A DNA stretch of 61,646 nucleotides from positions 1 through 61,646 of the forward strand of contig MHWB01000010.1 of NCBI GenBank assembly GCA_001823925.1, in the 5' to 3' direction. The notes under the pieces are model-generated. The model did no database searches. It saw only the letters and a list, made by a program, of their open reading frames with translations, and was not told the origin of the DNA. Below are positions 1-61,646 of this stretch, in pieces (within the stretch, counting starts at the first letter, position 1; each line of letters begins with the position of its first letter). This DNA is from Candidatus Zambryskibacteria bacterium RIFCSPLOWO2_01_FULL_39_39 (GTDB lineage Bacteria > Patescibacteriota > Minisyncoccia > Phycocordibacterales > WO2-35-19). A program made the translations under genes and the position numbers.

Positions 1-86
1 CGCTTTTTTAATTTGGGTTAATGTTCGTTTCTGCATATTATTTTTGTCCAAAACCCTTATTTTGCTTAGGTTCAAACTTGGACATC

Positions 87-176
87 TGGCGGAGGAGGTG
101 AGATTTGAACTCACGATACCATTTCAGGTATGCCGGTTTTCGAAACCGGTGCCTTCAACCACTCAGCCACTCCTCC
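87..176 (-). tRNA. tRNA-Ser (anticodon CGA)
   Basis: The reverse complement folds as a class II tRNA. Acceptor GGAGGAG/CTCCTCC, anticodon arm CCGGT-TTCGAAA-ACCGG, long variable arm, T-loop GTTCAAATC, encoded CCA. Confidence 0.9.
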
Positions 177-197
177 ATAAATTTCGCTTCGCTCAAA

Positions 198-296
198 TGG
201 AGGCCGCTTCGCGGAAAGTGGCTTCTTGTTTGCCACCTCGCTTTGCTCGGATGAAAAGCAAAGCAGTTTGCTTTTCATCCACTCAGCCACTCCTCC
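198..296 (-). other. tRNA-Ser 5' fragment fused to a three-hairpin tRNA-like element
   Basis: The first 18 nt are identical to the tRNA-Ser 5' end (GGAGGAGTGGCTGAGTGG). Three hairpins follow: a 14-bp stem at 249-280, GTGGC/GCCAC, and CCGC-GAA-GCGG. The ends pair as GGAGG/CCTCC. It is not a canonical cloverleaf. Confidence 0.45.
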
Positions 297-467
297 ATTG
301 GACCGCCAAAGCTTTAGCAAAGGCGACCATATTTCGCTTCGCTAGTTTAACATTTTTTGTACATTTTATCAAAAAATGTTATTATACGTTTTCCTTTTTC
401 TCTTTTCTGAATTTTTAGAAATTAGAAATTAGGTTAATTATAAATTTAAATTGCCCCGCAATTTTAC

Positions 468-539
468 GGCCCCATCGTCTATCGGTTAGGACACTGCCTT
501 TTCAAGGCAGGAAGCGCGGTTCGATTCCGCGTGGGGTCA
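468..539 (+). tRNA. tRNA-Glu (anticodon UUC)
   Basis: Acceptor GGCCCCA/TGGGGTC, anticodon arm CTGCC-TTTTCAA-GGCAG, T-arm CGCGG-TTCGATT-CCGCG. No encoded CCA. Confidence 0.9.
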
Positions 540-730
540 TGGATTACAAAAATGAGCTTCGGTCTTTGATCAAAGCCATTTTTGTCCATAACCCCAAAGA
601 AAGCAAACAGTTTTGCTTTCGTCGTGGAATCGAACGGCGGAGTATAAAATTTTTAGCAAAAAATTTTTCGAGCCGGTGCCCAGACCAAAAATTTGTGGCT
701 GACAAATTTTTGAGTCGAGGGAGATATCCC

Positions 731-745
731 TTCCGCGTGGGGTCA
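731..745 (+). repeat. 15-bp direct copy of the tRNA-Glu 3' end (att-like)
   Basis: TTCCGCGTGGGGTCA is identical to 525-539 (T-stem 3' half, acceptor 3' strand and discriminator). Confidence 0.7.
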
Positions 746-989
746 CAAAACGTGGGTTCAAGAAAAGCAGACTGCTCTGCTTTTCTTCGTTTTGTGAAGA
801 CGGAAACATGTTTTTCTAGTAAGAAAAACAGTTGAGTCCGGGGCTGGAAATTTCATTTTAGACGAAAAATGAAATATTGTGGCTCATTCATCATAAGCCG
901 GAGTCGCGAGTACTTACGTATTTTGCGAATACTTAGAGCAAAATACGTAGTAACTTGTGACACAATAAAATCATTTTAATTTTTTGACA

Positions 990-1016
990 CGAAAAAGCCC
1001 GATCTGAAGAACGGGC
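990..1016 (-). terminator. intrinsic terminator of the small Cys-rich gene
   Basis: Minus strand reads GCCCG-TTCTTCAGAT-CGGGC followed by TTTTTCG. Confidence 0.6.
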
Positions 1017-1037
1017 TTGAACGGAATGATCACCCCC

Positions 1038-1286
1038 CTATTCATCAGGCACACGGCCGACAATAATCTCTGGAGCAGAGCAGAATCGACTATACTCAAA
1101 ATTGTTTGGATTGCTCGTAATAGCATGGCGTTCCGAGGCAATCTTTTTAGCTTCCGTAACTCCACTCGCTGGCATTATTGTCTGAAAACGACAACTGATA
1201 TTGTTGCAAATCGCAATTCAATTGCCGGGACAGCATCCAGCTTCCTTTACTGTAAAAAGAGTGAAAACGATATCAGATTTTTCCAT
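1038..1286 (-). pseudogene. small Cys-rich protein, paralog of 45164..45415, with in-frame TGA at codon 23
   Basis: Hand translation: MEKSDIVFTLFTVKEAGCCPGN*IAICNNISCRFQTIMPASGVTEAKKIASERHAITSNPNNFEYSRFCSAPEIIVGRVPDE. It aligns end to end with the 83-aa ORF at 45164..45415. GAAAGGA lies 7 nt upstream of the ATG. Confidence 0.6.
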
Positions 1287-1391
1287 AAGTGATTCCTTTC
1301 TGTTTTTATGAAATCATATTTATATTGATTCGTCAATTTGCAATTTTCTTTATAATAATGTTAAATTCTGTTCCAGAAAGGAAGGTGTACA

Positions 1392-1601
1392 TTGCCATTG
1401 ATCAGTATGCATAACCACCCACTTGCAAAAACCCTGTGTGATTGCACAAAACACACCGAGACGAGACAAGCTGGCGTAAAAGCAGGTGAAATCGCTCGTG
1501 AGATTGTAGCTGCGGAAGCGGCTGGCGACCATCAAAAAGCCACAGATCTTCTTCCTGAACTGGAAAGGCTTAACGCAATCGCAAATCAGGAGATCAAGTA
1601 A
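1392..1601 (+). CDS. hypothetical small protein (69 aa; start could instead be the ATG at 1407)
   Basis: ORF track. AGGAAGG precedes the TTG start. It lies in a G+C-richer islet and its stop abuts the next ORF's start. Confidence 0.45.
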   Translation: MPLISMHNHPLAKTLCDCTKHTETRQAGVKAGEIAREIVAAEAAGDHQKATDLLPELERLNAIANQEIK

Positions 1602-1952
1602 ATGGAACAAACTTATTGGTTCATCCGCTTCAGTGTATTTTTCACTCTTGATCCTGATGAGGGATTAAACGAGATCAGAGGCAATGCTGTATTTACCCTG
1701 AAGTCGAAGTCGTTTCTGCCCGGCTCTATCATTTCAGACCTCCAAAACTTCTACAAAAGTGAGTTGGCGAAGAAGAGGAGGGTGATGAAAGAAATTGAAG
1801 TCTACATCGACTCTGTTTTAGAGGTAGATCAGGATGGGGCAACCGATTTTTCGATGATCGGACTTCTTACTAGAGAATCGGTGCTTAATCGCACAATCGT
1901 GTCACGGCACTTTTTCCAGAAGACGAAGATTGTCTTCGCTCCGTCTCACTAG
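1602..1952 (+). CDS. hypothetical protein (116 aa)
   Basis: ORF track. TAA-ATG junction with the upstream ORF, followed by an intrinsic terminator. Confidence 0.5.
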   Translation: MEQTYWFIRFSVFFTLDPDEGLNEIRGNAVFTLKSKSFLPGSIISDLQNFYKSELAKKRRVMKEIEVYIDSVLEVDQDGATDFSMIGLLTRESVLNRTIVSRHFFQKTKIVFAPSH

Positions 1953-1976
1953 GGGGAATATGCTCGACTTCAGTCC

Positions 1977-2016
1977 AGCCGTCTGCGTTGACTCGTGGAC
2001 GGCTTTCTTTTTCTTC
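1977..2016 (+). terminator. intrinsic terminator
   Basis: AGCCGTC ... GACGGCT stem followed by TTCTTTTTCTTC. Confidence 0.6.
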
Positions 2017-2142
2017 AAAATTAAACTAGACTAGCATCGGAAGGAGTACCTGCAGGATTAACCACGATGCTATCAATGCTATCGTGAACATGAAGCTTGA
2101 ACTCGATGGCCTTTATGGTCTTTGGGCGGAAGGAAAAATCGG

Positions 2143-2391
2143 ATGACACTGGAACAACAGAGAGATCACATCCGACAACTTGCTCGAAGCAAGTGTCAGA
2201 GGAAACATCCGGATCTTTTCGACAAAATGATCTGTGTCGGTCCCGGAAGCGAGAAAGGTTTCGGTCCGCCGTGTGATGAATGCCTGGCCGAGACCGAACG
2301 AAAATACAAAGCCAAACGAGCCGAAGCTCACGGTCGAGAACTTTCTCCAAAAGAAGCGACCGAGGTCAGGAAAAGGCTCGGCCTAAAATGA
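2143..2391 (+). CDS. hypothetical basic protein (82 aa)
   Basis: ATG at 2143 is preceded by GGAAGGA, and a terminator follows. The track's TTG start at 2122 is less likely. Confidence 0.5.
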   Translation: MTLEQQRDHIRQLARSKCQRKHPDLFDKMICVGPGSEKGFGPPCDECLAETERKYKAKRAEAHGRELSPKEATEVRKRLGLK

Positions 2392-2410
2392 AGCACACCT
2401 ATATCAGACA

Positions 2411-2444
2411 GCCCACGGCTCACCCCGTGCGGCTTTCTTTTTGG
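2411..2444 (+). terminator. intrinsic terminator
   Basis: GCCCACGG ... CCGTGCGGC imperfect stem followed by TTTCTTTTT. Confidence 0.5.
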
Positions 2445-2470
2445 TCAATTTTTGATTAAACTGGTCTTAA

Positions 2471-3466
2471 ATGCATAGATTAAATAACAAAGGAGATAGT
2501 AAAACTGCTACCCAAGCCATTATCCTTAGAGATGGGAAGGTTCTTTGTGGATTAAGGAACTATACAGACGATAAATATAAAAATATATCAGTTTGGACTT
2601 GTCCTGGCGGGAGGTGTGATGAAGGAGAAACTATAGAGCAAACTCTCAAAAGAGAAACCGAAGAAGAAGTTGGGATAAATGACCTAAAGATTGAAAAATT
2701 TCTAGGAGAAGTAAAGGGTGTTTATAAAGACGATAAGGTTTTGGTTTATCTTTGTTCCAGCAAGCAAGAAGCTAAGTTAATGGAACCAGAGAAATTCAGT
2801 GAATGGAAGTGGTTCAATCCTGAAGAAATACCTGAAAATTATATCAACGAAGAAGTTAGAAGGCTGATAAGGCTTGAAAATATGATAAATTTAGCAACTT
2901 CAAGGATGTCTTCTGCCTACTTTTCTTATTTCGTTTGGAAATATATAGAATCTTCAAGAAATACAAATGAAGCTGGGGCTGAGAAAGCAAATCGTTTTGT
3001 CTCTATTATGGGTAAATATGGATATACTTTTCATAGTATCCTTAGAGGGAGTTTTTATGTATTTGTAATAGATTTGTCCATATTTTTTGATAAACAAAAT
3101 CCATCTTTAAATTTAAAGAAAATCATTGATTTATTAAATCCTTCTGAGGAAGACTTAAAAGAAATAAACAAACTTATAGATTCTCAACGGGCTAATATTA
3201 AATATCTAAAGGATGTTAGGGATAAAACCATAGCCCACCTTGATTTGAATGTAGACCGAAGCACTTTCAACAGCATAATCTTTAAAGATACCGAAGAATT
3301 ATTTGATGCTGTTCAAAAAATATTAAACATAATAACTAGAACCTTTAATAGCTCTCCCTGGATGTGGGACATAGCAGAGAATGAAGTAAAGCATAGTATG
3401 TCTTGGTTTATTGAAAACCTTGAAAGAGGAGAGTCAAAAAGGATACAAGATATAAATGCTACATAG
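2471..3466 (+). CDS. NUDIX hydrolase domain fused to a C-terminal HEPN-like (AbiU2-like) domain
   Basis: Nudix box GGRCDEGETIEQTLKRETEEEVGI lies in the N-terminal ~135 aa. The C-terminal ~190 aa looks helical and carries RDKTIAH, which fits the HEPN Rx4-6H motif. Confidence 0.6.
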   Translation: MHRLNNKGDSKTATQAIILRDGKVLCGLRNYTDDKYKNISVWTCPGGRCDEGETIEQTLKRETEEEVGINDLKIEKFLGEVKGVYKDDKVLVYLCSSKQEAKLMEPEKFSEWKWFNPEEIPENYINEEVRRLIRLENMINLATSRMSSAYFSYFVWKYIESSRNTNEAGAEKANRFVSIMGKYGYTFHSILRGSFYVFVIDLSIFFDKQNPSLNLKKIIDLLNPSEEDLKEINKLIDSQRANIKYLKDVRDKTIAHLDLNVDRSTFNSIIFKDTEELFDAVQKILNIITRTFNSSPWMWDIAENEVKHSMSWFIENLERGESKRIQDINAT

Positions 3467-3629
3467 TTCTAATACCAAGAGGTAGTTAATATTTTAAGGA
3501 AAATGCTTATTAACAAACCTTTTCTTTAGCTGCTATAATGTCTTTACCAAGTTGGTGCCAGCCGTTTAGCTCATAAACTAATTGGTTCCAATTCAACGCC
3601 CCTTGGGTCACAACTTTTCATACTCATCA

Positions 3630-3746
3630 TCAACAATAGATCTGTTTAGGTTTGGATTTTTTACGCTTGGAAATTAAAGTCTTTGTCCCGTCTGGACTAA
3701 GAACCACCATGCAACACCCCACATATACTTTATTATTTTCAGACAT
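3630..3746 (-). pseudogene. possible decayed NUDIX gene remnant (38 codons, then stops)
   Basis: MSENNKVYVGCCMVVLSPDGTKTLISKRKKSKPKQIYC* resembles a Nudix N-terminal beta-strand region. It is driven by the same promoter/RBS module as the 4834 gene. Confidence 0.25.
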
Positions 3747-3782
3747 ACCCCCAGTTTAATTAAATTTTAGATAAAAAGAAAG
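3744..3782. repeat. duplicated terminator-tail/promoter/RBS/ATG module, copy 1
   Basis: CATACCCCCAGTTTAATTAAATTTTAGATAAAAAGAAAG is nearly identical to 4832-4871. Confidence 0.8.
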
Positions 3783-3848
3783 TATCAAAAACGGAGCAGG
3801 ATTGAGACCCACTCCGTGCTATGCAAATGCTTAGAGATAATCTGGAGT

Positions 3849-4190
3849 TTATTGTCCTGGCACTACGCCAGAAGGCGCCATTCTCTCCTCTTGGGTCTTC
3901 CAGAACTTTCGCTTTCCACACTCGGGACAGACAAGGAAGACTCCGGGCAATTTCATTGCCTCTACAAGGAAACGTCTCAGTATTAAATACCCCTCCGGCG
4001 AATCGACATGAACTGTGTCGATCTCGTAGTGAGAGCACATCAGAATTATATTTGCGCCTTTTTGAAGCCAAATATTTGTCGTGTAAGCACCCTCATTAAA
4101 CGCCAGATGATTTTGGCCGACCAATTGGCGCAATTCTTTCATCTGACTTATCACAATCTCGGGCGAGCCGAGAATAACGATTTCTGTCAT
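3849..4190 (-). CDS. hypothetical protein with C-terminal CPxC zinc-ribbon-like motif (113 aa)
   Basis: ATG at 4190 is preceded by GGAAGGGG. The gene is G+C-richer than its surroundings and a terminator hairpin lies downstream. Confidence 0.55.
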   Translation of the reverse strand: MTEIVILGSPEIVISQMKELRQLVGQNHLAFNEGAYTTNIWLQKGANIILMCSHYEIDTVHVDSPEGYLILRRFLVEAMKLPGVFLVCPECGKRKFWKTQEERMAPSGVVPGQ

Positions 4191-4237
4191 ATTATCACCC
4201 CTTCCATTCCAAACTCTATACTCAATACAACTTTTTG

Positions 4238-4834
4238 TCAATCATTTTTGAATATCGATTTGGACATTTTTAAAACAGCATCTAGTAATGACTGCAGTTT
4301 TTTTATGCCATCGCTTCCACTAAAATGACCTTTGTTATTTTCGATAATAATTTCTGCTCCCAATTTTTCTTTAAAAATTTCTGAATCACTCATAGGAACC
4401 AAGGGGTCATCATCTGAAAATATGGCCGTAAATTTATTAGTGTGAGACTTAACTTTTATCCAATCTATAGGAATTTTTAGCCAAGGTTTTCCGATCTCTG
4501 CATCCTTCTCATCTTCAAACGCTTCATCGGTCAAATTTACCCAACCAGCCAGAAATACCGCTCCACCAATTTTTGTATTGTCAGGCAAAGTTTCCACGTA
4601 TCTTAAAATAGTCTGCGCCCCAATCGAATGACCTATTAAGTAAGTGTCTTGATCTGGAACGCCGATTTGGTTACTTAAAAATGGTACCCAAGTTTCAATT
4701 TGCGGATTTAGAGGATCGGGCATCGCTGGATTGAAAACCTGAAAACCCTTATCCTCAAGCTCCTTTTTTAACCAAGGAAAACAGCCTTCTTCGGGATAAC
4801 CGTCCCAACCATGAATTATAAAAACTCTTTTCAT
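4238..4834 (-). CDS. alpha/beta serine hydrolase (YdeN/RBBP9-like)
   Basis: IIHGW start, GHSIG nucleophile elbow, C-terminal D...GHF triad pattern. Confidence 0.7.
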   Translation of the reverse strand: MKRVFIIHGWDGYPEEGCFPWLKKELEDKGFQVFNPAMPDPLNPQIETWVPFLSNQIGVPDQDTYLIGHSIGAQTILRYVETLPDNTKIGGAVFLAGWVNLTDEAFEDEKDAEIGKPWLKIPIDWIKVKSHTNKFTAIFSDDDPLVPMSDSEIFKEKLGAEIIIENNKGHFSGSDGIKKLQSLLDAVLKMSKSIFKND

Positions 4835-4871
4835 ACCCCCCAGTTTAATTAAAATTTAGATAAAAAGAAAG
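4832..4871. repeat. duplicated terminator-tail/promoter/RBS/ATG module, copy 2
   Basis: CATACCCCCCAGTTTAATTAAAATTTAGATAAAAAGAAAG. It differs from copy 1 by one extra C and one A/T change. Confidence 0.8.
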
Positions 4872-4942
4872 GCCACTGGTTTCCCGGTGGTCTCAATTTG
4901 GCTTTCACCTCTTTTGGGTGTCACTCTTGTATACCTCCTGAA

Positions 4943-5302
4943 TTAGACTACGGGAGGATACATAGGGCTTCGAGGATTAAGACTGAAATCTACTTGTTTA
5001 ACAAATCCCGTTACGATCGCGAGAACAATCAGTTCGTCCGTAGTTTTTATACCAAGCCTCTTTCTTAATCTCTTAAGATGATATCTGGTCGTCTCCTCCG
5101 TAATCTTCATGGTAAGGGCTATCTCTTTGTAAGAGAGTCCCAAAGTTTTGAGTCGAAGAACTCTATTAAGTTGTGGAGGAAGTCTGTAGAGTTTTTCAAT
5201 CATCTCTTCAGTAACAAACCACCCCTCAATTAACCTTATGGCACGAACAGGAATAGGAATTTTTGGCCCTTTTAATTGACTTTTAAATCTAGGTATCGTC
5301 AT
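4943..5302 (-). CDS. LuxR/GerE-type HTH transcriptional regulator
   Basis: C-terminal LSYKEIALTMKITEETTRYHLKRLRKRLGIKT helix-turn-helix. The ATG at 5302 with an upstream GAGG is preferred over the track's GTG. Confidence 0.7.
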   Translation of the reverse strand: MTIPRFKSQLKGPKIPIPVRAIRLIEGWFVTEEMIEKLYRLPPQLNRVLRLKTLGLSYKEIALTMKITEETTRYHLKRLRKRLGIKTTDELIVLAIVTGFVKQVDFSLNPRSPMYPPVV

Positions 5303-5365
5303 GAAGTACCTCACTTTCCTCACCTATTATAACACCATAATTATAAAAAGAAAAGACAAGAAAAT

Positions 5366-7399
5366 TTAGATCTCCAGACCCAACTCTTGAGAAAAAAATG
5401 AAATAATTATCGCCTGATCTTCCACAATTTTAGAAATTGGTTTACCCGATCCGTGACCAGCCTGAATCTCAGTAAATAGTAGTATTCTATTTTTCTTATT
5501 TACGGATTGAAGAATAGCAGCCATTTTTCTGGAATGAAGCGGGTCTACTCGAGTATCTTTTTCTGCTGTAGTAAAAAGTGTCGCTGGATATTCTACGCCA
5601 CCTTTTACATTATGATATGGACTCCATTTTAGTATATTTTTTAATTCATCTTCTTTGGCAGGATCTCCATATTCATGCACCCAGCGTAAAGCCATACCAA
5701 ACTTGGAAAATCGCACCATATCAGTAAGTGGCACTCTTGAAACCACAGCATGAAAAAGGTCTGGTCTTTGCAGGGATACAGCAGATACTAACAAGCCCCC
5801 ATTACTACCGCCCAATATTCCTAATTTATTGGAAGTTGTATATTTTTCTTTGACTAAATATTCTGCCGCAGCAATAAAATCATCAAAAGAATTTTGTTTT
5901 TTTTCTTTGATACCACCCGTATGCCATTTTTTTCCAAATTCACCCCCTCCGCGTATATTTGCTATCACAAAAACTCCACCCCGTTCGATCCATGGAATCC
6001 AAGATCGCATAAAACCCGGGCTTTGGTTGTGGCCAAATCCTCCATATCCATAAAGAATTGCTGGATTTGCGCCATTTTGAACTAGTCCTTTTTTATGGAA
6101 AATAAATAAGGGTATTTTGGTTTTATCTCTAGATATGAACCATTCTTGTCTTACGACATAATCATCTTTATTTATAGGACTATCAATTCTTTTAAATTCG
6201 CCATAAGAATCTGCCACTGGATCATATCTATAAACTATTTTGGGGAAAGTGAAAGAAGTAACTCCATAGAAAAATTCTTTCTCTTTTCTTCTGGTTGTTA
6301 GACCAGCAGTACTAGAGTATTCAGGAAGAGGTATATCTCCTATTTTTTTACCAAAATAGTCAAATATTTCTACTTTTGAACAAGCATTTACCAAATATTC
6401 CACAAGAATTTTATCCTCAGTGCACCTTATGGATTCTAAAACATAAGATTTTTCCGATATAAATTCCTGCCAATCATCAATCGATTTAGGAAAATTATTT
6501 AAATCTGAACAAAGAATCCTATAATTATCCGCCTTGTAATTAGTTAAGGTTAAAAGTTTGTCTTTAAGAAATACGATGGAAAATTTAGCTTTTATATCTT
6601 TTATTAAAAGTGATAATTTCTCTAGATCTCGGTCATATATATAGACATCATTCTCTGTCCACTTTTGACCAACAGCGATACTCAAATATCTTCCATCTAC
6701 AGAAGAATTGATACTTATCATGTCATCTTTTGGCCTATTTTTGCCAAAAATTAATTTATCTTTTTTTGAATTCTCGCCCAATTTGTGGAAATAAACTTTT
6801 GGGTGAATATGTTCTTCGTTTTTTGACACAGTCCCAACTTCTGGATTTCTCTCATAAAAGAACCCAGAATCATCCGGCAACCACCGAACTTGGAAGCTAC
6901 GAGATCTTTCTATAATATCGTTTAGATTTTCTCCAGTATTCAAATCTTTTATATATAAAGTGCCCATTTCTTCTCCGCTTTTCGATAAAGCATACGCGAC
7001 ATATCTGCCACTTTCAGAATTGCTCCAAGAATCCAGACTTATTGTATTGTTCTCCTCCATCCCATTGGGATCAACTATTTTTATTGGCTTTCCATCTAGC
7101 CCATCTTTATAATATAAAACCATCTGATCTTCATCTGGCTGTCGTTCTTTATAAAAATACCTGTTATTAACCGGATAAGGATTGGTAAAATTTGTGAATT
7201 TAAAATCCTTTACAAGTTCTTCCAAAAAAATATTAAATCCTTTATCTTTTAGTTCTTTGTCTACTATTTCGTTCTGATATTTTATCCAATTCTTAGTCTC
7301 TTCTAAATCCGAATCTTCTAACCACCTGTAGTGGTCTGTAATTTCTACACCAGAAATATTCTCAACAATTTCTACTTTTTTTGTTTTAGGGTAATCCAT
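5366..7399 (-). CDS. prolyl oligopeptidase (S9A family)
   Basis: 677 aa with a beta-propeller-like N-terminal part. GGSNGGLL active-site serine, C-terminal D and H of the triad. Confidence 0.9.
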   Translation of the reverse strand: MDYPKTKKVEIVENISGVEITDHYRWLEDSDLEETKNWIKYQNEIVDKELKDKGFNIFLEELVKDFKFTNFTNPYPVNNRYFYKERQPDEDQMVLYYKDGLDGKPIKIVDPNGMEENNTISLDSWSNSESGRYVAYALSKSGEEMGTLYIKDLNTGENLNDIIERSRSFQVRWLPDDSGFFYERNPEVGTVSKNEEHIHPKVYFHKLGENSKKDKLIFGKNRPKDDMISINSSVDGRYLSIAVGQKWTENDVYIYDRDLEKLSLLIKDIKAKFSIVFLKDKLLTLTNYKADNYRILCSDLNNFPKSIDDWQEFISEKSYVLESIRCTEDKILVEYLVNACSKVEIFDYFGKKIGDIPLPEYSSTAGLTTRRKEKEFFYGVTSFTFPKIVYRYDPVADSYGEFKRIDSPINKDDYVVRQEWFISRDKTKIPLFIFHKKGLVQNGANPAILYGYGGFGHNQSPGFMRSWIPWIERGGVFVIANIRGGGEFGKKWHTGGIKEKKQNSFDDFIAAAEYLVKEKYTTSNKLGILGGSNGGLLVSAVSLQRPDLFHAVVSRVPLTDMVRFSKFGMALRWVHEYGDPAKEDELKNILKWSPYHNVKGGVEYPATLFTTAEKDTRVDPLHSRKMAAILQSVNKKNRILLFTEIQAGHGSGKPISKIVEDQAIIISFFSQELGLEI

Positions 7400-7500
7400 T
7401 TAGGAAGTTATTATATAGAAAAATAGGAACAAAATCAAAAAGAAAAATCCCGCCTTTCGTGTCTGAAAAGCGGGATTAAGGATATTTTCACACAACTTGT

Positions 7501-8091
7501 TTAATGAACTTTTCCGGTCTTTTGGTATTTTATCCAAATTGGTAACCATTCTGCCCTGAAAAGACCCATATCTATTAGATCCCAGCGTCTACCCCTTTTA
7601 AAAAAGTGTTTTTTTCTTCGGCCTTCAATCTTATATCCACAATGTAAACTGTATTGCAAACTACGTTTATTGAAAGCAATGACAGAGGAAGATATCTTGT
7701 AAAGACCGAGGGTATTAAAGGCATAATTTAGAAGTTGCATCTTAGCATCAGTCCCGTACCCTTTGCCCCAATAATCTTTCTCTCCAATAATTGCTCCTGT
7801 AGTGCCCACTCTGGCTACCCAGTCTATTTGGTGGATACCCATAATCCCGATAAGTTTATTGTCTTTGGTTTCGATACCAAGCACAATATTATTATTATCT
7901 GATCCAATTTTGCTATACCATTCTTCCTCTTGCTTTTCTGTTTGTGGAAACACAAAAGAAACTAAATCTCTGATCTCTTGATCATTAACCCACTGGGTAA
8001 TCAAAGAGACATCTTCTTTTGAGAAGGGTCGAAGATTCACTTTCTTACCTTTCAAGAAAACCACTTTCGACTTTTGATTGTTGTCAGACAT
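7501..8091 (-). CDS. GNAT N-acetyltransferase (RimJ/RimL-like)
   Basis: 196 aa. Its length and the WGKGYG-type acetyl-CoA pocket motif fit the family. Confidence 0.75.
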   Translation of the reverse strand: MSDNNQKSKVVFLKGKKVNLRPFSKEDVSLITQWVNDQEIRDLVSFVFPQTEKQEEEWYSKIGSDNNNIVLGIETKDNKLIGIMGIHQIDWVARVGTTGAIIGEKDYWGKGYGTDAKMQLLNYAFNTLGLYKISSSVIAFNKRSLQYSLHCGYKIEGRRKKHFFKRGRRWDLIDMGLFRAEWLPIWIKYQKTGKVH

Positions 8092-8181
8092 AACTTCCCC
8101 TTTCCTATGTGTGAAGTCAAAGAACTACTTAAAACGCCCCATCTTGCGGGGCGTCCTAAGTTTTCAAATTGTAGTTTGAAT

Positions 8182-8319
8182 TTAAATACTTAAAACACTA
8201 CGCAAGTTTTCTCTGTTAGGAGAATTAAATACGATATCAGCAAGAGTTTGCACGTTAAAAGCGCAATTCCCGCTAGAGTTGCCATTTCCTTTATTTATTT
8301 GTACGCCTATGTTTGTCAT
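8182..8319 (-). CDS. candidate leaderless small ORF (45 aa, Gly/Asn-rich)
   Basis: TTGACT-16 nt-CATAAT promoter (8329-8356) lies about 10 nt upstream of the ATG. A strong terminator ACGCCCC...GGGGCGT-TTTT sits at 8128-8154. Confidence 0.35.
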   Translation of the reverse strand: MTNIGVQINKGNGNSSGNCAFNVQTLADIVFNSPNRENLRSVLSI

Positions 8320-8508
8320 AGTATTTACATTATGCACGAAACCAAAATATAGTCAAGGGTTCAATTATCCACCATGAGCACACAAAATTATTCAAAATGT
8401 TATAATTGCCATAAACAAGGGTTGCCTTGTTTAGACGTATTTTTATTTTTAGAATAGATAAAAATACGATATAAAGAATTAGTAGTATTATAAATTAAAA
8501 ATTAAATT

Positions 8509-9510
8509 ATGAAGATACTTAACAAAGTAGTAGCTTCTGCAATAGGTTTAGCTCTCCTTGGATCAGCCATACCTGCATTTGCAGAAACTTCTACAACAAC
8601 CAATGCGGCATTGGTAAATCAAATAAGTAGTCTATTGCAACAGATCAACACGCTACAAGCTCAAATTGTAGAGCTAAATAAAAAGAGAGGGGATCTCACA
8701 AGTAGCTTGGCGCAAACATTAAATCTTGCGAGATCACTTAGTCTTGGTATGAGTGGAGGAGATGTAACACTATTGCAACAAATCCTTGCAGCTGATCCAG
8801 AAGTTTATCCTGAAGGACTTACAACAGGCTACTTCGGATCACTCACTGAAAGAGCAGTTAGAAAGTTCCAAAGAAAGCACGGCATTGATCAAGCTGGAAT
8901 AGTAGGTCCAAAGACTTTAGCAAGACTTAATAAGTGGCTTAATAATGATGACGATGATGGTGACGGAGATGATCAAGATGACGATGATGACAACTGGAGA
9001 AGAAACTTCAAGAAAAACTTTGCAACCATTACAGCGACAACAACTCCTGGAATGCATATCACTATCTGCCATAAACCAGGTGGTAATAAAGACAAGGGTC
9101 AAACTATAACCATAGGAGCACCAGCTTGGTTTGCTCATATGAAGCATGGCGATACTATAGGAGCATGTGGTACAGGAAATACTGCTACAACTACTCCCCC
9201 AACAGCAACAACAACTCCTGATATAATAGCTCCAATAATATCTAATCTGTCTGCAACAAGCACTGCATCAACCACAGCAACTATCAGTTGGAGTACAAAT
9301 GAAGCATCAAGATCAACTGTTTGGTACTCCGCAACAACTCCAGTAGCAACAAGTACAGCTACTTCTATGTCAGAGGGTACTCTAAAGACTAATCACCTAT
9401 TTAATCTCTCTGGATTGACAGCAAGTACAACATATTACTACAAAGTAGAGTCCAAGGATGAGGCACTTAATGCCGTTACAAGTTCTGAAAGTTATTTTAT
9501 GACTCCTTAA
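8509..9510 (+). CDS. secreted protein with peptidoglycan-binding domain, poly-Asp linker and FN3-like domain
   Basis: Signal peptide, PG_binding_1-like segment (GYFGSLTERAVRKFQRKHGI), D-rich run, C-terminal ISWSTNE...TTYYYKV pattern. Confidence 0.75.
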   Translation: MKILNKVVASAIGLALLGSAIPAFAETSTTTNAALVNQISSLLQQINTLQAQIVELNKKRGDLTSSLAQTLNLARSLSLGMSGGDVTLLQQILAADPEVYPEGLTTGYFGSLTERAVRKFQRKHGIDQAGIVGPKTLARLNKWLNNDDDDGDGDDQDDDDDNWRRNFKKNFATITATTTPGMHITICHKPGGNKDKGQTITIGAPAWFAHMKHGDTIGACGTGNTATTTPPTATTTPDIIAPIISNLSATSTASTTATISWSTNEASRSTVWYSATTPVATSTATSMSEGTLKTNHLFNLSGLTASTTYYYKVESKDEALNAVTSSESYFMTP

Positions 9511-9585
9511 TCTTATTTCTCAACAAGAATAAACGAGTAAATAAAACCCTAGCTCAAAGCTGGGGTTTTATTGTATAGTGTCTAA

Positions 9586-10734
9586 ATGAAAATACTTGGT
9601 ATAGAGACAAGCTGTGACGAGACGGCTATAAGCATAGTAGAAGCAGAAGGGGTGCTAGAAAACCTTGATTTTAAAATACTTGGGAGCGCCATAAATAGCC
9701 AAGTAAAACTGCACGCAGAGTACGGTGGGGTGGTGCCAAATTTGGCCAAACGAGAACATTTGAAAAATTTACCACTTGTTTTAAGGCAAGCTTTTAAGGA
9801 AGCAAATTTTTCTCTAGATACTGATTATCCCAAGATAGATACGATAGCCGTCACGGTGGGGCCTGGGCTTGAACCAGCCCTTTGGACTGGTATAGCTTTT
9901 GCAGAAGAGCTGGGTAAAAAATGGAATATACCAGTAATCGGAACCAATCATATGGAGGGACACATCACATCGGTCTTATTCAAGGCCGATGAAAATTTGA
10001 AATCAGAAATATTAAATCCTAAAATAAAGTTTCCAGCAATCGCATTACTTATTTCCGGAGGTCATACAGAACTCGTATTTATGAAAAGCTGGGCGGAAAA
10101 AGAAAAAATTGGAGAGACTTTGGATGACGCCGTAGGCGAAGCGTTTGATAAAGTCGCCAGAATGCTAGGTCTCCCCTATCCCGGTGGACCGGAGATCTCT
10201 AGATTAGCAGAGGAGGCCAGAATCCAGAATTTAGAATCTAAAATCAAATTTCCTAGACCCATGATTCATTCCAAAGATTTTAACTTTTCTTTCTCTGGTC
10301 TGAAAACCGCAGTTTTGTATTATTTGAGAAGTCTGACCTCACCCCCCAGCCCCCTCCCCTTGTCAAGGGGAGGGGGAGAGGAGAGAACACAGTTCTCTCC
10401 TGGGGGTGAGGTCATTACCCCAGAGATTAAGTTAACCGTTGCCCGAGAATTTGAAGACTCCGTCATAGAAGTGCTTTTATCAAAAACAAAGAGGGCAATC
10501 AATGAGTATCTACCCAAAACTTTGATTATTGGCGGAGGAGTAATAGCAAATAAAGCTTTGAGAGAAAATTTTTTGAAGTTAAAAGAAAATTATCCAGAAA
10601 TGGAAGTTCTCATACCAGAAAAATCTTTGACTAGCGACAACGCAACCATGATAGCCGCCGCGGGATATATTGAATATTTGAGAGGAGATAGCAAAAGAAA
10701 ACTAAAAGCAGACGGTAATTTAAATATTAGTTAG
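9586..10734 (+). CDS. tsaD: tRNA N6-adenosine threonylcarbamoyltransferase TsaD (Kae1/Gcp)
   Basis: ILGIETSCDETA N-terminus, HMEGH metal site, FSFSGLKT, and GGGV..N near the C-terminus. Confidence 0.95.
   Translation: MKILGIETSCDETAISIVEAEGVLENLDFKILGSAINSQVKLHAEYGGVVPNLAKREHLKNLPLVLRQAFKEANFSLDTDYPKIDTIAVTVGPGLEPALWTGIAFAEELGKKWNIPVIGTNHMEGHITSVLFKADENLKSEILNPKIKFPAIALLISGGHTELVFMKSWAEKEKIGETLDDAVGEAFDKVARMLGLPYPGGPEISRLAEEARIQNLESKIKFPRPMIHSKDFNFSFSGLKTAVLYYLRSLTSPPSPLPLSRGGGEERTQFSPGGEVITPEIKLTVAREFEDSVIEVLLSKTKRAINEYLPKTLIIGGGVIANKALRENFLKLKENYPEMEVLIPEKSLTSDNATMIAAAGYIEYLRGDSKRKLKADGNLNIS
10334..10414. repeat. 81-bp G+C-rich nested palindromic element inserted in frame in tsaD
   Basis: A 13-bp outer inverted repeat encloses two internal hairpins. 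The length equals 27 codons. Confidence 0.8.
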
Positions 10735-13069
10735 TTTCCTGTTTATCGGCTGTCTGTCCGGTAGGTAAAGTTTCTTCTTCGGCAGGAGTTATTTCTTCTG
10801 GCCCTTCTTCTGGATTTTCTATAATTATTTCTTCATCGGGCAAAACTCCAGGCAGTATTATTACTGGTGATTTTTCATCCTGGATAGGTGTCTCTGGAAT
10901 GGATGTCTCTGAAATAGGCATCGGGCCACCTGAAGTGTCATCATGCCCATCGTGTGAATCCCTAAGAAGTCTCGTGATAGCAATTATGATGATCACCAGT
11001 AAGATAAAAGCTAAGAAGTATTTCCAATCGCCAAATATTTTTTGAGGTAGAGCAAATAGGGAGATGGCGAGGTTTCTAACAACAGATTTGTTGGAAGAAC
11101 TGGACACAAGATCTACAACAGGAACGCCCCCTATTTCCAAGTCGGTGTCCTCCAGAGAAATACTTTGACCAAAACCTCCCACATTTTGTCCGACAGCTCC
11201 ATAAATATTTATTCCCGAAGATCTAAAATTATCTATTTCGTTTTGTTCTGCTTTGGTAACTGGAAAAAGAGCTTTGCAATAAATTTCGTTAACTTTCTTT
11301 TTAGTTAAAATGTAGACAAACCCTGTAGTAACCTTATCTCCCCAAGGAATCAAGATGTCATCATTGTATTTTATTTGAAATCTTTCTACCGCTTCAAATG
11401 TGGCCTGATTATACACACCCGTCAAGGACAAATTTTCTTTCTCAAAGACATTTAGGAAAGATTGGAGTTTCAAAACCTCTATCGGATCATTTTTCCAATC
11501 AATTTTTAGGAAATCACGAAGATAGAAACAGCTAGAGGCACCCAAAATCTCTCCTCCTCCGCTGGAGACAATGTTGTTTATATCGTGTCTTCTACCACCC
11601 AAAGAACTACTTCCTCCTCCACCACCACCGCCATTACTACCTCCACCACCATTATCTGTAGGAGGATTGATTGGAGGAACTACCGGTGGAGTTGTCGTGG
11701 CTGTACTTGTAGCAAGAACTACCACTTGTCTTGTTGTAGTAGCGCCGAGTCCACCAGAGTCGTAGACAGCATAAGTAAGAGTTGTGGTACCCAGTGTAGA
11801 AGTAGAAACAGATCCAGAGACTACAATACTAGAAGTAAGATCACCATCTTGTACATCTGTTGATGTTGCTCCCGGATCAATAAATGTATCACCTATAAAT
11901 ATATTGAAAGGATTATTACCTATTAAAGTAATAGTTGGTGGAGTGTTTGTAGATCCGTTACCTCCTCCGCCAGTATTATCTGTTTTAGGTTTTACAATAA
12001 CAGTTCTTGTGGTACTTGCAGAAAGTCCACCGGAGTCGGTTACAGAATATGTAAGAGTGGTTGTGCTGACAATAGAAGTGTCTATAGTTCCTGTCTTTAC
12101 TATACTAGAAGTAAGATCACCATCTTGTGTGTCAGTTGCTGTTGCGCTTGGGTCAACAAATAAATCATCTACCGTTAGGAAAAGTGGATTAGATCCAATT
12201 AGAGTTATGAGAGGAGGGGTATTTATTGGAAGTGTTCCACATTCCCGATTTACAACCATCTTGTACAGAAGGCCTGCTGGATTATGCTCTGGAGTACCAT
12301 TGGTTTGTGGCCAATTTTTTACCTCAAAAGTTATTTTATTTTCACCCACACTTAAATAAGAAGTTGTGTTGTATATGTCTTTGTTTTCATTAAAATAATT
12401 TGTCTCTTCACTCCCCCCACCTACCACCACATCATTTATAAAAACCTTGTATGAATTGTCTGCTGCAACAATAAGTTCAGAAGAAATAATTGTATTTGTA
12501 ATATTAAAAGTCTTCTCAAATGTTGCAGATTCACCAGTAACAGGATTTTCTACAAAAAATGTTTTCCATACCCATGTTGCTCCGGGGATGGAGGCTGTCC
12601 ATCTAGGATTTGAGTTGTAAGTTGCAACAGCATTACTGCCTCCTTGTACCATATCAGAAGTATCACTATATAGAGTTAACGAACAAGAAGAATTAAAAGA
12701 ATTAGAAGAAGATTCTGATGCTGTTTTAATAAATTCGTATTCATTTTCATTATTTACTACAACTTCTTCTAATTGAACTTCTTCAATTACAATACTATCG
12801 TCTTCGTTATCAGTTTCTGTAACAGGTTCTTGTTCAGACACAGATATGTTTGGGGGCATGAGAGTTTCTTCAGATGTAGAAGTATCAGCGACAGAATTAT
12901 CAGTATTTTCCACAACCTGATCTAGAGGAGAAACCTCATCAGGCCAATTTGTACCAACTTCATCAGCAAAAACATTAGTTGGTAAGATTGCAAAATTAGA
13001 AAAAACCATAACAAAAACAAAGATTCCTGTAAAAACAAAGTTTGTAATTCTTTTATAAAACATAAACAT
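10727..13069 (-). CDS. large surface protein with two Ig-like (DUF5011-like) repeats and a PG-binding-like domain
   Basis: N-terminal signal/TM segment, two 77-aa repeats with the DPGA..D.QDGDLTS pattern, Gly-rich linker, C-terminal TM segment and acidic tail. Confidence 0.75.
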   Translation of the reverse strand: MFMFYKRITNFVFTGIFVFVMVFSNFAILPTNVFADEVGTNWPDEVSPLDQVVENTDNSVADTSTSEETLMPPNISVSEQEPVTETDNEDDSIVIEEVQLEEVVVNNENEYEFIKTASESSSNSFNSSCSLTLYSDTSDMVQGGSNAVATYNSNPRWTASIPGATWVWKTFFVENPVTGESATFEKTFNITNTIISSELIVAADNSYKVFINDVVVGGGSEETNYFNENKDIYNTTSYLSVGENKITFEVKNWPQTNGTPEHNPAGLLYKMVVNRECGTLPINTPPLITLIGSNPLFLTVDDLFVDPSATATDTQDGDLTSSIVKTGTIDTSIVSTTTLTYSVTDSGGLSASTTRTVIVKPKTDNTGGGGNGSTNTPPTITLIGNNPFNIFIGDTFIDPGATSTDVQDGDLTSSIVVSGSVSTSTLGTTTLTYAVYDSGGLGATTTRQVVVLATSTATTTPPVVPPINPPTDNGGGGSNGGGGGGGSSSLGGRRHDINNIVSSGGGEILGASSCFYLRDFLKIDWKNDPIEVLKLQSFLNVFEKENLSLTGVYNQATFEAVERFQIKYNDDILIPWGDKVTTGFVYILTKKKVNEIYCKALFPVTKAEQNEIDNFRSSGINIYGAVGQNVGGFGQSISLEDTDLEIGGVPVVDLVSSSSNKSVVRNLAISLFALPQKIFGDWKYFLAFILLVIIIIAITRLLRDSHDGHDDTSGGPMPISETSIPETPIQDEKSPVIILPGVLPDEEIIIENPEEGPEEITPAEEETLPTGQTADKQETN
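11714..12220 (-). repeat. tandem duplication of the 77-aa Ig-like module within the surface protein gene
   Basis: TPPLITLIGSNP...TRTVIVK and TPPTITLIGNNP...TRQVVVL. Confidence 0.7.
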
Positions 13070-13331
13070 ACACTACGTTTTTTTAAAAAATTGTCAACCA
13101 GAGACAACTAGTTAGTAAAAAATAAAGCCATATTTTAAGCCATTTATTAAATATGTCTTTTATACCGTAGAAAATGTCTTTTAAAAAACATTTTCTACTT
13201 ACAAAGACAAGCTTTTATTTTAAAGGACATTTATTAAATAAATATTGTCTTTTATAATTAGCCTTTAATTCCCCAGACCGACACCGCCTTATACTAAATG
13301 AGCTTTTTAATGTATCATTATAAAAACAAAT

Positions 13332-15569
13332 ATGAGTGAAGAATTAAAAAAACCTTATAATCCAACCGAGCACGAGGAATCCATTTACAGAAAATGGGAG
13401 GAGAGTGGATTTTTTAATCCAGATGTTTGTGTTGAAAAAGGCGTGACAGATAAAAATGCTGATTATTTTTCCATCGTTCTACCCCCACCCAATGTTACAG
13501 GCACACTACATATGGGTAGCGCCTTTATGCTCGCCATAGAAGATGTAATAGTCCGTTTCAACAGAATGTGGGGTAAAAAAACTTTATGGATACCGGGCAC
13601 CGACCATGCTGCTATCGCCACCCAATCAAAAGTAGAAAAATTAATTCAAAAAGAAGGGGGAAAAAACAGGCATGATCTGGGTAGAGAAGAATTTTTAAAA
13701 AGAGTAGAAAAATTTGCCAAAGAAAACCATGACATAATCATCCACCAAATGAAAAAGATGGGGTGCTCTTTAGATTGGTCCCGTGAAGCTTTTACTTTAG
13801 ATGAAAAAAGAAATCTGGCAGTCAAAACTGTTTTCAAAAAAATGTACGACGACGGAATTATTTACAGAGGTCATCGTATAGTAAATTGGGATCCAAAAGG
13901 TCAGACTACAATTTCAGACGACGAAATAGTTTATCAAGAACAAAAAACTAAATTTTATTATTTACAATACGGTCCATTTGTTATCGGAACAACGAGACCT
14001 GAAACAAAGTTTGGGGATAAATATGTAGTAATGCATCCAGATGATAAAAGATACGCTTCTTATAAAGACGGTCAAAAAATCGATCTAGAGTGGATCAATG
14101 GGCCAATCACAGCGACTATTATAAAAGATGAATCGATTGATATGGAATTTGGAACAGGAGTGATGACCATTACCCCATGGCACAGTGTTGTAGACTTTGA
14201 AATAGCGGAAAGACATAATCTAGATAAAGAACAAATAATAGATAAGTACGGCAGACTATTACCTGTCGCGGGTGAATTTTCAGAAATGAAAATAGTTGAG
14301 GCCAGAGAAAAAATAATAGAAAAATTAAAAAAGAAAAGTTTGGTATTGAAAGAAGAAGATTATACAAACAATGTCGCCACAGCAGAGAGAACTGGCGGAT
14401 TTATTGAACCTCAAATTATGAATCAGTGGTTTATAGATGTTAACAAGGAATTTACCTACATCTTTGATACTCTTCCAAATATAAAAAAGGGAGAAAAAGT
14501 TACTTTAAAAAAACTAATGCTTAGCGTCGTCGAAAATAAAAATGTAAATATAATTCCAGATAGATTCGAAAAAGAATACACCCATTGGATAGAAAACTTG
14601 CGCGATTGGTGCATCAGCCGTCAAATTTGGTACGGTCATCGCATTCCTGTTTGGTATCGTTCAACTAACACCCACAACAGATCAAATGAGGAGATTTATT
14701 GTGGCATTGAAGCACCGAAAGAAATCGATCCCGACTCCGTCAAGACTACGGCGGGCGAGTGGGTTCAAGACGGAGATACACTAGATACTTGGTTTTCATC
14801 TGGACTTTGGACATTTTCTACTCTTGGGTGGCCGGAAAAAACAGAGGATCTAAAAAATTATCATCCAACAACAGTTTTAGAGACTGGTTATGATATTTTA
14901 TTTTTTTGGGTAGCCCGCATGATACTTATGAGTACTTATACTATCGGTCAAATACCTTTTACATATGTTTATCTGCACGGCATGGTCCGAGACAATCAAG
15001 GTAGGAAAATAAGTAAATCTCTGGGTAATAACATAGATCCTCTGGAAATGCTGGCCAAATACAGTGCCGATGGTGTCAGGATGGCGCTCCTTGTCGGCAC
15101 CGGACCGGGCGGAGACAGTAAGATATCGGAAGAAAAATTAAAAGCTTACAAACATTTTGCTAATAAAATTTGGAATGCTTCACGTTTTGTTTTGGAAAAT
15201 GTTGGAAATATGTCAAGGTTCAACCTTGACATATTAGTCGAAAAAGATAAAGAAATATTAAAAGAATTTAAAGACTTCACTAGTGACATAACTGCCGATA
15301 TGGAAAACTATAGATTTCATTTAGCCGCAGAAAAAATTTATCATTACTTTTGGCACACTTTTGCTGATATAATAATCGAGGATTGCAAAAAAACCCTTCG
15401 ACAGACTCAGGATAAAGAAGTTGAATCAGCTAAACAGTTACTTTATTACCTTCTCACAGAACAATTAAAACTCTTGCACCCATTTATGCCATTTATCACC
15501 GAAAAGATCTGGTCAATGCTTCCTGATTCTAAAGGTTTATTGATGGTAGAAAAATGGCCCACCAATTAA
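13332..15569 (+). CDS. valS: valine--tRNA ligase (short form without C-terminal coiled coil)
   Basis: PPPNVTGTLHMGS (HIGH-like) and KISKSLGN (KMSKS) motifs; 745 aa. Confidence 0.95.
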   Translation: MSEELKKPYNPTEHEESIYRKWEESGFFNPDVCVEKGVTDKNADYFSIVLPPPNVTGTLHMGSAFMLAIEDVIVRFNRMWGKKTLWIPGTDHAAIATQSKVEKLIQKEGGKNRHDLGREEFLKRVEKFAKENHDIIIHQMKKMGCSLDWSREAFTLDEKRNLAVKTVFKKMYDDGIIYRGHRIVNWDPKGQTTISDDEIVYQEQKTKFYYLQYGPFVIGTTRPETKFGDKYVVMHPDDKRYASYKDGQKIDLEWINGPITATIIKDESIDMEFGTGVMTITPWHSVVDFEIAERHNLDKEQIIDKYGRLLPVAGEFSEMKIVEAREKIIEKLKKKSLVLKEEDYTNNVATAERTGGFIEPQIMNQWFIDVNKEFTYIFDTLPNIKKGEKVTLKKLMLSVVENKNVNIIPDRFEKEYTHWIENLRDWCISRQIWYGHRIPVWYRSTNTHNRSNEEIYCGIEAPKEIDPDSVKTTAGEWVQDGDTLDTWFSSGLWTFSTLGWPEKTEDLKNYHPTTVLETGYDILFFWVARMILMSTYTIGQIPFTYVYLHGMVRDNQGRKISKSLGNNIDPLEMLAKYSADGVRMALLVGTGPGGDSKISEEKLKAYKHFANKIWNASRFVLENVGNMSRFNLDILVEKDKEILKEFKDFTSDITADMENYRFHLAAEKIYHYFWHTFADIIIEDCKKTLRQTQDKEVESAKQLLYYLLTEQLKLLHPFMPFITEKIWSMLPDSKGLLMVEKWPTN

Positions 15570-15570
15570 T

Positions 15571-16257
15571 ATGTCTTCATTGAATACTATAATTTTCTCG
15601 CTTCTGGGTGGCATCTTGCCAGCATTACTTTGGCTTTGGTTTTGGTTGAAAGAAGATAGGCTCCACCCCGAACCCAAAACCAGGATTCTCTTGGTTTTTG
15701 TCGCAGGAATGGTTTCGGTCTTTGTGGTATTACCGTTTGAAAAATTTGTATATTCGCTTACTCTCTCGAGTATTTCATTAATCACTATTATTTTATGGGC
15801 AATCACAGAAGAAGTATTTAAATTTATAACCGCCTATTTCACCGCCTTAAAAAACAAGGTGGCAGACGAACCAATTGATGCCGTTATTTATATGATTACC
15901 GCCGCTTTGGGATTTTCTGCTCTTGAAAATACTCTGTTTCTTTTTAACCTGATTGATACTGGACTCTTCTCTGAAAGTATCATCACTGGTAATTCCAGAT
16001 TTTTGGGAGCAACCCTACTTCATGTAGCCTCGAGTGCCACCATTGGAGTAATGATAGCTCTAGCCTTTTATAAAAGACCTCTGATTAAGAAAGTCTTCTT
16101 ATGCACAGGTATCGCCATGTCGGTTCTGTTGCATACTGTCTTTAATTTACTTATACTTAAAGTTCAGGATGATTTATTTTTTGTTTTTACTGGAGTTTGG
16201 GTTTTGATTGTCTTATTGATAGTGATGATTGAAAAAATTAAAGATGTCAGATCCTAA
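15571..16257 (+). CDS. PrsW-family intramembrane protease-like membrane protein
   Basis: Polytopic membrane protein with an EEVFK (EExxK) motif and a later H-containing TM helix. Confidence 0.55.
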   Translation: MSSLNTIIFSLLGGILPALLWLWFWLKEDRLHPEPKTRILLVFVAGMVSVFVVLPFEKFVYSLTLSSISLITIILWAITEEVFKFITAYFTALKNKVADEPIDAVIYMITAALGFSALENTLFLFNLIDTGLFSESIITGNSRFLGATLLHVASSATIGVMIALAFYKRPLIKKVFLCTGIAMSVLLHTVFNLLILKVQDDLFFVFTGVWVLIVLLIVMIEKIKDVRS

Positions 16258-16320
16258 AAATTTTATTATCTAAGTCGCACCCCAAAGGACGTATCGTGCG
16301 ACATAATTTCGCTAAATTAT

Positions 16321-16770
16321 ATGGCAAGAGATAAAAGATCATTTTTTGAAAGACTAACTGGCTCCGTTTCCCTATCAAACGAGATGGAAAACGATCTCCC
16401 AGAAACGAGGGAGGAAAGCTGGATAAATACCGCTCCCGAAGAAGGAGAGCTCTCTGTTGATGTCTATCAAAACCAAAATGAAATAATAATCAAGACAATG
16501 GTCTCCGGAGTAAAACCAGAGGATTTGGATGTTGCTATCTCCAGAGACATGGTCACTGTCAAAGGTAAGAGAGAAAACGAGAGAACCATCGCCGATGATG
16601 ATTATTTCCACAAGGAACTTTATTGGGGATCATTTTCTCGTACCATCGTCTTGCCTCAAGAAATAGATGTAGACGCCGCTGAAGCCATCGAAAAGCACGG
16701 CCTTCTTATCATTCGTCTCCCTAAGTTGGACAAAAACCGCCAAACTCGCCTCAAGGTAAGGGGAAATTAA
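16321..16770 (+). CDS. Hsp20/alpha-crystallin small heat-shock protein
   Basis: Alpha-crystallin domain pattern ...VTVKGKRE...GSFSRTIVLP...GLLIIRLPK. Confidence 0.9.
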   Translation: MARDKRSFFERLTGSVSLSNEMENDLPETREESWINTAPEEGELSVDVYQNQNEIIIKTMVSGVKPEDLDVAISRDMVTVKGKRENERTIADDDYFHKELYWGSFSRTIVLPQEIDVDAAEAIEKHGLLIIRLPKLDKNRQTRLKVRGN

Positions 16771-16773
16771 ACT

Positions 16774-16849
16774 TGGTGCTGGGAGGCAGATTTGCACTGC
16801 CGACCCTTCCCTCTTCAGGGGAATGCTCTACTAACTGAGCTATCCCAGC
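16774..16849 (-). tRNA. tRNA-Phe (anticodon GAA)
   Basis: GCTGGGA acceptor, anticodon arm TTCCC-CTGAAGA-GGGAA, encoded CCA. Confidence 0.9.
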
Positions 16850-16866
16850 AAATATGTAATTTTCAA

Positions 16867-17013
16867 AATCGAACTGCCGACCCATGTCACAGGTCTTTTT
16901 CTGCTGAAAAAGCCCGCGACCCCGCCTCGCACCGCCGTGCTCTGGCCTTGCGCTCGGGTCCCATCCCGAGCTCACTCTTCAGGGGAATGCTCTGCTAACT
17001 GAGCTATCCCAGC
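16867..17013 (-). pseudogene. tRNA-Phe pseudogene interrupted by a ~91-nt G+C-rich structured insert
   Basis: The first 39 nt match tRNA-Phe at 38/39 positions up to the anticodon loop. The insert follows (16884-16974), then GGGTCGGCAGT. The T-arm 3' half and acceptor 3' strand are missing. Confidence 0.65.
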
Positions 17014-17032
17014 AAACATTAGATTTTATACA

Positions 17033-17287
17033 CTATCTGCTCAATTTAAACAAATCGCCAAAGTTCTTTAAATCGCCTTTAACATCACCATAAGCACCAA
17101 CAGCACTATCAATATAAGGTTCTATGTAGTAGTAAACCCCAATAGCGGCTCCGACTAAAATAACCCAATATACAACCCTCATGATCCTACCCCAAAACAT
17201 ACCTCGTCTGATAGAGGAGAGCATTTTGTTGTTATCCTCTGCGAGTTCAAGAGTCTTTTTGAGCATTTCTCTTTCTTCAGGTTGCAT
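17033..17287 (-). CDS. hypothetical small membrane protein
   Basis: ORF track; one central TM helix. Confidence 0.5.
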   Translation of the reverse strand: MQPEEREMLKKTLELAEDNNKMLSSIRRGMFWGRIMRVVYWVILVGAAIGVYYYIEPYIDSAVGAYGDVKGDLKNFGDLFKLSR

Positions 17288-17333
17288 ATGAATATAATAG
17301 CAAATTTTATAAGAATTTCCAAATTATTTTTGT

Positions 17334-17801
17334 CTATTTTGAGAAAATTTCCAAATCCCGCAAAACTTCTTCTGCATGCTTCTCTGGATTTACTTTTTCG
17401 TACACTTTAACTATTTTACCTTTGGGGTTTATAAGAAAAGATGTCCGAATTGTTCCCATATATTTTTTGCCATACATACTCTTTTGGGCCCAGACACCAT
17501 ACTTTTCTACCACTTTTTTCTTCTCATCTGAAAGCAGGGTAAATGGTAGTTTATATTTTTTTACAAATTTATCGTGACTCTCCACAGAATCAATACTTAT
17601 ACCAAAAACTTGGCACTTTAATTTCTTAAAATTCGGAAACTCATCACGGATCATACATGCTTCTTTGGTACAACCCGAAGTATCATCTTTAGGATAAAAA
17701 TACAAAAGAATCCACTTTCCCAGATAATTAGAAAGTTTGTGGATTTTTCCTTTTTGATCAGGTAAGCTAAAGTTTGGCGCTTTTTTATTTACAGTTACCA
17801 T
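17334..17801 (-). CDS. bcp: thiol peroxidase Bcp (peroxiredoxin)
   Basis: AhpC/TSA fold pattern; GCTKEAC redox motif. Confidence 0.9.
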   Translation of the reverse strand: MVTVNKKAPNFSLPDQKGKIHKLSNYLGKWILLYFYPKDDTSGCTKEACMIRDEFPNFKKLKCQVFGISIDSVESHDKFVKKYKLPFTLLSDEKKKVVEKYGVWAQKSMYGKKYMGTIRTSFLINPKGKIVKVYEKVNPEKHAEEVLRDLEIFSK

Positions 17802-17817
17802 ATGTATTTAATTATTC

Positions 17818-18054
17818 TTAGATTCCCAACAAAGAAGAGATCTCTCCTTGATCAAAGCCGACCACCACTTTGCCATCTATAGAGATCACCGGTACGCCAA
17901 GTTGGCCACTTTTGTCCACCATCTCCTTTCTTTTTTCTAAATCAGTTAAGACATCGTATTCTGTATACGCAATCCCCTGCTCCTTAAAAAATTCTTTGGC
18001 TAAATGGCAATAGTGACAAGTTGGTGTTGAATATATGATTACATCTTTATTCAT
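17818..18054 (-). CDS. glutaredoxin-like protein (NrdH/YruB-like)
   Basis: 78 aa; CHYC motif near the N-terminus. Confidence 0.8.
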   Translation of the reverse strand: MNKDVIIYSTPTCHYCHLAKEFFKEQGIAYTEYDVLTDLEKRKEMVDKSGQLGVPVISIDGKVVVGFDQGEISSLLGI

Positions 18055-18072
18055 TTTTTTAAAATTTTAATT

Positions 18073-18567
18073 TTAATGTCTCTTCCATTCTCCTATTTTG
18101 CCCGTCTTCAAAACATTTTCAGCCATCGCTAGTTCGTCAAGGATTCCGTCTATCAATTCATATTTTTTTGCTTCCTCCAAACTAACCCATTCATATTTAT
18201 CAGCTTCTTCTTCTTGTAAAACAACTTCACCAGAAACATAATCAACTAGACAAGAAATAACCAAAGAGGGCATACCGTCGTCATCATGTATATTTGCTAA
18301 ACTGGTAACATATCTTACATTATCTATTTGAAGTCCAACCTCTTCTTTCACTTCTCTGGCCAGAGTTTTCTCCAGAACATTATACCAATAATGTTCTGTC
18401 TCTTTAGGATATGAAGTAAAATCAGAAGTCTCCATGTGACCACCCGGTACTGTCCACTTACCACCAAATCTTTTTTTCTGCATTGACCTGCGAGTAACGA
18501 GATACTTCCCGTCTTTTACGATTATGGCAGTAATAACTATTTCAAATGGTGTATATTTGCTTGCCAT
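18073..18567 (-). CDS. NUDIX hydrolase
   Basis: Nudix box GGHMET...LAREVKEEVGL. Confidence 0.85.
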   Translation of the reverse strand: MASKYTPFEIVITAIIVKDGKYLVTRRSMQKKRFGGKWTVPGGHMETSDFTSYPKETEHYWYNVLEKTLAREVKEEVGLQIDNVRYVTSLANIHDDDGMPSLVISCLVDYVSGEVVLQEEEADKYEWVSLEEAKKYELIDGILDELAMAENVLKTGKIGEWKRH

Positions 18568-18570
18568 TTT

Positions 18571-19128
18571 TTAAAATTGCACTTTAACCGGCTCGGAGGC
18601 GGCTCCGTCACCACCCAAATCAAAAAATTCCATCTTGGAAAAGTTGAATGTCTTGGCGACAAAATTTGACGGGAAGGTGTCGGTCGCAATATTTAAGTCA
18701 CGCACGTTGGTATTGTAAAACCTTCTGGCCGCTTGAATTTTGTTTTCGGTATCAGAAAGTTCTCTTTGGAGTTCTAAGAAATTTTGATTGGCTTTCAAAT
18801 CAGGATAGGCCTCGGCAACCGCAAAAAGAGATTTCAAAGCGCCGGAGAGCATATTTTCTGCCTTGCCTTTTTCTTCAATATTTTGAGCGCCGATTGCCAT
18901 TGCTCGAGCTTTGGTGACATTTTCAAAAGCAGTTGATTCATGAGTAGCATAACCTTTGACGGTACTTACCAGATTGGGAATAAGGTCATAGCGACGCTTC
19001 ATCTGAACTTCAATATCACTCCACGCTTCTTTGGCACGAGTAATAAGCCGAACAAAACGATTGTAAGCAAAAATAAACCAAAAGACAGCTACCGCGACTA
19101 ATATTAAAATAACTGTTGAAAATGTCAT
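18571..19128 (-). CDS. LemA family protein
   Basis: N-terminal TM segment; RRYDLIPNLV and AARRFYN motifs. Confidence 0.85.
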   Translation of the reverse strand: MTFSTVILILVAVAVFWFIFAYNRFVRLITRAKEAWSDIEVQMKRRYDLIPNLVSTVKGYATHESTAFENVTKARAMAIGAQNIEEKGKAENMLSGALKSLFAVAEAYPDLKANQNFLELQRELSDTENKIQAARRFYNTNVRDLNIATDTFPSNFVAKTFNFSKMEFFDLGGDGAASEPVKVQF

Positions 19129-19190
19129 TATTTTAAAAATTATTGATAATACTTGGTCGTATTATATCACAAAATATAGTCTTTGCATTC

Positions 19191-19222
19191 AAATAAAAAA
19201 GGGGCGGCTTTATGGGCCGCCC
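19191..19222 (-). terminator. intrinsic terminator
   Basis: Minus strand reads GGGCGGC-CCATAAA-GCCGCCC followed by CTTTTTTATTT. Confidence 0.75.
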
Positions 19223-19232
19223 ACCTCGCTCG

Positions 19233-19448
19233 TCAGGCGAGTAACTGAAGGAATCTCCCCAACTCCAAAGGTGGTGGTGTTGGGGCGTGTTGGAGCCGTT
19301 CAAAACCCCTCTCGAAATTCCGTTGCCCCCTGCGATCGGGGGTATCGTCCAATCCGTCGGGCAGAAGCCCATTCGAGGTGATAAGGGTTGTTGCACACCT
19401 CTCGCAATTTATCCTCGACCTCCCGGAACAATGTTTACAGTCGTTCAT
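19233..19448 (-). CDS. small Cys4 zinc-ribbon protein (71 aa)
   Basis: Strong SD AAGGAGAAAGAG before the ATG. CKHC...CERC motif. G+C-rich, with a terminator immediately downstream. Confidence 0.6.
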   Translation of the reverse strand: MNDCKHCSGRSRINCERCATTLITSNGLLPDGLDDTPDRRGQRNFERGFERLQHAPTPPPLELGRFLQLLA

Positions 19449-19544
19449 CTCTTTCTCCTTGTCTCCTTGAGAACTACGTCAGCCCAAACAGGGCTGATCT
19501 GTAATTTATAGTACTACTATTCCCATATTATGTCCAACTAGGCA

Positions 19545-19662
19545 AATAAAAAGACCGCTCGCCACCATTGTAAGGCTTTGAGCGGTCTCGGTTGCAGGTC
19601 CCGGTGACGAGATCATGCCTTTTTTCGGCATGATATTTATTCCCCGCCCACCAGAAACCATT
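19545..19662 (-). ncRNA. candidate small transcript (unknown class)
   Basis: Extended -10 TGCTATAAT (19669-19677, minus). Internal hairpin ATCATGCC/GGCATGAT. Canonical terminator GACCGCTC...GAGCGGTC-TTTTTATTT. Confidence 0.35.
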
Positions 19663-19689
19663 TTCAGTATTATAGCATATTTATAGAAA

Positions 19690-19981
19690 AAGATCGTCGG
19701 CTGGTGTGAGGGTCTGGAAAGCCAGAACCATCCTTTTGCACCCCACACCAGCCATTCGTGCTATAACTCCCGCGCTCCAAGCCGTCGGACAAACCATCAC
19801 ATGCCACTCTGGGAACTTGCCCCAAAGGAAGGTCCGAGGTAAATGAAGTGAGCGGCGGGATCGCACGTTTTGCCCCCAGAGAGCCTCTCCGCTATCGAGG
19901 AGACTCTATCCAACGCTAACATAGTTATACAAATCGAGCTAATTGCCGACTCATACCACCGTTCGCGAAGCGGGGGGTTCT
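19690..19981 (-). ncRNA. candidate ~290-nt G+C-rich structured transcript (unknown class)
   Basis: It lies downstream of the consensus promoter at 19989-20016 and ends at a 10-bp stem GGCTGGTGTG/CACACCAGCC plus a T-run. No convincing ORF. Confidence 0.3.
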
Positions 19982-19988
19982 GTATATA

Positions 19989-20016
19989 AGTATAGCATAC
20001 CCATTAATTTTGTCAA
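19989..20016 (-). promoter_or_regulatory. near-consensus sigma70-type promoter
   Basis: Minus strand reads TTGACA, 16 nt, TATACT. Confidence 0.6.
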
Positions 20017-20114
20017 GTAAAATTTCATTTTGTAAGTGGATATACCAAAAAATAGCTCCGTTGAGCCATTTTTAGGAAAAGCCGTAAAAGTGGTTTTGCG
20101 GCTTTTTATTGTTT

Positions 20115-21806
<1,692 letters not shown>

Positions 21807-22166
21807 TTAATTAATAATTGCAAGTATATTTTCTTCTTTTAAAATATAATATTCTTCACCGTCAAACTTAACTTCCTCATATCCATATCTTGAAAATACT
21901 ACCTTGTCTCCCACTTTTAGAGACATCGGCACTCTTTTGCCATCTTCCCATCTACCAATACCTATGGCAACTACTTTGCCTTGCTCTGGCTTTTCTTTGC
22001 TGACCGTATCAGGAATGATAATACCTGAAGCGGTGGTACTCATCTCATCCTGTGAAAAAGGTTTGAGCAGTATCCTGTCTCCCAAAGGAGTAATTTTACT
22101 TACCACCTTTTTACCTGCCTGCCGATGGGTACGGCTTACCTTTCTTATTTTTGCTTTCTTTTTCAT
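21807..22166 (-). CDS. groS: co-chaperonin GroES with ~24-aa basic N-terminal extension
   Basis: ITPLGDRILLKP...GKVVAIG core; located immediately upstream of groL. Confidence 0.9.
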   Translation of the reverse strand: MKKKAKIRKVSRTHRQAGKKVVSKITPLGDRILLKPFSQDEMSTTASGIIIPDTVSKEKPEQGKVVAIGIGRWEDGKRVPMSLKVGDKVVFSRYGYEEVKFDGEEYYILKEENILAIIN

Positions 22167-22295
22167 ATGATTTGGTGAAATTAAAATAGTCTAATAAAGC
22201 GAGGGTATTATAGTATATTTTTGAATACTTGCAAGGACTTGGTGACTATCAAAATTTGCAGGTATTTAGAGTTGTGCTATACTAACCCAAACGTT

Positions 22296-22508
22296 ATGTT
22301 GTCCTATATTCAAATAGTCTTGGCTGTCCTACTCAGCGCGCTTATACTTGTTCAGCAATCTGAAGGCTCCCTGGGGAGCGCTTTTGGCGGTGGCAATATG
22401 GACACTGCTCATAGAACAAGAAGGGGGGCCGAGCTCTGGATTTTCAGGGGTACGATCATCATCGCTTGTCTTTTTGTTGCTTCTACTTTGCTAAATCTGT
22501 TATACTAA
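22296..22508 (+). CDS. secG: preprotein translocase subunit SecG
   Basis: MLSYIQIVLAVLLSALILVQQSEGSLGSAFGG pattern. An internal ATG is preferred over the track start at 22221. Confidence 0.75.
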   Translation: MLSYIQIVLAVLLSALILVQQSEGSLGSAFGGGNMDTAHRTRRGAELWIFRGTIIIACLFVASTLLNLLY

Positions 22509-22561
22509 AGCTTAGTTGTTATATTCTCTATTAATTAATGTAATTTCCTATTTCTAACGGG

Positions 22562-24313
22562 ATGAAACCTGAAAGTAAACTCAAATCTTTTTTTAATACA
22601 ATATTTATAAATTCTCACCACTTGCGTCTTATTGAAAAGATAGAAAGGGTGGTAGAAAAAATGAATATTTCCGAGAAAATATTTTTTGGAGTATTTTCTT
22701 TAGTGTTGGTGGTGAGTAGTTTGACACTGCTTTTCCGTTTACACAATTCATTTTTGGTAGAAGTTCCAGCCTTTGGGGGCAGTTTTACAGAAGGGCTCAT
22801 CGGAAGCCCTCGCTTTATAAATCCAGTTCTGGCGGTCTCTGATACTGATAAGGATATGGCTTCCATTATTTACTCTGGATTATTAAAGCCAAAAGAAAAC
22901 GGAAACTTTGAAAAAGATCTGGCAGATTCTTTTGAAATAAAAGAAGGTGGCACTGTTTATGATTTTGTCTTGAAAGATAATATTTATTTCCATGATGGGA
23001 TTAGGGTGACGAGTGATGATGTGGTTTTTACTATTGAAAAGATTCTAGATCCAATAATCAAAAGCCCAAAAGGGCCGGGCTGGGAAGGGATAGTAGCAGA
23101 GAAAATAAGTGACAAGGAAATCAGATTTACTCTCAAAAAACCTTACGTGCTGTTTTTAAATACCTTAACTTTGGGGGTATTACCGAAACATATTTGGGAA
23201 AATGTTTCTTCTGAAGAGTTTCCTTTTAGCGAATTCAATATCAATCCCATAGGTTCTGGACCCTACAAAGTTGAGAAAATCACCAGAAATTCTGGGGGTA
23301 TCCTCACCGCTATAAATCTTTCTTCGTGGAGCAAATATCCTCTTGGTAGACCAAAAATCAAATCTATTATTTTCAAATTTTTCCAAAATGAAAATGCCCT
23401 TCTCAATGCCTATGAAAACCAAGATATAAACAGTGCCGTAAATTTAAGCCAAGAGGGCGCCAAACGTTTAATCCAAAATAAAAATATTATAAGCGAGACT
23501 TCTCTACCTAGGATTTTTGGGGTGTTCCTTAATCAAAATGTTGCCCCAATCTTTTTAAATAAAGAAATAAGAGAGGCACTAGAGGTAGCCACTCCCAAAA
23601 AAATGATAGTCGATCAAGTGCTTTCAGGTTTTGGTAAAGTTTTGAATGGACCAACCCCAGAAAGTGTTGAGAGAGACAGTCAAAAAATGGAGGGAAACAT
23701 AGAAGCCGGGAGAGATCTCCTGCTTAAATCTGGTTGGAAAGAAAATAAAGATGGTTATTTAGAAAAAAAGACAAAAACTGGAACCACAATTTTCCAATTT
23801 GCCATCACCACTTCGGATGCTCCAGAGCTCATAAAAACAGCTGAAATATTGCGAGAAGCTTGGAATAAAATGGGAGCTTCTGTCTCAGTCAAAGTCTTTG
23901 AATCTGGGGATTTGAGTCAAAATGTAATAAAGCCCAGAAAATATGATGCCCTCCTTTTTGGAGAAGTGGTAGGGGCCGAGAGTGATCTTTATCCATTTTG
24001 GCATTCTTCGGAGCGAAATGACCCCGGACTTAACATTTCACTTTATGCCAATATCACTGCCGATAAAATATTGGAAGAAATTCAGATAGAAGAAGATGTG
24101 GTAGAACAAGCAAGAAAAAAAGAAACCCTTTTTGCTGAAATAAAAAATGATACTCCAGCGATTTTCTTGTTTTCTCCAAGTTTCTTGTATGCTCCGGCAA
24201 AAAATGTAAAAAATATTTTGTTAAAAGATGTTTCTTCCCAAAATGAAAGATTTATCTCAATTAATAAGTGGTTTATAGAGACTGACAAAGTCTGGAAATT
24301 TTTCTCCAACTAA
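22562..24313 (+). CDS. family 5 solute-binding protein (peptide/nickel ABC-type), membrane anchored
   Basis: N-terminal TM segment. Size and motifs are SBP_bac_5-like (FHDG..VT..DV.F). Confidence 0.75.
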   Translation: MKPESKLKSFFNTIFINSHHLRLIEKIERVVEKMNISEKIFFGVFSLVLVVSSLTLLFRLHNSFLVEVPAFGGSFTEGLIGSPRFINPVLAVSDTDKDMASIIYSGLLKPKENGNFEKDLADSFEIKEGGTVYDFVLKDNIYFHDGIRVTSDDVVFTIEKILDPIIKSPKGPGWEGIVAEKISDKEIRFTLKKPYVLFLNTLTLGVLPKHIWENVSSEEFPFSEFNINPIGSGPYKVEKITRNSGGILTAINLSSWSKYPLGRPKIKSIIFKFFQNENALLNAYENQDINSAVNLSQEGAKRLIQNKNIISETSLPRIFGVFLNQNVAPIFLNKEIREALEVATPKKMIVDQVLSGFGKVLNGPTPESVERDSQKMEGNIEAGRDLLLKSGWKENKDGYLEKKTKTGTTIFQFAITTSDAPELIKTAEILREAWNKMGASVSVKVFESGDLSQNVIKPRKYDALLFGEVVGAESDLYPFWHSSERNDPGLNISLYANITADKILEEIQIEEDVVEQARKKETLFAEIKNDTPAIFLFSPSFLYAPAKNVKNILLKDVSSQNERFISINKWFIETDKVWKFFSN

Positions 24314-24324
24314 ATTATAAAAAT

Positions 24325-26211
24325 ATGCCCGAACAAAAAAGAAATAAAATAAGAAGCTTTTATGCTCCAGAAAAACCAAGAGGGTTGAGAAATGCTCCGG
24401 GAGTAACACCTGTGAGAAAAAGAACTGACTCTTTCTCTCGTAAACGTTTTGTTAATTCAAACTCTAGGTTTGGCCACGCTGAAAATCAAAAACCCCAATC
24501 TGTGACCACCGAGACTCTCTCATTGCCTGTCGTTGGAGAAAATATCAGAATTATCCCGTTGGGCGGTGTTGAGGAGATCGGTAAAAATATGACCGCCATT
24601 GAAATCGGTGATGATATCTTGGTGATCGATGCCGGATTTCAATTTAGAGACGAAGATACTCCCGGAGTGGATTATATTTTGCCAAATACAAAATATCTTG
24701 AAGAAAGAAAAGATAAAATCAGGGGGGTGATAATAACTCATGGACACTTAGACCACATAGGCGGTATCCCTTATATTATGTACCGCATTGGCAATCCACC
24801 AATCTACTCAAGAGCCCTCACTACCATTATGATTAAAAAGAGGCAGGAGGAGTTCCCCCATTTACCACCACTTGATATAAAGGTGGTAGAAAAAGAAGAT
24901 ACTATCATCTTGGGAAAACTTAGAGTTAAATTTTTTGCAGTCACCCACACCATACCCGATTCAATGGGTATCATTATAGAAACTCCATATGGAGCGATAG
25001 TGACTCCAGGAGACATAAAATTGGAACACGAAAAAGGTATCCCGACCGAGAGAGAAGAGGCGGAATATAAAATATTTGAAGACAAAAAAGTATTATTACT
25101 TATGATGGATTCTACCAACGTAGACAACCCCGGATTTTCCACTCCAGAAAAAGAAGTCTGCAAAAACCTAGAAGAAATCATAAGAGGCACCAAACGCAGA
25201 CTTATCATCGGCACTTTTGCTTCCCAATTAGAGCGGATAATCGCCATCATAGAAGCCGCCGAAAGGAACGGTAAAAAGGTGGTGGTGGAAGGGAGGAGTA
25301 TGAAGCAAAATATTGAGATAGTCTTATCTCTCGGAAGATTAAAAGTAAAAAAGGAGACTATCGTGGGAGTAGAAGATATAGAAAAATATCCGCCAGACAG
25401 GGTGGTTGTCTTGGCTACTGGCGCTCAAGGAGATGAATTTGCCGCTCTGATGCGTATGTCAAACAAGAGCCATAAAAATATAAAGGTTGGCAAAAGAGAT
25501 ACTGTACTTCTATCTTCTTCTATTATTCCCGGCAACGAAAGATCTGTTCAAAAACTGAAGGACAATCTGGCGAGACTCGGGGCTAAAATAATCCACTACC
25601 GCACCTCCGATGTCTACATTCACTCAACTGGACATGGTAACCGTGGAGAACTTGAGTGGCTACATAAAAAAATAAAACCAAAATTTTTTATTCCCATCCA
25701 CGGCAATCATTATATGCTTCGTATCCACGAGGAGCTTGCCCAAACTTTGGGAATGCCGGAAAAAAATATAATTGTGCCAGACAACGGTATGATAATCCAA
25801 ATAGAAGATCAGGGTGAAAAAATAATTGCTTTGAAACAGACCGCCCCATCTTCTCCAGTGATGGTGGACGGCTTTGCGGTCGCTGATGTCCAAGAGGTAG
25901 TCATGCGAGATAGAAAAATGCTAGCCGATGATGGAATGTTTGTGATTGTCGCTATCATTGATTTGAAGACTGGCAGACTCCGCAAATCGCCAGATCTTAT
26001 TTCTCGCGGTTTTGTCTATTTGCGTGAGTCCCAAGAGCTTTTGGGACACACTCGCCTCATCATCAAAAAAACTATTGAAGAATCAACCCGTGGCATGAAT
26101 CCGATAAATTTTGATTATATCAAAAGCAATGTGACTGACGCTGTCGCCCGCTTCCTCTTCCAAAAAACCGCCAAAAAACCCATCGTCATCCCCGTCATCT
26201 TGGGGGTTTAG
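24325..26211 (+). CDS. rnj: ribonuclease J
   Basis: Metallo-beta-lactamase HGHLDH motif, beta-CASP region, 628 aa with a basic N-terminal extension. Confidence 0.9.
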   Translation: MPEQKRNKIRSFYAPEKPRGLRNAPGVTPVRKRTDSFSRKRFVNSNSRFGHAENQKPQSVTTETLSLPVVGENIRIIPLGGVEEIGKNMTAIEIGDDILVIDAGFQFRDEDTPGVDYILPNTKYLEERKDKIRGVIITHGHLDHIGGIPYIMYRIGNPPIYSRALTTIMIKKRQEEFPHLPPLDIKVVEKEDTIILGKLRVKFFAVTHTIPDSMGIIIETPYGAIVTPGDIKLEHEKGIPTEREEAEYKIFEDKKVLLLMMDSTNVDNPGFSTPEKEVCKNLEEIIRGTKRRLIIGTFASQLERIIAIIEAAERNGKKVVVEGRSMKQNIEIVLSLGRLKVKKETIVGVEDIEKYPPDRVVVLATGAQGDEFAALMRMSNKSHKNIKVGKRDTVLLSSSIIPGNERSVQKLKDNLARLGAKIIHYRTSDVYIHSTGHGNRGELEWLHKKIKPKFFIPIHGNHYMLRIHEELAQTLGMPEKNIIVPDNGMIIQIEDQGEKIIALKQTAPSSPVMVDGFAVADVQEVVMRDRKMLADDGMFVIVAIIDLKTGRLRKSPDLISRGFVYLRESQELLGHTRLIIKKTIEESTRGMNPINFDYIKSNVTDAVARFLFQKTAKKPIVIPVILGV

Positions 26212-26234
26212 GCTTATCTTTACGACCCCACCCC

Positions 26235-26347
26235 GCTTTCCTTACGGAAAGCCTCCCCTCACCTTGCGAAGGTGAGGGGAAAAATAAAAAAATAAATTCC
26301 CTTCCCAGAGGATGACCCTTGAAGACCCTGCCCAAAGGGTCATCCTC
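26235..26347. repeat. three consecutive G+C-rich hairpins
   Basis: GCTTTCC/GGAAAGC; CCCCTCACC-TTGCGAA-GGTGAGGGG; GAGGATGACCCT/AGGGTCATCCTC (12 bp). Confidence 0.7.
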
Positions 26348-26436
26348 AAATTTTCCTTATTTTAAGCCACTTTTATCATTTTGCTTACTATTTGATCTGT
26401 AATATTATATAATCCAATACAGAAAGAAGGTTCACA

Positions 26437-26703
26437 GTGAAAAAAGAAACAATTCCTTTCGGTCCAATAACTTTGGGTACTTTGATGGCATCGGTTATTG
26501 CGGTATTGTTGTACGTGATACACAGTACGCTCTTCCAGATCCCCAAATTATTCATAGAATTCGTTTGGTGGATATTGCTTATCATAAGTCTGATTTTCAT
26601 CACAAACTTAAGAAAAAATTTTGGTGTGGATGTGCAAGTCCTCCGGTCGTTTGTTTTTGCATCTGCCATATTTTGTCTTGCGTATCTTTTGCATTTCAAA
26701 TAA
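26437..26703 (+). CDS. hypothetical membrane protein (88 aa)
   Basis: GTG start with an upstream GAAGG; three predicted TM helices. The overlapping minus-strand ORF looks less gene-like. Confidence 0.45.
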   Translation: MKKETIPFGPITLGTLMASVIAVLLYVIHSTLFQIPKLFIEFVWWILLIISLIFITNLRKNFGVDVQVLRSFVFASAIFCLAYLLHFK

Positions 26704-26801
26704 AAAGGTAGAACTTGTGTCGTTGGAATCTGCAGATTCTTGCGACATTTTTTATAATAAAGACTCTATACCTCACGACTATTTTCAGGTAAAATAAACA
26801 G

Positions 26802-27968
26802 GTGAGTTTAAATGTAAGTTTAAAAAAGAGATTGGGGTTAGTATATTTGAGCGGGTTTCTGTTTGCGGTACATCTTGCCCTAATTACTTACGTAAACTCT
26901 TCCCTACTCAAACAATTTGTCGGAGACAATACTTTAAATATTTTATATATCGGAGGTTCTTTGCTCAGCATCGTTTTCCTTCTTTTAGCTCCTTCTATCT
27001 TAAGGAAATCTGGTAGTGTTTTAACTTTTTTATTTTTTATAACTCTAGAGATTTTTGCCATTTTTGGTATGGCGAGTACCAATGTAGCAGCTTTGGTTAT
27101 TATTTTATTTTTGATTCATATTGCCACTAGTTCAATGCTTTATTTTTGTATTGATATAAACCTAGAACAAGAGACAAAAATAGAAGGCGAGACTGGTGGC
27201 AAAAGAAGCATCCTCCTCACCATCTCAAATTTTGCTTGGGTTCTTTCACCTCTAACTCTTGTCTTTCTGGTAACCCAAAATACTTTTGGTAAAGTTTATT
27301 TACTGTCAGCCGTAGCCCTGATACCACTTTTTATTATAGTGAGTATATTTTTTAAGAATACAAAAACGGCACCAATTATAAACACCAGAATATTTTCCAC
27401 TTTACGCTCATTGTGGAATAAAAAAGATCAAGCGAAAATAATAGGTACTCAATTTATACTTAATTTTTTTTACGCTTGGATGGTTATATATCTGCCACTC
27501 CTTTTAAATAAGGAAATTGGCTTCGGTTGGGACAAAATCGGACTTATCTTTACAATAATGCTTTTGCCTTTTATTCTCTTTGAAATGCCGACTGGGTTTT
27601 TGGCAGATAAAAAATTTGGAGAAAAAGAATTTCTAATTCTAGGATTTATTATAATGTTTATATCCACCATCTTTATACCCACTCTCCACTCTCCAGTTTT
27701 TTGGATCTGGACTGTTTTGTTGTTTGTAACAAGGGTTGGAGCAAGTCTCGTCGAAGCCTCAAGTGAAAGCTATTTTTTCAAACACGTAAAAGAAGAGGAT
27801 ACCGGGTTTATAAGTCTTTTCCGTATGGCTCGCCCACTCTCGTATGTCATCGCTCCTCTTTTTGCTCTACCTGTTGTTTATTTCTTTTCCTACTCTAGCT
27901 CCTTCTACTTCCTCGCTTGCTTTACCCTTCTCGGCTTGCTTTTTATTCCTAAAAGAGATACAAAATAG
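26802..27968 (+). CDS. MFS-type transporter
   Basis: 388 aa, about 12 TM helices. Confidence 0.7.
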   Translation: MSLNVSLKKRLGLVYLSGFLFAVHLALITYVNSSLLKQFVGDNTLNILYIGGSLLSIVFLLLAPSILRKSGSVLTFLFFITLEIFAIFGMASTNVAALVIILFLIHIATSSMLYFCIDINLEQETKIEGETGGKRSILLTISNFAWVLSPLTLVFLVTQNTFGKVYLLSAVALIPLFIIVSIFFKNTKTAPIINTRIFSTLRSLWNKKDQAKIIGTQFILNFFYAWMVIYLPLLLNKEIGFGWDKIGLIFTIMLLPFILFEMPTGFLADKKFGEKEFLILGFIIMFISTIFIPTLHSPVFWIWTVLLFVTRVGASLVEASSESYFFKHVKEEDTGFISLFRMARPLSYVIAPLFALPVVYFFSYSSSFYFLACFTLLGLLFIPKRDTK

Positions 27969-28008
27969 TATAATAAGTCCATTAATAATAAGTTAACATA
28001 ATATAAAA

Positions 28009-28314
28009 ATGGAACAAATAGATAATGAAAAAAATGTCCCAAGACCAGAAGATATAGAGGCTGCTATGTTGTTGATAAAAGAACACCCACTATTAAGAGA
28101 CGATCTTTTAACCAAGCAAGTATTAGAGAGGGGTATTGGAGGACATGGAAAGCCGGTAAATATAGATGAATTTGTAGAAACACGAGGAGCTTTTTTGGAA
28201 CTAGAACAGCTGAAAGATAGATTACAGACTATTAAAAATGGCAACCCCAATGTTTACGAAGCTGCAGTAGTGCATTCAGTGAGACCAGATACAGAAAAAT
28301 CTTGGGTTAATTAA
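28009..28314 (+). CDS. hypothetical protein (101 aa)
   Basis: ORF track only. Confidence 0.5.
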   Translation: MEQIDNEKNVPRPEDIEAAMLLIKEHPLLRDDLLTKQVLERGIGGHGKPVNIDEFVETRGAFLELEQLKDRLQTIKNGNPNVYEAAVVHSVRPDTEKSWVN

Positions 28315-28820
28315 GGCTCTAGGATACCTTCAGTTTGACCATTGACGGAGATAACTACACTATCTATGTCAGGTAGAGAGTTAAGTGTGTTTTCTATTTG
28401 AGAACGAATGGCAAGTACCCTGCAAGATCCTGCCACCCCTTCATTTAAACTAGAATTAAAATCAACAAAAGCTACCTTGTCTTTGATTTCAAATTTTTGA
28501 ATTAAAACATTTTCTGGTATAGCACTACTCAAACCCCTATTCATTTCTAGCTCATTTAATATGGGACCTTCGAGAAGTGCCCCAAGAGCTCCCGGCCCAA
28601 GAGTCTCTGCATTCAATATCGTACGAGGAAATGGCACAACATACGTACAGTCTGATTCTTCTTTAGGTCCATTATACGCAAAATACACATTTACTGTTTT
28701 CTCCCATTCAAAAGCAGTGGCTTGATTTGAAGAAAAGGAACCACCAAACACTTTCACCAGAGCAAAGAAAATCGCTACACAGACTAGAAAGTATAGAGTA
28801 TATTTTAAATTCCTTTCCAT
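28311..28820 (-). CDS. GerMN domain-containing secreted protein
   Basis: N-terminal TM/signal segment and a GerMN-like pattern (LEGP...V.DFN...). Confidence 0.6.
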   Translation of the reverse strand: MERNLKYTLYFLVCVAIFFALVKVFGGSFSSNQATAFEWEKTVNVYFAYNGPKEESDCTYVVPFPRTILNAETLGPGALGALLEGPILNELEMNRGLSSAIPENVLIQKFEIKDKVAFVDFNSSLNEGVAGSCRVLAIRSQIENTLNSLPDIDSVVISVNGQTEGILEP

Positions 28821-28876
28821 ATCTTTTATTTTACAACATTTTAGAAGTTTAATAAAAGCAAAAGTGTTGATTGCGT

Positions 28877-29506
28877 CTAATTGGCCAGGGCCTCGTTTAT
28901 AAGGATTTTAAACGCTTGAACTGAGGCGGGGTTTTGGATTTGTTTGCCATTTATAAAAAAACTTGGAGTACCCTGGAGTCCTGATTTAATCGCGTGCATT
29001 CTCTGGGTTTTAACAAAATCTTTGACTTCTTTGGACACCCAATCAGTTTTAAATTGTTCGATAGAAATATTTAAAAGAGTCGCGTAGGATTCAAACTTTG
29101 ACTCTACATCAGGGGCTTTAGCCCACTCATCTTGCTTTTCAAACAAAAGATCATGCATTTCCCAAAACTTGCCCTGTTTCCCCGCTGCTTCTGCCGCCCG
29201 AGCTGCAAACTCCGCATTTGGGTGTATCCCGATCAGTGGAAAGTGGCGATAAACAAAAGTCACCCTGTCACCAAACTCCACCATGAGCTCTTTCATAATT
29301 GGATAGTAAGATCTGCAGGCTGGACACTGAAAATCGCTATACTCCATCACCACTACGGTTGAACTAGCATTGCCTTTTATATTATCTAGCGGATGAACCA
29401 CCCCCAATTCAAAAGATGGACCCGTGCTTGATGTACCCTTTACACCCCAAAACATTAGGGCCACTAGTACTATTACAACTGTCCCTATCCAAATAAAAGT
29501 CTTCAT
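28877..29506 (-). CDS. DsbA-family thiol:disulfide oxidoreductase
   Basis: Signal anchor; CPAC active site. Confidence 0.85.
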   Translation of the reverse strand: MKTFIWIGTVVIVLVALMFWGVKGTSSTGPSFELGVVHPLDNIKGNASSTVVVMEYSDFQCPACRSYYPIMKELMVEFGDRVTFVYRHFPLIGIHPNAEFAARAAEAAGKQGKFWEMHDLLFEKQDEWAKAPDVESKFESYATLLNISIEQFKTDWVSKEVKDFVKTQRMHAIKSGLQGTPSFFINGKQIQNPASVQAFKILINEALAN

Positions 29507-29588
29507 ATGATCTATATTATCATAAAATTTTTAAATACAAAACATTAAATGTGCTATAATACGTGTATTAAAATTAACATCAAACCAG

Positions 29589-29957
29589 ATGACTTACGTC
29601 AAAAATTTAGAAAAAGATACAGTAGAGAACGATAATTTTAGGAAGGTTTTAAACACTACTGAAAAGAGCCAGCTAGTAGTGATGTCTCTTCTCCCCGGAG
29701 AAGATATCGGTGAAGAGGTGCACGATGTTGACCAATTCATCCGCCTTGAAGAAGGAGAAGGTAAGGCTGTTTTAAATGGAGAAGAATTTGATATTGAGGA
29801 CGACTGGGCGATTGTAGTCCCTGCTGGCGCTCGCCACAACATCATCAACACCGGCGAAAAGGAAATGAAGCTTTACACCATCTACACTCCTCCAGAACAT
29901 AAAGACGGCACTGTGCACCCCACCAAAGCCGACGCTATAGCAGATGAGGGACATTAA
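29589..29957 (+). CDS. cupin domain protein
   Basis: Cupin motifs G.E..H....Q and VVPAGARHN. Confidence 0.75.
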   Translation: MTYVKNLEKDTVENDNFRKVLNTTEKSQLVVMSLLPGEDIGEEVHDVDQFIRLEEGEGKAVLNGEEFDIEDDWAIVVPAGARHNIINTGEKEMKLYTIYTPPEHKDGTVHPTKADAIADEGH

Positions 29958-30646
29958 AAACAAACTTCTGATATCTCTGACTCAATCTTAAGGAAAGCTT
30001 TAACTGGATCTTTATCCTCTGTAACCTCTCGACCAACTACAATGTAAGTGGCACCTTTTTTGATTGCTGATACGGGAGTATCAACACGACTTTGGTCCCC
30101 CAACGCCTTGCCCAAAGACCTGACCCCTGGAACCATAAACTTCAGACCTCTGAGTTCTGGTATTTTAGACAAAATTCCAACCTCTTTTGAAGAACAAACA
30201 ACACCCGCACATCCAGCAAGCTTTGCTTGTTTTGCCAAATACAACACAACGTCTTTAGGAGACTTACCATAGATCAAATGAGTTTGCTCTATATTTAATG
30301 AAGTGAGCACCGTGACAGCAAATACTTCAAATGGAAATGCTCGGACTGCCACCCTCATCATCTCTATACCTCCAGATGCGTGTACGGTGATAATTTCAGC
30401 GCCAGAATCCGCTATTGCTTTGGCGCGGAGCCTTACGGTGTTTGGAATATCATGAAGTTTTGCATCTACAAACACACGACTTGCACCGGCATTTTTTAAC
30501 TTCCAAACAATTTCTGGACCATTTTGATCATAAATATTGTGAATCTTTACCGCACAGAGTCTCTTACCTATTTTTGAAACTAATTCCAAACATCTCTCTA
30601 AAGACAATTCATCTACCGCTAGTATGATCCTATTATTTGTCTGCAT
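29954..30646 (-). CDS. pyrF: orotidine 5'-phosphate decarboxylase
   Basis: DAKLHDIPNT motif; 230 aa. Confidence 0.9.
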   Translation of the reverse strand: MQTNNRIILAVDELSLERCLELVSKIGKRLCAVKIHNIYDQNGPEIVWKLKNAGASRVFVDAKLHDIPNTVRLRAKAIADSGAEIITVHASGGIEMMRVAVRAFPFEVFAVTVLTSLNIEQTHLIYGKSPKDVVLYLAKQAKLAGCAGVVCSSKEVGILSKIPELRGLKFMVPGVRSLGKALGDQSRVDTPVSAIKKGATYIVVGREVTEDKDPVKAFLKIESEISEVCF

Positions 30647-30659
30647 TTACATTTTAATT

Positions 30660-31148
30660 TTATGCGGCTTTTTTGTGGATATCTGTTCCTTGTCGTTTTA
30701 AGTCTTCTCTATTTTTAGGCAAAACTACTAAATTATCCTTAGTTTCAACATTTTCACCATCTCTATAGATTTTGTTCACTTTCAATTTATGTTGCTCAAA
30801 AAAGTTTTGGACTTTCTCATCCTGATTTTCAAAACTTTTTGCAAACGGCAATTTTATACCAAGCGGGTTCTCCTCGTCGTATCCAAAATTACTTTCAAGA
30901 TAAGCAAACGTATCATCATGTTGCCTATATTCTTCGACTAAATCCAGAGCTTTATTTCTATCTTCATTGTTTTCAAACATATAGTAAGAAGTATTTGGTT
31001 TGTGTATTCCCTCTTCCAAACTGCTTGCGATCTCTTTCTGCAACTTTTCTTGCTCATACCTAGAATCCTCGGGATTAAAACCTCCCTCTTTCCCCAAACC
31101 TTTTTCATTACCATAATCTTCTATCATAATTTTATTTAAATTTAACAT
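30660..31148 (-). CDS. hypothetical protein (162 aa)
   Basis: ORF track only. Confidence 0.5.
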   Translation of the reverse strand: MLNLNKIMIEDYGNEKGLGKEGGFNPEDSRYEQEKLQKEIASSLEEGIHKPNTSYYMFENNEDRNKALDLVEEYRQHDDTFAYLESNFGYDEENPLGIKLPFAKSFENQDEKVQNFFEQHKLKVNKIYRDGENVETKDNLVVLPKNREDLKRQGTDIHKKAA

Positions 31149-31245
31149 ATTTGTAGTAAAATAAAAGGCGCCGTACCCGTAGGCCAGAAGAGCTTTATTT
31201 TAATCCTTGGATGTGTTATTCTGGCCACAGAAAAGAGGTGACTCC

Positions 31246-31536
31246 ATGACAACAGAGAAAATTCTCGAGATAGTAGTGATGTATCGCGAGCAGTTTGAAA
31301 AAAAAGGTATTCCCAAAATCAGAATGGATCCAAGAAAAACACTGGGCTCTCTTTCTTCGAAAGAGCGACTTGCACACGCACATTACTTGCTTGATGGGAT
31401 TATGGAGTATGCACAAAATCCGGAGAAGAAAGGAAAAACCGGAAGACATCTCGCTTCCGTTCAAATGATCCTCTCTTTTGAGAATTGGTTCACTCTGGAG
31501 GAGCTGACAAACCACAACCCTCCCAACATTGGTTAG
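31246..31536 (+). CDS. hypothetical protein (96 aa)
   Basis: ATG at 31246 is preceded by AAGAGGTGA. Confidence 0.5.
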   Translation: MTTEKILEIVVMYREQFEKKGIPKIRMDPRKTLGSLSSKERLAHAHYLLDGIMEYAQNPEKKGKTGRHLASVQMILSFENWFTLEELTNHNPPNIG

Positions 31537-31633
31537 GACGGTTTTATATACTAAAATCTAGATTGGCTGACCACCTGCCCTGCCAAGCCGAAGCCTTCGG
31601 TGAAAGCTGGGGACAGTATTGAGACAAAATTAG

Positions 31634-31909
31634 TTAAATTAGAGACAGAATTTGGTCTTTACTTGTTTTGCTAATCAAATCAAGCTTCTTCTCTCTTCCC
31701 CACCCTTTAATCTCGGCTTCTCTTTTAAGAGCAGACGATCTATTAGGATGTGTTTCTGAATACAATAACTTCACTGGTCTTCTTATTTTTGTATAGTGAG
31801 CTCCAGATTTTGAATTATTATGTTGCAGAAGTCTTCGCTCAAGATTATTTGTACAACCGACATAAAAAGTTTTGTCAGCACATTCTAAAATATAGACGAG
31901 ATAGATCAT
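31634..31909 (-). CDS. GIY-YIG nuclease superfamily protein (UPF0213-like)
   Basis: YLVYILEC...FYVGCTNNLERRL..H motif. An internal start is preferred because the track ORF overlaps msrB. Confidence 0.75.
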   Translation of the reverse strand: MIYLVYILECADKTFYVGCTNNLERRLLQHNNSKSGAHYTKIRRPVKLLYSETHPNRSSALKREAEIKGWGREKKLDLISKTSKDQILSLI

Positions 31910-31985
31910 TAAAATTTTATAGTCACTTCGTGTGTTAAAAATCTGTCCCTCGGTAAAGCCTCGGGAAGCTACCATTCTACTATTT

Positions 31986-32498
31986 TTACTTTTCATCCGG
32001 AACAAAATAGAGTGCTACTGAATTCATGCAAAATCTTTTCCCTGTAGGTTGTGGTCCATCATCAAAAACATGACCAAGATGAGAACCACAGGTATCAAGA
32101 ACTTCGATCCGATCGTCCAAAAATCCACTTTCTCTTCGAAGCACAAGTGCATCTTCAGATATTGGAGCGAAGAAACTTGGCCAGCCAGTACCTGAGTCAT
32201 ATTTCTGCTCTGACCTAAAAAGTGGTTTGTCACAACCAACGCTGTAGTACGTTCCTTTTCGTGTTTCGTGATTTAATGCGCCAGTAAACGGAGTCTCCGT
32301 TCCCGCTTCTCTCAAGATATAATACTGCTCGGGAGTCAGAATTTCTTTCCAATGATCTTTAACTGCACCGCTTTCACGCATGTTCTGTGTAGGAACAGAT
32401 GGATTTTGTTTGAAATATACAATACCACCTATAACAAGCAAAAGTAACAACAAGATGAGTGAAATCGCTTTTTGAGATAGGTGCTTAAAATTATGCAT
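31986..32498 (-). CDS. msrB: membrane-anchored methionine-(R)-sulfoxide reductase MsrB
   Basis: N-terminal TM segment; GTGWPSF and RFCMNS motifs. Confidence 0.9.
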   Translation of the reverse strand: MHNFKHLSQKAISLILLLLLLVIGGIVYFKQNPSVPTQNMRESGAVKDHWKEILTPEQYYILREAGTETPFTGALNHETRKGTYYSVGCDKPLFRSEQKYDSGTGWPSFFAPISEDALVLRRESGFLDDRIEVLDTCGSHLGHVFDDGPQPTGKRFCMNSVALYFVPDEK

Positions 32499-32502
32499 AC
32501 TA

Positions 32503-32991
32503 CTATTTTAGATAGCTATCAAACCAAATGGCATGACAGGTATAACCTCCAGGATTTTTCTGTAGGTAATCCTGATGATAGCTTTCTGCTTTATAAAACC
32601 TACCTAAAGGTTCAAGCGTAGTGACAACGGGGTCTTTCCAACGTTTTGATTTGTTTACAATCTCAATAAAATCTTCACTTTCCTTTTTTTCCTCTTCATT
32701 TTTATAAAAAATAGCGGACCGATAGGATGTTCCTCTGTCGTTCCCTTGTTGGTTGAGAGTTGTTGGGTTGTGAATCTGAAAGAAGAAATCAAGAAGATTT
32801 TTGTATGATGTTTTTGTTGGATCATACTCAATCTCTACGGCTTCAGCGTGGTTTGAATGATTTTCATAGGTTGGGTCTTCATTTTTACCGCCAGTGTAGC
32901 CAACTTCTGTGGCTACCACCCCAGGTTGAGTCCTGATCAAATCCTCAAGACCCCAGAAACATCCTCCCGCTAATACGATTTTCTTATTCAT
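32503..32991 (-). CDS. msrA: methionine-(S)-sulfoxide reductase MsrA
   Basis: GGCFWG active-site motif. Confidence 0.92.
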
Positions 32992-32993
32992 AA

Positions 32994-33389
32994 TTATTTG
33001 GCGTTAAGGTCTTCAAAGCAGACCGAATTCATACAGTATCTTTTCCCAGTCTTTGTCGGACCATCATCAAATACGTGGCCAAGATGTGAATTGCAGACCG
33101 AGCATACTGCCTCCACTCTTTTCATTCCGTGAGAAGTATCCTCAATATTTTTTACCGCTCCAGGAAGTGCCTCATCAAAGCTTGGCCAGCCCGTACCAGA
33201 ATCAAATTTTGCTTCTGCTTTAAAAAGTGGGTTGCTACAAGCGGCACATTTATAGAATCCGTCTTTGTCAGGACGAATAAGCTTTCCGGAAAAAGCAGGT
33301 TCTGTACCTTTTTGTCGCAGAACCTCATATTGTTCTCTCGTTAATTTCCTCTTAAACTCTTCTTCATTTTTAGGTATGTTGTCATTCAT
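32994..33389 (-). CDS. msrB: methionine-(R)-sulfoxide reductase MsrB (second copy)
   Basis: CxxC zinc site, GTGWPSF, RYCMNS. Confidence 0.9.
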
Positions 33390-33402
33390 ATATTTTATTT
33401 AT

Positions 33403-35142
33403 TTAACCAAACGTAAAAGTAAAAGCTTGTAATCCGGCTTTTGGTATAACAATGCGCAAAACATGTTTTCCATAATCAGTATCTTGAATGAGCATATAGA
33501 GTGTTTCGTTCTTAATGATTACTTTCTTTACAAACACATCGTCTTTATAAATTTCAACTAGAACTCCTTCCGCTCCCCCTGCGGTTATGTAGACATTTTT
33601 TGCTTCGTAGCTAAAGACAATACTTCCCACACTCTTACTTTCAGCGTATTCAGAAGTCATATTCCATGTACCACCAAGGTAAAGTTTGTTGGAAGATATT
33701 GATGAAGGAACTAAAAGAGTCTGCTCGCCTGTACGACCTGCGATACCGTTTGCAAGGTATTCATTTCTCGCCGATCCAAAATATACTTCCGGACTTTTCA
33801 CCTTTCCAGATTCCACAGACACGACATTTTCTGGCTTTGATATATTTGAAAATATTTCTACATTCATATCTAGTCTATCAGCCCGTTCCACTAGAGCTTT
33901 TTGTATTGCAACTTCTGTTTCTTTATATTGACCCTCTCCGGCATGGTCATAGACAATATACCCATCTATATCTATCAGATATTTCCTAGGCCAGTATTGA
34001 TTTTTATACGCATTCCATGTAGAAAAATCGTTATCAAGTACCACAGGATATTTTATACCGAAATCTTTTACAGCTTTTTCCACATTCTCTTCCACTTTTT
34101 CAAAAGAAAATTCTGGGGTGTGAAGACCTATAATAACAAGCCCTTCATCTTCGTATTCTTTGTACCACTGGTTTAGATATGGAATAGTACGCCTACAATT
34201 TATACAGCTATATGTCCAAATATCTAATAACACAACTTTTTTACCCCTGAATTGAGAGATGGTGATCGGCCCTGCTTGCCCCGAGTTTAGTCGAGGGGTA
34301 TTTATAAAACCATCGGGAGTACTTATGTCAGGAGCAAGAGTAAATTTTTTATTTTTTTCTTCAATGTCTAAGAATAATTCTTCGCCATTATCATTTATAC
34401 TTACATCTTTTTTATCATTTTTTTCTAACAACTTTTGTTCAATTTTGGTTACATCTAAAAATCCCGCATCAAGCAGACTAATTTGAAGTTTTTTGTCATA
34501 TCCAGAAATAATAGCTATTGCTACGAAAATGAAAATGACTCCAAATATCTTTTTAAACCACCCCCTAGGATCTGAAACTTTTCCGATTTTTGCCATAATA
34601 TGTTCACCTAAAAGAGCGACAACTATAAGAGCGAGTGATAAACCTAAAACATAAGTGAAAAGATAGATAATCCCCAAGAAAAGTGAGACGGGTAATACTG
34701 TTGCTAAGATAACAAAATATGTCGGACTGCAAGCAGAAAAAATAGGTCCGAGTGATGCGCCGATGATCACATCTCCCCAGACACTATTCTTTTGATATCC
34801 TTTTGTTAATACTTTATTTGATTTAATACTTAAAGTATTTGCAAAGGAAAATTTTTCCCATAGATCAGGGAAAACCATAGTCAAACCAAACAAGAAAATA
34901 ATTCCACCAGAAATCCACTTCCAGAAATCTTGAGGAATATCAATCAACAAGGAGCTTGCTTTAAGAAGTAATGTGAATAGTATGACCGAAATTCCAAGCG
35001 ATGTCACAACCACAAAAAGTCTTCTCCTGTTTGGAGTAGTGTCCGTGATAGAGTGACCTATTATCACAGGAAGGAGGGGCAAAATACACGGTGCCAGTAC
35101 CGTGAGTATTCCCGCGATAAATGAGACTAGAAGAAGCAGCAT
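33403..35142 (-). CDS. CcdA/DsbD-type thiol-disulfide transporter fused to a thioredoxin-like (TlpA/redoxin) domain
   Basis: N-terminal LAPCILPLLP motif and multiple TM helices. Periplasmic SCINC CxxC redoxin domain plus an extra C-terminal domain. Confidence 0.8.
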   Translation of the reverse strand: MLLLLVSFIAGILTVLAPCILPLLPVIIGHSITDTTPNRRRLFVVVTSLGISVILFTLLLKASSLLIDIPQDFWKWISGGIIFLFGLTMVFPDLWEKFSFANTLSIKSNKVLTKGYQKNSVWGDVIIGASLGPIFSACSPTYFVILATVLPVSLFLGIIYLFTYVLGLSLALIVVALLGEHIMAKIGKVSDPRGWFKKIFGVIFIFVAIAIISGYDKKLQISLLDAGFLDVTKIEQKLLEKNDKKDVSINDNGEELFLDIEEKNKKFTLAPDISTPDGFINTPRLNSGQAGPITISQFRGKKVVLLDIWTYSCINCRRTIPYLNQWYKEYEDEGLVIIGLHTPEFSFEKVEENVEKAVKDFGIKYPVVLDNDFSTWNAYKNQYWPRKYLIDIDGYIVYDHAGEGQYKETEVAIQKALVERADRLDMNVEIFSNISKPENVVSVESGKVKSPEVYFGSARNEYLANGIAGRTGEQTLLVPSSISSNKLYLGGTWNMTSEYAESKSVGSIVFSYEAKNVYITAGGAEGVLVEIYKDDVFVKKVIIKNETLYMLIQDTDYGKHVLRIVIPKAGLQAFTFTFG

Positions 35143-35143
35143 A

Positions 35144-35695
35144 TTATTTTACTTCTGCCACAAGCGCAGAGAGAGTTCCACTACCACTCCACTTTTTGAT
35201 TAGGTTTCCGTCTTTATCAACTTGTACAAATGTATGCTGGTAAGTAACTCCATACTTTTGTTTGAGCGCGGTCGAGTTATCGTAATTTACATCAAGGATT
35301 GCTAGACTTCCCGGAATTTTTGAGAGATTAGCTTTAATGTCCGCATCTACGGCTCTACAAGTCGGACACCAGCTTGCTCGGAAAAATAAAACTACGTCGT
35401 GAGTGGCGGAAGCGAAAGTCACTTTTTCTGGGGCATAAGATTCGTATGAACCAGCCTTCGTCATTACACCTTCTTCTTTAACGTTATCATCCCCGTCTTT
35501 TTTCATCATTGCTTCTTTATCTTGCAACGCTTCCTTTTCCGCCATTGCCTTATCTTGTGTAGCTAACTTTGCATCACTTTCAACATCCTTTTGCATCATC
35601 ACAGCATCATTTTTTCTATTCATTGATGCATAAATTCCTCCTGCCACGACAACAATTGCAATAACCCCAATAATAATTCCTGTGCTTTTATTCAT
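35144..35695 (-). CDS. membrane-anchored thioredoxin-like protein
   Basis: WCPTC motif. The ATG at 35695 (MNKSTGIIIG) is preferred. Confidence 0.8.
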   Translation of the reverse strand: MNKSTGIIIGVIAIVVVAGGIYASMNRKNDAVMMQKDVESDAKLATQDKAMAEKEALQDKEAMMKKDGDDNVKEEGVMTKAGSYESYAPEKVTFASATHDVVLFFRASWCPTCRAVDADIKANLSKIPGSLAILDVNYDNSTALKQKYGVTYQHTFVQVDKDGNLIKKWSGSGTLSALVAEVK

Positions 35696-35791
35696 AAAAA
35701 ATTTTTTAATTACTAACTTAATAAGCAAAGTATATAAAATAACAAAACGAATGTAAAGCATGCTTTACATTAGTTTTGTGGATAAATCTAT

Positions 35792-36157
35792 TTAGAGGTT
35801 TTTGTCGCTCCAAATACGAGTAGCAATTTTAACGATTATCATTACTATTAAAGCAATCACTAACCCTGGGTCTACTCTGTGTGAGTATCCCTGTATCACA
35901 ATGCCGATCATAAGAATCGCCGATCCAGCAAGAAACGCATTTCGCCCAGCAAGTGAACGGTTTACATCATCGCGTTCATCAAATACTTTTTCTTTTAGAA
36001 TAAAGCTCGCAAATATACCAAAGAGAACTAAGAGAATAGCCAACATCCCCATCACCATCATGTCTGGCATCCAAAAATGAAAAGGATTAAGAAGCAAAAC
36101 CGCCAGCACAACCAGCGTGAGGGAAACTATTATTTCTTTTGTTATTTTATTTTTCAT
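35792..36157 (-). CDS. DUF2178-like membrane protein
   Basis: Four TM helices; the usual partner of the upstream small HTH regulator. Confidence 0.55.
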   Translation of the reverse strand: MKNKITKEIIVSLTLVVLAVLLLNPFHFWMPDMMVMGMLAILLVLFGIFASFILKEKVFDERDDVNRSLAGRNAFLAGSAILMIGIVIQGYSHRVDPGLVIALIVMIIVKIATRIWSDKNL

Positions 36158-36166
36158 GGTTCAATT

Positions 36167-36406
36167 TTATTCACCATGACCCTGAGTTTTTATCGAAGGG
36201 TCATAAGAAATTTTAAAAATATGTTCGACTGGTAATTTGAAGAAATCTGCGATTTTAAGAGCAAGTAGTACAGACGGTGTGTAATTTCCTTTTTCAATCG
36301 CAATGATTGTCTGTCGGCTCACTTTTAGTTTTTCCGCAAGCTCTTCCTGCGTAATACTTTTTTGAGTCCGTAATTTATTCACTTTATTTAAAATATATTC
36401 TTGCAT
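36167..36406 (-). CDS. XRE-family HTH transcriptional regulator
   Basis: ITQEELAEKLKVSRQTIIAIEKG helix-turn-helix. Confidence 0.85.
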   Translation of the reverse strand: MQEYILNKVNKLRTQKSITQEELAEKLKVSRQTIIAIEKGNYTPSVLLALKIADFFKLPVEHIFKISYDPSIKTQGHGE

Positions 36407-36647
36407 GATTTGTAATACAAGTTTACATAATAAAACCAAAATGTCAATCTGACTTTACATTAATAACTTCTAATAAAATCATCTCTCCAGAAAATCTTCG
36501 GATCGAACCTCTATCTCCACGACAAAAAAGTCCAAGAAAACCCTTCTCTTCCATACGCGGCACTTCGCGCCGCGCTCCTCCGCCTTCGCAATTCTGCTTC
36601 GGACGGACAAGAAAATTTCTCACCTTTTCAAACAAGTTTTATTCGGG

Positions 36648-36718
36648 CTGCCAGACTTGGATTCGAACCAAGATACCGAGATTCAGAGTCTCGGGTCCTA
36701 CCATTAGACGATCTGGCA
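36648..36718 (-). tRNA. tRNA-Gln (anticodon CUG)
   Basis: TGCCAGA acceptor, anticodon arm CGAGA-CTCTGAA-TCTCG, T-loop GGTTCGAATCC. Confidence 0.88.
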
Positions 36719-36788
36719 ATAGTTAAAAAGTAACAGAAAAATGGTACTAAGTAAAATAAAACAAAAAGCCCGCAGAGAAGTGCGGGAC

Positions 36789-37067
36789 TTAGGATTGGCG
36801 AGTTTTGGAAGATTTTTTTGGTTTCTTTCTTGGCCCCTTTTTTGATTTGCTTTTGCTATTTCTCGTCGTCTTGATCATATGCGGATCATACCCAAGTTGA
36901 TCCACCCCTTGCCCCTCAAGATCTCGCAGAGCATCTTCATATACCTCTTGTATGATTTCATCTTCAAGAGGTATATTCCTTCCAATTTCCTCCGCAAAAA
37001 CTTTTGCTTCGCGTTGGGCCACGCTAAAAGCTCTTTCGCCTACATCCCTTGTGGTGTGCCGTGGCAT
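36789..37067 (-). CDS. hypothetical protein with Lys/Ser-rich basic tail (92 aa)
   Basis: Strong SD AAGGGGGG; terminator GTCCCGCAC...GCGGGCTTTTT downstream. Confidence 0.55.
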   Translation of the reverse strand: MPRHTTRDVGERAFSVAQREAKVFAEEIGRNIPLEDEIIQEVYEDALRDLEGQGVDQLGYDPHMIKTTRNSKSKSKKGPRKKPKKSSKTRQS

Positions 37068-37133
37068 TTGATCCCCCCTTATCCATCTATATTATACACT
37101 TAAAAATGCTAGCTTGTCAAACAAAAGCCTTAT

Positions 37134-38789
37134 CTATTTTTTTCCTTTCACCCTAATACAAGATTCCACAAAAGCGGAAAAAAGAGGGTGAGGGTGGAGA
37201 GGGCGGGCTTTGAATTCTGGGTGAAATTGAGTCCCAAGGAAAAATGGATGTATTTCTCTAGGAAGTTCGGCAATTTCCATAAGTTTGCCATCGGGCGAAA
37301 CACCAGAAAAAACCATTCCAGCATTTTCAATTTCTTCAATATGTTCTGGGTTAACTTCATAACGATGGCGATGCCTTTCTAAAATTTCTTTTTGTTTGTA
37401 CGCTTCAAAAGCTATGCTACCTATCTTTAAGATGGCGGGGTACGCCCCGAGACGCATAGTGGCGCCATATCTATCTTCTTCCAAAAGCTTCTTTTGCTCT
37501 GGCATAATATCAATCACTACACGGCTTGACTCTGGGTTGATCTCGGCTGTATTGGCATCACTCCAACCTAAAACATTCCTAGCATATTCAATCACAGCAA
37601 GTTGCATTCCATAACAAAGTCCTAGATATGGAATTTTATTTTTGCGAGTATATTCTATGGACATGATGACTCCTTCCACACCACTCTCGCCAAATCCACC
37701 AGGCACAATCACCCCGTCGTAATTTTTCAATTCTGAAACTTTCCTTGTACCCACCTCGTACTCTTTAGAATTTATCCACGTCAGTTTACTGCGGACACCG
37801 TTCCAATACGATGAAAATTTGACCGCCTCAATGACAGAAACGTAAGCATCAGAGAGTACAAAATCTCCAGTATCAAAATACTTACCAACTACTGCTATTT
37901 GAATCTCTTTTTGGGCTTTGGCTCTCTTGTGCACAAACTCTTTCCAATCTTTTAGAGAGTTGCCGTTTGTTTTGGAACGCAGGTGAAAAATTTTTAAAAT
38001 AATACTACTGATTTTGTCTTTTTCAAAATTAAGCGGCACATCATAAATACTCTCTATATCTGGAGCTGAAATCACATTTTCTGGCGCGATAGCGCAGGCC
38101 ATGGCTATCTTTTCTTTACGTTTATAGTCGAGAGCCTCTACTCCGCGAGCTATAATCAAATCCGGCTGAACACCATATGAATTGAGTTGCCTAACTGCAT
38201 TTTGAGTCGGACGAGTTTTCATTTCTCCCAAAGAGCCCGGCACTGGCAAATAAGAGACCATTATAAAAATCACATCTTGCGGATATTTTATTTTAAGAGT
38301 TCTAGCCGCTTCAATAAAAAGTATGTTTTGGTAATCACCGATAGTCCCCCCTATTTCAATGAGTGATATATCTGACTCATGAAAGTCAGCCGCCTTTTTA
38401 ATACGTCTTAATATCTCATCTGTAATATGAGGAATAGCTTCTACACACTTACCCTTAAATCCCAAATTACGTTCTTTTTCTAAAACATGTTTGTAGACCA
38501 TACCAGAGGTCATATAATCAGCAGAACTCAAATCCATTTCCAAAAAACGTTCATAGTTACCCAAATCCTGATCTGTCTCAAGCCCAGAATCAAGCACAAA
38601 CACCTCACCGTGTTCGGTAGGATTCATATTGCCAGCATCTACATTTAAATAAGGGTCAACCTTTATTGGGTTGACCTTGAAACCTTTAGACTGCAAAATC
38701 TTGCCGATAGATGAGCAAGCGATACCTTTTCCCACTCCAGACATCACTCCCCCCACCACAAAAATGTATTTATGATTTTTCTTTTTCAT
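37134..38789 (-). CDS. pyrG: CTP synthase
   Basis: YIFVVGGVMSGVGKG N-terminus; GLCYGMQ glutamine amidotransferase motif. Confidence 0.97.
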   Translation of the reverse strand: MKKKNHKYIFVVGGVMSGVGKGIACSSIGKILQSKGFKVNPIKVDPYLNVDAGNMNPTEHGEVFVLDSGLETDQDLGNYERFLEMDLSSADYMTSGMVYKHVLEKERNLGFKGKCVEAIPHITDEILRRIKKAADFHESDISLIEIGGTIGDYQNILFIEAARTLKIKYPQDVIFIMVSYLPVPGSLGEMKTRPTQNAVRQLNSYGVQPDLIIARGVEALDYKRKEKIAMACAIAPENVISAPDIESIYDVPLNFEKDKISSIILKIFHLRSKTNGNSLKDWKEFVHKRAKAQKEIQIAVVGKYFDTGDFVLSDAYVSVIEAVKFSSYWNGVRSKLTWINSKEYEVGTRKVSELKNYDGVIVPGGFGESGVEGVIMSIEYTRKNKIPYLGLCYGMQLAVIEYARNVLGWSDANTAEINPESSRVVIDIMPEQKKLLEEDRYGATMRLGAYPAILKIGSIAFEAYKQKEILERHRHRYEVNPEHIEEIENAGMVFSGVSPDGKLMEIAELPREIHPFFLGTQFHPEFKARPLHPHPLFSAFVESCIRVKGKK

Positions 38790-38883
38790 CAGATTTATGA
38801 ATACTCTCTACAGTATTAATAACATATCACAACCTGCCAAAAAAACTAAACTATCCTATCCCCAGACTACCTTGATTTTGTTT

Positions 38884-39771
38884 TTAATTACCATCTTCAA
38901 AAACCAACTCAAAAGCTTTTTTCAAAGCTGGTTCTTGCATCGCGGCATGACTTGAACCATACACAACAAAAACTCGCTTATGAGTTTTAAACGCATTTAG
39001 TATTTCACTCACAATTTTTCTATCTCTAAGAAGCGACGAGGCTTCGCCAATTCGGTTTAAAATTGTTTGTTTTTCTTTTTTCTCGTCCCACGGTATTGGG
39101 TCAATTCGATCAAGTGCATTTGGGTCGTTTTCAACATCTACGGCTTCGCCGAAAATCTGTTCGCCAAGTTGTATAACACGCTCATAAGAGTAATCAAATC
39201 CTTCCCAATGTGTAGCTTGTTTAAATCTATCAAGAAATGGCTGGACGTACTGCTTGAATCCTCGCTTATTCATTTGGCGATGATATTGAGGAAGTATAAG
39301 AAAAACATCCCATGCAAAAATTTGATCTTTTGAAAATCCTTTGGCGAGCAGATTATTGTACAAATCCTCATCCGTTGGTTCCGGTGAACTCCAATCAATC
39401 CCTTTATCAATTCCAAGTTTTAAAGTAAAACCGGACTCGCCCATACGGTCTATTGCTTCTTCGCGTGTAGCAGATTTTATACTCTCATTAAATTTGTTTT
39501 TATCTACTCGAACATTCATACCCTCAACAAAAACAATATCAGGATTTACTTTATTGAAAGCGGCCTCAATTTCTGCAAATAATGGATTGTTTGGGTCACT
39601 TGTGTGAGACGAACCAAAGTAATAAAGTTCTTTATCTCCTGTTTTCAATTCAAAAATATATGGCGTCGCGTGTTCAATTTTGCTATATTCCTCTGCTGTC
39701 ATTATGCTATCTAAAATCTGTTCTAGCACTTCAGATGAACTTTCTTTTTTTATAAATAACAGTTGTTCCAT
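38884..39771 (-). CDS. hypothetical protein, possibly TraB/GumN/Tiki-superfamily
   Basis: FGSSH ... VFVEG ... YGSSHA spacing resembles the GxxH/E/GxxH pattern. This is a weak call. Confidence 0.35.
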   Translation of the reverse strand: MEQLLFIKKESSSEVLEQILDSIMTAEEYSKIEHATPYIFELKTGDKELYYFGSSHTSDPNNPLFAEIEAAFNKVNPDIVFVEGMNVRVDKNKFNESIKSATREEAIDRMGESGFTLKLGIDKGIDWSSPEPTDEDLYNNLLAKGFSKDQIFAWDVFLILPQYHRQMNKRGFKQYVQPFLDRFKQATHWEGFDYSYERVIQLGEQIFGEAVDVENDPNALDRIDPIPWDEKKEKQTILNRIGEASSLLRDRKIVSEILNAFKTHKRVFVVYGSSHAAMQEPALKKAFELVFEDGN

Positions 39772-39775
39772 ATTC

Positions 39776-39991
39776 TTATTTTAACTTATTCCATCTATCT
39801 TTTGAAATACCAGCTTGACGCAATATTTCTGCTAATAAAAATTTTGAAATATCTCCTCTGTGTGGATTTGGTATTCTTAATTTGAAACCATTTTTTATCA
39901 TAAACAAATGACGGCCCCCAGAATAAGGTCCGCCAAATCCAAAAAGTCTTAACCTGATAACTAATTCACGAAGAGAAATACTTTTAAGCAT
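39776..39991 (-). CDS. hicA: HicA-like mRNA interferase toxin
   Basis: RELV..L...GF......G.H pattern and ...IPNPHRGDIS..LL.EILRQAGI. Confidence 0.75.
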   Translation of the reverse strand: MLKSISLRELVIRLRLFGFGGPYSGGRHLFMIKNGFKLRIPNPHRGDISKFLLAEILRQAGISKDRWNKLK

Positions 39992-40229
39992 GCAAAAATT
40001 GGTTTCGTCTATCAAAACGAATACTAAGACCGGGGATTTTCTCTCCCCCTTTCAATCTTAAAATAACCCAGTCTTCCAACACTTCTTGTAGTTCTTTTCT
40101 GCAATTTTCTAGATTTTTAGAATTCGCCCACACACCACGAACACCTCTTATTTCTCCAAAATAAGAGCCATCTCCTAAAATCTTGTAGGAAGCATTTTTT
40201 AATCTTGATTCTATAAATGAAGATATCAT
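39984..40229 (-). CDS. hicB: HicB-like antitoxin
   Basis: Its size and position overlap hicA by 8 nt. A TATAAT box lies just upstream of the ATG, so the mRNA may be leaderless. Confidence 0.65.
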   Translation of the reverse strand: MISSFIESRLKNASYKILGDGSYFGEIRGVRGVWANSKNLENCRKELQEVLEDWVILRLKGGEKIPGLSIRFDRRNQFLHA

Positions 40230-40253
40230 ATTGGTATTATACCACATTATGAA

Positions 40254-41192
40254 TCACAACTTCAAATACTTGCGAACAGCCAAAAAACTTGACACCGCCC
40301 CGATAGCAACACCAGAAAAAATGATGATAAAAGCTATTTGGAAAAAATTGCCTATATAATAATCAAAAACATTGAGACCTATAAAAAAGTTTTGAGTGGT
40401 ATTGCCGAGCCAATAGCAAATAGGGAAAAATAATATGGTAGTGACAAGCCCCGAGATAAGACCAACCAAAATACCAGTAGCCACAAACGGACCCTTAACA
40501 TAATTTTTGGAGGCGCCCACGAGTTGCATCACCGAGATCTCTTCACGAGAAATGTAGATAGTGAGCCTAACAGTATTGAAAGTTATGATGATAGAGACAA
40601 TAACCAGGGCCAAGGAAGTGACGAGGCCAAGATTTTCAACTGAATTTACAATGCGGGAAAGTTTGTCTATGGCGGTGCGATTTTCAAAATAATTTATCTT
40701 ATCTATTATTTTCTGACCTTGAGAAGAGAGAATATTTTCTTCATTTAGAAAATTAGCGATGCCTTCGTATTGAGAAGGCTCTTTGGCTTTTATGTTTAAG
40801 ACGGCCCCAAGAGGGTTGTCCCCCAACTCTTCAAGCGCCTGGATCGTTATTTGATCATTTTCATGCCTCAACCTAAAATTATCTAGAGCTTGTTCTCTGT
40901 TTATATATTCCACACTAGAGACTTCTGGTAAAGTTTCTATCTTAGTCTTCAAAGAGAGAATATCGTTTTCTGGAGCTGTAGTAATAAAATATACATTTAT
41001 ATCAACCTTGTTGCGCAACTCCGCCATAGTAATATTTAATACAGCACCGATGAATATGACCCCACCAATAACAGAAAGAGTGATGATCATCACCAAGATT
41101 GAAGCAAAGGAAATATAACCGCTTCGCCAGAAATTAAAAAAACCGGCTTTGATGACTCTTTTTAATTTTGTTTTAAATTCTATTTTTTCCAT
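40254..41192 (-). CDS. ftsX: cell division permease-like protein FtsX
   Basis: Four-TM topology with a large first extracellular loop; located downstream of ftsE. Confidence 0.9.
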   Translation of the reverse strand: MEKIEFKTKLKRVIKAGFFNFWRSGYISFASILVMIITLSVIGGVIFIGAVLNITMAELRNKVDINVYFITTAPENDILSLKTKIETLPEVSSVEYINREQALDNFRLRHENDQITIQALEELGDNPLGAVLNIKAKEPSQYEGIANFLNEENILSSQGQKIIDKINYFENRTAIDKLSRIVNSVENLGLVTSLALVIVSIIITFNTVRLTIYISREEISVMQLVGASKNYVKGPFVATGILVGLISGLVTTILFFPICYWLGNTTQNFFIGLNVFDYYIGNFFQIAFIIIFSGVAIGAVSSFLAVRKYLKL

Positions 41193-41220
41193 TTTTAAAC
41201 TTGCGCCTTTTAACTTTTTA

Positions 41221-41904
41221 CTAAAGTATATACTTGCCCGTCATATCATCTCTCACTATCCGACCGTCTTGTATTGTTATAACTCGACGACCAATCGAAT
41301 CTATTACCCCTTTGTTGTGGGTGGTCAAAATAACTGTCGTACCTAAATTATTTATTTTTTTAAGTATTTGAACGATATCGTAAGTGTTGACGGGGTCTAA
41401 ATTACCAGTCGGTTCGTCTGCGATAATTATATCAGGTTGATTGACGATTGCTCGAGCGATCGCCACTCTCTGCTTTTCACCTCCAGAAAGTTCGTGCGGG
41501 AAATTCCAAATTTTTGAACCCAAATCAACCAATTCAAGCACGTGTGGCACATCAGACTCTATCTCTTCATCTGGCCGGCCAGCCGCCTCCATAGCGAAAG
41601 CAATATTTTCGTAGACATTTTTATGAGGAAGCAATCTAAAATCTTGAAAAACTGCCCCTATCTTCCTTCTCACAAAATTTATATCTTTACCAGAAAGCAA
41701 ATGTATATCTATATCGTGCAAGAGCACCCGGCCGTGAGTTGGCCTCTCTTCTGCCAAAAGCATTCGCAAAAGCGTCGTCTTGCCCGCTCCCGACGGACCC
41801 ACGATTGAAACAAATTCGTTTGGTTTTATTACAAAAGAGACTTCGTCCAAAGCGACATAATCATTATTGTATTTTTTTGAAACATTATCAAAGGTAATGG
41901 ACAT
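41221..41904 (-). CDS. ftsE: cell division ATP-binding protein FtsE
   Basis: Walker A GPSGAGKTT, signature LSGGEKQR, Walker B IIIADEP. Confidence 0.93.
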   Translation of the reverse strand: MSITFDNVSKKYNNDYVALDEVSFVIKPNEFVSIVGPSGAGKTTLLRMLLAEERPTHGRVLLHDIDIHLLSGKDINFVRRKIGAVFQDFRLLPHKNVYENIAFAMEAAGRPDEEIESDVPHVLELVDLGSKIWNFPHELSGGEKQRVAIARAIVNQPDIIIADEPTGNLDPVNTYDIVQILKKINNLGTTVILTTHNKGVIDSIGRRVITIQDGRIVRDDMTGKYIL

Positions 41905-41932
41905 AGGTTTATTATAACCTCCTCAATTTTTT

Positions 41933-42817
41933 TTACAAACCCTTCTCCGCCTCTATAAATTCATCAATCTTTCCTTCTTCCAAAACTTTATTTACATCAC
42001 TGGTCTCTACTTCTGTGCGATGATCTTTGACCATTTTGTAAGGATGCAAGACATAGGAGCGTATTTGATTGCCCCAAGTAATCTCCATGGTTTTGCTTAT
42101 ATACATTCCCTCTTCTCTGGAAATCCTTTTTTCTTCCAGAGCTTTAAATATTTTGCCTTTGAGTATAGAGAGGGCCTTCTCTTTGTTTTGGACTTGAGAA
42201 CGCTCGTTATCACTCTCTGCAGAGAGTCTAGTGGGTAAGTGCACAATTCGCACCGCAGTCTCCCTCTTGTTTACATTTTGCCCCCCGGGGCCACTAGATC
42301 TTGAAAGTTCTACTTTTAAATCTTTCTCATCCAGTTCAATATCTTTTTCATTTTGTTTTTCAAATTTAGGTATAACTTCTACCATAGAGAAGCTTGTGTG
42401 CCTTTTTGCGTTTGCATTAAAAGGAGAGATCCTCACAAGTCTGTGTACTCCAGACTCGTTCTTCAGAACACCGTAAGCACCTTTACCATTTATTTCAACT
42501 GTTATGTTTCTGTATCCGCCATTATCATTTTGGTTTTCGTGTAAGATGCGGTAACCAAAAGATTTGCTTTCAAAATATTTAAAATACATCCGCAAAAGCA
42601 TTGCCGAAAAATCCTCCGCATCGTCCCCTCCGGCTCCAGAAAAGATAGTCATCAAAGCATCTCCCTTATCATATTCTCCTCCCCCTTCCAACCCATCTTT
42701 TAACTTCTGAATTTCTTTGATAGCCAGTTGCGCCCTTTCTTTATCAGCCCAAAAATCAGGAGACGCCATCCCTTCTTCCAATTCTTTTATTTTTTTCTCT
42801 ATTTCTTGTTTATCCAT
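41933..42817 (-). CDS. prfB: peptide chain release factor 2, short form, single uninterrupted ORF
   Basis: SPF tripeptide (RISPFNA) and GGQ (SGPGGQNVN). Confidence 0.9.
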   Translation of the reverse strand: MDKQEIEKKIKELEEGMASPDFWADKERAQLAIKEIQKLKDGLEGGGEYDKGDALMTIFSGAGGDDAEDFSAMLLRMYFKYFESKSFGYRILHENQNDNGGYRNITVEINGKGAYGVLKNESGVHRLVRISPFNANAKRHTSFSMVEVIPKFEKQNEKDIELDEKDLKVELSRSSGPGGQNVNKRETAVRIVHLPTRLSAESDNERSQVQNKEKALSILKGKIFKALEEKRISREEGMYISKTMEITWGNQIRSYVLHPYKMVKDHRTEVETSDVNKVLEEGKIDEFIEAEKGL

Positions 42818-42841
42818 TGTTATATAGGATCTTAAACCCAG

Positions 42842-42914
42842 AGCCGGAGGCGAGAATTGAACTCGCGGTCTCTGCTTTACGAAAGCATTGCTTTACCAAC
42901 TAAGCTACTCCGGC
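42842..42914 (-). tRNA. tRNA-Thr (anticodon CGU)
   Basis: GCCGGAG acceptor, anticodon loop TTCGTAA, T-loop GTTCAATTC. Confidence 0.88.
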
Positions 42915-43059
42915 AATAGCTCAATCTTATATTATTTTCCATTTTGGACAACTCACCAAATCAGTCGTCCACTGCCCGCCTTCTAATTTATCAAGCCAGC
43001 TAGCAAAATAATTAAAACCATCAAAAAGAAAACAAACAAAGCAAATGTGACGTATTTTT

Positions 43060-44415
43060 TCATGTTGACAGACTGAATTCTTCAGAATGAATTTTATTAT
43101 TACCAAATCCTAATTTTATAAATTGTTCTCTCAAACTTTGCATAAAACTTGGGGGACCACACAAAAACACATCCGCACCAGAAATGTCGCTGTTGTTATT
43201 TGATATAAATTTGGTAGAGATATAGCCATCTCTTTCGGAAAAGTGTTCGTAGAATTTAAAATTTTCATTTTGTCTTGAGATCTCTCTAAGTTCACTCCCA
43301 AAAGCCGCTTCACTTACATTTTTTATTGAATAATAAAGATCTATTTTGTAATCATTGTCGCCCGAAACATTTATATGCCTAGCCATACTTAAAAATGGAG
43401 TGATACCTATACCACCAGCAATCCAAATCTGCTTTTTAGACTGCGCCTTTTTATAAGAAAACGCTCCGAAAGGGCCTTCAATTTTACAAATCGTCCCGGG
43501 CTTCATCAAATAGACCATCGAGGTGTAGTCGCCCAAAGCTTTTATACCCAAAGATAAGTCTTTGTCATCAGGATAAGAAGTGACAGAAAATGGGTGGGCT
43601 TCTGAAAGGATGCCATAGTTTTCCCCTTCGCCCAAAGACGATTCAAACCTCAAAAAAACAAACTGCCCAGGAAGAAACCTAATTTTAGAAGATAAAGGAG
43701 ATAATTTTAATTCAGCCACATTTTCATTTATTTTTATTATTTTTTCTAATTTATATTTGTACTCCCCCTTTTTATAAATTCCAAAAATAGTCCGATAAAG
43801 ATACGAAAAGGCTCCTAAAGAAGCCAGACTAAACATATAGTATTTTAGTAAAGCATTGTTTGAAACATCACTAGGAATAAAAAACATATGAAGACCTCCC
43901 AAAAATAAAACAATGCCAAGATATTTGTGAGTATTTTTCCAATTTTGATATTTAAAATTCAAATAAAAAGTAATCACCATCAAAACAATAAGAAGGAGTA
44001 GACCGAGCTTGCCAAAATTCATTGGCCAGTCTTGGAATGAAAAAAGAAAAATGAGAGCGGCTTTTAAGGAGATGGAGAGATATTGAGCAGTCAAAAATAA
44101 TGGATGAAAAAGTAAAAAACAAAACGACAATGCCCCAATAATATGATGCTTCACATAGACCCTATTTAAACCGCTAAACAGTTTATCCAAAAACCTGAAG
44201 CGCGCCGCTAGTATGAAATTTATTGAAAGTAGCGCCATACCCAAAAGTCCCGTTAACTGACCCAAACTGCGAAAGATTGCCCCAGATGAGGAAAAACGAA
44301 CACCTAAAGGACTCAAAGGGTACCACAAAACAAGCGGTACAAGCGCTAAAACTATTATAAAAATGACACCCAAATTGTCCCTTAACGACTTTTTCATTTG
44401 ATTTAGCAAAATCAC
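43060..44415 (-). CDS. ferric reductase-like transmembrane protein with FAD/NAD(P)-binding domain (NOX/FRE-like)
   Basis: Six TM helices with conserved His residues, an HPFS FAD motif, and a GGIGITP NAD motif. Confidence 0.8.
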   Translation of the reverse strand: MILLNQMKKSLRDNLGVIFIIVLALVPLVLWYPLSPLGVRFSSSGAIFRSLGQLTGLLGMALLSINFILAARFRFLDKLFSGLNRVYVKHHIIGALSFCFLLFHPLFLTAQYLSISLKAALIFLFSFQDWPMNFGKLGLLLLIVLMVITFYLNFKYQNWKNTHKYLGIVLFLGGLHMFFIPSDVSNNALLKYYMFSLASLGAFSYLYRTIFGIYKKGEYKYKLEKIIKINENVAELKLSPLSSKIRFLPGQFVFLRFESSLGEGENYGILSEAHPFSVTSYPDDKDLSLGIKALGDYTSMVYLMKPGTICKIEGPFGAFSYKKAQSKKQIWIAGGIGITPFLSMARHINVSGDNDYKIDLYYSIKNVSEAAFGSELREISRQNENFKFYEHFSERDGYISTKFISNNNSDISGADVFLCGPPSFMQSLREQFIKLGFGNNKIHSEEFSLST

Positions 44416-44477
44416 GTCGCACGATACGTCCTTTAGAGTGCGACCTTTATTATACCAGAAAAATCTTTTTTGAAATC

Positions 44478-44948
44478 TTACCTAAAGATAGAAAGAAATC
44501 CATTAAAGAAAGCAGAAAAGACATTGGCTAAGTTATTGGCCAAGCTTGTCTCTATCGCAAAAGAATCCAGGGTTACATCAGATTCACACCCATCTGGAAA
44601 TCTGGCAGAGCCTGCGCAAGTGACTTCTACATATAGATTTTCACCCACATCAGATTTTGTGGGCACCCAGGTCTCAATACCATCATTTACAGAATATTCT
44701 GCAACCCTTCTTACCAGTTCATAAGAAGCTGGATTATCACTTATCTTTTTTATCAAATTTATATGCACAAAAGCGCCCAAAGGAAAATTTTGAGACTCCC
44801 AAGTTACAATATTTTCTTCCCCAACATTTACCGCCGCCCCCTCAACAGTAGAGGTAACGTTTACTTTAGAAGAAACTTGAGCAGAAGCTCCGTTAGAAAC
44901 AAATAAAGACGCAAGCAGTACCAACCCAATTACAAATATATTTTTCAT
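44478..44948 (-). CDS. secreted hypothetical protein
   Basis: Clear signal peptide ending ASA-Q. Confidence 0.6.
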   Translation of the reverse strand: MKNIFVIGLVLLASLFVSNGASAQVSSKVNVTSTVEGAAVNVGEENIVTWESQNFPLGAFVHINLIKKISDNPASYELVRRVAEYSVNDGIETWVPTKSDVGENLYVEVTCAGSARFPDGCESDVTLDSFAIETSLANNLANVFSAFFNGFLSIFR

Positions 44949-45163
44949 TTGATTTAATCTTAATTTTAAAGCTAAAAACCTTATTTTTTCTACTTATTAA
45001 ACTTAATAATAACAGTATATACTACTTATAAACTTTGTCAAGTATCATGTGTGGATTAGTATTTCCATCTGGTGGCATAAATATATTTTAACAGAAAAAC
45101 CCGCCGACCGTTACGACAGATTTTTCTGTCGCTCGGTAGCGAGTTGTTGGAGTTGCCTATTTT

Positions 45164-45415
45164 CTACTCATCTGGCACACGACCAGCGATAATTTTGGGG
45201 GCATAACAGTGCCGACTATGCTGAAAATCGTTTGGGTTACTTGTACGGCTGTGGCGTTCGAGAGCAATCTTTTTTGCTTCCTCAATTCCGCTTGCGGGAA
45301 ATGTTCTGGTTGAAAAATCACATCCTTGATTCCCACAAATTGCAATCCAGTTGCCCGGGCAATACTCGGCCTCTTTTGAAGTAAAAGGGGTGAGCGAAAC
45401 TGCTTTGTCAGACAT
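45164..45415 (-). CDS. small Cys-rich protein (83 aa), intact paralog of 1038..1286
   Basis: SD GGAAAGGAG. CPGNWIAICGNQGC motif. Its upstream region is conserved with the paralog's. Confidence 0.65.
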   Translation of the reverse strand: MSDKAVSLTPFTSKEAEYCPGNWIAICGNQGCDFSTRTFPASGIEEAKKIALERHSRTSNPNDFQHSRHCYAPKIIAGRVPDE

Positions 45416-45468
45416 AGGAATTTCTCCTTTCCGTTTTTATGAAAACATATTGGAGTAAATAAGTCAAT

Positions 45469-45496
45469 TTGACAAGTATTTTGGCTCATGTATACT
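45469..45496 (+). promoter_or_regulatory. near-consensus sigma70-type promoter
   Basis: TTGACA, 16 nt, TATACT. Confidence 0.6.
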
Positions 45497-45502
45497 AGAA
45501 GT

Positions 45503-45586
45503 ACAGTTGGCTTCGGCCTCGCCCCCGCAAGGGGGAAAATGTAAGAAAAGCCGTCAGAGCAAGTCTTTGGCGGCTTTTCTTAATTT
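45503..45586 (+). ncRNA. candidate ~85-nt structured sRNA, antisense to the mazF 3' end
   Basis: GGC-TTCG-GCC and CCCCC-GCAA-GGGGG tetraloop hairpins. A 9-bp terminator stem GAAAAGCCG/CGGCTTTTC is followed by TTAATTT. Confidence 0.4.
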
Positions 45587-45937
45587 GGAAAATACATCTT
45601 TTTCAAGAAAACCAATTCGACTCTGTAATCGTTTGGTATCCACAACTCGTATTTGGGAAAGATTGGCTTTTGCCTCTTCTCCCTCAATTTTTCCGATAGG
45701 TATTCGTAGGGCATGCTTGCGTGGAGATGTAGTAAGAGGAACAACTAAACACGCGTCAGGACCAAAACCTCTCAAAATAACACACGGCCTGACATACCAT
45801 TCTCCTTTTCCATCTTGTTCCGTGCCTATGTTTATGCCAAACCTGCACCACTATATTTCACGAACGGTATAAAGCCTCGATTGCTCCGTTTCAGTTTTCT
45901 TTTTAATCTCATTCCAACTATCAAAATCTTTTTGCAT
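45554..45937 (-). pseudogene. mazF: PemK/MazF-family toxin gene with in-frame TAG at codon 29
   Basis: MQKDFDSWNEIKKK...VREI*WCRFGINIGTEQDGKGEWYVRPCVIL...VVPLTT...QIRVVDTKRL. The whole gene is one reading frame apart from the TAG at 45851-45853. Confidence 0.75.
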
Positions 45938-45998
45938 GATGTGTGTATTTTAGCATGCATAAGAAAAATAATTTTGAACCCCGCAAGTTTCGTTCTAG

Positions 45999-46070
45999 AG
46001 CCGGGGGAGAGAATCGGACTCTCGACCTCCGTCTTACCAAGACGGCGTTCTACCACTGAACTACCCCGGC
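45999..46070 (-). tRNA. tRNA-Thr (anticodon GGU)
   Basis: GCCGGGG acceptor, anticodon arm CCGTC-TTGGTAA-GACGG. Confidence 0.88.
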
Positions 46071-46105
46071 TTTATTAACCCCTAAATTTATATCAAAAAA
46101 ATTGA

Positions 46106-46771
46106 CTAAAAGCTATCTGCTTTTTCATAATCTTTATATAAAGACAAAAACCCGACAAAAGCGATCAAAAATAAGATGAGCGGATATATGAGTAAGTACT
46201 TACCAGATAGCATAGCAAGCTTGGAACCCAAAAATACCAACATTAAATCAATGGGAATATAAAAAAGAGCGTTTATAACACTAAACGTCCAAAAATTTAT
46301 TTTAGAAAGTCCGGCCGCATAAGAAAGAAGTTCTGGCATACTTATAAATCCCAGCCTCGCTTTTATAAAAGACTTGGTACTGCTTATTATGTTTACGGTG
46401 CTCAAAACTCTTGCGACATTTTGAGATCCAGCAAAAAAACCTAAAACTTTTTGCCCATATTTTCTACTTAAGAAAAAACAAACCGAGGAGCCAAAAATAT
46501 CTCCCAAAAAACAAATTAGAAACCCTTTTGCTCCTCCAAAAAGAGTGCCCGATAAAACATAGAGCGGAGTGCCTCCAAGTGGCGCGATAATAAGCGTTGA
46601 CGCTTTGAGAAAGAAAATAATAAGCGGTGCCCAAATACCAAAAGATGCGACGTAAATTTCAAGTTCGCCACTTTTTACCATTTTTATGGATATGACAAAG
46701 AGGGCGACGACAACGATAAGCCAGACAATTTCAATTATTTTTTCTCTCCTTATCTTAATCATTTTTTGCAA
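46106..46771 (-). CDS. TVP38/TMEM64 (DedA-related) membrane protein
   Basis: Polytopic membrane protein; G...G.....G...G......SR..G-type motif. Confidence 0.7.
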   Translation of the reverse strand: MQKMIKIRREKIIEIVWLIVVVALFVISIKMVKSGELEIYVASFGIWAPLIIFFLKASTLIIAPLGGTPLYVLSGTLFGGAKGFLICFLGDIFGSSVCFFLSRKYGQKVLGFFAGSQNVARVLSTVNIISSTKSFIKARLGFISMPELLSYAAGLSKINFWTFSVINALFYIPIDLMLVFLGSKLAMLSGKYLLIYPLILFLIAFVGFLSLYKDYEKADSF

Positions 46772-47652
46772 ACTTTGTTTAATTCAGTCTTATCTTCTAG
46801 GCTAAGAGCAAGAGAGTCTCTAGCATCGCTTGCAATACTGTTCATTATAGAGCTACTCCCCCCTACATGATCCATACCCAAGGCGTGCCCAAATTCATGA
46901 GCAAGTACCATTAGGAGAGATGCCTTTGAATCAAACTGATATATATTTATCTCCCCTTTTGTGGTATATTCACCTTGATCAAACTCCAACCCGTGACCAT
47001 ACTTCTCATTGTAGGATTTAACAATCCTATTGTAATCGTTGGCGGCGCTGTTTCTATTTTTTATAAGTCGATTCAACTCTGTCGCCATATTGTTTAAAAG
47101 AATGGCATTTTTATTTATATTTTCAACTCTGATGTTTAGGGATACTCTTTCTGATTCTAGTTTATTAAAAACTGTCTCTCCTGCTCCCCCTTTTTTGTTC
47201 CAAAATTCTACTTCTCTGTTATGTTCTTTTTGATCTCTTTCTAGAGAAGCGACTTCCTGTTCGTGCAAAGAAGTAAGCCTCTTGTATTCGCTATCCAAAC
47301 TATATAGTTTATTGTCCCATTCTTCTAAAACATCTTCACTTTTGGTAAGTCCAAATTCTTCTTTTCTTTTTGCTTCTGTAAGTACTTGTCTGTTGTCATA
47401 TATGAGATTGACTTTAAATTTGGCTCCCATCTTGTATTTAAATAATTCTCTACCCACTTCCTTTTCCCAAACAGCCTCTGCGTCAGTTATATATTTTTTG
47501 AAATCTTCCTGCTTCAAGCCAAATTGTGTATCAAACTGCCCCACTGAGTATTCTAAAACCCTCTCGCAAGGAGCGAGAGAATTTTGATAAATAAAATATC
47601 CAGAATATCCGATAACTGCCAAAGAAAATAGTACCAAAAACGCATTCTTCAT
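46759..47652 (-). CDS. matrixin-like zinc metalloprotease (M10 family)
   Basis: HEFGHALGMDH zincin motif, N-terminal signal anchor, coiled-coil middle region. Confidence 0.8.
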   Translation of the reverse strand: MKNAFLVLFSLAVIGYSGYFIYQNSLAPCERVLEYSVGQFDTQFGLKQEDFKKYITDAEAVWEKEVGRELFKYKMGAKFKVNLIYDNRQVLTEAKRKEEFGLTKSEDVLEEWDNKLYSLDSEYKRLTSLHEQEVASLERDQKEHNREVEFWNKKGGAGETVFNKLESERVSLNIRVENINKNAILLNNMATELNRLIKNRNSAANDYNRIVKSYNEKYGHGLEFDQGEYTTKGEINIYQFDSKASLLMVLAHEFGHALGMDHVGGSSSIMNSIASDARDSLALSLEDKTELNKVCKK

Positions 47653-47698
47653 ACAAAGAATTTAGCACAAAACTTGATTATTATAAAACTTCAAACTT

Positions 47699-48067
47699 CT
47701 AGGTATTTTTATTTGCCCTGTAAAAGAAGTAGAGTGCCAGAGGAGCTCCCCAGTTGGCAAATCTTTCTACAAAGTCCCAAATTGGCAGACCAACTAAAGG
47801 TCTCACTAGAGCTGTCCAGAAGCCCCAAAATACTGCCCAGAGCAATACTTTTGACATCGGTCTAAACAAGACAATCAAAGCGACGAGTATATCTAAAATG
47901 CCAACCAAAAGTAGAAGTGTGGTAGCCAAAGAGGCGTCTACACCCATCATTTCACCTATCCACTTGATCCAGTCGGCTTTGCCTTGGATTGCAAAAACAC
48001 CGTGTCCCAAAAACTCCCCAGCCACCCCAACTCGGAGTGCCCATTCAATTTTTTTATTATCTGTCAT
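47699..48067 (-). CDS. DoxX-like small membrane protein (hypothetical)
   Basis: Four TM helices; weak family call. Confidence 0.45.
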   Translation of the reverse strand: MTDNKKIEWALRVGVAGEFLGHGVFAIQGKADWIKWIGEMMGVDASLATTLLLLVGILDILVALIVLFRPMSKVLLWAVFWGFWTALVRPLVGLPIWDFVERFANWGAPLALYFFYRANKNT

Positions 48068-48189
48068 TTATTTTCTTTGCTATTAATAATAGTTAATTAT
48101 ACCATGGCTAAAATATCGAAGTATGTGATATCCACTAGTGGCGTGGCTGTATCTATATTTAGTTTTTTTGGTATTATTATTAAAACATT

Positions 48190-49848
48190 ATGACATCTGA
48201 AGAAATCAAAGAAATACTCTCTCCTATTCTTGCGGGCGATATCCACATAGAGCAAGAGATGCTTGAAAAGTACTCTCATGACGCCAGCTTATTTGAAGTA
48301 AAACCCCAAGTGGTAATATTTCCAAAAAATAGTAGCGATGTGCAGGCAATAATGAAATGGGTTGGAGAAAACAAAAAAGAGCACCCCAAGCTTTCAGTCA
48401 CCGCCCGTTCGGCTGGCACTGATATGTCTGGCGGAGCGATCAATGACTCAATTATTTTAGACTTTACTCGATATATGAATACTGTAAGAGAAATCAAGGA
48501 CGGTGTTGGCGTTGTTGAACCTGGATGTTTCTACCGCGATTTTGAAAAGGAGACACTAAAGCAAGGACTATTTATGCCCGCTTATACCGCTTCACGCGAG
48601 ATCTGTGCCGTCGGCGGTATGGCAGGGAACAATGCCGGCGGAGAAAATACTGTGAAGTACGGTAAGGTAGAGGATTTTATTGCCCACCTCCGCGTAGTCT
48701 TTACTGATGGCAATGAATACCTGATTAAACCGACAGATAGAGAAGGTCTCGAGGATAAATCTAGGGAAGAAAGTCTGGAGGGCAAAATTTATAGAGAAAT
48801 TTCCGAACTGATTTTCCAAAATAAAGAAAAGATAATGTCTGCCAAACCAAATGTATCCAAAAATTCTGCTGGCTATTATCTTTGGAATGTTTGGGACGAA
48901 CAGGGGCAAGTTTTTGATTTGTGTAAACTTATTATTGGATCGCAAGGTACCCTCGGCATCATCACCGAAATTGGTTTTAAACTCGTACGGAAACCCGCCT
49001 ACGGAAGCTTATTGGCAATATTTATGCCATCGCTCGAAAAACTGCCCGAAGTAGTCGGCGAAGTTATGACTTTCAAACCTGATAGTTTTGAAACGTATGA
49101 TGATTACAGTCTAAAGTTGGCAATCAAATTCTTTTTTGATTTTTTTGCTCAAATGGGATTTGTAAACGCAATTAGGCTCGGCCTGCAATTTATCCCCGAA
49201 CTTCGCCTCTTGTTGGTCCACGGCATTCCAAAGCTGACTTTACTTGTCCAATTTACCGGTGAAAACAAAGAAGAAGTACAAAATCGCCTAGCAGAGTTGC
49301 AGAAGAAGATTACTCATTTTGGTCTAAAGTCCCGTCTTGCCAAAAGTGAGATTGAAGCAGAAAAGTATTGGGAGGTGCGCAGACAAAGTTTCAATATGCT
49401 ACGCAAGCACGTTCACCGTCGTCGCACTGCCCCTTTTATAGACGATATCATTGTCAAACCAGAATACTTGCCAGAATTTTTACCTAAAGTTGAGGCTGTC
49501 CTCTCTGAATACAAACTTATCTACACCATCGCGGGCCATGCCGGAGATGGCAACTTCCATATTATCCCTTTGATGAATCTCGAATCCCCTTACTCCAGTG
49601 ATCAAATTTTAGAAATTTCCCAAAAAATCTATACCCTCGTATTGGAATATAAAGGTTCTATCACCGCCGAACACAACGATGGCATTATACGCACACCCTA
49701 TTTGGAAAAAATGTATGGAGCAGAGATTGTCCAACTATTCAAAAAAACCAAAGAAATTTTCGACTTTTTCTACATTCTCAATCCGGGCAAAAAAGTCGGC
49801 GGAACATTTGAAGATATTAAAAATAAATTAATAAGAAAAAATAACTAA
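48190..49848 (+). CDS. FAD-linked oxidase (GlcD/D-lactate dehydrogenase-like)
   Basis: FAD_binding_4-like N-terminal part (RSAGTDMSGG) and a C-terminal oxidase domain. Confidence 0.8.
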   Translation: MTSEEIKEILSPILAGDIHIEQEMLEKYSHDASLFEVKPQVVIFPKNSSDVQAIMKWVGENKKEHPKLSVTARSAGTDMSGGAINDSIILDFTRYMNTVREIKDGVGVVEPGCFYRDFEKETLKQGLFMPAYTASREICAVGGMAGNNAGGENTVKYGKVEDFIAHLRVVFTDGNEYLIKPTDREGLEDKSREESLEGKIYREISELIFQNKEKIMSAKPNVSKNSAGYYLWNVWDEQGQVFDLCKLIIGSQGTLGIITEIGFKLVRKPAYGSLLAIFMPSLEKLPEVVGEVMTFKPDSFETYDDYSLKLAIKFFFDFFAQMGFVNAIRLGLQFIPELRLLLVHGIPKLTLLVQFTGENKEEVQNRLAELQKKITHFGLKSRLAKSEIEAEKYWEVRRQSFNMLRKHVHRRRTAPFIDDIIVKPEYLPEFLPKVEAVLSEYKLIYTIAGHAGDGNFHIIPLMNLESPYSSDQILEISQKIYTLVLEYKGSITAEHNDGIIRTPYLEKMYGAEIVQLFKKTKEIFDFFYILNPGKKVGGTFEDIKNKLIRKNN

Positions 49849-50064
49849 ATGAAACCTCATCAATTGATCGCTTATTTTACACGCAATATTTTTATAGTTT
49901 TAGGTTTGGTACTTATCTGGCGAGGCATTTGGTATATTTTGGACGAGATAGATATTGTCTTCTTCGGCGAAAGTCATGTCATAACCACCATCGGAGGCAT
50001 AATATTAGGTTTTATTATTCTCTATCTCCCCGATAAAGACCTCAAAGAAATTTCAAAACTGTAA
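49849..50064 (+). CDS. hypothetical two-TM membrane protein
   Basis: ORF track; TAA-ATG junction with the upstream gene. Confidence 0.5.
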   Translation: MKPHQLIAYFTRNIFIVLGLVLIWRGIWYILDEIDIVFFGESHVITTIGGIILGFIILYLPDKDLKEISKL

Positions 50065-50107
50065 TTTTTATATTTTGATATTATTTATATACAGCGAGAA
50101 TGGCATT

Positions 50108-50476
50108 CTAGGATGATTTCAAAAGTTTGGCAAATTCAGCAGCTTCTGCCTCATGATCTTTTTTGGTTTTGGGTCCGGTAGCAGTTGGTGTATCCCAATG
50201 AGCCATCATCTGTCCAAAAAATCTTGAGGCTTCTGGTTTTTCTCTAAGATTCTTAATATCTATCCAATTCAAACCCTCTGTGTACAGGGCTTGTGATATT
50301 ATTTCCTTCTTATACTCACTTCTATCTATTTCAGCCAACGCGAACGCAAGCCCAGCATCCCTTCCTTGAGTCTTGCTTCCATTTTTAAAAAAATCTAAAG
50401 CTTCTCCAAAGCCACCATCTTCTGGTTTTGGAGAAAATTCTCGGTCAACATCTAGTCTAATATGTGGTCCTTCCAT
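50108..50476 (-). CDS. hypothetical protein (122 aa)
   Basis: ORF track only. Confidence 0.5.
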   Translation of the reverse strand: MEGPHIRLDVDREFSPKPEDGGFGEALDFFKNGSKTQGRDAGLAFALAEIDRSEYKKEIISQALYTEGLNWIDIKNLREKPEASRFFGQMMAHWDTPTATGPKTKKDHEAEAAEFAKLLKSS

Positions 50477-50506
50477 ACCAAAATAATACCATAATTATTG
50501 CGCGAG

Positions 50507-50558
50507 CTAGTGGACGAAGTGAGAACCACGATTGTGGAGAATTATGTACATTTTCCTG
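50507..50558 (+). repeat. copy 1 of a diverged ~52-bp coding-like repeat flanking the NYN gene
   Basis: It encodes LVDEVRTTIVENYVHFP. Differences from copy 2 fall mostly at third codon positions. Confidence 0.6.
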
Positions 50559-50583
50559 AAATAATTTATGCTAAAATAACTTT

Positions 50584-51066
50584 ATGAATAAAATCAATAT
50601 TTATATTGATGGAAATAATTTATACCGTAGTGCCAAAGAACTTGGATTTGAAATTGATTACAAAAAACTTAGAGGCTGGCTTCGCCAAAAATACAATCCG
50701 CAATTTGTATATCTGTTTATTGGACTCGTACCAGAAAGAATTAAATTTTATGAATATCTACAAAAATCAGGGTTTATCTTAGTTTTTAAACAAACGGTTT
50801 CGGTTGGAGAAAAAATAAAAGGAAACTGTGATGCAGAATTAGTTTTGAAAACCACTTCTGATTTTTATACGAAAGCTTTTGATTCTTGTATTTTAATAAC
50901 AGGAGATGGAGATTTTGGTTGTTTGGTAGAATTCTTGCAAGAAAACAAATCAATGAACCGAATTATTGCTCCTGATGAAAATAAATGCTCTTTTTTGTTG
51001 AGAAATAAAAATGTTGAGATAACATTCTTAAACGACCACTACCACAAGTTCTCTAAAAAGGCATAA
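50584..51066 (+). CDS. NYN (LabA/PIN-like) domain protein
   Basis: IYIDGNNLY ... ILITGDGDF acidic motifs. Confidence 0.8.
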   Translation: MNKINIYIDGNNLYRSAKELGFEIDYKKLRGWLRQKYNPQFVYLFIGLVPERIKFYEYLQKSGFILVFKQTVSVGEKIKGNCDAELVLKTTSDFYTKAFDSCILITGDGDFGCLVEFLQENKSMNRIIAPDENKCSFLLRNKNVEITFLNDHYHKFSKKA

Positions 51067-51160
51067 AAAGAAAAAGCCCCCAGTGCAGACGAATCTACAC
51101 AAGGGTCTTTTTCATAGTGATGCTAAAAGCATACTCCTATAAAAACATCTGTCAAGTAAA

Positions 51161-51213
51161 CTCGTGGACGATGTTAGAACTGAGATTTTAAACAACTATG
51201 TAAGTATTTCTGG
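51161..51213 (+). repeat. copy 2 of the coding-like repeat
   Basis: It encodes LVDDVRTEILNNYVSIS. Confidence 0.6.
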
Positions 51214-51219
51214 AGTTTA

Positions 51220-52518
51220 CTAATGCTTTAATTTTTTCCAATCATTTATGAAATTTGTAGAGTTTGTTTTAAAATTTTGAGCAGTAAGTTTAACTACATT
51301 TTCAATGTTAAGTATATCTGCATCAGCCTGCAACTCCCTAAAAAATGAACCGACCCTTAAACAATATATTGGGAAAATTGCTTCTAAAATATTTCTTTTC
51401 TCCTCAGAAACCGCTTGATGAAAATATAATATAAAATCATAAACGATTTTAGCCCACGTGTTCGGTGATAGATAAATATTCTTGGCATCTGCTCGGTAAT
51501 GATGTTCTATTTCTGGAAAAATTTCTGGTCTAACTATTTTTCTTGTTAGAGTTGAGTTGTCTAAAAAGTTATCTTTAAACGCCATTAGATACGCGAGGGC
51601 ATCTGCATCTGGAGGGAAAAGTGTCTCTATTTTTTCTGTTATTTCCTCCATTTGAACTAAATTCCAACCAGCATGATCCATCTCAACAAAACCAAACATA
51701 CTGCCAACTATCTGCGTAATGGCTTTCTTATATCCATTATCTACGACAGGCAAAGAGGAATGTGAAATATATCCCAAATATGGTTCTTCTATTGTTGCAC
51801 CAGATTTTAACGAAAATATCGTGTAAAAAATATCAATACCATATCCAGAAACACTTTCAGAAAACCAACTGGTATTGCTAATGGTGTCCGTAAATGAAGC
51901 TAACTCTTTAACAACATCAGAAGTAAAGGACCTTAAGCCTCCGAGTGGGTGTCTGGGAGCTTTTCCATAAAGTGCCGATAAAAGTGGGAATGCAAGATTG
52001 TTTGTTGTCTCGGCATCATGTGCCCCGCGATGCACAGTAGGAATCACGCAACATTGTTTTCCTTTGATAAAAAGTGGTTCTAAAAGTATTTTTATCCACT
52101 CGTATTCTATATTACTTACATCTGCATCAAAAAACACAGCATGCGAATTAAAATGATTGGCAATGTCTACAAACATTCTCATACTCCAACCTTTTCCAAT
52201 CAAATTTTTATATTTATGAAATCCGTGAAATTCAATATTTTCAACTTTTGGAGGCAAAATATTATTTATTTGAACACCAGAACAACTCTCGCCTAGAGCG
52301 ATTAAAAGAAAGTGTTTGTCGGGATAATATTTTTCTAAACCTTCTTGAATCTTAACGAGCGTAGATTGAACAGTTTCCTCACTTTCACGAGAGAAAGGCA
52401 CTCCAATAACTACTTCGGCTAGAATATTTAGTCCATCCAATTTATTGAGTATTTCTGACAATTGATGGTGATAGTCCAAATTATCAGCTTCATATACATT
52501 AGTGGTTTTTTCATTCAT
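51220..52518 (-). CDS. hypothetical protein, possibly a GT-A fold glycosyltransferase
   Basis: GKGW and FFDADV (DxD-like) motifs are reminiscent of GT81/GpgS-type enzymes. This is a weak call. Confidence 0.4.
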   Translation of the reverse strand: MNEKTTNVYEADNLDYHHQLSEILNKLDGLNILAEVVIGVPFSRESEETVQSTLVKIQEGLEKYYPDKHFLLIALGESCSGVQINNILPPKVENIEFHGFHKYKNLIGKGWSMRMFVDIANHFNSHAVFFDADVSNIEYEWIKILLEPLFIKGKQCCVIPTVHRGAHDAETTNNLAFPLLSALYGKAPRHPLGGLRSFTSDVVKELASFTDTISNTSWFSESVSGYGIDIFYTIFSLKSGATIEEPYLGYISHSSLPVVDNGYKKAITQIVGSMFGFVEMDHAGWNLVQMEEITEKIETLFPPDADALAYLMAFKDNFLDNSTLTRKIVRPEIFPEIEHHYRADAKNIYLSPNTWAKIVYDFILYFHQAVSEEKRNILEAIFPIYCLRVGSFFRELQADADILNIENVVKLTAQNFKTNSTNFINDWKKLKH

Positions 52519-52616
52519 GCCAGAATACTACCACAGTTCTCCGTTCCATCAGTATGCAAAAGTCAGAACTAAAAAGCCCTTAGGGAGTAAGGACTTTTTG
52601 GGTAAATTCTCATCTG

Positions 52617-52691
52617 CGCGGTCGATGGGATTTGAACCCACGATCTATCCCGTGACAGGGGATTGTGTTAACCAGGCTACACCACGACCGC
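52617..52691 (-). tRNA. tRNA-Asp (anticodon GUC)
   Basis: GCGGTCG acceptor, anticodon arm ATCCC-CTGTCAC-GGGAT, T-loop GGTTCAAATCC. Confidence 0.9.
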
Positions 52692-53199
52692 ATTGTCTTT
52701 CCTTAATGAAACTCTCAAAAACTTTTTTCTTCCTTTTTAGGAAAGCATCATTATGACCTTTTACTTTGTTATTATACATAAAATAATATAATTTCAAAGA
52801 GCCGTTAGTACTATAGACCAATCTAAAATAACGTCCTTGTTTGTTATAGATAGCTCCTTTGTTTATACCAATGATCTGAAGCCTTCTATTTAAATCTTCT
52901 AAAAAACTTGACGAGCAAGACGTGAATGCAGTTTGTATAGCTAAAGACCACGTTTTCCTACCTTTGTGTATTAAACCACTCCATACATTTCCGTCCCCAT
53001 CAAAATATCCCCGAACAAAATCAGAAAAATATTGACTGGGCATATTCGGAAGTGAAAGGTTGTTTGTTTTCTTTTTAAAGTATCCAAGATTTTCCAAATC
53101 ATTACACATTTCAATACTTCCAATTTGTAAACAATATTGAGTAGCCTCACTCACTTTTTTGTGGATTAAAAACAAACATGAGATAATATATAAATGCAA
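52645..53199 (-). pseudogene. N-terminally truncated LAGLIDADG homing endonuclease remnant
   Basis: Only one LAGLIDADG-type motif (FVRGYFDGDGNV), at about residue 65. The ORF's last ~15 codons read through the 5' part of tRNA-Asp. Confidence 0.55.
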
Positions 53200-53400
53200 C
53201 CAGATATAGAAAAAAGGTTAGTGGAATTAGAAGCAAAAGTTGATGCGATCTATGTATCAGTAGAAAAAACCAGAAAATATTTCTTCTGGACAATGATAGT
53301 TACTCTTGTAGTACTTGTACTTCCCCTCATAGGACTCTTGTTTGTAGTCCCATCTTTTATAGAGAATTATACAGAGACAATAAACACTTTGGGGATTTAG
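53194..53400 (+). CDS. hypothetical small membrane protein
   Basis: ORF track; coiled N-terminus plus one TM helix. Confidence 0.5.
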   Translation: MQPDIEKRLVELEAKVDAIYVSVEKTRKYFFWTMIVTLVVLVLPLIGLLFVVPSFIENYTETINTLGI

Positions 53401-53432
53401 GGGCTTGCAATGAGCAAGTAAAGCGAGCCAAA

Positions 53433-53509
53433 TGGTGTCGGCGACAGGAATTGCACCTGTGACCTTGGGCTTATGAGTCCCACGCTCTAACTAACTGAGC
53501 TACGCCGAC
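53433..53509 (-). tRNA. tRNA with CAU anticodon (Met or Ile2)
   Basis: GTCGGCG acceptor, anticodon loop CTCATAA, encoded CCA. G1-C72 pairing argues against an initiator. Confidence 0.85.
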
Positions 53510-53665
53510 ATAATTTAATTGTATACTTTTTATACTCTTCCTACCGTCAGAGTCCTCAATTTTGTAACCAAGTATCTTGGACAAAATTGGGAGCTACGCC
53601 GGCAATAGAAAGACTTTAACATAAAATTGCAAAATAATAAAAACTCTATATAATGGATCTTTATT

Positions 53666-53734
53666 GCGGGGTAGAGTAATAGTAACTCGCGAGGCTCATA
53701 ACCTTGAAATTTTAGTGCAAATCTAAACCCCGCA
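53666..53734 (+). tRNA. short tRNA with CAU anticodon (Met/Ile2/initiator unresolved)
   Basis: GCGGGGT/ACCCCGC acceptor, anticodon arm CGAGG-CTCATAA-CCTTG, T-arm TTTAG-TGCAAAT-CTAAA. The D-arm region is compact. Confidence 0.65.
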
Positions 53735-53748
53735 ACACGAATGTGACC

Positions 53749-54432
53749 CTAAATAAGAAAAAATTCTTTGAAAACCGCCTCGTATAAAGAGATAATGCGG
53801 CGGATTTCGCGTTGGTTAATCAAGAAATTCTGCCCCTCGTGAGCAATCATGTTACGAGCTTTGTGAGCCTCCCAAGCAAGTTCTATGGTTGTAAAATCAC
53901 TCTTTTCTACCGCCTTCAGTTTGTCCCCCATTGTCTCTCCAGGCAAATGAAGTGTCCTTAAGAGTTCATCTAAAATAATATCGGCTTCAATAATTGAGAG
54001 ACGCCAATCAGATTGATTAGGAGATTCAGAAAGTTTAATTATTTTTTCCCATCTTGTGGTCATGGGATTTTCAGTTGGCGCATTGCTTTGCGAGAACGCT
54101 TTTATATTTTCTGGATACACTTTTGCTTTTTCTTCACGCCAGATAGCGTCTGCCTTTTTAGTAAACACAAAAGTACAGAGTGCCGCCACCCCAGCAAGAG
54201 TAAAGCCTAAAGACTTAAAAAATTGAACATTTGATTTGAAAAAATCAAATATACCAGAAAGTTTGAAACCAAAAAAAGAAATTTCTCCTGAAGTAATGTA
54301 ACCTATCACTGCAGGTATCAAACTTCCTAAAATGGCCAACAGGAAAAGCAAGGCTAAAATGCCTTCTATCGGATCAAAATTCCATCCGGCTGGTTTTTCT
54401 TTTGGTTTTTCTTTTTTATCTTTTGGAGGCAT
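53749..54432 (-). CDS. hypothetical membrane protein with a C-terminal helical domain carrying an RNMIAH motif
   Basis: Three N-terminal TM helices; C-terminal WEAHKARNMIAHEG. Confidence 0.55.
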   Translation of the reverse strand: MPPKDKKEKPKEKPAGWNFDPIEGILALLFLLAILGSLIPAVIGYITSGEISFFGFKLSGIFDFFKSNVQFFKSLGFTLAGVAALCTFVFTKKADAIWREEKAKVYPENIKAFSQSNAPTENPMTTRWEKIIKLSESPNQSDWRLSIIEADIILDELLRTLHLPGETMGDKLKAVEKSDFTTIELAWEAHKARNMIAHEGQNFLINQREIRRIISLYEAVFKEFFLI

Positions 54433-54479
54433 GTTTTTATAAAAATCCTAAATTTTAAATCCAAAATCTGAAACAAAAA

Positions 54480-55916
54480 TTATTCATTCAGAAATTTTTT
54501 ACCAATATTAAATAGTATATCTTCATCCATGTGCGGTACCGTTAATTGTATGCCAAGTGGTAATTTCTTTCCATCTATTTCAGCAAAACCTGACGGCAAA
54601 GAAATAGCAGGACAGCCGACAATATTTGCTGTAACTGTAAATATATCAGCAAGGTACATCTCTAATGGATCTGATTTCTCTCCAATTTTAAAGGCTGGAG
54701 AAGGAGTGGTTGGAGTAAGTATTGCGTCTACTTTTTTGAAAGCTTGCGCAAATTCATCTTTTATTATTCTTCTTACTTGGAGAGCCTTACCATAATAGGC
54801 GTCGTAGTAGCCAGTAGAGAGGACATATGTACCCAAAATAATTCTCCTTCTTACTTCTTTACCAAAACCTTTTCCTCTTGTTTTTTTGTAAACATCCAAC
54901 AAATTACCTGCCCCGAGCGGAGTCGAGGGGTCGCCATCTTCCCTCAAACCATATTTGACACCATCGTATCTCGCCATGTTAGAAGAAACTTCTGCAGGCA
55001 TAATTATATAATAAACAGCCAAAGATTTATCTATATTTGGTAGAGATATATTTATAATTTCAAATCCCAAATTTTTTAATTTTTCTACACTCTCTTCAAA
55101 ATTTTTCTTAACATCCAGAGATATACCTTCTTGATTCATCAAATGATACGGCACCCCAATAGTTCTAGATTCTGGATTCAAGATTCTAGATTCCATTTCA
55201 ATACTCGTACTATCCATCTTATCTACTCCTTTTATAGCATTGAAAATTATTTCTGTATCAGAGATAGTTTTTGCAATAGGACCTATAACATCAAGAGAAG
55301 AACCCATCGCCATTAAGCCATATCTAGAAACGCTACCATAAGTCGGCTTGAGCCCCAACACTCCACAAAAGCTAGCCGGCTCTCGTACCGAGCCTCCAGT
55401 GTCTGACCCAAGGCTCGCCATAGCTATATCTGCCGCTACTGCAACAGCAGAGCCTCCAGAAGAGCCACCAGCAACTCTCTCTAAATCATACGGATTCTTC
55501 GTCACCCCAAAAGCAGAGTTTTCTGTAGAGCCACCCATGGCAAACTCGTCCATATTTGTCCTACCCAAAAATACTGCCCCCTCTTCTTTCAATTTTTTGA
55601 TAACAGTCGCATCATAAGTAGCCGTATAGTTTTCCAATATTTTAGACGCGGCACTTACCTTCCTACCTTTTATTAAGATGTTGTCTTTGATCGCAAGAGG
55701 AATACCAGTAAGTTCTTTCGCCTCGCCTTTATTAATTATTTTTTGGGCATCTTCGGCTTGCTTTATTACATCACTAAAAACTTCTAGATAAACATTTAAA
55801 TCTTTATTTTTTTCTTCTATATTTTTGAGATAATATTTTGCCAAATCTATCGCGCTCAATTGTTTTGAGTCTAGAAGCTCTCTTGCCTTTTTTATTGTTA
55901 GTTCTGATAGATTCAT
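54480..55916 (-). CDS. gatA: Glu/Asp-tRNA amidotransferase subunit A
   Basis: Amidase signature GGSSGGSA and the upstream KDN motif. Confidence 0.96.
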   Translation of the reverse strand: MNLSELTIKKARELLDSKQLSAIDLAKYYLKNIEEKNKDLNVYLEVFSDVIKQAEDAQKIINKGEAKELTGIPLAIKDNILIKGRKVSAASKILENYTATYDATVIKKLKEEGAVFLGRTNMDEFAMGGSTENSAFGVTKNPYDLERVAGGSSGGSAVAVAADIAMASLGSDTGGSVREPASFCGVLGLKPTYGSVSRYGLMAMGSSLDVIGPIAKTISDTEIIFNAIKGVDKMDSTSIEMESRILNPESRTIGVPYHLMNQEGISLDVKKNFEESVEKLKNLGFEIINISLPNIDKSLAVYYIIMPAEVSSNMARYDGVKYGLREDGDPSTPLGAGNLLDVYKKTRGKGFGKEVRRRIILGTYVLSTGYYDAYYGKALQVRRIIKDEFAQAFKKVDAILTPTTPSPAFKIGEKSDPLEMYLADIFTVTANIVGCPAISLPSGFAEIDGKKLPLGIQLTVPHMDEDILFNIGKKFLNE

Positions 55917-55967
55917 CTTTTTTTCTTCTTCTCCCTCTCTTGTTGTAAGAGAGGGGTTAGGGGTGAG

Positions 55968-56267
55968 TTATAAAATTTTCTTAACCTTAATAAAACCTCT
56001 CTCTGTCTCTGGAGCTTCGGCAAGCAATTCTTTTGTATAAGCTCCAGATTCATTTGGATTTTCGTCTTCTCGCATTACATTAAGAACCCCACCCTGACCC
56101 TCCCCTTGATCAGGGGAGGGAAAACCCACATTCCCTACTACAGACTTGATTTGCCCCACGTAACCCAAAATAGAGTCCACCTCTTTTGCTAGACCCTCCA
56201 ACTCCGAATCTTCTATTTCTATCCTCGCCAAATCCGCCAACTTTTTTATATCATCCTTAGAAATCAT
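55968..56267 (-). CDS. gatC: Glu/Asp-tRNA amidotransferase subunit C
   Basis: Size, LA.LARIE N-terminus, LRED-like motif; located immediately upstream of gatA. Confidence 0.88.
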   Translation of the reverse strand: MISKDDIKKLADLARIEIEDSELEGLAKEVDSILGYVGQIKSVVGNVGFPSPDQGEGQGGVLNVMREDENPNESGAYTKELLAEAPETERGFIKVKKIL

Positions 56268-56272
56268 AGAGA

Positions 56273-56548
56273 TTACACTACTATGGTTTTAAGAGGTTTG
56301 CTAGAAAGAATTTCAATTGGTATGCTAGACATCATTTTTTTATATACAGGTTTTGCTTGTCTTAAAATTTCTTTTCCAATTCTACGAGAAACATTTAATA
56401 TTTCTACACCAACTGGTTTGTTCCTTATATCTACATCTACAAACACAAGATTGGCAATTTCTCTGGTATGTTTAATTTTTCTCTCATTCAGATAGATGTA
56501 CATTGCATCTGCCTCTTTGTCGTATGTTATTTTTAGATTCTTTTTCAT
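56273..56548 (-). CDS. DUF2283-family antitoxin-like protein
   Basis: ITYDKEADAMYIYL ... PVGVEIL pattern. Confidence 0.7.
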   Translation of the reverse strand: MKKNLKITYDKEADAMYIYLNERKIKHTREIANLVFVDVDIRNKPVGVEILNVSRRIGKEILRQAKPVYKKMMSSIPIEILSSKPLKTIVV

Positions 56549-56763
56549 AAATAATATATTGTGAGAATTAAATATCCACTTTTTACCATTCGGTAGACAA
56601 CCCCAACTCTTCCCTTACTGGAAATGTCTTTTATCGCCACTATTGTATCATCATCTTCAACTCTTGAAAAGTCTGGTCGATTGATAATATCCTTGATATC
56701 TAGAGTCGATATTTCTCTTTTATACATGCGATATTGAGCATGATGAGTAAACCTAAATTTCAT
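56545..56763 (-). CDS. DUF4258-family toxin-like protein
   Basis: MKFRFTHHAQYRMYKREIS... ILTIYY pattern. ATGA overlap with the downstream DUF2283 gene. The track's longer ORF is an upstream spurious extension. Confidence 0.7.
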   Translation of the reverse strand: MKFRFTHHAQYRMYKREISTLDIKDIINRPDFSRVEDDDTIVAIKDISSKGRVGVVYRMVKSGYLILTIYYL

Positions 56764-56782
56764 TATCCAAATAATAGCAAAT

Positions 56783-57493
56783 TTACAAAACAAAACTCTC
56801 CCACCAAAGCGGGAGAGAAATGAAGAGAGTTGCGAAGACAACAGAGACATTCTGAGCATCCCGCTCGTTGTCGAGCCAGTTGTAGTTCCGGTTCCACCGA
56901 CCATCGCCATCGCGATAGAGATACAGGAAGCACCGACGGCCGTCGGAGACGCGCAGCGTCGTGCCTGGAAACTCCACCCAAGTGACACCGAAAGTTCTGT
57001 AGATCCACTCGAGAGTCACCTGTCCCGGTTCCTCATAGAGAGTCTGGCCGATTTTGGCATCAAGGAGAATATACTTGTCGGCCAAGTGTCGCTTCAACTT
57101 TTCCTCGCCAGTGATAGTGCTCTCCCCCTCCTGGAGCATATGCTCAAAACGGAGATTAGTGAGAAAAATTTCCGTCATATCTAAGCTCTGACAAGTCTGT
57201 TCTTCTTTACCTTCGAGACCAGCCCCGATGGCTGGCCCACGCCAAATTGTCACTCCCGAACCAATAAACTTTGTCGGGTTGAATGGTTTGGAGCGATCAA
57301 TTGCAAGCGATTTCAATTCGCCGATGATGAGGCTGAAGTTATTCCGAATAAACGCTGCGAAAGCCTGGCCCCGTTTTTCTGCCGGCATTTCGATGAAGGG
57401 TTGGACATCCATAGGAATTTCGTCCCATGGTGTATCAACCAAGAAAGATGCTACCAGCGAGCGAGCTTGACCACCAGAGATGGCTTGACTCAT
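56783..57493 (-). CDS. hypothetical protein (236 aa), markedly G+C-richer than its neighbours
   Basis: TGTATAAT extended -10 and an AGGAG SD lie upstream. No family was recognised. Confidence 0.6.
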   Translation of the reverse strand: MSQAISGGQARSLVASFLVDTPWDEIPMDVQPFIEMPAEKRGQAFAAFIRNNFSLIIGELKSLAIDRSKPFNPTKFIGSGVTIWRGPAIGAGLEGKEEQTCQSLDMTEIFLTNLRFEHMLQEGESTITGEEKLKRHLADKYILLDAKIGQTLYEEPGQVTLEWIYRTFGVTWVEFPGTTLRVSDGRRCFLYLYRDGDGRWNRNYNWLDNERDAQNVSVVFATLFISLPLWWESFVL

Positions 57494-57574
57494 TTTTGTT
57501 CTCCTAAAGATCAGAGTAGTGCAATCAGGTTTTCACCTTCCTGCACTCTACCCTATATTATACATTAAAATGGT

Positions 57575-59723
<2,149 letters not shown>

Positions 59724-59725
<2 letters not shown>

Positions 59726-60257
59726 AGTAGCTTACCTCAATACCTCTCTCTAACCTCCTCGGATTAGATACGTCACAAGTGTTATAACCACGAGATTTTA
59801 TATAAGTCCAAAGCCTTGCGCCAACATAATACTTTCTCACTGTTACTATGGCGCAATGCGGTACAGAATTAGATCCCTGATTCATTACAAAACCAAAAAA
59901 GCTTGTTTGGTTGGCATCCCCCCCACCCCCTATACGAGTAAGTGTTGTTGTTCCACTTATCGTATCATTTGCAACAAGGGAAGATCCTCCACAACTTATT
60001 GGAGAACCGGATGTAGAAGTAGCAAAAGAATCAAATTTTGAATCCCAATATAATGCACATTCTATTCCACTATCCGCTGCATAAAAAGCAAACTGAGAGT
60101 CTCTGCCGGAAGTCGCAAACTGACTACCTTTTATGGCAATGTTTACTACCGCATAACTGATAACAAGAAGTATAGCCATTATTGTGACAGCAATAAACAA
60201 AGTCATCCCTTTATTTCTTTCAAACTTTTTACTTTTTACTTGTAACTTTTTAATCAT
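59724..60257 (-). CDS. PilX-like minor pseudopilin
   Basis: Basic leader followed by G-MTLFIAVTIMAILLV hydrophobic helix; part of the pilin operon. Confidence 0.6.
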
Positions 60258-60859
60258 ATCCTATTAAATAGATGGGTTTTTATTTTAAACTCCTTTGTGG
60301 TTATACCTTTTGTCCACGTTATCCTGACAATAACAGCGACCTCATCTGCATTTATTGATTCAAACATAATTTCTCTCTTGAAATTTGTTGCTACCCAATC
60401 AGCATAGTAACCATACCTAAAATCATCTTGGTTTTGACGCAATATAGGACAACTATCCCAAGAATTACCACAGTAAGTGGATCCCAAAGAAACAAAATCG
60501 TAATTAGAAATATCTATTTTACACACCTTTCCAAAATAACAGTAGTCTGTTGCATTACCAGTTATAACATCAAGCCAACCAGTAGTTCCATCATTTATAC
60601 GAGCGAGTTGATTGGTATCTCTCTTATTCCTTATTATTTCTACTACCTCTTGCGCCAAATAAAATGCCTTTACTTCTTCTTTAGAAAGAATTGATTGATT
60701 TAAACTCTGTCTCACTGCAGAAAATGCTCCGGATATAGAAAGTGATAATACAAATATGGCGACAATAGATTCAAGTACTGTAAACCCCTGTCTCGCTCTA
60801 GCTCCGCGGGTCAAGCCTTTTTTAAAATCGTATTTAGTATTTCGTATTTCGTATTTCAT
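60254..60859 (-). CDS. type IV pilin-like protein with prepilin cleavage/methylation motif
   Basis: RQG-FTVLESIVAIFVL motif. Confidence 0.8.
   Translation of the reverse strand: MKYEIRNTKYDFKKGLTRGARARQGFTVLESIVAIFVLSLSISGAFSAVRQSLNQSILSKEEVKAFYLAQEVVEIIRNKRDTNQLARINDGTTGWLDVITGNATDYCYFGKVCKIDISNYDFVSLGSTYCGNSWDSCPILRQNQDDFRYGYYADWVATNFKREIMFESINADEVAVIVRITWTKGITTKEFKIKTHLFNRI
60829..60856. repeat. 4 x heptanucleotide tandem repeat (AAATACG on the coding strand) right after the start codon
   Basis: CGTATTT AGTATTT CGTATTT CGTATTT followed by CAT (start codon). Confidence 0.85.
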
Positions 60860-60861
60860 AT

Positions 60862-61461
60862 TTATATATCTAGTGCTCTTTGAGACATTATAGTTTGGAT
60901 AGAGAAAGATGATTGACGGGTAGAATTTGATCCTACGTAGCCTTCAATAACAGCTACGACATAAGGCTGAAATTGATCTGTGGCATTTGTGCCAAATACA
61001 TAAAAACGTAAATATTCTATTACTGTGTCTGTGGAAGTAATCGCTTTCATATCAGTACTACTACAATTTTCTTCACCATTATCTGATCGTTTAATGGTCG
61101 TGCCACAAAGACGATAAACTATAATATTCCCCTCAAAGGTAACAGCCAGTATATCGCTATCTTGTTCAGTATTACAATTATTGGGTTCATCTAAATCGTC
61201 ATCATCACAAGAATGGTAATTAGTGCCAAAACGAACCACTCTTGTCATATCTTCTACGGCCAAATTTAGATTATCAACCACCGTTTTAGATGACCTGGAT
61301 CTATTGTTGGCATCAAAAATACTAAGTATTGCTCCGATAGAAATAGAAGCAACCAAAGCAAAAAGGCCGACGGCTATCAACATTTCCACCAGAGTAAACC
61401 CCACCTGCCTCGCAGGAATTGGAAATTGGAAATTGGAAATTGGAAATTTTTTAAAAATCAT
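60862..61461 (-). CDS. type IV pilin-like protein (PulJ/minor pilin-like)
   Basis: QVG-FTLVEMLIAVGLFALV motif. Confidence 0.8.
   Translation of the reverse strand: MIFKKFPISNFQFPIPARQVGFTLVEMLIAVGLFALVASISIGAILSIFDANNRSRSSKTVVDNLNLAVEDMTRVVRFGTNYHSCDDDDLDEPNNCNTEQDSDILAVTFEGNIIVYRLCGTTIKRSDNGEENCSSTDMKAITSTDTVIEYLRFYVFGTNATDQFQPYVVAVIEGYVGSNSTRQSSFSIQTIMSQRALDI
61415..61448. repeat. 4 perfect + 1 degenerate heptanucleotide tandem repeat (AATTTCC on the coding strand) in the leader-coding region
   Basis: GGAATT GGAAATT GGAAATT GGAAATT GGAAATT. Confidence 0.85.
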
Positions 61462-61646
61462 TGTGTTATTGAAATTTGTCCACTCAACTCTACTAATATT
61501 CTTGACTCTTTGCCTCCGACCGAACGTAAATAAATTATTGCTGGAGGATTTATCGAGGCTGACATATTTCCTCCATTATTTAATAATACTATATTTGCTT
61601 TTGGTTCTGGTCGCAGAAAAGATAAATGGAGGGTATATACATTACC
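61458..61646 (-). CDS. 3' end of an ORF truncated by the window edge (62 codons), likely part of the pilus operon
   Basis: Open frame from the window edge to TGA, which overlaps the next ATG (ATGA). Confidence 0.45.
   Translation of the reverse strand, partial: GNVYTLHLSFLRPEPKANIVLLNNGGNMSASINPPAIIYLRSVGGKESRILVELSGQISITQ

Follow-up and report, generated by a model that had tools for sequence, protein, structure and literature searches.

Among the effectors of CRISPR, toxin-antitoxin and abortive-infection systems, HEPN RNases are central, and the interest usually lies in how they are activated. Their customary partners are N-terminal domains that handle ligands, and the classical HEPN regulator is a nucleotidyltransferase. 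To our knowledge, the AbiU2 family of HEPN proteins has no demonstrated function. The Patescibacteria, from which the gene described here derives, are not culturable, and their defence repertoire is barely explored.

The 2013 survey of HEPN proteins by Anantharaman et al. reported AbiU2 with an Rx4-6H motif and with Sel1-repeat and restriction-modification (R-M) operon contexts (PMC3710099). Nudix domains are mentioned nowhere in that survey. In the lactococcal AbiU system, AbiUi alone conferred modest resistance, and adding AbiUii (AbiU2) lowered it (2026 review, PMC13064643). Because AbiUii lowered resistance, the family name AbiU2 is in itself no evidence of an abortive-infection effector. 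Elsewhere in the literature, Nudix domains are found as separate CBASS- or reverse-transcriptase-associated effectors. A reading of the present DNA from sequence alone had proposed that a single gene joins a Nudix hydrolase to an AbiU2-like HEPN domain, and its author knew of no described protein of this kind. In the literature that could be searched, we likewise met no account of a NUDIX-AbiU2 architecture.

We analysed a window (the whole stretch of DNA under study, 61,646 nucleotides) from Candidatus Zambryskibacteria bacterium RIFCSPLOWO2_01_FULL_39_39, a groundwater member of the candidate phyla radiation. The gene and the parts of its product are located as follows.

2471..3466, plus strand: complete coding sequence of the NUDIX-AbiU2 fusion, with an ATG start and 331 aa plus stop (ORF list).
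2471..2866, plus strand: Nudix hydrolase domain, aa 1-132 (Pfam PF00293, Foldseek, relatives).
2609..2677, plus strand: Nudix box G47-x5-E53-x7-R61-E62-T63-x-E65-E66-x-G68-I69 (read from the translation).
2867..3463, plus strand: AbiU2-family HEPN domain, aa 133-331, all-helical (Pfam PF18734, AlphaFold2 model).
3089..3091, plus strand: D207, a conserved acidic residue (D or E in 126 of 129 family representatives).
3218..3238, plus strand: predicted RNase active-site motif R250-D-K-T-I-A-H256 (Rx5H), from family conservation.

The open reading frame is real and selectively maintained, and the fusion is no artefact. The identical 331-aa protein was present on at least 22 contigs from independent assemblies of several studies, and the nine of these strain contigs that were compared with the window by blastn (at least 99.8% identity over 13 kb) all carried the gene. 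An ortholog with the same architecture and 78% amino acid identity was found on at least 24 contigs of a second lineage (Paceibacterota), where the coding sequence was 76.7% identical to that of the first lineage at the nucleotide level. A third variant of the fusion was seen as a 161-aa fragment. Between the two full-length lineages, pN/pS was 0.12 for the Nudix half and 0.19 for the AbiU2 half, with synonymous sites near saturation, and these ratios point to purifying selection acting on both halves. An error of assembly or gene calling that joined two adjacent genes would have to account for an uninterrupted frame that is identical across independent assemblies, for the same architecture in a second lineage and in the third-variant fragment, and for the low pN/pS of both halves. 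We found nothing in favour of such an error and give it negligible weight. Three tiny SOLiD metatranscriptomes had zero words in common with the fusion gene.

The N-terminal half had been said to contain a complete Nudix box, and this proved correct. The segment GGRCDEGETIEQTLKRETEEEVGI at aa 46-69 departs from the consensus GX5EX7REUXEEXGU only in having T63 at the first U position, and Pfam NUDIX (PF00293) matched aa 16-132 with E=3.2e-19 (69.7 bits against a cut-off of 21.1). G47, E53, R61, E62, E65 and E66 were invariant across the eight closest Nudix relatives. Foldseek recovered the alpha/beta/alpha Nudix fold with a probability of 1.0 to many Nudix structures, NUDT15, BdRppH, NUDX1 and MutT among them (target TM 0.55-0.75), with BdRppH, the RppH of Bdellovibrio, as the second-ranked structural match at 26% identity. 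RppH matches in NCBIfam were sub-threshold, and this half reached none of the NCBIfam equivalog cut-offs. Judged by its residues, the Nudix half is predicted to be catalytically intact and to act as a small MutT/RppH-type pyrophosphohydrolase. With a profile of this half, more than 1,100 clusters were retrieved at E<=1e-10. Among the best 120, nearly every member was a standalone protein of 135-150 aa with 50-64% identity to the fusion's domain, and many Patescibacteria lineages were represented. One standalone relative belongs to a stretch with trigger factor, ClpP, RNase Y and HU, where RNase Y is two genes away, and a relative from a second lineage lies among small ORFs without known function. 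Proximity of this clade to RNase Y was set aside as a single occurrence that did not recur in the second lineage.

A decayed Nudix remnant had also been reported to adjoin the gene, and this claim found no support. A tblastn search with the Nudix domain found no remnant nearby, and the only other Nudix gene in the window is an intact one of 164 aa (18073-18567, minus strand). What had been taken for a remnant was likeliest a 38-aa ORF at 3630-3746 on the minus strand (MSENNKVYVGCCMVVLSPDGTKTLISKRKK...), which had no match to Pfam NUDIX, even through frameshifts. Against a local Nudix HMM, this ORF scored E=1.5 and 2.3 bits, a value that topped 257 non-self six-frame fragments and lies at noise level.

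The C-terminal half had been described as helix-prone and HEPN-like, of the AbiU2 type, with reference to the consensus R-[DN]-K-x-x-A-H. The Pfam profile and the family conservation agree with that description, and the model with its helical character. Pfam HEPN_AbiU2 (PF18734) matched aa 180-305 with E=9.7e-13 (48.5 bits against a cut-off of 26.8), and the same model was also matched by 42 of 46 relatives. The motif lies within LKDVRDKTIAHLDLN at aa 246-260, inside the all-helical half. Across 129 diverse family representatives, R250 (127/129, 98%) and H256 (129/129) were the two most conserved columns; the residue after R250 was D, N or H, and A255 was kept in 88%. Other family representatives weakly matched HEPN_Apea and HEPN_STY4199.

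We modelled the full-length protein with AlphaFold2 from one alignment (A5; pLDDT 88.3, pTM 0.79), having dropped an alignment of all homologs (A4) in which Nudix-only proteins overlaid the AbiU2 domain. The C-terminal domain was also modelled alone (pLDDT 90.8, pTM 0.86). R250-H256 ends a helix (240-256) that is followed by a 14-residue loop (257-270) and a further helix (271-293), and D207 lies just past helix 184-206, which comes before the motif helix. By definition, the HEPN motif is placed at the end of a helix before a loop, and an acidic residue is found in helix 2 (PMC3710099). The modelled placement of the Rx5H motif and of D207 agrees with this definition. A structure comparison had been suggested as a check, and its outcome was divided: the Nudix half was recognised, as described above, but the C-terminal half had no HEPN match. 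In the PDB, the matches to the C-terminal domain included no HEPN and reached an E of 0.55 at best, all-helical folds being hard for the method; in BFVD, nothing was significant (best E=0.07). The full-length model gave Nudix matches only, and a profile search of the PDB with the C-terminal domain found no sequence match. Since Foldseek and the PDB gave no match, the HEPN assignment is one of profile homology, motif and motif position, with no fold superposition. On this basis, we predict that the C-terminal half is an endoribonuclease.

Standalone Nudix proteins stop, and standalone AbiU2 proteins start, at approximately residue 133-140 of the fusion, and in the AlphaFold2 model one helix (aa 127-162) spans the junction with no linker. 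An exhaustive HMMER scan of 1.84 billion representatives found 364 AbiU2-like proteins at E<=1e-3 and 146 at E<=1e-10. The best 150 of the 364 were nearly all standalone proteins of 190-250 aa, and the only Nudix fusion within these 150 was the window's own cluster. Similarly, a profile search with the C-terminal half found about 50 close relatives, almost all standalone and 206-222 aa long. Because relatives of each half stand alone, the protein appears to be a common 'household' Nudix and a rare AbiU2 gene joined end to end. Only one 50%-identity cluster, comprising two full-length lineages, carries the fusion, and 16 loci of related Patescibacteria were without any AbiU2 domain. AbiU2 is joined to other partners elsewhere in the family: to ASCH in either order (ASCH+AbiU2 in P0066, AbiU2+ASCH in P0060), to SET (SET+AbiU2, P0093) and to a 260-aa N-terminus without an assigned domain (P0074). 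A further member (P0038) carries an N-terminal GS...DxD segment with a sub-threshold nucleotidyltransferase match (E=0.018), a possible nucleotidyltransferase in the same position as the Nudix domain. We consider the NUDIX-AbiU2 architecture itself solid and, by the literature searched, a new one within known families.

The gene had been placed in a tRNA-proximal patch beside G+C-richer small genes, and both descriptions were confirmed. The relevant upstream features are the following.

87-176, minus strand: tRNA-Ser, whose 3' end (88/89) is a strain-variable junction.
468-539, plus strand: tRNA-Glu; 15 nt of its 3' end recur unchanged at 731-745.
2414..2464, plus strand: terminator-like hairpin (2414-2429), T-tract and repeat motif (CTTTCTTTTT...ATTAAACTGG).

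Both tRNA genes are about 1.9 kb upstream of the fusion gene, and Rfam found nothing beyond them in window positions 1-5400. The stretch at 540-2470, with its small ORFs, has a G+C content of 43.4%, compared with 32.5% for the fusion gene and 37.9% for the window. An inverted T-arm-like fragment is present at 623-639, and the occurrence of fragments of both tRNAs nearby suggests past integrations of which these may be scars. The repeat motif, of about 32 nt, ends 6 nt before the fusion ATG, and the element at 2414..2464 is probably the gene's own promoter or 5' element. The same arrangement of hairpin, motif and ATG is found ahead of a Ser_hydrolase gene and of the 38-aa ORF, and four of the five matches to ATTAAACTRG in the 61.6-kb window fall at 2020-4849. 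With this arrangement of its own, the fusion gene looks monocistronic.

We detected no conserved partner gene in either lineage. The convergent genes downstream, of 130 aa in one lineage and 127 aa in the other, were considered for this role and are unrelated. The small neighbouring ORFs matched no Pfam family or PADLOC defence model, and no gene for a minimal nucleotidyltransferase (MNT) was found among the neighbours in either lineage. Nor did these neighbours give a Pfam or PADLOC match that would point to AbiUi, but the PADLOC library, which cites the AbiU paper, may lack a model for it.

The surroundings of the gene are variable rather than those of a conserved housekeeping locus. In most strains, an HTH-Panacea gene and the two genes of a type II R-M system (MTase 2.8e-131, REase 8.6e-28) lie to the left of tRNA-Ser. 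The R-M system ends about 2.4 kb upstream of the fusion gene, which places R-M and a Panacea-type toxin-antitoxin candidate within 2.4-8 kb in this lineage. AbiU2 had previously been noted near R-M operons (PMC3710099), and we count this proximity towards the proposal made below. One strain (L004) has a serine recombinase and a 1086-aa helicase instead, and its blastn alignment, among those of the nine strain contigs, begins only at window position 89, the breakpoint being exactly the 3' end of tRNA-Ser. For the second lineage, only the coding sequence is homologous to the window, and the flanks are unrelated to those of the first. In both lineages, the gene is found beside strain-variable junctions with serine recombinases. 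Three alternative left flanks of the second lineage converge on a single point that precedes the start codon by 175 nt; one of these flanks is an insert of 5.8 kb that encodes a serine recombinase, an ABC transporter and a methyltransferase. On the downstream side, this lineage has the unrelated 127-aa gene, an HNH gene, rbfA and infB, and the downstream neighbours in the first lineage are ordinary genes. Viewed as a possible defence island, the locus has R-M and the Panacea-type candidate as neighbours in lineage 1, and the HNH gene and recombinases in lineage 2.

We also surveyed the context of seven standalone relatives. Three lay in prophage-like surroundings or in those of an integrative element, and the other four had assorted small and housekeeping genes as neighbours; none of the seven adjoins R-M or CRISPR, and none has a conserved partner. 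A Ser_hydrolase gene near AbiU2 at one of these loci (L094) is 31% identical to that of the window, and this is probably a coincidence. A tblastn search of sequenced phages and plasmids found no relatives. We examined synteny around the downstream peptidase in 185,579 species genomes, where gene order was not kept at 52-63% identity. Because gene order around the peptidase is not conserved, no comparison with an 'empty site' is possible. The most economical reading of these data is that the fusion gene is an accessory module in a variable genomic context.

Direct links to defence were less clear. HMM searches had been suggested as a check on the defence assignment, and of these the Pfam HEPN match was above threshold, but PADLOC recognised no defence system at the fusion gene. 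The fusion matched the PADLOC model PDC-S07 with E=1.9e-15, and the unrelated Nudix gene at 18073-18567 matched it alike (2.9e-15), so we regard this signal as generic Nudix. The PADLOC CARF_HEPN model weakly matched the HEPN end (E about 0.004), in only two of 46 family members. The idea of a single-gene defence module stood in part: the gene is solitary, has a terminator- and promoter-like cassette to itself and lacks a conserved partner, but the label of abortive-infection effector is carried mostly by the family name. A phage-defence role is plausible, and the link to defence is circumstantial.

We propose that the fusion is an accessory single-gene module in which an HEPN RNase is the effector and a ligand-hydrolysing Nudix domain sets its activity, and assign this reading a probability of roughly 0.45. 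One polypeptide would combine two enzymes, a MutT/RppH-type Nudix hydrolase and an AbiU2-family HEPN domain with an intact R-x5-H. The latter would be a metal-independent endoribonuclease with an active site formed by dimerisation, as for other HEPN domains. Such a module would move horizontally among Patescibacteria, and may have arisen by a recent fusion of a common Nudix gene in front of a rare standalone AbiU2-like gene. In conflict or stress, such as attack by a phage or mobile element, the HEPN domain would most likely cleave RNA, and the Nudix domain would bind and hydrolyse a nucleoside-diphosphate-X ligand and thereby set or reset the RNase activity. Such control, by analogy, would parallel that of the ligand-hydrolysing domain in CARF-HEPN proteins. 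The HEPN domain has no obvious need for a control domain, since standalone members exist without a partner. Other observations also count against the proposal: Foldseek found no HEPN fold, PADLOC no system and tblastn no phage or plasmid relatives, the namesake AbiU2 is not a resistance determinant, and both four of the seven standalone relatives and the downstream side of the fusion gene are among ordinary genes. A bolder version, in which the protein is a single-polypeptide immune or stress switch whose Nudix domain reads and destroys an infection nucleotide signal or an RNA 5' cap and gates the HEPN domain through the rigid shared helix, seems to us unlikely. Such a switch would, by analogy, follow the logic of CARF-HEPN or RNase L with Nudix as the gate, and would need no separate sensor or signal synthase. 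The Nudix domain is 50-64% identical to standalone enzymes and has kept all catalytic residues, which counts against our proposal in that it suits a plain enzyme as well as a switch.

A single RNA might instead be the substrate of both domains, whether for defence or for general turnover, with an RppH-like Nudix domain stripping RNA 5' ends of pyrophosphate or an NAD-type cap and the HEPN domain cutting internally. BdRppH as the second-ranked structural match (26% identity) and the sub-threshold RppH matches in NCBIfam would suit such two-headed decay, as would the intact and strongly constrained catalytic residues of the Nudix half. MutT, NUDT15 and NUDX1, however, match this half as well as RppH does, and no NCBIfam cut-off was reached. 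The sister fusions with ASCH, which has been linked to the binding and metabolism of RNA, also speak for a shared RNA target. So does the standalone Nudix relative found two genes from RNase Y, a proximity that is absent in the second lineage. We know of no precedent for HEPN cleavage that depends on the status of the RNA 5' end, and this argues against two-headed decay. We regard this explanation as doubtful but worth keeping in view, and slightly favour ligand control over attack on RNA 5' ends because ligand-handling N-terminal domains are the usual HEPN partners, because the sister protein P0038 may carry a nucleotidyltransferase in the same position, and because the junction is a rigid helix.

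Two further explanations dispense with a conflict role or with the RNase. The protein could be a housekeeping enzyme of reduced genomes, an ordinary Nudix copy joined to a benign RNA-processing RNase. The fixation of the gene in all nine strain contigs under strong purifying selection, the absence of an antitoxin or immunity partner, the ordinary downstream neighbours and the origin of the Nudix half in a near-ubiquitous Patescibacteria clade, one member of which lies in a housekeeping stretch, would all be expected of such an enzyme. Less expected are a tiny and patchy AbiU2-like family (364 in 1.84 billion representatives), a fusion in one 50%-identity cluster only with 16 related Patescibacteria loci lacking AbiU2, and flanks that differ between the two lineages and adjoin recombinase-bearing variable junctions in both. 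Alternatively, the C-terminal half could be a helical appendage without catalysis that serves in oligomerisation or binding, which would leave the protein simply a Nudix hydrolase. This would agree with the NCBI name of the Paceibacterota ortholog, which is merely 'NUDIX domain-containing protein', and with the lack of an HEPN or other significant fold match in Foldseek. It sits poorly with the Pfam AbiU2 match above threshold and with the weak matches of family representatives to HEPN_Apea and HEPN_STY4199, and an invariant H256, an R250 kept in 98% and an acidic residue kept in 97% form the pattern of an active site rather than of a scaffold. As the distribution is patchy and the conservation active-site-like, both explanations fit less well; we consider the housekeeping enzyme quite unlikely and the inert appendage very improbable.

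If an active Nudix is joined directly to an HEPN domain, the protein would be a small and testable example of an RNase controlled by nucleotide chemistry or working together with it. Because Patescibacteria cannot be cultured, it is of value that a single-gene module can be transferred to E. coli. The natural AbiU2 fusions, with Nudix, ASCH, SET and a possible nucleotidyltransferase, give the first concrete hints of the partners of this family. In practical terms, the fusion is rare, belonging to one 50%-identity cluster of uncultured bacteria, and we infer its function throughout.

Among known systems, the lactococcal protein AbiU2/AbiUii of Lactococcus lactis, the namesake of PF18734, shares with the fusion the family model, the R-[DNH]-x3-A-H motif and the all-helical C-terminal 199 aa. 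Here, in contrast, a Nudix domain is fused at the N-terminus, and the host is a Patescibacterium rather than a Firmicute plasmid. At the other end of the protein, the N-terminal 132 aa share the full Nudix box and fold with small MutT/RppH-type Nudix proteins (BdRppH, NUDT15, MutT) and are closest to a clade of standalone Patescibacteria proteins of 138-146 aa. Unlike these, the fusion continues into HEPN, and it reaches no NCBIfam equivalog cut-off.

The pairing of an HEPN RNase, predicted here, with a nucleotide-handling enzyme is shared with HEPN-MNT toxin-antitoxin systems, and the sister protein P0038 may have a minimal nucleotidyltransferase fused in the same N-terminal position. In the fusion, the partner is a pyrophosphohydrolase within the same polypeptide and not a separate transferase gene, and no MNT is nearby. 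With the CARF-HEPN proteins of type III CRISPR (Csm6/Csx1), the fusion may share, by analogy only, the logic of an N-terminal domain that binds and can degrade a nucleotide ligand and controls a C-terminal HEPN; it differs in having no CARF domain, CRISPR locus or signal synthase. In the survey by Anantharaman et al. (2013), AbiU2 was listed only with Sel1-repeat and R-M operon contexts, whereas AbiJ was described with the alternative modules NTD1-5. The AbiU2 family resembles AbiJ in this respect, as one HEPN core is combined with alternative modules, here Nudix, ASCH, SET and a possible nucleotidyltransferase.

We compared the sequence to the left of the fusion gene between its two lineages. 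Both flanks varied among related contigs, with the following blocks present:

L001-L009, locus 1-7566: restriction-modification (R-M) and candidate toxin-antitoxin (TA) block, directly left of window position 1
L097 4046-9825 (versus about 9826 in L098): 5.8-kb insert with a serine recombinase, an ABC transporter and a PrmA-like methyltransferase

In the window's own lineage (contigs L001-L009), the block encodes a 621-aa LexA/S24-N6_N4 methyltransferase fusion and an MvaI/BcnI-type restriction enzyme, and some strains have a split or shortened methyltransferase and no called restriction gene. It also contains a candidate PanA-type toxin-antitoxin pair, formed by an HTH-SocA_Panacea gene and its 128-aa partner. 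One strain (L004 2399-7530) carries a large serine recombinase, a 1086-aa SNF2/PbeA-like helicase and a 159-aa ORF in place of the R-M/TA block, and the junction of this replacement is exactly the tRNA-Ser 3' end. In the second lineage, Paceibacterota contigs with a 78%-identical fusion ortholog, the 5.8-kb insert is positioned 175 nt upstream of the ortholog. Because a third flank variant (L101, 333) has the same breakpoint as L097 and L098, the site upstream of the ortholog is a recombination hot spot.

At and near the two tRNA genes, the window contains several copies of tRNA parts:

525-539 and 731-745: 3' end of tRNA-Glu, repeated exactly over 15 nt at a point 206 bp downstream of tRNA-Glu
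515-531 and 623-639: T-arm-like fragment, inverted
154-178 and 274-298: partial tRNA-Ser copy, 25 nt

The tRNA-Glu and tRNA-Ser fragments resemble the scars that repeated integration at both tRNAs would leave.

The fusion gene itself lies among copies of a local repeat, and two further features lie on its immediate downstream side:

2003-2032 (+), 2433-2464 (+), 3748-3782 (-) and 4837-4871 (-): repeat copies
3510-3539 (+): sigma-70-like promoter close to consensus (11/12), TTAACA-18-TATAAT preceded by a TG
3630-3746 (-): 38-aa ORF, preceded by the repeat cassette

In each repeat, a GC hairpin is followed by CTTTCTTTTT, then by an AT-rich stretch and ATTAAACTGG(GGG). An ATG follows within a few nt in three of the four copies, the two minus-strand copies are 97% identical across 35 nt, and four of the five matches to the core motif in the 61.6-kb window fall within the area of these copies. 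The repeat may serve several genes as a common promoter or regulatory cassette, or it may mark a cassette boundary. By eye, the 38-aa ORF resembles the first Nudix strands, a likeness to which Pfam and a local Nudix HMM gave no support; the ORF could be what remains of a displaced gene. The sigma-70-like promoter sits directly past the fusion gene, faces a stretch without a plus-strand ORF, and is antisense to both the 38-aa ORF and the 130-aa gene.

We also compared other Nudix and AbiU2 genes with the two halves of the fusion. The window contains a second Nudix gene:

18073-18567 (-): intact, 164 aa, adjoining a LemA-like gene

This gene is unrelated to the fusion (25% identical). At L102 1394-4417, one standalone gene related to the Nudix half is located two genes downstream of RNase Y, in the order RNase Y, HU, Nudix, and this closeness to RNase Y was absent from one other lineage examined. 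At L094 7001-9114, a standalone AbiU2 gene is followed at a distance of two genes by a Ser_hydrolase gene, an arrangement also present in the window. We rejected this common neighbor as a meaningful link because the hydrolases are only 31% identical, and its presence at both loci is probably coincidence.

Variants of the fusion gene were also identified. P0058, which represents part of a third variant of the fusion, has R-G-A in its Nudix box where the window has R-E-T, and therefore one metal-binding glutamate is missing. P0207, a second-lineage allele, diverges past residue ~237 and stops short of the R-x5-H motif. These changes could be error or natural inactivation. In combinations not found in the literature searched, five further proteins (P0066, P0060, P0093, P0038 and P0074) have AbiU2-like domains joined to ASCH (at either end), SET, a possible minimal nucleotidyltransferase or an unknown 260-aa domain.

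What the first reader, a model, noticed from the sequence alone, without database searches (positions are those of the whole stretch)
10334..10414. 81-bp nested palindromic G+C-rich element inserted in frame inside tsaD
Seen: an 81-bp (27-codon) G+C-rich block interrupts otherwise A+T-rich tsaD coding sequence. A 13-bp outer inverted repeat, TGACCTCACCCCC (10334-10346) / GGGGGTGAGGTCA (10402-10414), encloses two internal hairpins. These are CCCCCTCCCC-TTGTCAA-GGGGAGGGGG and GGAGAGAAC-ACA-GTTCTCTCC. The block encodes LTSPPSPLPLSRGGGEERTQFSPGGEV, between the conserved FSFSGLKT block and the AR.FE block. From memory of E. coli and Bacillus TsaD, no such segment exists there. Inference: this is a small mobile palindromic element that tolerates or selects in-frame insertion, as Rickettsia palindromic elements do. 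I am not aware of this being described for CPR-like genomes.
Basis: partly seen in the sequence, partly recalled or inferred. Interest (0 to 1): 0.75.

Follow-up and report, generated by a model that had tools for sequence, protein, structure and literature searches.

The report
Palindromic repeat inserted inside tsaD
An 81-base G+C-rich hairpin-forming repeat sits in frame in a surface loop of an essential tRNA-modification gene of a tiny groundwater bacterium. It belongs to a repeat family found in about fifteen bacterial phyla, whose longer members carry a DUF559 endonuclease gene.

Summary
Bases 10334-10414 form an 81-bp, 64% G+C nested palindrome, exactly 27 codons, inside tsaD, which is 39% G+C elsewhere.

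It is a secondary insertion. About half of the 120 closest TsaD orthologues have a short A+T-rich loop at this site, and solved TsaD structures lack the 27 residues. The structure model places them in a disordered loop between two helices.

It is not unique. A covariance model finds related units at two more loci in the window: one in frame in gatC with a second in the gatC-gatA spacer, and a doublet upstream of ligA. Sister genomes carry further copies.

The core unit is a C-rich prefix, a 2-3 nt linker and a GC hairpin. It recurs in more than 120 genomes of roughly 15 phyla and in 68 viral contigs, often in frame in real genes.

In other phyla, DUF559 (Vsr-like endonuclease) genes are flanked by these units in two fixed arrangements. 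One arrangement lies in frame within leuS and ileS. The tsaD element looks like that arrangement without the ORF.

The element is not specific to the Candidate Phyla Radiation (CPR). The mobilising enzyme is inferred, not shown.

The parts
10334..10414 (+). The 81-bp nested palindromic element, a 'doublet' in frame in tsaD (27 codons, residues 250-276)
10334..10346 (+). Left outer arm TGACCTCACCCCC. It contains the family prefix CCTCA followed by a C5 run.
10402..10414 (+). Right outer arm GGGGGTGAGGTCA, the perfect complement of the left arm
10337..10378 (+). Canonical family unit: prefix, then CAG, then hairpin 1. It is the best match to covariance model R1 (48.7 bits, E 1.5e-9).
10350..10376 (+). 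Hairpin 1: CCCCCTCCCC-TTGTCAA-GGGGAGGGGG
10380..10400 (+). Hairpin 2: GGAGAGAAC-ACA-GTTCTCTCC. It is not a canonical reverse unit. In L003 and L124 it is shortened symmetrically to AGAGAAC-(A/G)AAA-GTTCTCT.
9586..10734 (+). Host gene tsaD (382 aa, PF00814)
59626..59726 (+). Second element in the window. It is a 101-bp doublet with 15/15 outer arms TAATAACGCCCCCTA and a unit at 59629-59667 (44.6 bits). It is intergenic, between the stop of ORF 59724..60257(-) and the ATG (59623) of ligA. It belongs to subfamily TAAC[GT]/TCTTA, also seen in Bacteroidales and in a viral contig.
56085..56120 (+). Unit AACCCCACCC-TGA-CCCTCCCC-TTGATCA-GGGGAGGG. It lies in frame inside gatC (ORF 55968..56267, minus strand) and is read there as FPSPDQGEGQGGVL. 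Its stem and loop are of the same type as tsaD hairpin 1.
55931..55968 (-). Diverged unit ACTCACCCC-TAA-CCCCTCTCTT-ACAAC-AAGAGAGGGAG (23.3 bits, E 1e-3) in the gatC-gatA spacer. Its prefix overlaps the gatC stop codon.

Best explanation
The 81-bp block is a non-coding 'doublet' member of a dispersed family of G+C-rich palindromic repeats. The building block is a unit of about 40 nt: a C-rich prefix (CCTCA-CCCCC), a 2-3-nt linker (often YAG), and a GC hairpin (CCCCCTC..-loop-..GAGGGGG). Two inverted ends pair through the prefix and its complement.

Shown:
- The block was added secondarily to a surface loop of TsaD in one lineage of CPR bacteria whose nearest named relatives are Candidatus Zambryskibacteria.
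- It adds exactly 27 codons and removes no host residues.
- It keeps the one stop-free frame.

Inferred:
- It is transcribed and translated through as a disordered Pro/Ser/Gly-rich loop.
- Selection, rather than the insertion mechanism, explains the frame. An essential gene keeps only copies that are a multiple of three and have an open frame. The intergenic copy is 101 bp.

Shown in other phyla: the same ends bracket a DUF559 (PF04480, Vsr/PD-(D/E)XK-like) endonuclease ORF, either in frame inside leuS or ileS or as stand-alone genes.

Inferred: the tsaD element is the ORF-less counterpart of the first arrangement, as a MITE is to an insertion sequence. The family is spread by a nuclease acting on the hairpin ends, either by transposition without target duplication or by break-induced copying into empty alleles. 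DUF559 is the leading candidate for that nuclease.
For: Secondary insertion:
- Empty and filled alleles occur among 120 orthologues: 62 empty, 21 with the GC unit, 37 with other inserts.
- A crude neighbour-joining tree needs about 17 gains or losses of the GC unit.
- There are 27 extra residues relative to 6nak.
- With the insert removed, the loop (RS|ITPEIKLTV) is as long as empty alleles (RD KKEINKLAV).
- The insert is a disordered coil in a model with pLDDT 89.

Family membership:
- R1 hits in the window at 10337, 59629 and 55931, plus the gatC hairpin.
- Extra copies in sister CPR loci, including a doublet in frame in a cysteine-desulfurase-like gene, L127 12074-12167.
- More than 120 genome loci from about 15 phyla and 68 viral stretches.
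- The prefix CCTCA and the inner stem were not part of my search pattern, yet they are conserved. Stem pairs 21-29 and 22-28 show 16-17 double changes among 37 sequences with 99.4% pairing.

Constraint or recent spread:
- Element DNA is 82-92% identical between the window, L003 and L124. The rest of tsaD is 71-74% identical.

Read-through in frame:
- All 40 tsaD loci recovered by tblastn are continuous ORFs.
- Units lie in frame in leuS, ileS, priA, a trmE-like gene and an mnmA-like gene in other phyla.

DUF559 link:
- All 9 DUF559 segments in 0.9 Mb of motif loci lie 22-85 nt from a unit, with Pfam E values of 1e-33 to 2e-36.
- All 3 DUF559 genes chosen without regard to the motif also have adjacent units.
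- There are two fixed architectures. [fwd]-ORF-[rev] occurs in 5 host-gene inserts. [rev]-ORF-[fwd] occurs in 6 stand-alone genes.
Against: - No DUF559 gene was found in the window or in 0.9 Mb of related CPR loci. The only hit is one weak Vsr-like ORF without units. The enzyme acting in this genome is therefore unknown.
- No transposition or homing event has been observed.
- All 21 GC-unit insertions in TsaD are at one site, although other loops of the protein accept other repeats. This fits site-specific homing or a single old insertion with many losses better than random transposition. The neighbour-joining tree is too crude to decide.
- The right half of the tsaD element (hairpin 2) is not a canonical reverse unit.
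- Translation of the insert is inferred only from the open frame.
Confidence: 0.72

Rival explanations
1. REP/REPIN-type element mobilised by a Y1 (HUH) RAYT transposase. On this view the doublet is a REPIN, and DUF559 is only a frequent neighbour.
For: - The architecture matches: short GC hairpins, inverted doublets, and no detectable target duplication.
- REPs inside genes are documented (PMC3733652).
- A PF01797 Y1_Tnp gene lies 5 kb from tsaD and 1.4 kb from a unit in sister locus L003.
Against: - The unit has no GTAG or CGTC tag. Its linker is YAG, TAA, AA, TT, GG or GA.
- tblastn finds no Y1 gene in the window.
- The L003 Y1 gene is not flanked by units.
- In every case where a gene is bracketed by units, that gene is DUF559.
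Confidence: 0.12
2. RNA-level element. The hairpin-rich block would be removed from, or bypassed in, the tsaD mRNA (intron-like excision or ribosome hopping). Alternatively it would act as a cis-regulatory or stabilising mRNA structure kept by selection.
For: - The fold is very stable (-67.7 kcal/mol, z = -6.9).
- The outer stem brings the flanking codons together.
- Hairpin 2 and a variant of hairpin 1 change symmetrically between relatives.
- The element is more conserved than its host gene.
Against: - Every coding copy examined has a length that is a multiple of three and is stop-free in the host frame. This holds for tsaD in the window, L003, L124 and L125, and for gatC, the L127 desulfurase-like gene, leuS and ileS. 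Excision or bypass would not require that.
- No Rfam family matches.
- The same units occur on either strand relative to genes and in intergenic DNA.
Confidence: 0.08
3. Lineage-specific functional loop of TsaD. The palindromic character would be incidental, or secondary to coding for a Pro/Gly linker.
For: - The insert is conserved, with small changes, in several relatives (P0001-P0005).
- It lies in a loop that varies in length across TsaD proteins.
Against: - The same nucleotide unit occurs in unrelated genes, in intergenic DNA, in phage contigs and in other phyla.
- Empty alleles are interleaved among close orthologues.
- The site also hosts unrelated palindromic elements in L127 and L132.
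Confidence: 0.04

Closest known systems
Rickettsia palindromic elements (RPE; Ogata et al. 2000, from my own knowledge; summarised in PMC3733652)
   Same: Both are short palindromic interspersed repeats found intergenically and in frame inside essential genes. They sit in loops compatible with protein function and show presence/absence among orthologues.
   Different: RPEs are A+T-rich, 100-150 bp, confined to Rickettsia, end in CGTC, and have no associated ORF. This family is G+C-rich and 70-120 bp. It shares a unit of about 40 nt across roughly 15 phyla and is linked to DUF559.
REP / REPIN elements with RAYT transposases (REPtrons)
   Same: Both have a GC-rich hairpin unit and inverted doublets that form a long hairpin. 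In both, a single associated gene is bracketed by inverted units. Both have no target duplication and occur occasionally inside genes.
   Different: The GTAG or CGTC tag is absent here. The bracketed gene is a PD-(D/E)XK DUF559 endonuclease, not a Y1 HUH transposase. REP sequences are usually specific to a genus, whereas this unit is nearly identical across phyla and in phage contigs.
MITEs (non-autonomous derivatives of insertion sequences)
   Same: Both have terminal inverted repeats and no ORF. In both, short forms coexist with longer ORF-bearing forms that share the same ends.
   Different: No target-site duplication is apparent here. The ORF-bearing relatives encode no recognisable transposase.
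Vsr-like (EDxHD) homing endonucleases in introns, inteins and fractured genes (Dassa 2009, PMC2677866; I-Bth0305I, PMC3239194)
   Same: Both involve a Vsr-fold nuclease carried inside conserved housekeeping genes at a fixed site, with a patchy distribution among orthologues.
   Different: Those nucleases ride in self-splicing introns or inteins. Here DUF559 is simply read through in frame between two Pro/Gly-rich hairpin-encoded linkers, and no splicing element was seen. Homing activity of DUF559 is untested.

Membership tests
Rickettsia palindromic elements (RPE) | Palindromic interspersed repeat present in several copies per genome | tested here: met
   At least 3 loci and 5 units in 61.6 kb. 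Further copies occur in sister genomes.
Rickettsia palindromic elements (RPE) | In-frame insertion in functional genes at surface loops | tested here: met
   In tsaD the insert is 27 codons and is modelled as a disordered coil. The gatC linker also carries a unit.
Rickettsia palindromic elements (RPE) | Sequence homology to the RPE-1..8 consensus; CGTC end; Rickettsia host | tested here: not met
   The element has no CGTC end and its host is a CPR bacterium. It is 64% G+C; RPEs are A+T-rich, from my own knowledge.
REP/REPIN-RAYT | 20-40-nt GC-rich imperfect palindrome; inverted doublets | tested here: met
REP/REPIN-RAYT | Conserved GTAG or CGTC tetranucleotide at one end | tested here: not met
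   The linker is YAG, TAA, AA, TT, GG or GA.
REP/REPIN-RAYT | Associated Y1 (PF01797) RAYT gene flanked by the repeats | tested here: not met
   There is none in the window. The L003 Y1 gene is not flanked by units. The flanked genes are DUF559. The whole source genome was not available.
MITE | Terminal inverted repeats, no ORF, small size | tested here: met
   13/13 arms, 81 bp
MITE | Target-site duplication, and ends shared with a transposase-encoding insertion sequence | tested here: not met
   The net insertion equals the palindrome exactly and there are no direct repeats at the flanks. The longer relatives encode DUF559, not a transposase.
Homing-endonuclease element (intron or intein borne) | Fixed site in a conserved gene with patchy occupancy among orthologues | tested here: met
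   The tsaD loop. The same leuS site is occupied in three Bacteroidota.
Homing-endonuclease element (intron or intein borne) | Self-splicing intron or intein that restores the host product | tested here: inconclusive
   Rfam found no group I or II intron in the window or in 17 motif loci, but the leuS/ileS insert loci were not among those scanned. Pfam finds only DUF559 and MTES_1575 in the inserts. The reading frame is continuous through them. No dedicated Hint/intein test was run.
Homing-endonuclease element (intron or intein borne) | The nuclease cleaves the empty allele | not testable with these tools
   This needs biochemistry.
Any Rfam RNA family | Match at the gathering score | tested here: not met

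The most novel reading that the evidence does not exclude
The prefix-linker-hairpin units would be the cis-acting ends of an unrecognised class of selfish element that spans many bacterial phyla and is also carried by phages. The driver would be DUF559 (Vsr-fold) endonucleases. These elements would survive inside essential genes (leuS, ileS, tsaD, gatC, priA) without any intron or intein, because their G+C-rich ends encode stop-free Pro/Ser/Gly linkers. The prefix is a pyrimidine mirror repeat of the 5' arm of the hairpin stem, and it covaries with the stem in mirror register. The ends may therefore adopt an intramolecular triplex (H-DNA-like) structure that the nuclease recognises.
Probability: 0.25. 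Interest if true: 0.85.

Novelty: new variant of a known kind. Interest (0 to 1): 0.66.

Why it matters
In-frame palindromic repeats are textbook only for Rickettsia. This finding shows the phenomenon in CPR bacteria, whose genomes are very small. Here at least two translation-related genes in one 61-kb window carry such inserts.

More broadly, it ties a nearly invariant 40-nt DNA unit found across about 15 phyla and in phages to DUF559. DUF559 is a very common domain of unknown function, whose only solved relative (3hrl) has no assigned activity.

That gives DUF559 a testable role, namely acting on these hairpin ends. It also explains many odd Pro/Gly-rich segments and misannotated DUF559 fusions in databases, for example DUF559-only proteins named as PurL, HisD or MetH by one source. 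Finally, it offers a model of how a nuclease gene can ride inside essential genes without splicing.

Tried and rejected
- Exact or near-exact search for the outer arm in the window found only the two arms themselves. A strict arm-to-arm search over 0.9 Mb of CPR loci found copies only in tsaD. This wrongly suggested a single-site element until the covariance model found diverged units.
- Rfam gave nothing at gathering or permissive thresholds.
- The peptide search with the insert failed. The 27-aa query was too short, and a 57-aa concatenated query found no candidates in the word index.
- Literature searches by sequence strings and by concept found nothing on this family.
- The MAFFT alignment of variable-length units (A2) pushed all gaps to the 3' end and was unusable. 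I rebuilt the alignment from 38-nt units only (A3).
- I considered that the YAG linker is a Vsr-type CTAG/CCAG site. I dropped this because diverged units have TAA, AA, TT, GG or GA there.
- I considered Y1_Tnp in L003 as the mobiliser. It has no flanking units.
- DUF559 was sought in the window and the CPR loci by tblastn and by an HMM built from 120 sequences. Both found none, apart from one weak Vsr-like ORF without units.
- An assembly artefact is rejected. The identical protein is on record in 33 blocks of the collection, including independent NCBI and ENA assemblies.
- The long-read contig L275 has a fragmented leuS, probably from indel errors. I did not use it as evidence about reading frame.

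Full report
**1. The observation**

The sequence is exactly as described. TGACCTCACCCCC (10334-10346) and GGGGGTGAGGTCA (10402-10414) are perfect complements. They enclose two hairpins: CCCCCTCCCC-TTGTCAA-GGGGAGGGGG (10350-10376) and GGAGAGAAC-ACA-GTTCTCTCC (10380-10400).

The block is 81 nt and 64% G+C. The gene around it is otherwise 39% G+C and the window 38%. As one strand the block folds to -67.7 kcal/mol, against -41.0 +/- 3.9 for shuffles (z = -6.9).

The block forms codons 250-276 of ORF 9586..10734. That ORF is TsaD (PF00814, E 6e-79). Only one frame per strand is open through the element, because the arms contain TGA.

The window is part of MHVV01000003.1 (GCA_001823825.1). The same protein is found in an independent ENA assembly. 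The nearest named relatives are Candidatus Zambryskibacteria, a CPR lineage.

**2. It is an insertion, and it sits in a loop**

I classified the segment between FSFSGLKT and AREFED in the 120 closest orthologues (53-74% identity).
- 62 are empty, with 17-22 residues after GLKT, for example AVLYYLRDKKEINKLAV.
- 21 carry peptides derived from the GC unit.
- 37 carry other inserts.

At the DNA level the empty loops are 23-35% G+C and unstructured. The filled loops are 43-58% G+C and fold at -0.35 to -0.58 kcal/mol per nucleotide.

With the 27 codons removed, the window's loop (RS|ITPEIKLTV) has the same length as the empty alleles. The net insertion therefore equals the palindrome, and no target duplication is visible.

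T. maritima TsaD (6nak) aligns to residues 1-248 and 285-381. This leaves 36 query residues opposite 9, an excess of 27.

An AlphaFold model built from 69 sequences has pLDDT 89 and pTM 0.87. It places residues 252-278 as coil between helices 237-251 and 279-308. The only stretch below pLDDT 50 is 261-272.

A crude neighbour-joining tree needs about 17 gains or losses of the GC unit. All 40 tsaD loci recovered by tblastn are continuous reading frames.

**3. Other copies**

A second element at 59626-59726 shares CCCCCYAGCCCCCTC...GAGGGGGA and the same nested architecture.

I built covariance model R1 from 37 units taken from other genomes. In the window it finds:
- the tsaD unit (48.7 bits);
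- the unit at 59629 (44.6 bits);
- a third unit at 55931-55968 on the minus strand (23.3 bits, E 1e-3);
- a GC hairpin at 56098-56120.

Reading the minus strand shows that the hairpin at 56098-56120 is part of a unit in frame inside gatC, read as ...GFPSPDQGEGQGGVLNVMRED... Its stem and loop match tsaD hairpin 1. The unit at 55931 fills the gatC-gatA spacer.

In GatC relatives that linker is variable. Two relatives carry other peptides of the unit type. Two near-identical relatives diverge right after the G run.

Sister CPR loci hold further units:
- L003 17873 and 2975;
- a doublet at L124 12327;
- a doublet in frame in a cysteine-desulfurase-like gene, L127 12074-12167.

The tsaD site itself also hosts a different long-hairpin element in L127 and L132, and a diverged subfamily in L125.

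Between the window, L003 and L124 the element is 82-92% identical, while the rest of tsaD is 71-74% identical.

**4. The family is found in many phyla**

I scanned one genome per species with CCCCCYAGCCCCCTCN{4,20}GAGGGGG. The loci come from:
- Chloroflexota, Bacteroidota, Cyanobacteria;
- alpha-, beta- and gamma-Proteobacteria;
- Desulfobacterota, Myxococcota, Planctomycetota, Armatimonadota, Nitrospirota;
- Spirochaetota, Ignavibacteriota, Gemmatimonadota;
- Riflebacteria, Bdellovibrionota, and Patescibacteria (Peribacteria and Gracilibacteria).

In very G+C-rich genomes some chance matches are expected, by my own estimate some tens. However, features outside the search pattern are also conserved:
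- the prefix CCTCA;
- the extension of the stem;
- a trailing AG.

The two stem pairs not fixed by the pattern show 16-17 double changes among 37 sequences, with 99.4% pairing.

Many loci show the full doublet ending in CTGGGGGTGAGG. Fifty-six of 134 hits lie in ORFs of at least 200 aa. These include clear leuS, ileS, priA, trmE-like and mnmA-like genes.

Sixty-eight viral contig stretches carry the unit. Some carry 6-11 copies in a single orientation. No Rfam family matches.

**5. The DUF559 link**

In three Bacteroidota leuS genes (same site) and one ileS gene, the reading frame runs in this order:
- host sequence;
- forward unit;
- DUF559 domain;
- reverse unit;
- host sequence.

The domain is PF04480, with E values of 1e-33 to 2e-36.

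All nine DUF559 segments present in the 0.9 Mb of motif loci lie 22-85 nt from a unit. Three DUF559 genes chosen from a protein search without regard to the motif also have adjacent units.

R1 shows two fixed arrangements:
- [forward]-ORF-[reverse], in five host-gene inserts;
- [reverse]-ORF-[forward], in six stand-alone genes.

The tsaD doublet has the first arrangement without the ORF. The only solved relative of DUF559 is 3hrl, an 'endonuclease-like protein' with no assigned function.

I found no DUF559 in the window or in the related CPR loci. For this genome the link is therefore an inference from other phyla.

**6. Mechanism and rivals**

Shown:
- secondary insertion;
- family membership;
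- in-frame carriage;
- loop position.

Inferred:
- translation of the insert;
- selection as the cause of the open frame;
- origin as an ORF-less derivative;
- DUF559 as the nuclease.

Fixed-site, patchy occupancy fits homing: all 21 GC-unit inserts in TsaD are at one loop, although other loops accept other repeats. The many intergenic copies in Hymenobacter, Oscillochloris and Herpetosiphon fit transposition. I cannot separate the two.

The rivals are scored in their own sections: REP/RAYT, RNA-level removal or function, and a functional lineage-specific loop.

**7. Comparison and novelty**

The element works like Rickettsia RPEs and like intragenic REPs (PMC3733652). It fails the sequence and tag criteria of both families. 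Its associated gene is not a Y1 transposase.

Vsr-fold homing endonucleases are known, but they ride in introns, inteins or fractured genes (PMC2677866, PMC3239194).

Eight literature searches found no description of this unit or of a mobile role for DUF559. The library is incomplete, so prior description elsewhere cannot be excluded. I rate the finding a new variant of a known kind.

Noticed in passing
units from L004-L123 and L204-L271; window 10337-10378: The 5 nt before the first C5 run covary with the stem in mirror register about the linker. Mutual information is 0.83, 0.61 and 0.57 bit on the diagonal and lower off it; pairs are T/T, C/C and A/T. Prefix plus C5 is a pyrimidine mirror repeat of the 5' stem arm. 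That is the layout of an intramolecular pyrimidine-motif triplex. Caveats: there are few subfamilies, and position P-1 is mostly A.
   Followed up: partly
window 16855-17025 (minus strand): A second, truncated tRNA-Phe copy lies next to the real one (16774-16849). Its 5' half is intact up to the anticodon loop. A block of about 95 nt at 78% G+C follows, then GGGTCGGCAGTTCGATT with no closing T-arm or acceptor stem. ARAGORN and Rfam do not call it.
   Followed up: partly
window 19129-20114: This is an intergenic stretch of about 1 kb between the LemA-like and GroEL genes. It has several 62-65% G+C patches (19200-19381, 19845-19911) in a 38% G+C genome. Rfam gives no match even at E 0.01. It may be an unannotated structured RNA.
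   Followed up: partly
window 36530-36615: A 65% G+C block lies immediately beside tRNA-Gln (36645-36719). Its nature is unknown.
   Followed up: no
L127 1729-1887; L132 3799-3993: The same tsaD loop hosts a different long-hairpin element (arms ..AAGCAAC..TCTCGAG..), read as ..SERDWRESEEIFQQKN.. or ..SPPSHASRAPK... In L132 it sits next to a half GC unit. The loop is therefore a hot spot for at least two repeat families.
   Followed up: partly
TsaD orthologues P0002-P0120 (alignment): Other TsaD loops in this clade carry recurrent repeat-derived peptides: ISNFQFSIFNEFS.. after core position 75-78 and NSKFEIRNSKQIQNS after position 133. The window's own TsaD has extra residues near 133-147 with low pLDDT.
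   Followed up: no
L219, L214, L262, L204 (viral contigs, about 61% G+C): These contigs carry 3-6 single units per stretch of 10-12 kb. All are on one strand, every 0.4-4 kb, and nearly identical (..CCTCACCCCCTAGCCCCCTCTCCCAGGGAGGAGAGGGGG..). They could be punctuation between phage genes, or a vehicle for spread between hosts.
   Followed up: no
L006 59-246; L272 1876-2444: Units also occur in tandem arrays. L006 (a Bacteroidales MAG) has three copies with a 78-nt period. L272 has three copies with a 264-nt period directly downstream of a DUF559 gene.
   Followed up: no
P0241, P0242 (GatC relatives); P0393 (TsaD variant): Proteins more than 90% identical to the window's GatC diverge or truncate right after the unit's G run. 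A TsaD variant changes PLPLSRGGGE to PPPPSTGGGG, that is on both stem arms. The homopolymer runs may be prone to slippage, or these may be assembly errors.
   Followed up: no
L003 4420-5076: An IS200-like Y1_Tnp (PF01797) gene lies in the sister genome, 5 kb upstream of tsaD. It is not flanked by units.
   Followed up: partly
proteins P0161, P0167, P0208, P0235, P0196: One source names these DUF559-only proteins of 126-159 aa as PurL, HisD, MetH or a DNA methyltransferase. P0126, P0136, P0206 and P0238 are DUF559 fused to pieces of other enzymes. This suggests that DUF559 cassettes sit inside many more host genes than leuS and ileS.
   Followed up: no
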